Assembly (NCBI GenBank): GCA_965222155.1
Contig: CBDCTH010000012.1
Span: 2,304,001-2,368,000 of the forward strand
Source of the DNA: Gammaproteobacteria bacterium
GTDB lineage: Bacteria > Pseudomonadota > Gammaproteobacteria > Eutrophobiales > Eutrophobiaceae
DNA length: 64,000 bases
Direction: 5' to 3'
Below the pieces are notes generated by a model. That model worked only from the letters and a program-made list of their open reading frames with translations. It searched no databases and had not been told where the DNA came from. The position numbers and the translations under genes are program-made. Shown here piece by piece: positions 1 through 64,000 of the stretch. Each line of letters begins with the position of its first letter. The first letter of the stretch is position 1.

Positions 1-21277: not shown

Positions 21278-22401
21278 AGGCCATTGCTTTGGTGGCTGCG
21301 GGACGGGATGCTCTGGCAGAATTATTGGGTGAGCCCATGAGCTGGATTCAGGTCGGCGAGGAATCCTGTCAGATAGACGCGGATCTCCAGACAGCAGGAG
21401 GTGAGGATAGACAGATGTTTCTGCGGATAGAAGAAAAAGATAGCGTCAGCAGGGTGTTGGATCGCGCCAGGAAATCCCTGACAGAATTGGACGAAGCACC
21501 GGAATACACGAATCGCAATTATTTTGTACTGGCGTATGGAGCGTCTCGCAGATTGAACGTCAGACGAGGGCGTCGCGACAAGGGGGGTGGCTATAGACAT
21601 CCACGCGCCCTTGATGTAGCCACACTGTTTAATCCGGATGAGACACTCATTCCAATCGAATCGTGGGCAATGGATATGGACTATAAGGGAAACCAGGATG
21701 CAATGTGTGCGATTAAAAAGGTGACGTCCGAATTTTTGCGAGGTGTAACGTTTTCAAGGATTGACAAGGACGAGGGAAGCTTGATGTTCAAGACGCCGCA
21801 GGGCGATGTTCCGATGAGCCAGTTGAGTGATGGATACCAGAGTGTAGCCAGCTGGGTCGGAGATCTGGTGTGTCGGATTACCGAAGTCTTTGGGAACTAC
21901 AGAGCTCCATTGAGAGCACGCGGTTTACTACTGATTGATGAAGTAGATCTTCACCTGCATCCCGCCTGGCAACGAGAGTTGCTGGATTTCCTGTGTCGTA
22001 AACTGCCTAATTTTCAGGTTGTAGCAACCACCCACTCTCCTTTTACAGCACAACAAGCCAACAGAAATGAACTTCACTACATACAGAAGCGGGGTAAGTC
22101 GCTCGAACTGTACCAATATACTGGCAATCCAAAGTATCTGTTACTGCACCAATTAGTGATGTTTGATGTTTTTGGCCTGAAAACAGACGAATCCCTCGTA
22201 CAGGAAAAGAGGAAGGCTCACTATGAAAAACTTCGTGATACTAAAAACCTCACGGAACAGCAGAAAAGAGAGCTGGATAAACTGGTAGAAGAGTTGTCAA
22301 CGGCCCCGCAAATCTTGCGCTCCAACATGTTGATGTCCGAGGAACATCTTGACCTTCTGAAAACCATCCAGCAAAAACTGGCGAAAGCACGCAAGTCATG
22401 A
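21278..22401 (+). pseudogene. 5'-truncated AAA/ABC ATPase (PtuA/Septu- or retron-effector-like)
   Basis: Begins at KAIALVAAG (just after where Walker A should lie); QLSDGY, LLIDEVDLHLHPAWQR, TTHSP present. Confidence 0.8.
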
Positions 22402-22450
22402 TCCGACTCAAACGAGTCCGGAAGGAATCGGCTATCTACAAAAATTTTCA
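22398..22450 (+). pseudogene. First ~17 codons of the ATPase partner gene (PtuB/HNH-like start)
   Basis: ATGA overlap, MIRLKRVRKESAIYKNF, then abrupt switch to unrelated DNA. Confidence 0.5.
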
Positions 22451-22581
22451 GAAGACCGGAACCGTTCCCCAATCAGTTCTTCCAACCCGTCTATGCGCTG
22501 GTCATGCCTTTGACCCTGACGCCACATCAAACCTGACAAGCCAATACCAAAAGTAAAAATAGCAATTAATTCAGGTGTCAT
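22432..22581 (-). pseudogene. Small TM/coiled-coil protein, probably 3'-truncated
   Basis: MTPELIAIFTFGIGLSGLMWRQGQRHDQRIDGLE. Confidence 0.45.
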
Positions 22582-22867
22582 AGGTTTATATCCTGGTACT
22601 TCAATACTAATTTGGCCTCGTTGAACCTTTTTTATACCAGTTGTTAGCTCAAAACAGAATAGTGTATACATGCGATTCGGAGTTTCTTTTAGGGTGTAAA
22701 TTCAGATAATAAGTGTAAGACCCGAAGAAGCGAGTGAACTGGTATATTTTACGGTTTGGCAAGAGAAAGTTGGCAAATCAGCAACATAGAAAGTTTGATT
22801 CTTGAGGACTTTTGTATATAATTCCCAATGAGTTTTATAGGACTGTATTGTACTCGAAATTGATCTC

Positions 22868-23657
22868 TTGAAGGAAACTTATTTGGCTGCTAGAACTAAT
22901 ATAGATAGCCTCTCTATTGCTGAGGTGGGTGTATTGCGAAGTGTCTATTCACGCGCTCAGAGTCTCCAAGATGATCGCGGATATAATTACTTTGCTGGTG
23001 TGCATGGATTACCGCTTCCTATTCAATGTGAGCATGGTTCACTCCTAATTTTTGCCTTGGCATCGGGCATATCTTTATTTTTTTGAGTTGGCGTTACAAG
23101 ATTTGGAACCAAATGTCAGCGTGCCGTGGTGGGATTGGACATCTGCAACTTCTCATCAAAAGGGACTTCCAGCTATTTATTCAACGTCTCGAGAAGAAGG
23201 AAACACAAACCCTCTTTTTGCGACAACGGTCAACTGGTCACGCCAAGAGATACAGTGAGTGATTCAAGTTGTTCCGGACACTCTTACCAAAAACGGACGC
23301 ACACAACGAAAACCAGATATTCCAGGCGAGCTTCCACGCCGAAAAACAATTGAGGATATTTTGGATGCGCCAACATTTGAAGACTTTTCACTTCGCTTGG
23401 AGAACGTGCATAACGCTGTGCATCTTTGGGTAGGTGGTGCAATGTCGCAAGTGCCGACGGCGGCGTATGACCCCATATTTTGGTCCCATCATTCCATGAT
23501 TGACCGATTATGGTACTTATGGCAATTACGCCACCCAGGACTTGATCCGCCAATCGAGTTGTTGGGAACGGTTTTGACGCCTTTCCCGATAACAGTCGCC
23601 CAAACTCTCAATATCGAGTCTCTAGGCTATGAATATGCTGTGCAGATAATAATGTAG
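22868..23657 (+). pseudogene. Tyrosinase (type-3 copper) disrupted by a frameshift and an in-frame TGA
   Basis: CEHG..L(FL)PWHR CuA and HNAVH...DPIFWSHH CuB split over three ORFs; +1 shift near 23048, TGA at 23256-23258. Confidence 0.88.
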
Positions 23658-23669
23658 GAGGATTATCAG

Positions 23670-24179
23670 ATGGCGCTTTCTCAAAATCAGATGCAAGAAA
23701 AAAATAGTGTTGAGGGAACATGCAACGAGTTGCTTTTTCGACCGAGTGATAACGAAAAAAATCAGTTTCGTCGAGCTGATCTCATTTTCACGAATGTTGA
23801 TCATAGCGGTTTGTCTTATGAAGTCCGGGTTTACTTAAATAACCAAAGTGCAAATAAATCAACGCCGCGTTCGGCAGAAGAAGGGTATGCGGGACGCTAC
23901 ATTATTTTTGGTCACGGTGGTTGTTTCGGGGAAACAGGTCACTGCGCGGTTCCAACTGACCCCAAGGCAACGAATGATTTACGTCCTGTACATCCTCTCA
24001 CGCCGCAAAAAAAGATCGTGACTATTACGCATACACTTAAACATATTCTTGATGAAAGTCCAGATGGGCTTGAAACCGTAACATTGGTTCCAGTCGTTGA
24101 AACAGAATCGCAAGAAGATCAAGAAGTTTACATTGAACGAGTTAAGTCCAGCAAAACAGAACTACGCATCTACGACTGA
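23670..24179 (+). CDS. Tyrosinase-associated protein (C-terminal-domain/caddie-like)
   Basis: Strong RBS; VDHSGLSYEVRVYLN and FGHGGCFGETGHC motifs; adjacent to tyrosinase. Confidence 0.65.
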   Translation: MALSQNQMQEKNSVEGTCNELLFRPSDNEKNQFRRADLIFTNVDHSGLSYEVRVYLNNQSANKSTPRSAEEGYAGRYIIFGHGGCFGETGHCAVPTDPKATNDLRPVHPLTPQKKIVTITHTLKHILDESPDGLETVTLVPVVETESQEDQEVYIERVKSSKTELRIYD

Positions 24180-24285
24180 ACACTCTACTGCCTGAGGCGG
24201 CGGCTTTAAGTTACGGCTAAAAGCCGGATTACGGAAGGTTTGCCAGATAGAGTGTTTTTCAACATGGAATAAGCCTGACTCTGGT

Positions 24286-24335
24286 ATGCTGACCCTTGTT
24301 CGGTCTTCGCAGTTCAAACGCGACATAACTCGAAT
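24286..24335 (+). pseudogene. YafQ-like toxin N-terminal fragment
   Basis: MLTLVRSSQFKRDI, cut at the duplication boundary. Confidence 0.55.
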
Positions 24336-24641
24336 TCACCCTCCCCCTTTCTGGTATGCCAGGTCGAAGCGGGAGAGGAAAGCCGCGCGTTCGGACGCGC
24401 TGAAACCGCTGAACTCGATGGTGACTTCAGTCACGGGAAATTCCAGGATGGCGAGTTTTCTGATGGCCTCGGGAGCCAGGGTAATTTTCACCAGGCCGGT
24501 ACAAGTGGTGATATTGACCTGGTTTTCCTGCCGGGAAACGGCGGCATTATTAACTGCCCTGGGCAGCAGGCGGAAAAATTCCTTGTGGGTAATGCTCATT
24601 TCCCGGATCAGGCAGTTATCAAGTGGTGGAGCAGTATTCAC
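24336..24641 (-). CDS. Small AOR-associated protein (AorE-like)
   Basis: Fifth gene of the aor operon; ends FDLAYQKGGG. Confidence 0.7.
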   Translation of the reverse strand: MNTAPPLDNCLIREMSITHKEFFRLLPRAVNNAAVSRQENQVNITTCTGLVKITLAPEAIRKLAILEFPVTEVTIEFSGFSASERAAFLSRFDLAYQKGGG

Positions 24642-24735
24642 GACTATATCGTTCAGGTTGATAGATGCGCCAGATGGGGGACTGCCAGAAGGGGACAGAT
24701 TTAAATCTGTCCCCTTTTATCATGTTTTATCCGGC

Positions 24736-24987
24736 TCACCCACCCGCTACCGGCGGCCATATTGCCAGGGTGTCTCCGTCATTGAATACGGACTTGTTGC
24801 GGTCCTCAGGTTTGATATATACACCGTTCAACAGCACCAGGTGAGCCATTTCTCTCGGCACCTTGTACCTGTCGATGACTTCATAAGCGGTATTGTGTTC
24901 GGCTATCTCTATGATGAGTTTATTATCCTTGGCATCAGGGGGAAGGTAGTCCGTTAAACCGGCGTAGAGTTTGAGTATCAGCTTCAT
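24736..24987 (-). CDS. MoaD/ThiS sulfur carrier (AorD-like)
   Basis: Ubiquitin-like, C-terminal GG. Confidence 0.9.
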   Translation of the reverse strand: MKLILKLYAGLTDYLPPDAKDNKLIIEIAEHNTAYEVIDRYKVPREMAHLVLLNGVYIKPEDRNKSVFNDGDTLAIWPPVAGG

Positions 24988-25168
24988 GATGAGGTGTCGC
25001 TGCGCGACGGGTTATTTGACTGGATTCCGGCCTGCGCCGGAATGACGGCGTTGGGGCTTACGCCGGAAGGACGGCGTTGGGGCTTGTGCCGGAATAGTTG
25101 CGCGGGGATATGCGCCGGTATAACGGCAGGGCCGTGCGCGGCGAAGATGGTACAGCCGGCTGAACTAC

Positions 25169-26434
25169 TCAAAGCAGTGCGGCGTTGTGGCCGATTGACT
25201 GGGTTGCGCCGAGGTAGGCTTCCATAATCCTGGTGGGGTCGCTCAGCAGGTGTTCCTTCCACTTGCCCAGCTTCAGCTTTGTCTGTATCAGGCCGCGCAA
25301 AACGCCGACGTGATTAGTCAGTCCCAACGCCTGGGCGCCTACCAGGATGTCATTCTGAAACTGCAGGCTGATATAGCGGTATCTTTCCGCATCCACCAGT
25401 TCAACGGATTCGCCGCCGTCAACACCCATCCATAGACCATAAGAGGTGGAAACCAGTCCCATGGTATCCAGCACGTTCATATTGACACTGCCCTGGTGGC
25501 GGGTATCCCGGCCGGACATGTTCATTGCGGCTATCCTGCCGTGGTCCGCGGCCGTGGGCTGGATCGCCTGTACGCTGTACTCCGAAGTGGAAAAATCCTT
25601 GCCCTGGCACACGTCGCCGGCAGCATACACATCGGGGTGGCTGCTTTGCAGGCGATCATTCACCAGCACGCCGAAGCCTGTCTCAATCCCGCTGCCTTCC
25701 AGAAACTGAATATTGGCCCGCACACCGGTGGCGGAAATCACCACGTCGGCGTCCAGCGTATCACCGTTGTCAAGCCGTACCGACAACCTTCCGGCGCCTT
25801 CTCGCTCAATTGCTTCAACCCGGGTCGAGGTCAACACGTTGATGCCCTTGGCCAGACACCATTGTTTTATCAGGTTCCCGGCGGTCTGGTTCATCATACG
25901 CGGGACCATGCGGTCTTCCATTTCGACCACCGTCAGGTTTACTCCGCGCTCTGCCAGCGCCTCCAGGATAATGCAACCGATGAAGCCCGCTCCCATCAGG
26001 ATAACGTCGGATCCCTCAACGGCATTCTGCGCGATATTTCTGCCGTCCTCCAGGGTCCAGCAGGAAAGAACACCGGGCAAATCCAGTCCAGGGATGGGGG
26101 GACGGATAGGATGAGAACCTGTGGCAATCAATAACTTATCGAAGTTGACCGTAGTCCCGTCTTCCAGTCCCAGGGTGTGGGCGCCGGGGTTCACCGACTC
26201 TACCCGGCCCTGGACCATATCAATATTACTGTCCGCATAATGCGTTGCAGACTTGCGCAGGTAAGTGCCGTCTTCATCAATATTATTAATGAGGTAGTAC
26301 GGCAATGCCATGCGGGAATACGGCGGCTCTGTTTCGTCGCCTATGAGTTTTATCGAACAGGAGGCATCGTTTTTTCTGAGTGTCTCCGCTGCGATGACGC
26401 CGGCAGGCCCGGCCCCGATAATGACGTGTTGCAT
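25169..26434 (-). CDS. FAD/NAD oxidoreductase subunit (AorC-like)
   Basis: IIGAGPAG, LLIATGS, GAGFIG, VYAAGDV. Confidence 0.9.
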   Translation of the reverse strand: MQHVIIGAGPAGVIAAETLRKNDASCSIKLIGDETEPPYSRMALPYYLINNIDEDGTYLRKSATHYADSNIDMVQGRVESVNPGAHTLGLEDGTTVNFDKLLIATGSHPIRPPIPGLDLPGVLSCWTLEDGRNIAQNAVEGSDVILMGAGFIGCIILEALAERGVNLTVVEMEDRMVPRMMNQTAGNLIKQWCLAKGINVLTSTRVEAIEREGAGRLSVRLDNGDTLDADVVISATGVRANIQFLEGSGIETGFGVLVNDRLQSSHPDVYAAGDVCQGKDFSTSEYSVQAIQPTAADHGRIAAMNMSGRDTRHQGSVNMNVLDTMGLVSTSYGLWMGVDGGESVELVDAERYRYISLQFQNDILVGAQALGLTNHVGVLRGLIQTKLKLGKWKEHLLSDPTRIMEAYLGATQSIGHNAALL

Positions 26435-26618
26435 GTTTAGTCTCTTTTTATAAGGAATGACTTCGTCATGGTTGTTTCACTGGATTCCTGCTTTCGCAGG
26501 AATGACGAGCTTTTGCCGGAATGACGGGCCTGTCCAGGGGACGGACTTAAGTCCGTCCCCGGCGTCCCCGAGCTTACGCCGGAGTGACAGACTATCGCCG
26601 ACATGACGGGGCACTCAG

Positions 26619-28472
26619 TCAGCCCAGGCTCAGGCGCTGTCGGGTATCGTCGGTCGGTACGCCCTGCTTATCCCAGCCGCGAACCTCATAGTATTTCGGC
26701 AGCATCTCGTGCAGGTTGTTGACCATCCCCTTGGCCGGTCCGGTCTTAGCCGGTTCAGTGAGCATACGTTTCGGCAGCGTATCGTCTGCCGCGGTCAGTC
26801 CGGCCGCGAGGTTGAATTCACGTTCCAGGTTCCAGATACGCTCACCCGCTTCCAGCATAGTCTCAGCGGTCCAGTCACCCTCACAAGCCGCAGCCACCTG
26901 GGGAGCAATATCTTCCAGGGTCCAGGCAAATGTGGTGAAGACGCACAGGCCGGCCGAATCTACAATGGCGGTGGCGTCCTGGAAGGCCTTGACCAGTTCC
27001 GGTTTGCCCTCCGTCGACAGCGGGTCGGTTTTTACCGGCACGCCCATCACCTCGGATGATACGGTGTAACTGCGCAAATGACAGGCGCCGCGGTTGGACG
27101 TGGCGTAAGTCAGCCCCATGCCCTGGATGCCGCGGGGGTCGTAGGCCGGGAATTCCTGGCCTTTCACCGTCATCGACAAATCAGGATGACCGTATTTTTC
27201 ACACAGGCGCTTGGAACCCATGCCCAGTTCCCGACCGAAACCTTCTCCCTTGCAGGTAACTTCGGTTGCCCAGGACAGCGCTTGCGCCGAACCGAATTTC
27301 AACTCGACGCCGCCTGTGTGCTCTTTGGTTATCACCCCCATCTCATACATTTCCATGGCGGCGGCAAGGGTGGAGCCAAAGGAGATCGGATCAATCCCGT
27401 CCTCGTTACAGAGGAAATTCGCATAGGTCAGGGCATCAATGTCGTCAATGCCGGTATCCGAGCCCAGCGCCCAGGCCGCCTCGTATTCCAACCCGCCTGA
27501 TGAACCCCAGTATTGCGGTTTGTTTTCAACAGTGAAGTGGCCTTGATCGATGGTGGATATGCGTCCACAGGCGATAGTGCAGCCCTGGCACGCGGCGTTG
27601 GTGACCAGGTTGGGTTTACCGTCACTTTCCCGCGGTTCGTGCATGGCCTCGCCGGAAATCTTGCTGGCGCCGGCGAAATGGACTTCACGCATATTATGGG
27701 TAGGCATGGCGCCGACTTCGTTGATCACGTTCATCAATACGTTGGTGCCGTAGGTCGGAAGTCCCTGTCCGGTTACCGCGTTATCAGCCAGGACTTTCTT
27801 GCCGGCATTTACCGCCTGCATGAATGCGGCCGGGTCCTTGATGTTGCCTACGCCCTTGGTGCCCCTGACCGCGACCGCCTTGAGGTTCTTGGACGCCATG
27901 ACCGTACCGACGCCGGAGCGACCCGCAGCGCGATGCAAATCGTTCACGATCGCCGAGTACAGGCAGCCATTCTCTGCGCTGCGGCCGACGGCGGCAATAC
28001 GCAACAACGGATCCTGGTATTTTTTGTGCAGCCACTCATCTGCCGCCCACACCGACTTGCCCCAGATCTCGTCCGCGGAGACTATCTCCACCTTGTCATT
28101 TTCGATATACAGGTAAACGGGCGTCGGTGCTTTGCCTTCAAATATAACCATATCGTAGCCGGCGGATTTCAACTCTGAACCGATGAACCCGCCGGAATTT
28201 GAACAGGCTACTGCGCCGGTCAGCGGGCTCTTGGTGACAACGGAATAGCGGCCGGCGGTGGATGCCATGGTGCCGGTCAGGGGACCGGTCGTCATGATCA
28301 GCTTGTTTTCGGGCGACAGGGCATCGCACATGGGGTCGATCTCTTCTGCCAGGTACTTGGTGGCAAGTCCGCGCTGGCCCAGGTAGAGCCGGGCCCATTC
28401 CATATTCAACGGTTCATTGGTGCTGGAACCATCAGTGAGATTTATTCGTAATACATTGTTTGTCCAAGCCAT
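26619..28472 (-). CDS. Tungsten aldehyde:ferredoxin oxidoreductase catalytic subunit (AorB-like)
   Basis: TKSPLTG, SNSGG, AAGRSGVG.VM.SKNLKAV, CxxCxxxC, GLEYE, YY..RGWD. Confidence 0.95.
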   Translation of the reverse strand: MAWTNNVLRINLTDGSSTNEPLNMEWARLYLGQRGLATKYLAEEIDPMCDALSPENKLIMTTGPLTGTMASTAGRYSVVTKSPLTGAVACSNSGGFIGSELKSAGYDMVIFEGKAPTPVYLYIENDKVEIVSADEIWGKSVWAADEWLHKKYQDPLLRIAAVGRSAENGCLYSAIVNDLHRAAGRSGVGTVMASKNLKAVAVRGTKGVGNIKDPAAFMQAVNAGKKVLADNAVTGQGLPTYGTNVLMNVINEVGAMPTHNMREVHFAGASKISGEAMHEPRESDGKPNLVTNAACQGCTIACGRISTIDQGHFTVENKPQYWGSSGGLEYEAAWALGSDTGIDDIDALTYANFLCNEDGIDPISFGSTLAAAMEMYEMGVITKEHTGGVELKFGSAQALSWATEVTCKGEGFGRELGMGSKRLCEKYGHPDLSMTVKGQEFPAYDPRGIQGMGLTYATSNRGACHLRSYTVSSEVMGVPVKTDPLSTEGKPELVKAFQDATAIVDSAGLCVFTTFAWTLEDIAPQVAAACEGDWTAETMLEAGERIWNLEREFNLAAGLTAADDTLPKRMLTEPAKTGPAKGMVNNLHEMLPKYYEVRGWDKQGVPTDDTRQRLSLG

Positions 28473-28490
28473 TTTTAACTTCCTCCCGTA

Positions 28491-28961
28491 TCAGTTAGCG
28501 CCGGCGCCTGCCGCGGCGTGGGCGCGCATCCGGTCAAGCCCGGTATGATCAGCATCGACGTACGTAATGGCGGCCGTCGGACAGGCTTTTGCACATTCGG
28601 GGTCGCCGCCGCACAAATCACATTTATAGACAACCCTGGTATCCTGGTTGTAGTTGACTGTCCCGAACGGACAGGCAATGGTGCATACCTTGCAGCCGAC
28701 GCAGACGTCAGCCAGCACGTCCTTGGATCCGGTTTCCTCGTTCAGCACGATGGCTTCGACGGGACAGGCGTGCATGCACCAGGCCTCGCTGCACTGGGTG
28801 CAGGTATAGGGGACAAACCGGCCTTGCTCATGGAAGGTAAACACCTTGATGCGGGATTTGGAGGGGTTGAATACACCTTCCGCTTGATAAGAACAGGCCA
28901 GCTCACATTGCAGGCAACCGGTACACTTTTCCGGTTCAATCTGGAGTGATCTCAGCATCAC
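28491..28961 (-). CDS. 4x[4Fe-4S] ferredoxin subunit (AorA-like)
   Basis: Four CxxCxxC...CP-type clusters. Confidence 0.92.
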   Translation of the reverse strand: MMLRSLQIEPEKCTGCLQCELACSYQAEGVFNPSKSRIKVFTFHEQGRFVPYTCTQCSEAWCMHACPVEAIVLNEETGSKDVLADVCVGCKVCTIACPFGTVNYNQDTRVVYKCDLCGGDPECAKACPTAAITYVDADHTGLDRMRAHAAAGAGAN

Positions 28962-29267
28962 ATCCTCCTTTAGTTAAATAGTAGGAATAGAAATAAAAAA
29001 TCTAATACCAGCATTTCTACAATGAGAAAGACTGGAAAATTCTTATGCAAAATCGGGAAAGTGTCCCAAACTCACCACTACCGATTTTTCTTATAATAGG
29101 TTTATCCGGCTTCACCCTTAGTGGTATAGTCCATTAGCCACTGGTATAAACCACTCGTTAAAGGATACAGGAACAGATTGATGATGACAATATCCTGTAG
29201 CGGGGAATCTGCAACCGCGCATGCGCCGGAAACAGAACTATTTTATTCTTTGTAAGTCCAATTTCCA

Positions 29268-30083
29268 ATGACAGGAAAATTATTTATGAAAAGCGTTCTT
29301 TTTATCATTCTCTGTCTTGCCTGGAGCGGCGCGGGAGCAACAGAAATCAGGATTGCTTTCATAGGTCCTGACAATAACAGCGCATACAAAGGCGCTGAAC
29401 AGGGGATCCATGAGGCGAACCTGCAAGGCGGGTTCCTGGGCCAGAGCTATTCCCTGCATAGGTCCAGCAGTGAGGATATGAACGCAATCGACCCGGCCGG
29501 GTTTATCGTCGTTATCGTCTCCACGAATGCAGACGACCTGCAACAGGCTGCCCGGCGCTTCACGGATCACGCAATCCTGAACGTGGCCGTACACGACGAC
29601 GGGCTCAGGGAAGAATGCAGTGCAAATCTTCTTCATGTTATACCCAGCAGGAAAATGCTGGCGGACGCCGAAACCCAGTGGTTGCAAAAATCGCCGGGTG
29701 ACGAGATAAGCGTTTCCGGCTGGCACCCTGATTTTGTGAAATTCGCCGCACGGGACCTGAATAAACGCTACAAGAAAAAGTTTTCCGAAGCCATGGACCA
29801 GTATGCCTGGGCCGGTTGGGCCGCGGTCAAGATGACCTCGGATTCGGTGGCAAGGAAAGAATTAACCGACCCGGTCGCGCTGTTGAGCCATCTTAAGACC
29901 GGATTATCGTTTGACGGCCAGAAAGGCCTTGACATGGATTTCCGCGACACCGGGCAGTTGCGCCAACTACTGCTTATTGCCAATACTGCCGGAGAACTGC
30001 TGGGCGAGGCGCCGGTCAGAGGCGTCGTCGCGCCTGACGACGTGGATAGCCTGGGTCTGGCTTCCTGTTATAATTCGTTGTAA
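29268..30083 (+). CDS. ABC substrate-binding-like protein associated with PQQ alcohol dehydrogenase systems
   Basis: Signal peptide; GAEQGIHEANLQG.FLG, WAAVK, DFRDTGQLRQ. Confidence 0.7.
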   Translation: MTGKLFMKSVLFIILCLAWSGAGATEIRIAFIGPDNNSAYKGAEQGIHEANLQGGFLGQSYSLHRSSSEDMNAIDPAGFIVVIVSTNADDLQQAARRFTDHAILNVAVHDDGLREECSANLLHVIPSRKMLADAETQWLQKSPGDEISVSGWHPDFVKFAARDLNKRYKKKFSEAMDQYAWAGWAAVKMTSDSVARKELTDPVALLSHLKTGLSFDGQKGLDMDFRDTGQLRQLLLIANTAGELLGEAPVRGVVAPDDVDSLGLASCYNSL

Positions 30084-30101
30084 AACCATATGGAGTAAAA
30101 A

Positions 30102-31052
30102 ATGAAGCAATTTATTATCGCAATCTTATTGTTCCTGGGTTGTTTTCAGCTTGCCTACGCGGCCAGCGGTCGTATCTTCATCACCAATGAGCGCAGTAAC
30201 GATATCTCCGTCATAGACGGCGCCTCGCTGGAAATCGAAAAAACCATCGAAGTCGGCGACCGGCCCAGGGGGATCGGCATTTCACCCGATGGCACTGAGT
30301 TATATGTCGCGGTCAGTGAAGAAAGCGTCATCGCGGTTATCGACTTGAAGACACTGGAACTACTACGGAAATTCAAGGCCGGGTCCGACCCGGAAACCTT
30401 TGCGGTGCATCCGAATGGAAATATCTATATCTCCAACGAGGATGATGCAAAGGCAACTGTCTTTAATCCTGTCACGGGTGAACAGATAGCGGAGATCCAG
30501 GTGGGCCTGGAGCCGGAGGGCGTAGCTATTTCCCCCGATGGCAAGTACGTGATAGTCACCAGTGAATCAACCAACATGCTGCACGTCATACAGGTCCCCG
30601 AGCACACCATTGTCGCCAACATCCTGGTCGGCGCCAGGCCGCGCGCTGCCGTATTCACTAATGACGGCAGCCTGGCATTCGCCACTTCCGAGATCAGTGG
30701 CGAGGTCAAAAAGGTCGACATGACGAGCCATGAAATTATTGCGGTGAAGAAAATTGCGGACGAAAAGGCCAAGCCCAAAGACGTGATCCTGAATAAGGAT
30801 GAGACCAAGCTTTACGTGGCAGGCGGCAGGGCCAACCAGGTCATCGTTCTGAACGCGGATACGATGGAACTCATCAAGGCAATTCCGGTAGGCAAGCGGG
30901 TCTGGGGACTGGCCATGACCAAGGACGGCAGCCGGGTGTTCAGCACCAACGGGGTGAGCGGTACCGTTTCCGTGATCGACACCGGGAAAGATGAGGTCAT
31001 CAAGACCATTGAAGTCGGCAAATTCCCCTGGGGCGTCGTTATAGACGACTAG
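30102..31052 (+). CDS. YVTN beta-propeller protein (PQQ-catabolism associated type)
   Basis: Repeated ITNE.SN.ISVID / VG..P.G motifs. Confidence 0.88.
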   Translation: MKQFIIAILLFLGCFQLAYAASGRIFITNERSNDISVIDGASLEIEKTIEVGDRPRGIGISPDGTELYVAVSEESVIAVIDLKTLELLRKFKAGSDPETFAVHPNGNIYISNEDDAKATVFNPVTGEQIAEIQVGLEPEGVAISPDGKYVIVTSESTNMLHVIQVPEHTIVANILVGARPRAAVFTNDGSLAFATSEISGEVKKVDMTSHEIIAVKKIADEKAKPKDVILNKDETKLYVAGGRANQVIVLNADTMELIKAIPVGKRVWGLAMTKDGSRVFSTNGVSGTVSVIDTGKDEVIKTIEVGKFPWGVVIDD

Positions 31053-31067
31053 TCCGTATCAGAAGCC

Positions 31068-31511
31068 GTCATACCGGTGCCAACAGCCGTCATACCGGCG
31101 CCAACAGTCGTCATACCGGCGCCAACAACCGTCATACCGGCGCCAACAACCGTCATACCGGCGCCAACAACCGTCATACCGGCGCCAATAGTCGTCATAC
31201 CGGCGCCAACAGTCGTCATACCGGTGCCAACAGCCGTCATACCGGCGCCAACAGTCGTCATACCGGCGCCAACAGTCGTCATACCGGCGCCAACAGCCGT
31301 CATACCGGTGCCAACAGCCGTCATACCGGCGCCAACAGTCGTCATACCGGCGCCAACAGCCGTCATACCGGCGCCAACAGCCGTCATACCGGCACCAACA
31401 GCCGTCATACCGGCGAATGCCGGTATCCAGTCAGGCAACCATTCCTTATAAGGATATTTTGTTTACTGGATACCGGCATTCGCCGGTATGACGATTTTCG
31501 TCGGTATGACG
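31068..31511. repeat. 16 tandem 21-bp units followed by a complete GTCATACC palindrome doublet
   Basis: Unit GTCATACCGGYGCCAACARYC 31068-31403; doublet 31404-31430 and 31466-31492. Confidence 0.95.
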
Positions 31512-31527
31512 GACTTGCAGATAGTCT

Positions 31528-32352
31528 TTATTCAGGTTTCACAAACTTCATCGTCATCCTGTCGCTTTCTCCGATGGCGGCATATTTCTCACGATCCTGA
31601 TCGCCTTCTCTGTAGGTGGGCGGTAAGGTCCAGACGCCTTTTGGATAGTCCTTGGTATCCTTGGGGTTTGCATTGATTTCGGTTTTATCGACAAATTGAA
31701 ATCCGGCTTTTTCCGCAAGGCGAATGACTTCGGCCTCGGGGACATATCCCTTTTTTGACCCCGCCTTGCCTGTCATATGCTCTTCACCCCGGTGCGTGAC
31801 GAGGCCCAGAATGCCTCCCGGTTTGAGCACCTTGTATATCGCAGCAAAAACCTGGTCCGCCGTATCGTTATTCAGCCAGTTATGGATATTGCGAAAGGTC
31901 AATACCATGTCCGCCTGCCCCTCCGGTTGCAATACCGGCTTGTTCGGAGGCGCAAATTCAAACATATTGACTTTGCCGTATATCTCCGAAGCAGACGCCA
32001 ATTTGTCCGCATATTTTTTGTAGCTATTGCGGTAGTATTCAATCTCGGATTCACTGTCGTAGCTTCCCACGTAGAGTTTCCCGTTATCTCTTAAATACGG
32101 CGCCAGTATTTCAGAATACCAACCGCCTGCGCCCGGGGATATTTCGACCACCGTCAGGTCGTTGCGGATACCGAACCAGTCAAGGGTCTGAGCCGGGTTG
32201 CGGTACTGGTTGCGCGACTTGTAGGCATCAGAGCGGTGGTCACCATTGGCGATCGCCATGAGTTGGTCAACGTTGTCAGCGGCAACTGCCTGGCTCACAG
32301 GCAGGCTCAGGACCGCAACTAATATGAACAGATAATGGTTCAGCTTCATCAC
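31528..32352 (-). CDS. Exported class I SAM-dependent methyltransferase-like protein
   Basis: VVEISPGAGGWYS, DMVLTFRNIHNW, LKPGG, GVWTLPP, IGESDRM. Confidence 0.85.
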   Translation of the reverse strand: MMKLNHYLFILVAVLSLPVSQAVAADNVDQLMAIANGDHRSDAYKSRNQYRNPAQTLDWFGIRNDLTVVEISPGAGGWYSEILAPYLRDNGKLYVGSYDSESEIEYYRNSYKKYADKLASASEIYGKVNMFEFAPPNKPVLQPEGQADMVLTFRNIHNWLNNDTADQVFAAIYKVLKPGGILGLVTHRGEEHMTGKAGSKKGYVPEAEVIRLAEKAGFQFVDKTEINANPKDTKDYPKGVWTLPPTYREGDQDREKYAAIGESDRMTMKFVKPE

Positions 32353-32420
32353 TTATTCCCTCCGTTATACCGGTTAATGCGTATATGTTACCCTGTCTTC
32401 CAATCATTGGTAAACGTTGA

Positions 32421-32529
32421 ATGAAACAAACAGCCGTCATAACAGGAGCCGGCATCGGATGAAGCTTCATTTATTACCGGCCAGATATTATTCGTAGATG
32501 GCGGCTTTTCGGTTACCGGTAACCCTTAA
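32421..32529 (+). pseudogene. SDR oxidoreductase with nearly the whole interior deleted
   Basis: MKQTAVITGAG joined out of frame to ASDEASFITGQILFVDGGFSVTGNP*. Confidence 0.8.
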
Positions 32530-32561
32530 TTCGCATAACTTACCAGAGGATACGACCTAAT

Positions 32562-33551
32562 ATGTCTGACAAGATTAAATGGGGCATCATGGGGACCGGG
32601 CGTATAGCCGGGAGTTTTGCTATTGCCTTAAAAAATCTTGACGATTCCGAACTGTATGGAATAGGTTCCAGGTCTGAAGAAAATGCCGATGCATTTTCCG
32701 ACGGGTATTCGGTCCCGAAAAGTTTTCATGCCTATGAAAGTCTCGTCAATGATCCTGATATTGACGTCGTTTATATCGCTACTCCCCATTCCCTGCATAA
32801 AGAAAATTGCCTGATGTGTCTGGAACATGGTAAAGCCGTATTATGTGAAAAACCGTTTACCATCAGTTCCGCCGAAGCTGCCGCAGTCATCAACTTCGCC
32901 CGTGAACGCCGGCTTTTTCTCATGGAAGCAATGTGGACCCGTTTCGTTCCCGCGGCAATTAAATTAAAAGAGCTGATTGAGGATAAAATAATCGGCGATA
33001 TCCAATATCTGTTTGCCGGCGGCGCATTTATCCCCGAATTTGACCCGGATCATTATTTATTCAAAAAGGAATTAGGCGGCGGAGTGTTACTTGATGGTGG
33101 AATTTACCCTGTATCACTCGCTTCCTGGTTGCTGGGTTATCCGGATAAAATCCAATCCGCAGGCAGGCTGAACAGCAGCGGCATCGACGACCATGACGCG
33201 ATGTTGCTGGAATACGACTGCGGCGCCATTGCCAGTTTACACGTTTCAATGCGAACCAAATCCCCCCCGGACATCACCGTTCTGGGCAGCAAAGGAAAAA
33301 TTTATGTCCACCCGGCTATGTTTTGTCCCAGCAAAATTACATTGAGTTTATTTGATGCAGAAGAAACCGAAATAGCATTACCTTTTGCTTCCAACGGTTA
33401 TCAATATGAAGCCATGGAAGTCAACCGTTGTTTAAGAGAAGGAAAAACCGAAAGCAGGGTCATGCCGCTGGATGAGACCCTGGCCATCATGCTGATGATG
33501 GATAAAATACGGGATCAACTCGGCTTGAAATATCCAATGGAAGCATCCTGA
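32562..33551 (+). CDS. Gfo/Idh/MocA oxidoreductase
   Basis: WGIMGTGRIA, VYIATPH, VLCEKP, MEAMWTRF, GGGVLLD. Confidence 0.92.
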   Translation: MSDKIKWGIMGTGRIAGSFAIALKNLDDSELYGIGSRSEENADAFSDGYSVPKSFHAYESLVNDPDIDVVYIATPHSLHKENCLMCLEHGKAVLCEKPFTISSAEAAAVINFARERRLFLMEAMWTRFVPAAIKLKELIEDKIIGDIQYLFAGGAFIPEFDPDHYLFKKELGGGVLLDGGIYPVSLASWLLGYPDKIQSAGRLNSSGIDDHDAMLLEYDCGAIASLHVSMRTKSPPDITVLGSKGKIYVHPAMFCPSKITLSLFDAEETEIALPFASNGYQYEAMEVNRCLREGKTESRVMPLDETLAIMLMMDKIRDQLGLKYPMEAS

Positions 33552-33583
33552 AGTGAGTATATAATGTATTCGTTTCAGGCTAC

Positions 33584-33739
33584 CGTCATTCTGGCTTAGC
33601 GTCATTCTGGCTTAGCGTCATTCTGGCTTAGCGTCATTCTGGCTTAGCGTCATTCTGGCTTAGCGTCATTCTGGCTTAGCGTCATTCTGGCTTAGCGTCA
33701 TCGTGGCTTAGCGTCATTCTGGCGAATGCCAGAATCCAG
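33584..33739. repeat. 8 tandem 16-bp units followed by a complete GTCATTC palindrome
   Basis: CGTCATTCTGGCTTAG x8 then CGTCATTCTGGCGAATGCCAGAATCCAG. Confidence 0.95.
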
Positions 33740-33765
33740 AGGGTAGCTTCTCGCAACAACATAAT

Positions 33766-33841
33766 GCCGGATTAGCTCAGTTGGTAGAGCGCCCGCCTTG
33801 TAAGCGGATGGTCGGCGGTTCGAATCCGTCATCCGGCACCA
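33766..33841 (+). tRNA. tRNA-Thr(TGT)
   Basis: GCCGGAT acceptor, TAGCTCAGTTGGTAGAGC D arm, CT-TGT-AA loop, GGTTCGAATCC, CCA end. Confidence 0.97.
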
Positions 33842-34092
33842 TGTATTTAACTTGCTTCTAATTTTGGAATTTCAACATTCAAATTCACTTCATAAGTGGT
33901 ATTACGGCCACCACCCTACGGAATGGTATGGGGAGCAAAACAACGGCAGGATAATTAAGTATTGTGTCCCTGGAATTCACTGTTATACTGCGCATTTGTA
34001 TTTCTGTTGTCTCCCTTCTCCAGATTAAGAATCGCGCGATTCATGAAAAATAGGGAAGGTTTTTGATTTCATGATTATCGAGGGTAAATTAA

Positions 34093-36513
34093 ATGAGTAT
34101 ATTGGATAAAGCACTTATTCAAAGTTTATGTATTTGTCTTGGCAGTGTATTGGTCATACCCGTTTATGCTCAAGACAGCGAAAGTGGTATTGGCGCACTA
34201 ATGGAAGAAATAACCGTTACCGCCAGAAAGCGTGAAGAGAGCTTGCAGAATACGCCTATCGCGGTATCCGTCTTCAGTGGCGAGAGCCTGGAAGCACGCG
34301 GGGTCCAGAGGGTCGATGAAATTGCCGGGCTGACGCCTAACATGTCTTTTGACAATATCAACACCAATGGTGGTGGCGGCAATAGTGCAGCCGTGTTTCT
34401 GCGCGGTGTCGGACAACGCGACTTTATACCTTCTGCTGACCCGGGTGTAGGCATCTACGTGGACGGCGTCTATTTCGCCCGCAGCATCGGTTCGGTGCTG
34501 GACATAATCGATGTGGACCGTATTGAAGTCCTGCGCGGCCCTCAGGGTACGCTGTTCGGCCGTAATACCACGGGTGGCGCCATAGCTATCCACACCGTGA
34601 AACCCCATGAAGAATTTGAGGGCAAGGTACGCGTAAGAGTGGGCATCGATGACCGGCTCGATGTACTCGGCAAGGTCAATGTCCCGATTAGCGACAATCT
34701 TTACATGAATGCGACGGTCGCCAAGTTTGACCAGGATGGTTTCGTGGTGAACCCCATTAACGGTATGGATACCGGGGACGATGATACTTTAGCCTTCCGC
34801 GGTGCATTACGTTGGCAGGCGAACAACAACTTCGAGATTAATATCAGCGGCGACTATTCCCGTGACAGGGAAAACGGCCAGGCCCGTGTGGTTACAGAAA
34901 ATCCCGACCGGGTCGTGGACCTTACGCCCGGGGCAAATATGTTCAACCATAATTTCTTACTCGGCGCCAATTCGCCGCTTCATCCGGCCAATGGCGGCCC
35001 TGGTATCAACAACCCGGGGACTCCTTTCGCCAGGGAGTTCAGTAACTGCGATGCCACCCCCGCGAACATCGCGGGAACCACCTCGGGTTGCGCCAATGCC
35101 AACACCATAGCCCTGGGTCAGAATACCAGCACCATGCCGACCTTCTCCAATCACGATATCTATGGTTTCTCAGGCACGGTTGACTGGCAGATCTCGAACA
35201 ACCTGGAAATCAAGTCGATAACCGCCTACCGTAATGTCGACAGCACCTTTGCCCACGATGGCGATAGCACCCCTTTCTTCTTATCCTGGGTAAGGGATGA
35301 GATTTACGTGCAGGAACAGTTTACCCAGGAAATACAGTTGCTGGGTACGGCTTTTGCTGACCGCCTGCAATGGATCATAGGCGGCTTTTATTTCACGGAA
35401 GACGGCAACAACTACAACCCGGTGGATTTTGCCTCGATTGATATAGAAAGCGGCGCCAGGTTCGACCATGAGAGTATCGCCGGTTTTGCTCAGGGAACGT
35501 TTGACGTAACGGACAAGCTGCATATTACGGCCGGCATTCGCTACACCGATGACACCAAGGATTTCATCGTCACCAGTGACGGAATGTATAGTACACCCGG
35601 TCTTCACTTTACGGGGGGCACGACCAGTGACGTGGTGAATATTCAGTCCGCGGTTCCTGCGTTTGCCCCACCCGGGGCTGTGGTGAAGCTGATAGCCGAC
35701 GGCACCACGACCCTGAAGGCCGACGACTGGACCCCCATGGCGAATATTTCCTACGACTGGAATGATGACCTCATGACCTATTTCACCTACTCGGAAGGTT
35801 TCAAGAGTGGCGGCGTGCAGCAACGTAATGCCGGTGTGTTCGGCGGCGCGGCGCCCACCTACGACCCGGAGTTCGTGGAATCTTTCGAAGTCGGTTTCAA
35901 ATATAACCACCCGAACGGAAACTTTGTCCTGAACGTGGCCGCCTTCTACGCCGATTATACGGACATTCAACTGGAAACCCTGGCGCCCGAAGGTATCGCC
36001 CCGCAGCTTGACAATGCCGGTGAGGCCGAGATCAAGGGTTTCGAACTGGAATCACGCTGGTCGCCGCTTGACACCTTGTTCCTTGAAGTGGCTATCGGTC
36101 ATCTCGATGCGGTGATCACGAAATCCGACCCCACAGTATTTAACACCGGCGGCCCTGCCAAGGGTGACAGGTTGCCGCAGGTGCCGCGCTGGTCGCTGGC
36201 CGCCTCGCTCATCAAGGAGTTCGGCCTCGGCGATATGGGCACCATCATCGCACGGCTGGATTACAACTACCGGACCAAGGTGTTTTTTGACCCGGCTAAC
36301 GACCCGGGCAGCATGATGCAGTCCCATGGCCTGATGAATGCCAGTGTGGGCTGGGACAGCGCCAATGACAAGTATTCGCTCATCTTCCATGCGAATAATA
36401 TCTTTGACAAGCGTCGCATAATCTACACGGAGCTTTCAGGATCAGCACGCACGCAGAACGACGTCCTGGCCCGTGATTTTGCCTGGTACCTGACTGGCGA
36501 ATACCGCTTCTAA
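34093..36513 (+). CDS. TonB-dependent receptor
   Basis: TonB box EEITVTARK, RIEVLRGPQGTLFGRN, C-terminal YRF. Confidence 0.95.
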   Translation: MSILDKALIQSLCICLGSVLVIPVYAQDSESGIGALMEEITVTARKREESLQNTPIAVSVFSGESLEARGVQRVDEIAGLTPNMSFDNINTNGGGGNSAAVFLRGVGQRDFIPSADPGVGIYVDGVYFARSIGSVLDIIDVDRIEVLRGPQGTLFGRNTTGGAIAIHTVKPHEEFEGKVRVRVGIDDRLDVLGKVNVPISDNLYMNATVAKFDQDGFVVNPINGMDTGDDDTLAFRGALRWQANNNFEINISGDYSRDRENGQARVVTENPDRVVDLTPGANMFNHNFLLGANSPLHPANGGPGINNPGTPFAREFSNCDATPANIAGTTSGCANANTIALGQNTSTMPTFSNHDIYGFSGTVDWQISNNLEIKSITAYRNVDSTFAHDGDSTPFFLSWVRDEIYVQEQFTQEIQLLGTAFADRLQWIIGGFYFTEDGNNYNPVDFASIDIESGARFDHESIAGFAQGTFDVTDKLHITAGIRYTDDTKDFIVTSDGMYSTPGLHFTGGTTSDVVNIQSAVPAFAPPGAVVKLIADGTTTLKADDWTPMANISYDWNDDLMTYFTYSEGFKSGGVQQRNAGVFGGAAPTYDPEFVESFEVGFKYNHPNGNFVLNVAAFYADYTDIQLETLAPEGIAPQLDNAGEAEIKGFELESRWSPLDTLFLEVAIGHLDAVITKSDPTVFNTGGPAKGDRLPQVPRWSLAASLIKEFGLGDMGTIIARLDYNYRTKVFFDPANDPGSMMQSHGLMNASVGWDSANDKYSLIFHANNIFDKRRIIYTELSGSARTQNDVLARDFAWYLTGEYRF

Positions 36514-36528
36514 AAAGCGCCTGGTAAA

Positions 36529-36642
36529 AATGAAATTGTTCTTGGCAAACGGGCGATTTCCGCGGACTCGGCTTTACGTCTTGCTCGCTATTTTGGTAAC
36601 AATGAATAATTCTGGCTGGGATTACAGGATGATCTTGATTTT
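36529..36642 (+). pseudogene. HigA antitoxin remnant
   Basis: NEIVLGKRAISADSALRLARYFGNNE*FWLGLQ; no N-terminus, internal stop. Confidence 0.8.
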
Positions 36643-36704
36643 TACCCATAAAATCGCTATAGTTCGGCTTGATATTCCACCTACTGAATATCATTGGTGT
36701 TAAT

Positions 36705-37061
36705 GGGGGCGTATCTGGTTTCGACGAGGGTACTGAATCCCAAGGGGCATGCCGAGGTGCAGATTACCTCGTAAATCCATCTGCATATTTAATAGTTGAC
36801 GAAAAGTACAACTACGCTCTGGCTGCCTAAACGCAGCTAGCCTCTGACTGATTTGTGCTTGTGCTTTCAACTCAGAGGTCATATACACAAGATCGCGATG
36901 AAGTTTGTCCAGCGCGGATTCGCTAAAACTTAATGGACTCGTTACCTGTATTCCCCCGCCGGTTCGGGTAACAGGTGATTAAATTTAAAGATTCGGCTAA
37001 GCATGTAGAACCGAAGGTTGATGGCTCGCGGACGCCGGTTCGACTCCGGCCGCCTCCACCA
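36705..37061 (+). ncRNA. ssrA: tmRNA
   Basis: 5' GGGGGCG..GGTTTCGAC, tag ORF ending YALAA* (36798-36830), 3' GGTTCGACTCCGGCCGCCTCCACCA. Confidence 0.96.
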
Positions 37062-37134
37062 TTACGGCAATACCAAATCGCCTGACCCGCATATTGCCGC
37101 CGGAATTTGATGTGCGCCTTCCTTGGCCCACAGC

Positions 37135-37620
37135 TCAGATATACATCATAATACTGTCCAGCGGCGCATCTGCATTAAGCAAATCCACCCGCTTGGACTT
37201 TATTTTCAATCCCTCTTCCGTCGTCACCAGGCGCCAGGTGACGGCGCCGGCGTAGGTATCCTGCTTGCGATGATATATCACGGCAATAACGTTGGCCTTG
37301 ACGGTAATTTCTCCTGGGGGATGCAGCGCGGTATCTGTTTCAAGATCAGACAGGACGCGGACCGAACGCACCTTGCAGTGCATGGAGGGTGACAACGGAT
37401 TGTGCAGGTTGTACTTGCGCATTTCCATCAGGGCGCGGTTGTCGTAGATCAGTGAGTCGTGCTGTTCCGGGTTGGTTTGTTCCCGCTCCAGGGGCATCCA
37501 GTAATAACCGTCTACCGTAAACAGGGAGATCCAGGTGTCGAGATCCGCTTCGTTCAGGCACCTGGTCTCCAGGCGGATCAGGTCCGTGATTGCTTCCTTT
37601 ACTGACACTGTTCCGCTCAT
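37135..37620 (-). CDS. Aromatic ring-hydroxylating oxygenase beta subunit
   Basis: W..LF..DGYYWMP, SLIYD, KIK.KRVDLLN. Confidence 0.88.
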   Translation of the reverse strand: MSGTVSVKEAITDLIRLETRCLNEADLDTWISLFTVDGYYWMPLEREQTNPEQHDSLIYDNRALMEMRKYNLHNPLSPSMHCKVRSVRVLSDLETDTALHPPGEITVKANVIAVIYHRKQDTYAGAVTWRLVTTEEGLKIKSKRVDLLNADAPLDSIMMYI

Positions 37621-38942
37621 TCCGTCCCGGTCATGTATCCCAGCCAGGCTGTGTACTGGTTGCGTAACGCCAGGTCACTGGTGCCCGTTGCCGTTAGCCT
37701 TTCCCTGTCCCGGACTTCCCTGCCGAAATGGCGCTGCATATCCATCCATTCGATGGCCCCGGCCGCGGCGCTTTCCTGTATGCGAATGTAACAGTCCAGG
37801 TCGTCCGGGCCGACCATCGACGCAGGAGAGTTAATCAGGCGGGAATAGCGCAGGGTTCGCTCCAGCATCCTGGATGGTGCGCCTTTCAACCTGAACGTCC
37901 AGGATTCGATGATGGTTTCATTTACCGAGACGGGTATTACCACGCGGATGGACTGGATATTGTCGCGTACCGTGCAGGACGGGTAGATCAGTCCGTTGTG
38001 GCGGTTGAATGAGAGTATTTCCTCGGTACGCGCTCTACCGTAGGCCTGTTCCATGGCTTGCAGGTAATCGGGATAGACCTGGTAGTGGCTGAAAATGCTG
38101 GTTTTACCGCCCATGTAGGCATGTCCCCGCGGCAGCCCGACAAAACCCATCCTGTCAAAGAAATCGTAGGAACCGCCAAACGGGGCTATCACCTCCGCTT
38201 CCGGTAACGGGGCATGGTCGGGCGGGAGCTGTTCCAGGTATTGCCGTACCGCGTCACTAGTGCCGGCGTGGGCTACCATGGGGTGCATGGCGTCGTGCAG
38301 GTTTTCGGTAAAGAACTTCCAGTTGACCGGATGGCGAAACCGGTGACAGGTTTTCCCGGTCACTTCAACCTCACCGGCAGGAGAGCGATCGACCATGTTG
38401 TCTATGGTGGCGCACATTTGACCGAGGAAGCTGTTCAGGTCAGGCCCCGTTGCGGACTGGGAGGCGAAGACAAAACCCCGGTACTGCCCGACTCTGGCTA
38501 CCTTGGGCATGCCATACTGGGAAGCGCTGCTGTCGAAACCTACGTCCTTGTAGCCGGCCGGGCTCGGCTGTGAGCGCAATGACCCGTCCGTCCTGTACGC
38601 CCAGCCGTGATACGGGCACTTGAATATCCCCTTGCCGACGCTGCCGTTACGGGCCTGGCAGACCTGTGCGCCGCGATGGCCGCAACGGTTCACTAACACG
38701 TTGATATCCTTGCCGTTCATGTCCCTGACCATGATGACCGGCGTCAGCCCGATGCTGGTGGTGAGATAATCCCCGGGGGATTTAACCTGGCTTACGTGGC
38801 CGACGTAGATCCACGCCTGCCCCCATAATCGTTCCATCTCCAGTTTGAATATTTCTTCCCTGACATATACGTCCTTATGCACCCGGGCAGGTTCGACCAG
38901 GGACTTCAGAGCTTCAGGGCTGTCGTAGTGCTTGTCTTGCAT
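37617..38942 (-). CDS. Rieske aromatic ring-hydroxylating oxygenase alpha subunit
   Basis: NRCGHRG...CPYHGW Rieske motif; NWK..ENLHDAMHP..AH iron site. Confidence 0.93.
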   Translation of the reverse strand: MQDKHYDSPEALKSLVEPARVHKDVYVREEIFKLEMERLWGQAWIYVGHVSQVKSPGDYLTTSIGLTPVIMVRDMNGKDINVLVNRCGHRGAQVCQARNGSVGKGIFKCPYHGWAYRTDGSLRSQPSPAGYKDVGFDSSASQYGMPKVARVGQYRGFVFASQSATGPDLNSFLGQMCATIDNMVDRSPAGEVEVTGKTCHRFRHPVNWKFFTENLHDAMHPMVAHAGTSDAVRQYLEQLPPDHAPLPEAEVIAPFGGSYDFFDRMGFVGLPRGHAYMGGKTSIFSHYQVYPDYLQAMEQAYGRARTEEILSFNRHNGLIYPSCTVRDNIQSIRVVIPVSVNETIIESWTFRLKGAPSRMLERTLRYSRLINSPASMVGPDDLDCYIRIQESAAAGAIEWMDMQRHFGREVRDRERLTATGTSDLALRNQYTAWLGYMTGTE

Positions 38943-39140
38943 GGCAACACTTCATAAACGGCAAAATGAGACACATATTCTAGCTTTGTCATGCCCGATT
39001 GGGAAACCTGATGGTGAATGAATGCCCCAAAAAACCACAGAGGGCATAAAGTACACAGAAAAGTAAATGGATTTCTATAAGACGCACGCAGCCCCTATCC
39101 CTTACTCTGTGATCTCTGTGTCCTCTGTGGCACACAAAAT

Positions 39141-39167
39141 AAAAAGCCGGACAGAGTGTCCGGCTTT
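39141..39167 (-). terminator. Terminator of the alpha operon
   Basis: AAAAAGCCGGACA-GAG-TGTCCGGCTTT. Confidence 0.85.
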
Positions 39168-39195
39168 GAGTTATTACCACTTTATTATAGTTATC

Positions 39196-39594
39196 TCAGC
39201 TATCCGTACTGTTATTATTTTCTTCCGAACTTGTTACGAGCCGGTCAACCAGTTCCACGATAGCCATTGGCGCCTTATCGCCTACCCTGTAACCGCATTT
39301 CAGTATCCGCAGGTAGCCTCCCGGCCTGCTCTTGTAACGCGGGCCTAATTCATTAAACAGTTTCGTCACCGTCGGTCTGTCACGCAAGCGAGAGAATGCC
39401 AGCCTGCGTTTGGCAACGGAATCCGTTTTCGCCAGCGTAATCAACGGTTCGGCTACGCGGCGTAATTCTTTCGCCTTGGCAACCGTGGTTTTAATCATTT
39501 CATGTTGTACCAGCGAGACGGCCATATTGCGAAACATCGCTTTACGATGACTGCTGTTTCGATTTAGTTTCCGTCCACTTTCTCTATGACGCAT
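39196..39594 (-). CDS. rplQ: 50S ribosomal protein L17
   Basis: [18 protein letters not shown]. Confidence 0.98.
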
Positions 39595-39614
39595 GTCCGA
39601 AAATTCCTCAAATG

Positions 39615-40634
39615 CTAATGTGATATGATGGACGACATATCCCTGTCCTCATACAAATCTGAAGGAGGCCAGTTTTCCAGCCTCATCCCTAAAGATAAGC
39701 CGCGGGAAGCGAGTACGTCCTTGATTTCCGTCAGTGATTTTTTGCCCAGGTTCGGGGTCTTCAATAATTCCATTTCGGTACGTTGAATCAGGTCGCCGAT
39801 ATAATAAATACTTTCCGCTTTCAGGCAGTTTGCCGAACGGACCGTGAGTTCCAGGTCATCAACGGGACGCAACAGGACGGGGTCAATTTCCGGCTCATCA
39901 CTGGCTGCCGGGGTTTCCTCAGCCTGTTCCGCTTCCAGGTCAACAAATATGGACAACTGGTTGCGCAGGATAAGCGCCGCTTCCTTAATAGCTTCTTCCG
40001 GGTTGATTGTACCGTTCGTTTCCACTTCCAGAATTAACTTATCCAGGTCCGTCTGTTGTTCTACACGAGCACTCTGAACGTCATAAGAAACGCGTTTTAC
40101 CGGACTGAATGAAGCATCCAGCTTCAGCCTGCCAATACTCTGCCCGATGTCGTCATCCGGATTGCCTATGGTTACGGGGCGATAACCGCGCCCGCGCTCA
40201 ATGATAATACTCATATTCAACTCGCCCGCCCGGGTGAGATTTGCAATCAGGTGATCAGGATTAGCGATTTCCACGTCGTGGTCCAGCTTGATGTCACTTG
40301 CCTTGACTTCCCCCGGCCCCGTCTTGTTCAACGTCAAGGTGACATCATCCTTGGCATGTACATTGATCGCCAATTCCTTCAGGTTCAGCAGGATATCCGT
40401 TACATCCTCGTGCACACCGTCGATTGTCGTATACTCATGCAGCACACCATCTATCTCCACTTCGGTCACTGCACAACCTGACATGGATGACAATAAAACC
40501 CGGCGTAGCGCATTACCTAACGTATGGCCAAAGCCCCGATTTAGCGGTTCTATGGTTATTTTTGCCAGCGTAGTGCTGATGATTTCCACGTCAACCCGAC
40601 GCGGTTTTAATAATTCACTGAATGTTGAGGGCAT
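39615..40634 (-). CDS. rpoA: RNA polymerase alpha subunit
   Basis: [25 protein letters not shown]. Confidence 0.98.
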
Positions 40635-40655
40635 AGTTGTTGTTCCTATAGCTAC

Positions 40656-41276
40656 TTACTTGGAATAAAGTTCTACGACTAATTGTTCGTTTATATCCGA
40701 TGGTAATTCACTGCGCTCAGGTATTGATTTAAATAATCCAACCATCTTCTTGGTATCAACCTCTACCCATTCGGGGAACCCGATTTGATCTGCTACGTTA
40801 AGGGCATCCTGGATTCGTAGTTGTTTCTTGCTTTTTTCCCTTATCTCAACCTTATCCTCGGGTTTGACCTGATAAGATGGAATATTAACGGACTGTCCAT
40901 TCACCAATACCGATTTGTGACTTACCAACTGCCGGGATTCATTACGGGTGCAGCCAAACCCCATCCTGAACACCACAGTGTCCAGACGGCATTCAAGGAT
41001 TTGCAACAGGTTCTCTCCGGTGGAGCCTCTACGCCGTACCGCTTCCTTGTAATAGCGACGAAACTGCTTTTCCAGGACACCATAAATCCGTCGCAGTTTC
41101 TGTTTTTCCCTGAGTTGTACGGCATAATCAGACAACCTCTTCGCCCTGACACCTTGCTGTCCGGGTGGTTTGTCAATCTGGCATTTGGATTCAATAGGCC
41201 GCGCACGGCTTTTCAAGAACAGGTCGACGCCTTCACGGCGACTCAGCTTACATTTGGGTCCCAGGTAACGAGCCAT
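40656..41276 (-). CDS. rpsD: 30S ribosomal protein S4
   Basis: [16 protein letters not shown]; start corrected to 41276. Confidence 0.98.
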
Positions 41277-41286
41277 ATCTCCTCCT

Positions 41287-41530
41287 AACCCGGATTTCTC
41301 ACCAGGTGATGCGATGATCGCGCAGGATTTTTTGCGCCAGCGGGTGCCTGCGACCGAAAGCATAGCCGTAAGCTCTGGTTGAGGGAGCACGTGCCTGCTG
41401 GCGCAAAAAAGACAAGCGAGGGCGCATCAAGCGCAGTTTGTAATACTAACATAGTAAGAGTCCTACCATAACTTATTGACAACAAATATATTTCCGAGAG
41501 CAACAAGCGACCTGGTGTGAAATCCGGGTT
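41287..41530. mobile_element. MITE-like element copy A (rpsK-rpsD spacer)
   Basis: AACCCGGATTTCTCACCAG ... CTGGTGTGAAATCCGGGTT. Confidence 0.85.
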
Positions 41531-41534
41531 TAAC

Positions 41535-41921
41535 CTACACCCGCCTTCTTTTCGGCGGGCGGCAACCATTATGGGGGATGGGCGTTACATCAGTGATATT
41601 GGTGATTTTATAGCCCAATGCATTCAGAGCGCGTACTGCCGACTCTCGGCCCGGTCCGGGACCTTTAATATTCACTTCCAGGTTCTTCATACCGAACTCC
41701 TGCGCAACTTCACCCACTTTCTGCGCGGCGATCTGTGCCGCGAACGGTGTGCTCTTCCGTGACCCGCGAAATCCGCTGCCTCCGGCCGTAGCCCATGCAA
41801 GGGTATTTCCCTGCCTGTCGGTAATATTGATTATGGTATTGTTAAATGACGCATGTACATGCGCGATACCATCGACTACCGTTTTCTTAACCTTCTTTCT
41901 TGTGCTTCTCGGTTTTGCCAT
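41535..41921 (-). CDS. rpsK: 30S ribosomal protein S11
   Basis: [23 protein letters not shown]. Confidence 0.98.
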
Positions 41922-41937
41922 TCACTTTCTCGTAGTG

Positions 41938-42294
41938 TTACTTTTTGATTATTCGGCGCGGCCCTTTGCGGGTTCTCGCATTGGTGCGTGTACGCTGGCC
42001 GCGCAAGGGAAGTCCGCGCCGGTGACGGATACCTCGGTATGCGCCTAAATCCATCAGGCGCTTGATGTTCATGGATACATCCCTGCGTAAATCACCTTCC
42101 AACTCATAATTCGTTACTTCCGACCGCAGCAGATCAAGCTGATCCTCACTAAGCGACGATACCTTGACGCTCGGTTCTATTGCCGTTGCCGAACAAATCT
42201 TCCGGGCGGTAGTGCTTCCTATGCCGTAAATGTGAGTCAACGCGATGCTGACGTGCTTGTGGTCCGGAATATTTACCCCTGCTATACGAGCCAT
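41938..42294 (-). CDS. rpsM: 30S ribosomal protein S13
   Basis: [10 protein letters not shown]; start corrected to 42294. Confidence 0.98.
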
Positions 42295-42385
42295 TTGTTT
42301 TCTCTCTTGTTCGTTATCCGGAAGGGGACGGAATTGAATTCCGTCCCTGTACGATTTCGGCAAGTATCTCGAGTCACCATCCGGC

Positions 42386-42499
42386 TCACCCTTGCCGCTG
42401 CTTATGGCGCGGGTCGGAACAGATAACACGGACACTGCCCCGCCGGCGGATAATGCGGCAATTACGACACATCTTTTTTACCGAAGCCCTGACTTTCAC
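42386..42499 (-). CDS. rpmJ: 50S ribosomal protein L36 (not in ORF track)
   Basis: GTG start, [37 protein letters not shown]. Confidence 0.96.
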
Positions 42500-42546
42500 T
42501 TCATTCTCCCGTTACACCCGCGTATACCACTGTAGGATGCGCATTA

Positions 42547-43890
42547 TCAACGCCTCCCATGGCTTTTCAAATTGGCCTTCTTTAAAGCTCCTTCATACTG
42601 ATGCGACATTAAATGGGCCTGGATTTGCGCCATAAAGTCCATTACGACGACCACAATGATCAATAGTGATGTTCCGCCAAAATAAAACGGCACGTTATAC
42701 TGAATGATTAAGAACTCCGGTAACAGACAGACAAAAGTGATGTAGATGGCGCCCACCATGGTCAGTTTTGTCAATACGCCGTCAAGATACTTGGCGGTCT
42801 GTTCTCCCGGCCTCATCCCCGGTACGAACGCGCCTGACTTTTTCAGGTTATCCGCGGTTTCTCTGGGATCAAACACAACGGCCGTATAGAAAAAGCAAAA
42901 GAAAATGATTCCTGCGGCATAAAACGCAACGTATATGGGCTGTCCGGGTTGCAGCAATGTTGCCAGGTCCTGCAGCCAGCGCATTTCCCGGGCCTGACCC
43001 GCCCAGCTTGCCAGGGTCCCCGGAAACAGGATCAGGCTGGAGGCAAATATCGGGGGAATAACTCCCGCCATATTCAGCTTCAAGGGTAGATGGCTTGACT
43101 GGCCCGCGTATAATTTCCGTCCAACCTGGCGTTGAGCATAATTCACCGTAATCCTGCGTTGCCCCCGTTCGATAAACACGACGAAACCGGTAACGGCAAC
43201 TGCCAGCGCAAACAGGGTAAACACCATTATCAGGTGCAACTCCCCGGTACGGGATAACTCCAGCGTACCGCCGATCGCGGACGGTAAGCCGGCAACGATA
43301 CCGGCAAAAATGATCAATGAGATACCGTTACCTACACCTCGCTCGGTAATCTGTTCCCCCAACCACATCAGGAACATGGTCCCGGTTACCAGCGTAGTCA
43401 CCGCAGTGATACGAAACGCCATACCCGGATCCATGACAACCGAACCACCGGCTACCTGCTGCCCTTCCAGCGCCAGCGACACGCCCAGGGCCTGGAATGT
43501 AGCCAGTAGCACCGTTCCATATCTCGTATATTGGGTGATCCTGCGGCGTCCTGATTCACCTTCCTTGCGCAACTGCTTCAAGCGCGGGTCTACGAATGAC
43601 AAAATCTGCATGATGATCGAGGCGGATATGTAAGGCATGATGCCAAGAGCGACAACCGACAAACGCTCCAGGGCGCCTCCGGAAAACATATTGAACATAT
43701 CCAGGATAGTGCCCCGTTGCTGTTCAAACAATTGCGCCAGGGTATCCGGATTAATACCCGGGACGGGAATAAATGTGCATATCCGGTAGATGAACAGCGC
43801 AAACAGGACAAACAGCAGCCGCCTGCGCAACTCCGTTACCTGGGTCAACCCGGCGAGACCGCCTGCTATTGCGGGATTTCTTGTAGCCAT
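42547..43890 (-). CDS. secY: Preprotein translocase SecY
   Basis: [35 protein letters not shown]. Confidence 0.98.
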
Positions 43891-43895
43891 GCCCT

Positions 43896-44146
43896 AGCCC
43901 GGATATTGCATCAGTGGATGCGATGATCGCGCAGGATTTTTGGCGCTGACGGGTGCCTGCGACCGATAGCATAGCCGTAGCCGTAGCTCTGGTTGAGGGA
44001 GCACGTGCCCGTCAGCGCCAAAAAGACAAGCGAGGGCGCAGCCAGCGCTGCTTGTCACGCCAATTAAGTCAATATAAGTCATATAACTATATGATTGTAC
44101 AAAAATTCCAGTATTCTTCTAAGCGGACTGGTGCAATATCCGGGCT
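43896..44146. mobile_element. MITE-like element copy B (rplO-secY spacer)
   Basis: AGCCCGGATATTGCATCAG ... CTGGTGCAATATCCGGGCT. Confidence 0.85.
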
Positions 44147-44580
44147 CACTCTTCGAATTTCCCACCGGCTGCCTCAATGGCAGCCCGCGCCGCTTTGGTT
44201 GCTCGCATTCCCTTTATGGTGACCGCCTTGCCGATCGTCCCGCTGGCAATAATTTTTACTCTCTTGATTTTTCTTGAGATCAGACCGGCTTTTTTCAGCG
44301 TATCCAGGTCGATGATTTCGGCAGCCGCTTGCTCCAGTTCATCAAGCCGAATTTCATCGGTAATCCGCGCCAGGTAGGACCGAAAACCGACCTTGGGGAG
44401 ACGCCGTTGCAACGGCATTTGTCCACCCTCAAAACCTACCTTGTGATACCCGCCTGAACGTGACTTCTGCCCTTTATGACCGCGGCCTGCCGTCTTCCCC
44501 TGTCCGGAGCCGATACCCCGCCCTACTCGCTTGGCTGAGCGTTTGGCGCCACCCGCAGGTTTGATTGAATTCAGTCGCAT
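44146..44580 (-). CDS. rplO: 50S ribosomal protein L15
   Basis: [21 protein letters not shown]. Confidence 0.98.
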
Positions 44581-44581
44581 T

Positions 44582-44773
44582 TCAGATTCCATCGATAGTC
44601 AACAAATAACTTACCTTATTAATCATGCCCCGGTTTTCCGCAGTATCCGCAACCATTACCGAATGACCTATACGACGCAGCCCGAGTCCCGTAACACAGG
44701 CTTTGTGTTTTGCGGTCCTGCGATTGACACTGCGTTTCAAGGTTACTCTTAACTGTTTCTTTTGCGCAGCCAT
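44582..44773 (-). CDS. rpmD: 50S ribosomal protein L30
   Basis: [16 protein letters not shown]. Confidence 0.96.
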
Positions 44774-44775
44774 GA

Positions 44776-45282
44776 TTATCCGGTAATTTCCTCAACTGCT
44801 TTACCGCGCTTTGCCGCGAAATATTCCGGCGCAGCCATCGACTGTAACCCTTTCATTGTGGTGCGCACCACGTTAACCGGGTTGGTCGAACCGGTGCATT
44901 TGGCCAGGACATTATGAATGCCGGCACACTCAAACACCGCGCGCATGGCGCCACCGGCAATAATACCGGTACCATCGGAAGCCGGTTGCATATACACATT
45001 AGCGGCACCGTGCCTCGCACTGATTGCGTAGTGCAGGGTATCACCGTTAAGCGGGATGCTGATCATATTCCGGCGCGCCTTTTCCATGGCCTTCTGTATC
45101 GCAACGGGCACTTCCCGCGCCTTGCCCCGGCCGAAACCGACCTTGCCGTTACCGTCACCGACAACGGTCAGGGCCGTAAAGCCGAATACACGCCCACCCT
45201 TGACGACCTTGGCCACCCGGTTGACTGCAACTAATTTCTCCAGTAAGTCCTCATTACCGGTGATGGATTCTGATACCGCCAT
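44776..45282 (-). CDS. rpsE: 30S ribosomal protein S5
   Basis: [19 protein letters not shown]. Confidence 0.98.
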
Positions 45283-45304
45283 GCTGGTTTTATCTCCTCA
45301 CCTG

Positions 45305-45658
45305 TTAGAATTTCATGCCTTGTTCCCTGGCGGCATCTGCCAGCGCCTTCACTCTGCCATGGAACTTGAAACCTGAGCGGTCAAATGCAACCGTGATAAT
45401 ACCGACCTTCTTTGCACGTTCTGCAATCATCTGACCTACAACTCCCGCCGCTTCCCTGTTGCCGCCGTTTTTTATCCTGGCGCGAATTTCCTTATCAAGG
45501 GTGGATGCGCTGACGATTACTTCCGACCCGCTCGGAGCGATCACTTGGGCATAGATATGCCGGGGCGTGCGGAACACACATAACCGGCCCACCTCTTGCG
45601 TCTTGATACGCATGCGTGATTTTACCGACCTTCTCAATCTTGCTGTTTTCTTATTCAT
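45305..45658 (-). CDS. rplR: 50S ribosomal protein L18
   Basis: [19 protein letters not shown]. Confidence 0.98.
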
Positions 45659-45666
45659 TGTCGGTT

Positions 45667-45911
45667 AACCCGGATATTGCACCAGTGGATGCGATGATCG
45701 CGCCGGATTTTTTGCGCTGACGGGTGCCTGCGACCGAAAGCATAGCTGGGACTCTGGTTGAGGGAGCACGTACCCGTCAGCGCAAAAAAGACAAGCGAGG
45801 GCGCATCCAGCGAAGTTTGTCACAGCATAAATTTTAGAATTAGTCATATAACTATATGATTGTAAGCAAATTTTAGTATCTCTCCAAGCAGACTGGTGCA
45901 ATATCCGGGTT
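45667..45911. mobile_element. MITE-like element copy C (rplF-rplR spacer)
   Basis: AACCCGGATATTGCACCAGT ... ACTGGTGCAATATCCGGGTT perfect 20-bp IR. Confidence 0.85.
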
Positions 45912-46444
45912 CAAGCCTTCTTTGCTTCCTTGCGTAGAATATGTTCATCAGCATAGCGTACGCCTTTCCCCTTATAAGGTTCGGGCGGTCGGTAACTACG
46001 GATCTCTGCCGCCACTTGTCCGACCCTCTGTTTGTCCGAGCCCCTGATTATGATCTGGGTCTGGCTGGGGGTCTCAACCGAAATGTCGTCGGGAATAGCA
46101 ATATCCACGGGATGGGAAAATCCCAGGGCCAGGTTGATGCTCCCCGGATTTGCCTGGGCGCGATATCCCACCCCGGTTATCTCGAGTTTGATCTCAAATC
46201 CGTCGGAAACACCCGTCACCATGTTCTGTAAAATCGCTCTGGTGGTGCCTGACAGGGCCCGCGCCGACTTGGAGCCATCCTTTGCTGAAAACTTCAACAG
46301 GTCGCCTTCCCGCTCCAACTGCACAAGTGAATTAATTGTGTGTGTCAATTCACCCTTACTGCCCTTGACCAGCACTACTGTGCCGTTCACGTCGACCTGC
46401 ACGTTGTCAGGGATGGCTATCGGGTTATTGGCAACTCTTGACAT
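45911..46444 (-). CDS. rplF: 50S ribosomal protein L6
   Basis: GVGYRA, PEPYKGKG. Confidence 0.98.
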   Translation of the reverse strand: MSRVANNPIAIPDNVQVDVNGTVVLVKGSKGELTHTINSLVQLEREGDLLKFSAKDGSKSARALSGTTRAILQNMVTGVSDGFEIKLEITGVGYRAQANPGSINLALGFSHPVDIAIPDDISVETPSQTQIIIRGSDKQRVGQVAAEIRSYRPPEPYKGKGVRYADEHILRKEAKKA

Positions 46445-46454
46445 GTCTTATCTC

Positions 46455-46697
46455 AGCCCGCATTTCTCACCAGTTGATGCGATGATCGCGCAGGATTTTT
46501 GCCGCCAGCGAGTGCCTGCGACCGAAAGCATAGCCGTAGCTATGGTTGAGGAAGCACGTGCCCGCTGGCGGCAAAAAGACAAGCGAGGGCGCATCAAGCG
46601 CAGTTTGTAAAAGTGACATAGTGAATAATACATTTTAACTCATTAGCAGCAAAAAAATATCCGGTGACGATAAGCGAACTGGTGAGAAATACGGGCT
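46455..46697. mobile_element. MITE-like element copy D (rpsH-rplF spacer)
   Basis: AGCCCGCATTTCTCACCAGTT ... AACTGGTGAGAAATACGGGCT. Confidence 0.85.
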
Positions 46698-47091
46698 AAG
46701 CTACGAGACAGATAATCTCGCCACCAATACCCAGTTTCCTGGCGCTCTTGTCCGTCATTACACCCTTGGAAGTGGAGATGATGGCCGTTCCCAGTCCCCC
46801 GTATACCTGGGGCAACTTATCACCGGAGCTGTAGCGGCGTAATCCCGGCGAGCTCACGCGTTTCAATAATTCAATAACCGGCTTGCCCTCAAAATACTTC
46901 AATTCAATGGTTAATACCGGCTTGGCCGTTTCTTCATCCACACTGAAGCCGGTAATATAGCCCTCTTCCTGGAGGATTTTTGCCACGGCAAGTTTGGGTT
47001 TTGATGAAGGCATGCTGACTTCCCGCTTTAACCTTTCCTGGCCGTTGCGAACCCGTGTCAGCATATCCGATATTTGATCCTGTAAGCTCAT
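46696..47091 (-). CDS. rpsH: 30S ribosomal protein S8
   Basis: [16 protein letters not shown]; start corrected to 47091. Confidence 0.98.
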
Positions 47092-47122
47092 TCTGAATTC
47101 TCTTGCAGCCTCGTCAGTTTTC

Positions 47123-47428
47123 TCACCAGCTCGCTTTGACCAGGCCCGGGATATCCCCGCGCATTGCGGCCTCACGCAGCTTATTTCTTCCCAGTCCGAA
47201 TTTCCTGTAATAACCATTCGGGCGCCCTGTCAGGGTGCATCGATTTCTCAGTCTGGATGGACTGGAATCTCTGGGTAATTTATTCAATTGTACTCTTGCT
47301 TCCTTACGCTCTTCCGGAGTTAACGACATATCCTTGATAATGCGCTTCAAACCAGTACGTTTTTCAGCATATTTTTCGACCAGTTTCTCCCTTTTCCGCT
47401 CTCGATTTACCGTTGATGTTTTTGCCAT
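47123..47428 (-). CDS. rpsN: 30S ribosomal protein S14
   Basis: [20 protein letters not shown]. Confidence 0.98.
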
Positions 47429-47440
47429 AAGTTTTCTCTG

Positions 47441-47992
47441 TTATGAGCCTGCTTGAGTCCGCAACGGAAAATTGAACGCCTTCAACAAGGCCTCAGCCTC
47501 CTCATCCGTTTTCGCCGAAGTCGTGATTGTTACATCCAGGCCGCGCAGCGTATCGATCTTGTCATAATCGATTTCCGGAAAAATAATCTGCTCTTTCACG
47601 CCCAGGCTGTAATTGCCGCGTCCATCAAACGCGCGCGGGCTTAAGCCCCGAAAATCCCTGATCCTGGGAATGGCGACTGAAATCAGCCGATCCAGGAACT
47701 CATACATGCGTGTACGTCGCAGCGTAACCTTGCAACCATTCGGAAAGCCCTTCCTGACCTTGAAATTTGCAACGGACTTCTTTGCGTTGATCACGATCGG
47801 TTTCTGCCCGGAAATCAGCGTCATGTCATCAACCGCATGTTCAATCATTTTTTTATCGGCCATTGCCTTGCCCAGCCCCATGTTCAGGGTAATTTTGGTT
47901 ATCTTCGGCACCTGCATTGACGACGTATAGCCGAACTGTTCCATCAACTGCGGAGCAATTGTAGTCCGATAATATTCCTGTAATCTTGCCAT
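47441..47992 (-). CDS. rplE: 50S ribosomal protein L5
   Basis: [20 protein letters not shown]. Confidence 0.98.
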
Positions 47993-48006
47993 CTTAACCT
48001 TGTCGT

Positions 48007-48327
48007 TCAAACATCGACTACTTCATTATTGGATTTGAAAAAACGGACTTTCCGACGATCTTCCAAAAACCGGAAGCCCACACGATCCGGTCTGTTTGAC
48101 ACCGGATTCCATAGTGCAATATTCGAAATTGCAAACGCCATTTCCTTCTCTACAATGCCTCCGGGCGTTCCCTGCATGGGATTACCCTTGGTATGGCGTT
48201 TGGCCATATTAATATTTTCGACGATGACCTTATTGCTGTTCATGTTAACACTCAGCACGATTCCGCGTTTACCCTTATCCTTGCCGGTAATAACGACTAC
48301 TTCGTCACCTTTTCGTATCCTGTTCAT
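48007..48327 (-). CDS. rplX: 50S ribosomal protein L24
   Basis: [16 protein letters not shown]. Confidence 0.98.
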
Positions 48328-48347
48328 GGGTTATCCTGCAGCCTTGA

Positions 48348-48716
48348 CTATAAAACCTCGGGAGCGAGGGAAACGATTTTCATAAAATTCTCATTCCTGA
48401 GTTCACGGGTGACCGGACCGAATATCCGTGTGCCGATAGGTTGCAACTGATTATTCAGCAGCACGGCGGCATTACTATCGAATCGTATCAATGAACCGTC
48501 CGGTCTCCTCACTCCTTTTTTAGTCCGCACCACCACAGCGTTGTACAGCTCTCCCTTTTTTACCTTGCTTCTCGGGATAGCTTCCTTGACACTGACCTTT
48601 ATCACGTCACCCACACCAGCATAACGTCTTTTCGAACCACCCAGGACTTTCACACACATGAGACGACGCGCGCCACTGTTGTCCGCGGCCCCCAGTATTG
48701 TCTGCATCTGGATCAT
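48348..48716 (-). CDS. rplN: 50S ribosomal protein L14
   Basis: [21 protein letters not shown]. Confidence 0.98.
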
Positions 48717-48777
48717 CTGTGCACTCCGACTGATTTCTCAACCCGATGCAATGGCGGAAGAATTGAATACATTTGCA

Positions 48778-49044
48778 TCATATTTCCTGAGCCTTACTGA
48801 CAATACTGCGTAACCGCCATGCCTTGCTTTTGGAAATGGGTCGAGATGACTCAATAATGACCATATCGCCTTCATTACACTCGTTATTTTCATCATGAGC
48901 GAGCAGCCTGGTTGTACGCCTGATATATTTCCCATAGAGCGGATGTTTTACAGTCCGCCGGATATTTACGGCAATGGACTTATCCATCTTGTTGCTGACA
49001 ACCGTCCCCGTCAGTGTTCTGGCTGATTTCCCGGATTCACTCAT
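48778..49044 (-). CDS. rpsQ: 30S ribosomal protein S17
   Basis: [21 protein letters not shown]. Confidence 0.98.
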
Positions 49045-49234
49045 CTTGTTTTGCTTTCTCGTTTAACACCGTTTTAATCCTGGCAATTTCCCGGCGCACC
49101 ACCTTAAAACGGCTTGGGTTACCGAGTTGGCCGGAACCTTTTTGCATACGCAGGTTAAATTGTTCACGCAGCATATCCAGGAGAAGTTCCTGCAACTCAT
49201 TGGGTTTCCTGCCTCTTAATTCAGCAGCCTTCAT
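49037..49234 (-). CDS. rpmC: 50S ribosomal protein L29
   Basis: [17 protein letters not shown]. Confidence 0.97.
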
Positions 49235-49647
49235 TACAGTATGGTCCTGCTGACGAATGTGGTTTTGATCGGTAATTTCGCCGCGGCAAGCCTGAACGCA
49301 TCTCTTGCCAGCACTTCCGGTACGCCTTCAATTTCGTACAGCATCTTACCTGGCTGAACAACGGATACCCAGTATTCAACATTGCCTTTACCCTTGCCCT
49401 GGCGTACCTCCAGGGGCTTTGTCGTTATCGGTTTATCAGGAAAAATCCGTATCCAGATTTTTCCTCCCCGTTTGACTTTGCGGGTAATCGTACGGCGGGC
49501 AGCCTCAATCTGGCGCGCAGTAATCCGTCCCCGGGTAATAGCCTTCAATCCGAACTCGCCAAAACTGACCTTGTTGCCATTGTTGGCAAGCCCGCGATTT
49601 CTACCCTTGCTTTGCTTTCTGAATTTGGTTCGTTTCGGTTGTAACAT
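49234..49647 (-). CDS. rplP: 50S ribosomal protein L16
   Basis: [17 protein letters not shown]. Confidence 0.98.
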
Positions 49648-49651
49648 TTGC

Positions 49652-50326
49652 TTATGCTCGCATCACAGGCGTTTCATCATCATCAGCCCTGTCTTCGATA
49701 TTGAACACTTCACCTTTGAATATCCAGACCTTTACACCAATGACTCCATAAGTCGTATTCGAGTTGGCAATCCCGTAATCAATGTCGGCCCGTAAGGTAT
49801 GCAACGGTACCCGCCCCTCCCGATACCACTCGGAACGAGCAATTTCCGCGCCGTTCAAACGACCGCTGACATTGATTTTAATGCCCAGAGCGCCAAGCCT
49901 CATTGAATTGGTTACCGCGCGCTTCATGGCCCGCCTGAACATAATCTTTCTTTCGATTTGCTGGGCGACACTCTCCGCCACCAGGTTTGCGTCAAGTTCA
50001 GGCTTCCTGATTTCCCGCACGCTGACTTTCGCCCTGAGACCCATCATATCCGAGACCTCCTGGCTTAACCGCTCGATATCTTCACCTTTCTTGCCGATTA
50101 CGATCCCCGGTCTGGCGCTGTGTATGATTACCTTGACTTCATTGGGGGGACGTTCGATCTGGATGCGGCTGACCGAGGCGTTAACAAGTTTTTTCCTGAG
50201 GAATTCACGCACCTGCAGGTCTGTATTCAAAAACCTTGCATAATCTTTCGTATCAGCATACCAGGTGGACGTCCAGTCCTTGATGATACCGATGCGAAAA
50301 CCCGTTGGGTGTACTTTCTGTCCCAT
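49652..50326 (-). CDS. rpsC: 30S ribosomal protein S3
   Basis: [23 protein letters not shown]. Confidence 0.98.
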
Positions 50327-50333
50327 AGTTTGT

Positions 50334-50669
50334 CTACTCTGTCGTCTCAGTGACCGTTATTACCAAATGGCTGGTGCGTTTGAAAATCCTGTCGGCGCGT
50401 CCCCGGGCCCGGGTACGTAAACGCTTGTGCGTAGGCCCCTTGTCAACGGTTATTGCAGTTATTTTCAGTTCGTCTATATCCGCAGCCTCATTATGTTCGG
50501 CATTCGCAATCGCCGACTCCAGTACTTTCTTGACGATCCCGGCAGCCTTCTTATTACTGTAAGCCAGAATATTCATTGCACGATCAACCGACAATCCGCG
50601 CACCTGGTCGGCAACCAGTCGCAACTTTTGCGGCGCCATACGCACAAATTTAAGACATGCAGTCGTCAT
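50334..50669 (-). CDS. rplV: 50S ribosomal protein L22
   Basis: [20 protein letters not shown]. Confidence 0.98.
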
Positions 50670-50685
50670 TGCCCTGTTACTCTCT

Positions 50686-51172
50686 AGCCCGGATATTGCA
50701 CCAGTGGATGCGATGACAAATCGTCAGGATAGACGATTTGCACGGCCGCAGGCCGCCGTAAGGTTGCGCCCAAGGATGGGCGCAATGAACGCGCAGGATT
50801 TTTGACGCTGACGGGTGCCCGCGACCGAAAGCATAGCTGGGATTGATGCGCCCCATCCATGGGGCGCTCCCTGCGGGCGTCCTTCGGACGTCCAAATCTG
50901 CTCCAGGCAGATTTGTCTGGTTGAGGGACAAATCGGCAGGATAGCCGATTTGCACGGCGACAGCCGCCCGTTGGGTTGCGCCCAGAGCCTGCCCCTGCGG
51001 TTGTAAGCAGGGGGATGGGCGCAATGAGCATGTACCCGTCAGCGTCAAAAAGACCAGCGAGGGCGCATCCAGCGTAGTTTGTAATTGCGCAAATGTTAAA
51101 ATTAGTCATATAACTATTTGATTGAACGTAATTTATTTCTTCTTACAAGCGAACTGGTGTAATATCCGGGCT
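50686..51172. mobile_element. MITE-like element copy E (rpsS-rplV spacer) with three nested insertions
   Basis: Same IRs; inserts at 50717-50788, 50844-50915, 50929-51027. Confidence 0.85.
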
Positions 51173-51174
51173 TC

Positions 51175-51450
51175 CTACTTTGATGTTTTTTTATCCGCGG
51201 CATGGCCGCGAAACGTCCGGGTTATGGCAAACTCGCCCAGTTTATGGCCGACCATATTCTCGGAAATAAAAACCGGTACGTGGTGCCGGCCATTATGTAC
51301 TGAAATGGTCAGCCCGACCATATCCGGCACTATCATTGACCTTCTGGACCACGTCTTAATTGGACGTTTGTCATTATTTTGAAGCGCAGTTTCGACCTTT
51401 TTGCTCAGGTGATGGTCTATGAACGGCCCTTTTTTTATTGAACGCGGCAT
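51175..51450 (-). CDS. rpsS: 30S ribosomal protein S19
   Basis: [19 protein letters not shown]. Confidence 0.98.
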
Positions 51451-51462
51451 TGCCAATCTCTC

Positions 51463-52287
51463 CTAGCTCTTCCTTTTACGAATAATCATATTGTCGGTAC
51501 GTTTGTTCTTCCTTGTTTTATAGCCTTTCGTGGGATAACCCCAGGGCGTGGATGGGTGCCGTCCCCCGGATGAACGTCCCTCACCGCCTCCATGGGGATG
51601 ATCCACCGGATTCATCGCCACGCCGCGTACCGTCGGACGTATTCCGCGCCAGCGTTTTGCCCCCGCCTTGCCCAATTTTTGCAGTGAATGTTCGACGTTA
51701 CTCACCTCTCCGATGGTGGCACGGCAATCCAGCGGCGCCTTTCTCACTTCACCCGAACGCAGGCGCAATGTCGCATGGGCGCCTTCCCGGGCCACTAACT
51801 GCACACTGGTGCCGGCGCTACGCGCCAGTTGCGCGCCCTTACCCGGCTTTAATTCCACGCAATGAACGTTTGCTCCCACCGGAATATTGCGCAGGGCCAG
51901 ACTGTTCCCGGGCGCTATTTCGGCCCGTGGACCGGACATCACCTGTGCTCCGGCCGCCACGCCGGCAGGGGCAATGATATAACGGCGCTCGCCATCCGCA
52001 TAACATAACAGGGCAATATGCGCGGTCCGGTTAGGATCGTATTCTATTCTCTCCACCGTGGCCGCAATACCGTCCTTGTCGCGTTTAAAATCAATGAACC
52101 GATAGCGTTGTTTTGCGCCACCGCCCCGGTGTCTTACGGTAATTCTGCCGCGATTGTTGCGGCCGGCGGTCTTGCCCTGCTTTTCCACTAACGGGCTGTA
52201 CGGTTTACCCTTATACAGGTCCGGGTTGACGACCTTGACAACGCCCCGGCGGCCTGCTGAAGTTGGTTTCGGATTAATTAGCGGCAT
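51463..52287 (-). CDS. rplB: 50S ribosomal protein L2
   Basis: [20 protein letters not shown]. Confidence 0.98.
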
Positions 52288-52293
52288 TTATCT

Positions 52294-52587
52294 TCAGGCT
52301 CCAATGAAATCTATGTCAAAGCCGGGTTTCAGCCTGACGTAAGCTTTCTTCCAGTCCGAGCGTTTGCCCGGCGCCCGCCGAAACATCTTTTTCTTGCCGC
52401 GCACGTTCAGTACCTGTACCGACTCAACCTCGACTTCAAACATTTTTTCCACTGCTTGTTTAATCTCCGGTTTGGTTGCATCACGCATGACCTTGAAGAC
52501 AAATTGCCGGTATTTATCAGCCGTGAACGTACTTTTTTCCGTCACCCGCGGCCCCAGCAAAATATTCATGAGCCTTTCGTCATTCAT
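52294..52587 (-). CDS. rplW: 50S ribosomal protein L23
   Basis: [20 protein letters not shown]. Confidence 0.98.
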
Positions 52588-53287
52588 CTTTACCCTCTCC
52601 AGCTTCTGCTTCCCCGTCTGCGGTCTCGCTCACGCTGACTTCCGGCTCTACTTGTCTGTGGTTTGTTTTCGGTTCCAGCCATTTTTCCACTTCTTCCAGG
52701 GCTGGTTTGGTAATCAGCACCCGGTTGAACCCGACCAGTGAATATGGATCGATTTCATGGGTATTTATAACGGCAACCCGCGCCAGGTTACGGGTCGCCA
52801 GGTGTAATTCTTCGCTGATGGAGTTGGTGATAATCAGCACCTCGTCCAGACCCAGCTGCGCCAATAGCTCAACTGCCGCCTTTGTCTTCGCCGCGCTGAC
52901 ATTCAATTGATCGATACAAAGCAGCCTTTCCTGACGAACCAGCTCGGACAGAATTGACCGCATAGCCCCGCGATACATCTTTCTGTTCACTTTCTTGGTG
53001 TAATTACGCTGGTTATTTGTGAAAGTAACACCGCCTCCACGCCAGAGCGGGCTCCTGATCGTGCCGGCCCTGGCCCGGCCAAGGCCTTTCTGGCGCCAGG
53101 GCTTTTTCCCGCCGCCTCTCACCGCGGAACGGTTTTTCAGCGATTTGAAAGCGGACCTGCCGCTCGACAGGTAAGAGGTAATCACCTGATGCACCAGGGG
53201 TTCATTGTAATCGGCAGCAAACACCTTATCGGCAACTTCCACTCGACCTGCCCGTTTTTTTCCGGCTTTGTGCAATACCAATTTCAC
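52580..53287 (-). CDS. rplD: 50S ribosomal protein L4 (GTG start, acidic C-terminal extension)
   Basis: [21 protein letters not shown]. Confidence 0.97.
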
Positions 53288-53297
53288 CTTGGCTCTC

Positions 53298-53945
53298 TTA
53301 CGTTCCGGCTGACTTGAGCGCGGGCCTGACGATAAGCGTCCCGCCGGCGGCGCCCGGTACGGCGCCTTTGACAAGAACCAGGTTCCGTTCAGTATCAACC
53401 CTGACAACTTCCAGGTTCTGTGCCGTCCGTTTCACGTTGCCCATGTGCCCCGCCATCTTCTTGCCGGGGAAAACACGCCCCGGCGACTGGTTCTGACCTA
53501 TCGAACCGGGAGCCCGATGGGCACGGGAGTTGCCGTGAGTGTTACGCTGACTGCTGAAATTATGCCGTTTTATTACACCTGCGTAGCCTTTTCCAATTGA
53601 CTTGCCGGTCACGTCGACTTTCTGTCCGACCTTGAAAATATCTACCGTTATTTCGGATCCCGTACTCAATTCCCCGGCTTCTTTACCATCCAACCTGAAT
53701 TCATGCAGCCCCTCTGCAGATTCAACACCGGCCTTGGCCAGGGTTCCGGCCAGGGGCTTATTAATCAGGTTGCGGCGCTTGCTGCCATAAGAGACTTGTA
53801 CGGCGCGGTAGCCGTGTTGCTCCACAGTAGACAAGGAGGTAATCCTGTTAGGGTCGGCTTCGATCACGGTTACCGGCACAGACTGGCCTGTTTCCGTGAA
53901 TATCCGGGTCATACCCCGCTTTTTTCCTACTATTCCAATCGCCAT
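53298..53945 (-). CDS. rplC: 50S ribosomal protein L3
   Basis: [22 protein letters not shown]. Confidence 0.98.
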
Positions 53946-53960
53946 CTTTCTGACCCGTCT

Positions 53961-54204
53961 AACCCGAATATTGCACCAGTGGATGCGATGATCGCGTAGG
54001 ATTTTTTGCGCTGGCGGGCGCCTGCGACCGAAAGCATAGCAGGAACTCTGGTTGAGGGAGCACGTGCCCGCCAGCGCAAAAAAGACAAGTGAGGGCGCAT
54101 CCAGCGCTGTTTGTCACGGCAACAAAATTTGAATTAGCCATATAACTATTTGATTGTACAATATTTTAGCCTTTTTACGAGCGAACTGGCGCAATATCCG
54201 GGTT
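53961..54204. mobile_element. MITE-like element copy F (rpsJ-rplC spacer)
   Basis: AACCCGAATATTGCACCAGT ... ACTGGCGCAATATCCGGGTT. Confidence 0.85.
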
Positions 54205-54217
54205 AATCCTGTTATCC

Positions 54218-54532
54218 TCAGCTCAGCTTTATCTGGACGTCCACGCCCGCTGCGAGGTCAAGTTTCATTAACGCGTCAACCGTTTTATCCGTGGGGTTGA
54301 CGATATCCACCAGGCGCTTATGAGTCCTGATTTCATACTGATCTCTGGCATCCTTGTTGACATGGGGCGATATCAAAACGGTATAGCGTTCTTTTTTTGT
54401 CGGCAGTGGGATTGGCCCCTTGACCTGGGCGCCGGTGCGGCGCGCAGTCTCAACAATCTCGCGGGTCGACTGATCGATCAACCGGTGATCGAACGCCTTC
54501 AGCCTGATCCTTATAACCTGTTGTTCCGCCAT
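54218..54532 (-). CDS. rpsJ: 30S ribosomal protein S10
   Basis: [17 protein letters not shown]. Confidence 0.98.
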
Positions 54533-54568
54533 AGTTATTTCACTCTATTCACAGTACCTGATGATTGC

Positions 54569-56674
54569 TTAGCTGGTATTTTTTTTCGTTATATCTTCCG
54601 CAATTCCAGGCGGAACGGGGGTATATTTCGCGAACTCCATCGTGTAAGTGGCGCGTCCCTGAGTGGCTGAACGTAACGCGGTGGCATAACCGAACATCTG
54701 CTCAAGCGGCACTTCCGCCTTGATGATCTTGCCGGCCGGGGAAGTCATAGTCTCTGACAAGATGCCGCGGCGGCGGCTCAAATCACCTGTCACCGAACCA
54801 AGGTAATCTTCCGGAGTCACGATTTCCACGCTCATGACCGGTTCCAGCAGGACCGGCGCGGCGCGCCCGGCGCCATCCTTAAAGCCCAGGGAGCCGGCTA
54901 TCTTGAAAGCCATTTCACTGGAATCCACTTCATGATAGGAGCCGTCGTACAAAGTGACTTTCACGTCCACCATCGGGTAACCGGCTATAACGCCGTTCTC
55001 CATTTGTTCCTGTATGCCCTTATTCACTGCCGGGATATAATCTTTGGGTACGGCGCCGCCGACAATCTTGTTTATGAACTCATAGCCGTGCCCGGGTTCC
55101 TGCGGCTCGATTTTCAGTATCACATGGCCGTATTGACCGCGCCCTCCGGTTTGACGTACAAACCTGCCTTCCGCTTTCTCCACCGGTTTTCTGATGGTTT
55201 CGCGATAGGCCACCCGCGGCTTGCCGACGTTGGCGTCAACCTTGAATTCCCGTTTCAACCGGTCCACGATAATCTCCAGGTGCAATTCACCCATTCCCGA
55301 GATTATGGTTTGCCCGGACTCATCATCGGTATGTACTCGAAATGAGGGATCTTCCTGCGCCAGTTTACCCAGGGCCATACCCATTTTTTCCTGGTCGGGC
55401 CTGGTTTTCGGCTCAACTGCGACGGAAATGACCGGGTCCGGAAATTCCATTTTTTCCAGGACAATTGCCTGACCCGCCGCACACAGTGTATCGCCCGTCG
55501 TGACGTCCTTAAGGCCCACCGCGGCGGCTATATCCCCCGCCCTGACCTCGCTTATTTCTTCCCGTGAATTGGCGTGCATCTGCAAAATCCGTCCGATGCG
55601 CTCTTTCTTGCTTCTCACGGAGTTTAACACCATGTCGCCGGATTTAAGTACGCCGGAATAAACCCGGAAAAAAGTCAGCGAACCGACAAACGGGTCGGTG
55701 GCAATCTTGAAGGCAAGCGCCGCAAACGGCTCGGTATCGGTGGAATGCCGGGTAATTTCAGTTTCGGAGGTATTCGTGAGTACGCCTGTTACGGCAGGAA
55801 CGTCATCCGGCGCAGGGAGGTAGTCAATAACGGCATCCAGCATACACTGGACACCTTTATTCTTGAACGCCGAACCACACAGCACCGGAACTATCTCATT
55901 TGCCAGGGTTCTTGCCCGGATGCCTTGTTTAATTTGTTGTTCCGACAAAACACCTTCTTCCAGGTACAACCCCATCAATTCTTCATCAGCCTCAGCGGCA
56001 GCTTCCACTACCTGTTCACGGGCCTCCTGACAGACGTCCACCATGTCTTCCGGGATATCTTTCTCGGTGAACTTCGTTCCCTTGCTCGATTCATCCCAGT
56101 AAATCGCCCTGCCGCGGATCAGGTCAACAATGCCCTGAAATTGATGTTCCGACCCTATCGGGAGTTGTAACGGAACGGCCGTGCTCCCCAGGCGCTCTTT
56201 TATCTGGTTGACAACCCTGAGGAAATCCGCGCCGGACCGATCCATTTTATTGACGAACGCCAATCTCGGCACATTATACTTGGTTGCCTGGCGCCATACG
56301 GTTTCCGACTGCGGCTCAACGCCGCCTACGGCGCAAAAAACGGCGCAGGCCCCGTCCAGTATTCTGAGAGACCTTTCAACTTCAATGGTGAAATCAACGT
56401 GTCCCGGCGTATCGATTATATTGATTCGATGTTCCCGGTATTGGCCGGCCATACCTTTCCAAAAACAGGTAGTCGCCGCGGAAGTGATCGTGATGCCCCG
56501 TTCCTGCTCCTGTTCCATCCAGTCCATAGTAGCGGCGCCGTCATGTACTTCACCTATCTTATGGGAAACCCCGGTGTAATACAGAATGCGCTCTGTGGTC
56601 GTCGTCTTACCAGCATCAATATGCGCCATGATGCCGATATTCCGATAACGTTCGATGGGGATACTACGCGCCAT
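54569..56674 (-). CDS. fusA: Elongation factor G
   Basis: [23 protein letters not shown]. Confidence 0.98.
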
Positions 56675-56695
56675 GGCTGACTAAATCTCCTGCTC

Positions 56696-57166
56696 CTACC
56701 ACCGGTAATGGGAAAAAGCCTTGTTGGCTTCAGCCATCTTATGGGTGTCTTCCCGCTTTTTTATCGCCGTCCCTTTGTTGTTCGATGCATCCATTATCTC
56801 GCCCGCAAGGCGCAACCCCATACTCTTCTCCCCACGTTTCTTGGATGCATCGACAAGCCAACGCATTGCCAGGGTCATACTGCGCTCGCTACGCACTTCG
56901 ATCGGGATCTGGTAAGTGGCGCCGCCTACCCGCCTGGATTTCACCTCGACGATGGGCTTTACATTACCCAGCGCCTGTATGAATACCTCCAACGAATCCG
57001 TTTTTTTCTTGGTGCTGATTTGATCCAGGGCGCCATAGACAATTCTTTCCGCGATGGATTTCTTGCCGCTACGCATAACCATATTGATAAACTTGGCCAA
57101 CACCTGATTGTGGTACTTCGGATCAGGCAGTATTTCCCTTTTTTCGGCTTCTCTTCTTCTGGACAT
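56696..57166 (-). CDS. rpsG: 30S ribosomal protein S7
   Basis: [17 protein letters not shown]. Confidence 0.98.
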
Positions 57167-57186
57167 GTCGCTTCTCTCGCTCCGTT

Positions 57187-57561
57187 TTACGACTTGGGCT
57201 TCTTGGCCCCGTACTTGGAACGCCGCTGGCGCCGGTCGGCTACTCCTGAGGTATCCAGGGTACCTCTGACCGTATGGTAGCGCACGCCGGGCAGGTCCTT
57301 GACCCTGCCACCCCGGATCAGGATAACGGAGTGCTCTTGCAGGTTATGTCCCTCTCCACCAATGTAGGTGGTTACTTCATGACCGTTAGTCAGCCGCACC
57401 CTGGCAACCTTACGCAGGGCTGAGTTGGGTTTCTTCGGTGTAGTGGTGTAGACGCGGATGCACACCCCACGCTTTTGTGGACAACTGTCCAAGGCAGGGA
57501 CGTTACTTTTTGCCTTTTGCCGTTTTCTCGGTTTACGCACCAACTGGCTGATTGTAGCCAT
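57187..57561 (-). CDS. rpsL: 30S ribosomal protein S12
   Basis: [22 protein letters not shown]. Confidence 0.98.
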
Positions 57562-57938
57562 AAATATTCTTTAGTTGTATTCGGTTAGTTCAACCCTGTT
57601 TCATTCGAGGTTTCCTGCGGTACAGGGGGACCGGCGCGGTCCGGCACTTCTCAAATACACAGATTGATTGATTTAAACAAAAAAACAACCACTACATCGG
57701 TCGTTTTTACCCCTGAAAGGAAGGCCGAACCCAAATCGTCCTTTACCCTCCCAAAAAGAAGCGGAATTATATTTCCTTACGGAACAGAATGTCAAGCAGA
57801 AAAAGTAAAGGAGAAAGTAAAAAGAGTAAATAGGGGGACAGACCACGTTTTGAATTATGGGGACGGAATTAAGTATTGTGTCCCCATAATTACGAAAGAA
57901 GGGGACAGATTTGAAATCTGTCCCCGGTCGTGCAGAAT

Positions 57939-60900
57939 TTAAACCTGACCCACCCTGGCAATTTCCACAAGCTCTTCCCGGGACGGGGCCAGAATGATTA
58001 CCTCAGTTTCATCATCAGTTTCATTATCCATCACCTCATCTTCCCTGGCGCTGTCCTGTACCTCCAACTCATCCTCTGCGCGTTTTTTTCTACGTTCGGT
58101 ATGGTACGCCCGCCCGGTTCCTGCCGGGACCAGGCGCCCTACGATAACGTTCTCCTTCAATCCGCGCAGGTCATCGCGTTTGCCGTTGACACTGGCTTCA
58201 GTCAGTACCCGGGTGGTTTCCTGGAATGACGCAGCCGAGATAAATGATTCCGTAGACAGTGACGCCTTGGTGATACCAAGCAGCACAGGTTCCCATTGCG
58301 CCTCCAGCTTTCCTTTCGCCCGCAGCTGTTCGTTTTCTTCTACAACCCTGGCTTTCTCGGTCTGCTCGCCCTTCAGGAACACGGAATCACCAGGTTCCGT
58401 AATTTCCGCCTTACGCAACATCTGCCTGACGATAACTTCAATGTGTTTGTCGTTAATCCTGACACCCTGTAAGCGGTATACTTCCTGAATTTCATACACG
58501 ATGTAATTTGACAGCGCATGCACCCCCTTCAATCGGAGGATATCGTGGGGGGTTGGGGGACCATCGACCACGGCCTCGCCTTTTTCCACGTGTTCTCCCT
58601 CAAAGACGTTGATATGGCGCCATTTCGGTATGAGCAGTTCATGATTTTCTCCGTTACGGTCGGTAATCACCAGACGTTGTTTACCCTTGGTATCTTTACC
58701 GAAACTTACCGTGCCGGTTTCCTCCGCCAGTATTCCCGGTTCCTTGGGTTTTCTTGCTTCGAACAAATCTGCAACTCTGGGCAAGCCACCCGTGATATCA
58801 CGGGTTTTCAGGGATTCCTGAGGCATCCTGGCAATGACGTCTCCTACTTTCACCTCGGTGCCTTCCCGTACGGTAATCAAGGCTTTAGGCGGTAACGGAT
58901 AATGCGCAGGAATAGTCGTTTCAGGCAGGATCAACTGGACACCGTCCGCATCCACCAGTACGACGACCGGACGCATTTCCTTTGCGTCGCTACTGCGCTC
59001 CTTCGGATCCATGATCATCATGTTGGTCAATCCGGTTATTTCATCCACATGGCGCAATACGGTCTTACCTTCAACGATGTCGGCGAACTGGGCATGACCT
59101 GAGACTTCGGATATCACCGGGTGCGTGTGCGGGTCCCAGCTGGCGATTTTTGTACCGGGTTCAACCACGTTGCCATCATGCACAGTGAGCACGGCGCCGT
59201 AAGGCAGTTTATAGCGTTCGCGTTCTCTACCGACCTCATCCAGCAGGGACACATCTCCGGAGCGTGAGACGACGACTCTGTTGCCGCTCTCCTGCTCCAG
59301 CAGCTTGACGTTAACCAGGCGCACGGTGCCACCGTATTTCACATCGATACTGCTGATCGCAGCGGCCCTGGACGCGGCGCCGCCTATATGGAAAGTCCTC
59401 ATGGTCAATTGCGTGCCGGGTTCACCAATGGATTGCGCGGCTACCACGCCGACGGCTTCACCGATGTTCACGATATGGCCCCGCGCCAGGTCTCTGCCGT
59501 AACATCGCGCACAAATTCCGTAACGGGTCTCGCAGGTAATCGCCGAACGCACCACAACCTCATCTATACCGTTTTCGTCCATGAGGCCAACCATGTCTTC
59601 ATCCAGTAACGCGCCGGCAGGAATGAGGATATCATCGGAGGACCCGGGTTTTATGAGGTCGCTGGTGAGGACCCGACCCAATACTCTCTCGCGCAATGGT
59701 TCCACTACGTCTCCGCCTTCAATCAGCGAGGTCAATTTGACCCCGGCAATCGTGCCGCAATCATTTTCAGCAACAACGAGGTCCTGAGCAACGTCAACCA
59801 GGCGTCTGGTGAGATAACCGGAGTTGGCGGTTTTCAGGGCCGTATCAGCCAGGCCCTTGCGCGCGCCATGGGTAGAAATGAAGTACTGCAAGACATCCAG
59901 TCCTTCACGGAAGTTCGCGGTAATCGGCGTTTCGATAATAGAACCGTCCGGTTTTGCCATCAGTCCGCGCATCCCGGCCAGTTGCCTGATCTGGGCTGCG
60001 GAACCCCGTGCGCCGGAATCAGCCATCATGAAAATCGAATTGAAGGAAGGTTCCTCCACTTCATTGCCCTCCCTGTCCTGAACCGTTTCCACTCCCAGCT
60101 TGTCCATCATGGCCTTGGCCACCTGATCACTGGTATGTGACCAGATATCCACCACCTTGTTGTAGCGTTCACCGTTCGTGATCAGCCCTGAGGTATACTG
60201 CTGTTCGAACTGTTTGACCTGAGCTTCCGTCTTATCGATGATATCACTCTTATCCCCCGGCACGACCATGTCGTCGACACCGAAGGATACGCCGGACCGG
60301 GTTGAATAATGAAATCCCGTATACATCAACCGGTCGGAAAAGATAACGGTCGTTTTCAAACCGAGCCGTCGATAACAGTCGTTGACCAGCCTGGAAATCG
60401 AGCGTTTGTTCAATACCTGGTTGACCAGCGAAAACGGCAGTTCCTCGGGCATAATACGGGATAACAATGCCCGGCCTACCGTCGTTTCAACGCGTTCATG
60501 GCGCACCTGTTCCTCAGCGTCGTCAGCGCTTGTTTTTTGTTTGATACGCATGCTGATCTTTGCATGCAAATCAACCGCACCGCATTCATAGGCGCGATGG
60601 ACTTCATCCACGTCTACAAAAATCTTACCCGCTCCTTTTGCACCGGCGGACTCTCGAGTCATGTAATACAGCCCCAATACCACGTCCTGGGTCGGCACGA
60701 TGATGGGTTCGCCGTTAGCCGGCGAGAGGATATTATTGGTCGACATCATCAGGGTGCGCAATTCCAATTGGGCTTCAATGGAAAGCGGGACGTGCACTGC
60801 CATCTGGTCGCCGTCGAAATCCGCATTGAAAGCCGTACACACCAGGGGATGCAACTGGATGGCCTTACCCTCGATCAGCACCGGTTCGAAGGCCTGGATA

Positions 60901-62198
60901 CCGAGTCGGTGCAAGGTGGGCGCCCGGTTCAACATGACCGGATGCTCACGGATGACTTCTTCGAGGATATCCCAGACTTCCGGCCCCTCTCTTTCTACCA
61001 GCTTTTTTGCAGCCTTGATGGTAGTAGCCAGACCCCTTCCTTCCAACTTGCTGAAAATAAAGGGTTTGAACAACTCCAGCGCCATCTTCTTGGGCAGGCC
61101 ACACTGGTGCAGTTTCAAGGTCGGGCCCACCACGATGACGGAACGTCCGGAATAGTCAACCCGCTTACCCAGCAGGTTCTGACGGAACCGGCCCTGTTTG
61201 CCCTTGATCATGTCGGCCAGGGATTTCAAAGGCAGCTTGTTGGTGCCGGTGATGGCCCTGCCGCGCCGTCCGTTATCCAGCAACGCGTCAACTGCTTCCT
61301 GCAGCATGCGCTTCTCGTTGCGCACAATGATATCAGGCGCATTCAAATCCAGCAGCCGCTTCAGGCGGTTATTACGGTTGATCACCCGGCGGTAAAGGTC
61401 ATTCAGGTCGGAGGTGGCAAATCGACCGCCATCCAGTGGCACCAACGGCCGCAGATCCGGCGGCAATACCGGCAGCACTTCCATGACCATCCATTTCGGC
61501 TGATTGCCTGATCGTTGAAAAGCTTCCAGCAGTTTCAGACGTTTTGATAATTTCTTCAGTTTCGTATCCGACTTGGTCTGTGGTATTTCCTCACGTAACT
61601 GTTTGATTTCTGTATCGAGGTCTATATTGCCGAGCAGTTCGCGGATTGCCTCCGCACCCATCTTTGCCTCAAACTCATCGCCATATTGTTCTATGGCTTC
61701 AAGATAACTGTCTTCCGCAAGTAACTTCCCGCGCTCCAGTTGGGTCATGCCCGGATCAATCACGACATAGGCTTCAAAGTACAGTACCCGTTCTATTTCC
61801 CGCAGGGTCATATCCAGCAGCAGACCCATTCGAGATGGAAGTGATTTCAGGTACCATATATGCGCTACCGGGCTTGCCAATTCGATATGGCCCATGCGAT
61901 CGCGTCGCTCCTTTGACAAGGTGACTTCAACGCCGCATTTTTCACATTTCACGCCACGGTGTTTCAGGCGCTTGTATTTTCCGCAGAGGCACTCGTAGTC
62001 TTTGATGGGACCGAAAATTTTCGCACAAAACAATCCATCCCGTTCAGGCTTGAACGTCCTGTAATTGATGGTCTCCGGTTTCTTGACTTCACCCATTGAC
62101 CAGGAACGAATTTTTTCAGGCGACGCCAGACCGATGGCTATGGCGTCGAATTCCTCAACCTGGTTCTGTTGTCTCAGCAGCTTCAATAAGTCTTTCAA
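57939..62198 (-). CDS. rpoC: RNA polymerase beta' subunit
   Basis: [10 protein letters not shown] catalytic motif. Confidence 0.99.
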
Positions 62199-62243
62199 AG
62201 TTCACTACCTCCTAAGTAAGCAGCCCACTAATATTATTACCCG

Positions 62244-64000
62244 TCATTGATCGAGTTTTATATCAATACCCAGAGACTTGATTTCCTTCAACAAAACGTT
62301 GAAGGACTCAGGCATGCCTGCTTCTATCTGGTGATTACCGTCGACAATGTTTTTATACATTTTGGTACGGCCGTTTACGTCATCGGACTTGACCGTGAGC
62401 ATTTCCTGCAAGGTATAGGCCGCACCGTAAGCCTCCAGCGCCCAGACCTCCATTTCACCAAACCGCTGCCCGCCGAATTGCGCCTTGCCGCCCAGGGGTT
62501 GCTGGGTAACCAGGCTGTAGGGGCCGGTGGAACGCGCATGCATCTTGTCGTCCACCAGGTGATTCAGCTTCAACATATACATATATCCGACGGTGACCGG
62601 CCGGTCGAACGCATCTCCGGTCCTGCCGTCATACAAGATACTCTGACCATCGCGGTTCAGTCCGGCCAACTCAAGCATTTCCTTGATTTCCCGCTCGCTG
62701 GCCCCGTCAAAAACCGGAGTCGCTATCGGCACGCCGTCTCTGAGGTTCTCGGCAAGTTGCAGGATTTCCGCATCCGAGAGCGCGCTCAGAGATTCCTTCT
62801 TGCCGCCGCTTTCGTTATAGACCTTTTCCAGGAAGTCGCGCACCTGTTTGACTTTTTTACTGGCGTCAAGCAGGGCGCCGATGCGCCGGCCCAGACCCTT
62901 GGCCGCCCAGCCCAGATGTGTTTCCAATACCTGGCCGACGTTCATTCTTGAAGGTACGCCCAGGGGGTTCAGTACAATATCAACAGGCGTCCCATCCTCC
63001 AGGTAAGGCATGTCCTCAACAGGTATGATGGTGGAAATAACACCTTTATTCCCATGTCGTCCCGCCATTTTGTCACCCGGCTGAATATGCCGTTTGACCG
63101 CCAGATAAACCTTGACTATTTTCAATACTCCGGGAGCAAGATCATCCCCGGAAGTCAACTTATCCCGCTTGTCCTTGAACTTATCATCAAATTCCTCCTT
63201 CAACTGACGCAACCGGTGCGCGGTCTGCTCAAGCAGGCGGCTCAGTTCATTGCTGCGAAAACGGATTTCAAACCACTTCTCGCGCGGCGTTTCTGCCAGG
63301 AATTCACTTGTGATTGCAGTGCCGGACTTGTAACCGTTCGGGCCGCCGCTTGCCTTCTGTCCGACGAGGTGCCGTTCCAGCCGTTGATAAACCCCGTCTT
63401 CCATAATTCGCAACTGGTCATTCAAATCCTTTCTGACACGGTTCAACTCGGACTCTTCTATTTCCATGGCTCTTGAGTCTTTCTCCACGCCGTCCCGGGT
63501 AAATACCTGAACGTCTATGACCGTACCGTTCATACCTGACGGGACACGCAACGAGGTATCTTTAACATCGGATGCTTTTTCACCGAAAATAGCCCGTAAC
63601 AACTTCTCTTCCGGAGTGAGTTGTGTCTCACCTTTCGGCGTCACTTTCCCGACCAGGATATCCCCCGGACGAACTTCGGCGCCGACATACACGATACCGG
63701 ATTCGTCAAGTTTACTCAGGGCGCTCTCACTGACATTAGGAATATCCGCAGATATTTCTTCCGGGCCAAGCTTGATATCGCGTGCGACACAGTTGAGTTC
63801 TTCAATATGGATACTGGTGTAGCGTTCTTCCTTGACCAGGCGTTCGGAAATCAGGATGGAATCCTCAAAGTTATAGCCGTTCCACGGCATAAACGCGACC
63901 ATGAGGTTTTGTCCCAGGGCCAACTCTCCCAAATCGGTAGAAGGACCATCAGCCAGCACGTCTCCTTTAGATATCTTATCGCCGGGTATAACCAGCGGCT
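62244..64000 (-). CDS. rpoB: RNA polymerase beta subunit (5' part outside window)
   Basis: [25 protein letters not shown]. Confidence 0.99.

Follow-up and report, generated by a model that had tools for sequence, protein, structure and literature searches.

Six co-oriented inserts in a ribosomal protein operon appear to be recent and tolerated members of an ordinary MITE family spread over the genome

We analysed a 64,000-nucleotide stretch of DNA from an uncultured gammaproteobacterium (C12:2304001-2368000; the window) in which six elements of ~243 bp, all co-oriented and bounded by 20-bp terminal inverted repeats, lie in spacers of the ribosomal protein operon. They appear to have arrived recently and to be tolerated, as members of an ordinary repeat family spread over the genome, and do not look like a built-in regulatory device. 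We consider it probable that they belong to a non-autonomous MITE that is mobilised in trans by an IS1380-family IS, targets YTAR, inserts non-disruptively at stop codons and persists as a neutral or mildly deleterious passenger.

The ribosomal protein genes are on the minus strand, and the occupied spacers and their elements were as follows.

53961..54204, minus strand: MITE copy in rpsJ-rplC, 13 nt past the rpsJ TGA and 15 nt ahead of the rplC ATG (nhmmer E 4e-66; terminal repeat type ATATTGCGCCAG)
50686..51172, minus strand: MITE copy in rpsS-rplV, 487 bp with three nested small repeats; stop-to-element gap 2 nt, element-to-start gap 16 nt
46455..46697, minus strand: MITE copy in rpsH-rplF, overlapping the rpsH TAG by 2 nt and 10 nt ahead of the rplF ATG (nhmmer E 4e-78; major terminal repeat type ATTTCTCACCAG)
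45667..45911, minus strand: MITE copy in rplF-rplR, overlapping the rplF TGA by 1 nt and 8 nt ahead of the rplR ATG (nhmmer model match and alignment)
43896..44146, minus strand: MITE copy in rplO-secY, overlapping the rplO TGA by 1 nt and 5 nt ahead of the secY ATG (nhmmer model match and alignment)
41287..41530, minus strand: MITE copy in rpsK-rpsD, 4 nt past the rpsK TAG and 10 nt ahead of the rpsD ATG, with the SD AGGAGG kept (nhmmer E 1e-77)

All six elements fit between stop and start codon, and neither flanking reading frame is broken. Pfam identified 10 of the 11 flanking genes (S10, L3, S19, L22, S8, L6, L18, L15, S11 and S4), and the eleventh, secY, was assigned from a 447-aa frame. 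The five simple copies were matched by nhmmer at E 7e-65 to 4e-78; the 20-bp arms were 95-100% complementary in four of the six copies (inverted pairs I19, I20 and I25), and I15 was 87% complementary over 30 nt. Repeat search, alignment and nhmmer thus confirmed the six co-oriented elements described in a sequence-only reading of this DNA, and the stop and start gaps given there agree with those measured here. That reading had also seen neither a complete copy in the other 39 kb nor a cognate transposase in the window: the family-model matches in the window were these copies only, and the ORF list of positions 40000-55500 showed no transposase gene among or next to them. DNA contigs from runs X1 and X3, which belong to two studies, continued from the flanking genes into the element ends with 0 differences (spans crossing gene/element borders include 44240-45693, 45190-45693 and 52460-53978), indicating that the insertions did not arise as an error in a single assembly. 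As for RNA, runs X15 and X16 derive from a relative without the insertions.

A genome-wide nhmmer search gave 177 chains, which resolved into 144 non-overlapping loci, 73-74 of them with both ends present. Among the 74 both-end chains, 33 were simple and 41 carried internal insertions; the copies differ by indels and nested insertions. Short length (~243 bp), many copies (144 loci) and terminal inverted repeats are features of prokaryotic MITEs. Outside the operon, orientation relative to co-directional flanking genes was 41 sense to 46 antisense for all loci, 22 to 24 for both-end copies and 11 to 13 at tight junctions, counted on gene calls from a crude ORF caller that missed some small genes. 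The sequence-only reading had held that many randomly placed and oriented copies with a known autonomous IS partner and no RNA processing would make this ordinary MITE colonisation, and this is largely what the 144 loci, the 41:46 orientation, the partner IS, the empty sites of a relative and the antisense copies in trmD-rplS and nusA-infB show.

An IS1380-family IS of 1763-1769 bp has ends that match the MITE repeats; relatives carry it intact, and here it is broken. IS elements of 1768 bp bounded by terminal inverted repeats were located at C4:218571-220338 and C12:1242097-1243864. Their product scored 401.6 bits with PF13701 and 313.8 bits with NF033539 (transpos_IS1380; cut-off 180), placing the partner transposase in the IS1380 family rather than with IS982, which the sequence-only reading had suggested from the element ends. 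Six IS copies were inspected (G000, G004, G031, G007, G005 and G002); all were 1763-1769 bp, and five of them started with CCCGSATATCTCAC. At its terminus, the MITE copy at C12:651250 agrees with the left end of the G004 IS in 17 of 17 bases. These shared ends, together with the 20-bp repeats and the copy number, support the earlier reading of an inverted repeat-bounded MITE, and the family is ordinary in itself, with an identifiable IS partner. Among the matches listed, frames of 483-508 aa without internal stops numbered 10 in G004, 6 in G002 and one each in G005, G007, G011, G031 and G032, and intact 483-aa transposase frames occurred in relatives only. No intact IS1380-family transposase was found among the matches listed for this genome: the two best each had one in-frame TAG, and the other 18 comprised 5 with stops and 13 partial matches without stops. 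Mobilisation here is therefore inferred from the relatives.

MITE copies were flanked by YTAR, mostly CTAG or TTAA. In 70 copies, the left flanking 4-mer matched Y/T/A/R at 80/79/96/97% and the right at 97/97/86/89%. Left and right 4-mers were identical in 24 of 61 copies (10 CTAG, 9 TTAA, 4 CTAA and 1 CTAT), consistent with a target-site duplication of 4 or 2 bases. IS1380-family elements generate 4-5-bp duplications. Five of the six IS copies had identical flanking 4-mers, including the non-palindromic CTAT and TTAG, and one was flanked by CTAA/TTAG. The inner flanking bases were complementary in 52 of 61 copies, as a model of TA-only duplication also predicts. Most likely all four bases of YTAR are duplicated; possibly the duplication is limited to TA. 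The called stop codon was overlapped by 1-2 nt in 17 of 70 complete copies, and outside the operon in 14 of 65 (9 sense and 5 antisense), a contact that arises because YTAR contains TAA or TAG. Against the main explanation, a 1-nt insertion within T^A of one flanking YTAR was found in 4 of the 6 operon copies; by eye, it appears rare in copies elsewhere.

We then compared the operon with those of relatives. In the four genes compared (rplB, secY, rpsC and rpoA), identity to the nearest relative, G032, is 94.4-97.2%. All six sites are empty in G032, with spacers of 6-29 nt; TTAA stands once in its rplF-rplR spacer and CTAG once in its rpsH-rplF spacer. This indicates that the operon insertions are recent and not conserved. 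The family is present in 21 of 23 genomes of the genus, and first-look candidates numbered 155 in G000 and 53 in G032. In the operons of 19 relatives, full copies were found only at rplF-rplR of G002 and rpsS-rplV of G009, both in the orientation seen here; rplF-rplR of G009 holds an antisense fragment. In the copy tree, the rplO-secY, rpsJ-rplC and rplF-rplR copies group with C12:3121382, which suggests local spread of at least three operon copies from one lineage.

The preferred explanation can be set out as follows. An IS1380-family IS with the same ends would mobilise the MITE in trans, and its transposase would integrate at YTAR tetranucleotides and duplicate them. At a tight operon junction, the stop codon would often be the sole usable target that spares the genes. 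The duplicated target would restore the stop on one side; on the other, spacer, Shine-Dalgarno sequence and start would stay as they were before the insertion, so that such insertions would be non-disruptive and tend to be retained. The six operon copies probably postdate the split from the nearest relative and may belong to a burst in which copy number roughly tripled, and they would be kept as passengers that are neutral or mildly deleterious. After transcription, the 20-bp repeats probably pair into a stem where stop and start meet, and a ribosome terminating there would melt it; this may help keep translational coupling, but both orientations would have the property passively, and it would not be a selected function.

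Each element is a long imperfect fold-back with an AT-rich segment of ~80 nt in one arm. Across 25 copies, 27 of 56 predicted pairs showed compensatory changes and 97.2% of cells were paired (97.4% in helix 1), whereas 0 of 500 shuffles reached the observed value and slid controls were 34-45% paired. Compensatory change beyond the shuffles justifies the term structured, which the sequence-only reading had applied. Among 1400 stem cells, 16 were G-U and 24 A-C, giving no strand-specific RNA signature; such symmetry between strands is expected for a DNA palindrome. At gathering score, no Rfam 15 model matched the elements, and none matched positions 45600-46760 at E <= 1. The terminal repeat stem, whose pairing in the mRNA had been proposed earlier, was predicted in all six transcripts with 19-20 of 20 pairs.

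This predicted stem also bears on two unlikely readings in which orientation matters. One is that the MITE inserts either way and only sense copies are compatible with S10/spc/alpha expression, the repeat stem looping the element out of the mRNA or forming an RNase III site that balances cistron output. The stem predicted in all six transcripts speaks for it, as does the uniform orientation of the six operon copies and of the full copies in G002 and G009, which also counts against the main explanation; RNase III cleavage of Correia elements at their repeats and orientation-dependent effects of ERIC (PMC10969869 and PMC2229807) supply precedents. A possible cause lies on the antisense strand, where a small hairpin precedes a T-run: 5 of the 6 copies weakly resemble a terminator there (TGCGATGATCGCG, then the T-run). 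However, the hairpin consists of 5 pairs and is separated from the T-run by a spacer, and the region held no excess of terminator-like sites (22 against 16.7, sd 4.1, in shuffles). With the element reversed in silico, the downstream ribosome binding site was predicted to be equally accessible to within 0.06. Antisense copies sit in the tight junctions trmD-rplS, nusA-infB, spoT-recG and nlpD-rpoS, and those in trmD-rplS and nusA-infB weaken any orientation rule, as do the near-even counts at tight junctions and the antisense fragment in G009. Since at least three operon copies share a lineage, the six orientations are not independent. The other reading, quite unlikely in our judgement, is that the YTAR-targeted MITE lands on stops, its perfect 20-bp terminal stem comes to lie right between the stop of one cistron and the start of the next, the terminating ribosome unzips this stem and passes on to the downstream start so that coupling is kept, and one orientation alone is tolerated in S10/spc/alpha; if true, this hand-over would let a MITE colonise even essential, tightly coupled ribosomal protein operons.

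Clustering also bears on a preference for highly expressed operons. The ribosomal operon is the densest MITE cluster in the genome: its 13.4 kb hold 6 copies (7 chains), and the next densest cluster has 4. Were the operon named in advance, a Poisson mean of ~0.95 would give P ~5e-4 for 6 or more (hand calculation), which counts against the main explanation. A transposase that prefers open, heavily transcribed operons would enrich this cluster, and further tight-junction copies in atpD-atpC and nuo, besides those in nusA-infB and trmD-rplS, fit such targeting, as does the over-representation of IS1380 between co-directional genes that one large survey reports (PMC9208149). Random placement on junctions nevertheless gave at least 6 copies in some 27-junction run in 478 of 2000 trials, and the majority of tight-junction copies adjoin ordinary metabolic genes. 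The 2 full copies and 1 fragment in the 19 relatives' operons, set against ~850 first-look candidates (which are not copy numbers) in the 22 other genomes of the genus, are no excess over the junction share. We regard such targeting as improbable, and the preference proposed earlier is not supported. Least credible, with hardly any probability, is a domesticated processing or stoichiometry element whose copies are kept for setting relative ribosomal cistron output. Exact placement at intercistronic junctions and strong covariation of the fold would suit it, but the sites are empty in the nearest relative, each has a full copy in at most 1 of the 19 relatives' operons, and conservation is no higher among operon copies than elsewhere (nearest neighbours 83-88% identical). 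Covariation is moreover strand-symmetric and equally strong in copies outside operons, and no Rfam family matched. Of the sequence-only interpretation, the inverted repeat-bounded MITE, the stop/start placement and the predicted pairing thus stand, and the preference for highly expressed operons and the domestication are not supported.

Among known systems, the IS1380 IS shares its termini (CCCGSATATCTCAC...), YTAR flanks and genus with the MITE; the MITE is ~243 bp without a transposase gene, and the resemblance is confined to the termini. ERIC/IRU repeats of enterobacteria, ~127 bp long, are likened to it by description. They are fold-back repeats within polycistronic transcripts, as here, with effects on mRNA stability that depend on orientation (PMC2229807). 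Correia/NEMIS elements of Neisseria are likewise small, inverted repeat-bounded and co-transcribed, and their repeat stems can be RNase III substrates, according to PMC10969869, PMC2229807 and PMC2649163; compared by description, they differ in host clade and putative transposase family. PMC10969869 places one operon copy of the Chunjie MITE in Geobacter uraniireducens, against six here. IS1380 transposases form an outgroup in piggyBac trees (PMC10813416), and piggyBac integrates at TTAA (PMC7351741); TTAA and CTAG are the commonest flanks here. piggyBac is eukaryotic, whereas this MITE is bacterial and its target is relaxed to YTAR.

Target choice alone can make insertion into a compact operon harmless, as YTAR holds a stop codon. 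The S10/spc/alpha operon, usually thought closed to insertions, can in nature carry six structured inserts of 243-487 bp. A natural comparison is available within the genus: the sites are filled here and empty in a relative whose identity in four operon genes is 94-97%, and two of the same spacers were hit independently in two other species. This comparison could be used for measuring the effects of inserts on translational coupling and ribosomal protein stoichiometry.

The rpsS-rplV copy is a normal family copy with three nested small repeats.

50928..51025, minus strand: nested repeat n1, 98 nt, within the central hairpin of the rpsS-rplV copy; direct repeat D9
50842..50915, minus strand: nested repeat n2, 74 nt
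50717..50789, minus strand: nested repeat n3, 73 nt, related to n1; direct repeat D9

At a length cover of at least 80%, n2 and n3 each had 18 BLAST matches, those of n2 being counted in the genome.

The S10, spc and alpha operon genes of the window are on the minus strand. Pfam identified 10 of the 11 genes bordering the six spacers (S10, L3, S19, L22, S8, L6, L18, L15, S11 and S4), and the eleventh, secY, was taken as a 447-aa frame. A repeat search and alignment confirmed, as the sequence-only reading had described, that one element family, a ~243-bp non-coding repeat with 20-bp terminal inverted repeats (the MITE), occupies these minus-strand spacers in a single orientation:

53961-54204, MITE copy between rpsJ and rplC
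50686-51172, MITE copy between rpsS and rplV
46455-46697, MITE copy between rpsH and rplF
45667-45911, MITE copy between rplF and rplR
43896-44146, MITE copy between rplO and secY
41287-41530, MITE copy between rpsK and rpsD

The distances reported earlier also held, with the upstream stop codon at 13, 2, -2, -1, -1 and 4 nt and the next start codon at 15, 16, 10, 8, 5 and 10 nt. Five copies measured 243-251 bp. The rpsS-rplV copy is longer, at 487 bp, since it contains three nested small repeats (98, 74 and 73 nt). These nested repeats span window positions 50717-51025, and two of the three have 18 BLAST matches each in the genome at 80% or more of their length. Upstream of the region, the window also carries a tmRNA gene (36705-37061, 202.6 bits) and a tRNA gene (33766-33838).

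Contigs from two DNA runs of two studies (X1 and X3) passed from the flanking genes into the element ends with no differences, indicating that the insertions are real DNA; the organism carrying them was thus present in at least two samples. All runs were in the form of contigs, which carry no information on transcript ends, strand or levels. The only RNA runs containing part of this stretch (X15 and X16) carried transcripts of a relative with empty sites, differing from the window at many letters. Their contigs joined 53958 to 54208 via TATCTA and 41285 to 41536 via AAT. We rejected RNA excision as the source of these joins, since TATCTA and AAT are the spacers of a relative resembling G032, the nearest relative, in which the sites are empty.

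To find a partner, we paired matches to the MITE repeat at IS-like distances. The search yielded two elements of 1768 bp and a degraded one of 1641 bp in the genome under study (G000), and the product matched PF13701 and NF033539, an IS1380-family transposase (313.8 bits; cut-off 180). Both near-complete copies in G000 (L106:251-1940 and L107) carried the same in-frame TAG after residue 399, with the remainder in frame. The two best IS1380-family matches in the genome had one TAG each; among the other 18 listed matches, 5 had stops and 13 were partial without stops. Uninterrupted frames of 483-508 aa were found in relatives of the same genus, at 10 listed places in G004, at 6 in G002, and at one each in G005, G007, G011, G031 and G032. 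Six IS copies were inspected and measured 1763-1769 bp; five of them start with CCCGSATATCTCAC, the same as the MITEs, and one MITE subfamily matches the G004 IS at its left end in 17 of 17 terminal bases. We conclude that the element belongs to an ordinary MITE family whose IS partner can be identified as a member of the IS1380 family. The IS982 partner proposed from sequence alone was set aside, as the partner found is IS1380. An IS630/Tc1 partner, a lead that arose when the flanks were first read as a TA duplication, was dropped once the 1.77-kb elements bounded by the terminal repeats proved to be IS1380-family. In the genome, DDE_3 was matched four times above the Pfam cut-off and once, weakly, below it. 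One IS630-type transposase gene (DDE_3 and HTH domains, 432 aa; contig C9, 19051-20606, L152) stops 14 nt short of a MITE copy.

We then compared the flanks of the elements. The MITEs were flanked by Y-T-A-R on both sides, with identical left and right 4-mers in 24 of 61 copies (5 of these non-palindromic); for the IS, the 4-mers were identical in five of six copies, CTAT and TTAG among them. In G032, TTAA occurs once at rplF-rplR and CTAG once at rpsH-rplF, at the very positions where, in G000, the element is bordered by two such 4-mers. From these sequences we read the duplication as the 4-bp YTAR. Duplication of TA only, within a YTAR target, is still conceivable: the inner bases complement each other in 52 of the 61 copies, and one IS copy is flanked by CTAA and TTAG. 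YTAR contains TAA or TAG, and some copies accordingly overlap stop codons. The called stop codon was overlapped by 1-2 nt in 17 of 70 complete copies, and in 14 of 65 outside the operon, in both orientations. The contact with stop codons noted earlier is thus a feature of the family as a whole, which its target accounts for. Target choice explains the anatomy that first drew attention to these copies. In four of the six operon copies, a single extra nucleotide interrupts the T^A step of one flanking YTAR, giving TTGAA, GTGAG, CTGAG and TTAAA:

45909-45912, 1-nt insertion in flanking YTAR
44144-44147, 1-nt insertion in flanking YTAR
46451-46455, 1-nt insertion in flanking YTAR
41530-41534, 1-nt insertion in flanking YTAR

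Two of the four convert the relative's upstream TAA or TAG stop to TGA. By eye, such insertions look rare among the other listed copies.

For the genome-wide census, a family profile was built from 32 full-length BLAST matches and searched with nhmmer against the genome (4.55 Mb, 12 contigs). The 231 hits formed 177 chains and 144 non-overlapping loci, with both ends present in 73-74 loci; the 74 both-end chains comprised 33 simple copies and 41 with internal insertions. These internal insertions recur at the same positions, so the MITE is itself a target for other small repeats. Gene context was taken from our own crude ORF caller (4047 calls, with a few small genes missed), which placed 94 loci between co-directional, 27 between divergent and 22 between convergent genes. 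Leaving aside the ribosomal operon, 41 copies were sense and 46 antisense to transcription (22 : 24 for both-end copies and 11 : 13 at tight junctions). Antisense copies occupied the tight junctions trmD-rplS, nusA-infB, spoT-recG and nlpD-rpoS, and sense copies lay at atpD-atpC, nuo, pcnB-folK and aceK-icd. The family also has a shorter form of ~165 nt without the AT-rich arm. One such form occurs at L052:5017-5178, in a locus of 65.7% GC whose record title names a Thermodesulfobacteriota MAG; cross-phylum transfer or mis-binning could account for it. Our search of the literature on MITEs in ribosomal protein operons, IS1380-derived MITEs and MITEs of sponge symbionts found no description, which does not disprove that one exists; as far as this literature shows, the family is newly described.

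The folding energy was -105.3 kcal/mol for the mRNA strand (z -8.6) and -121.4 kcal/mol for the other strand (z -10.0), with every copy far more stably folded than shuffles. A consensus fold was computed from 25 simple copies, of which 5 are operon copies and 20 come from the 28 other simple copies. The results showed that the 20-bp termini pair together and that two short helices and a 16-bp helix prolong the stem into a long fold-back, leaving ~80 AT-rich bases of the 5' arm unpaired. Compensatory double changes occurred in 27 of 56 pairs, with 97.2% of cells paired; none of 500 shuffles reached this covariation, and slid controls were 34-45% paired. The stem cells held 16 G-U versus 24 A-C, a strand-symmetric signal, as a DNA palindrome predicts and not an RNA selected on one strand. 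An Rfam search of the elements matched no family. Folding predictions close the repeat stem in each of the six operon transcripts. Judging from Correia elements, as described in PMC10969869 and PMC2229807, it is plausible that the 20-bp perfect duplex would be cut by RNase III.

No other cluster in the genome is as dense as the operon, which has 6 copies in 13.4 kb (next best 4). With the operon named in advance, hand calculation gives an expectation of ~0.95 copies for 27 junctions and a P(6 or more) of ~5e-4. A scan statistic gave no genome-wide significance, with 478 of 2000 random placements as dense somewhere, and relatives showed no excess, their 19 operons holding 2 full copies and 1 fragment whereas the other 22 genomes of the genus gave ~850 loose candidates. 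The shared orientation of six copies has a two-sided probability of 0.03 by hand calculation if they are independent, which they are not. Local density, shared orientation and the 1-nt YTAR insertions in four copies are left mildly unexplained, and on their account we give a small probability to a mechanism by which tolerance of a copy depends on its orientation. Reversing the copies in silico, as a folding proxy, shifted the predicted unpaired probability of the downstream RBS and start by at most 0.06, which lends an orientation effect no support. Terminator-like signal on the antisense strand was limited to a weak site. A promoter scan returned 13 sites versus 13.0 expected, and those within elements were not common to the copies.

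Finally, we read the operons of 19 relatives in the 23-genome genus, excluding G016, G017 and G031 (fragmented, or no secY match); G006 was partial, ending at secY. In G032, whose identity over four genes is 94.4-97.2%, each of the six sites is an empty spacer of 6-29 nt. Among the 19 relatives, full copies occurred only in G002 (rplF-rplR) and G009 (rpsS-rplV), both sense, and the rplF-rplR spacer of G009 also holds an antisense fragment. Closer relatives are empty at these sites, indicating independent insertions into the same spacers. From these comparisons, the six operon copies appear to be recent and not conserved. The copy tree placed them in at least three lineages, and the rplO-secY, rpsJ-rplC and rplF-rplR copies grouped with one copy elsewhere, which fits local spread. 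Of the 23 genomes, 21 contained the family; first-look candidates, which are not copy numbers, came to 155 in G000 and 53 in G032. By eye, G006, G003 and G002 have short repeat-like stretches in the rpsH-rplF spacer, and so does G006 in the rpsS-rplV spacer. In G006 (L100), the stretches in these two otherwise short spacers resemble the terminal repeats (GAGCCCGGATA; CAGGATATTGCAC). Only the G002 rpsH-rplF stretch gave an nhmmer match (E 5.7). Such stretches suggest, and may be, remnants of earlier insertions that were later deleted. In this genus, several small elements have repeatedly colonised the spacers of the ribosomal operon. Other enlarged operon spacers, with no match to the MITE family, were seen in G002, G003, G004, G005, G010 and G014, and the rplB-rpsS spacer of G033 (L110) holds an unrelated 271-nt palindromic element with ~30-nt repeats, lying between two CTAG at the rplB stop.
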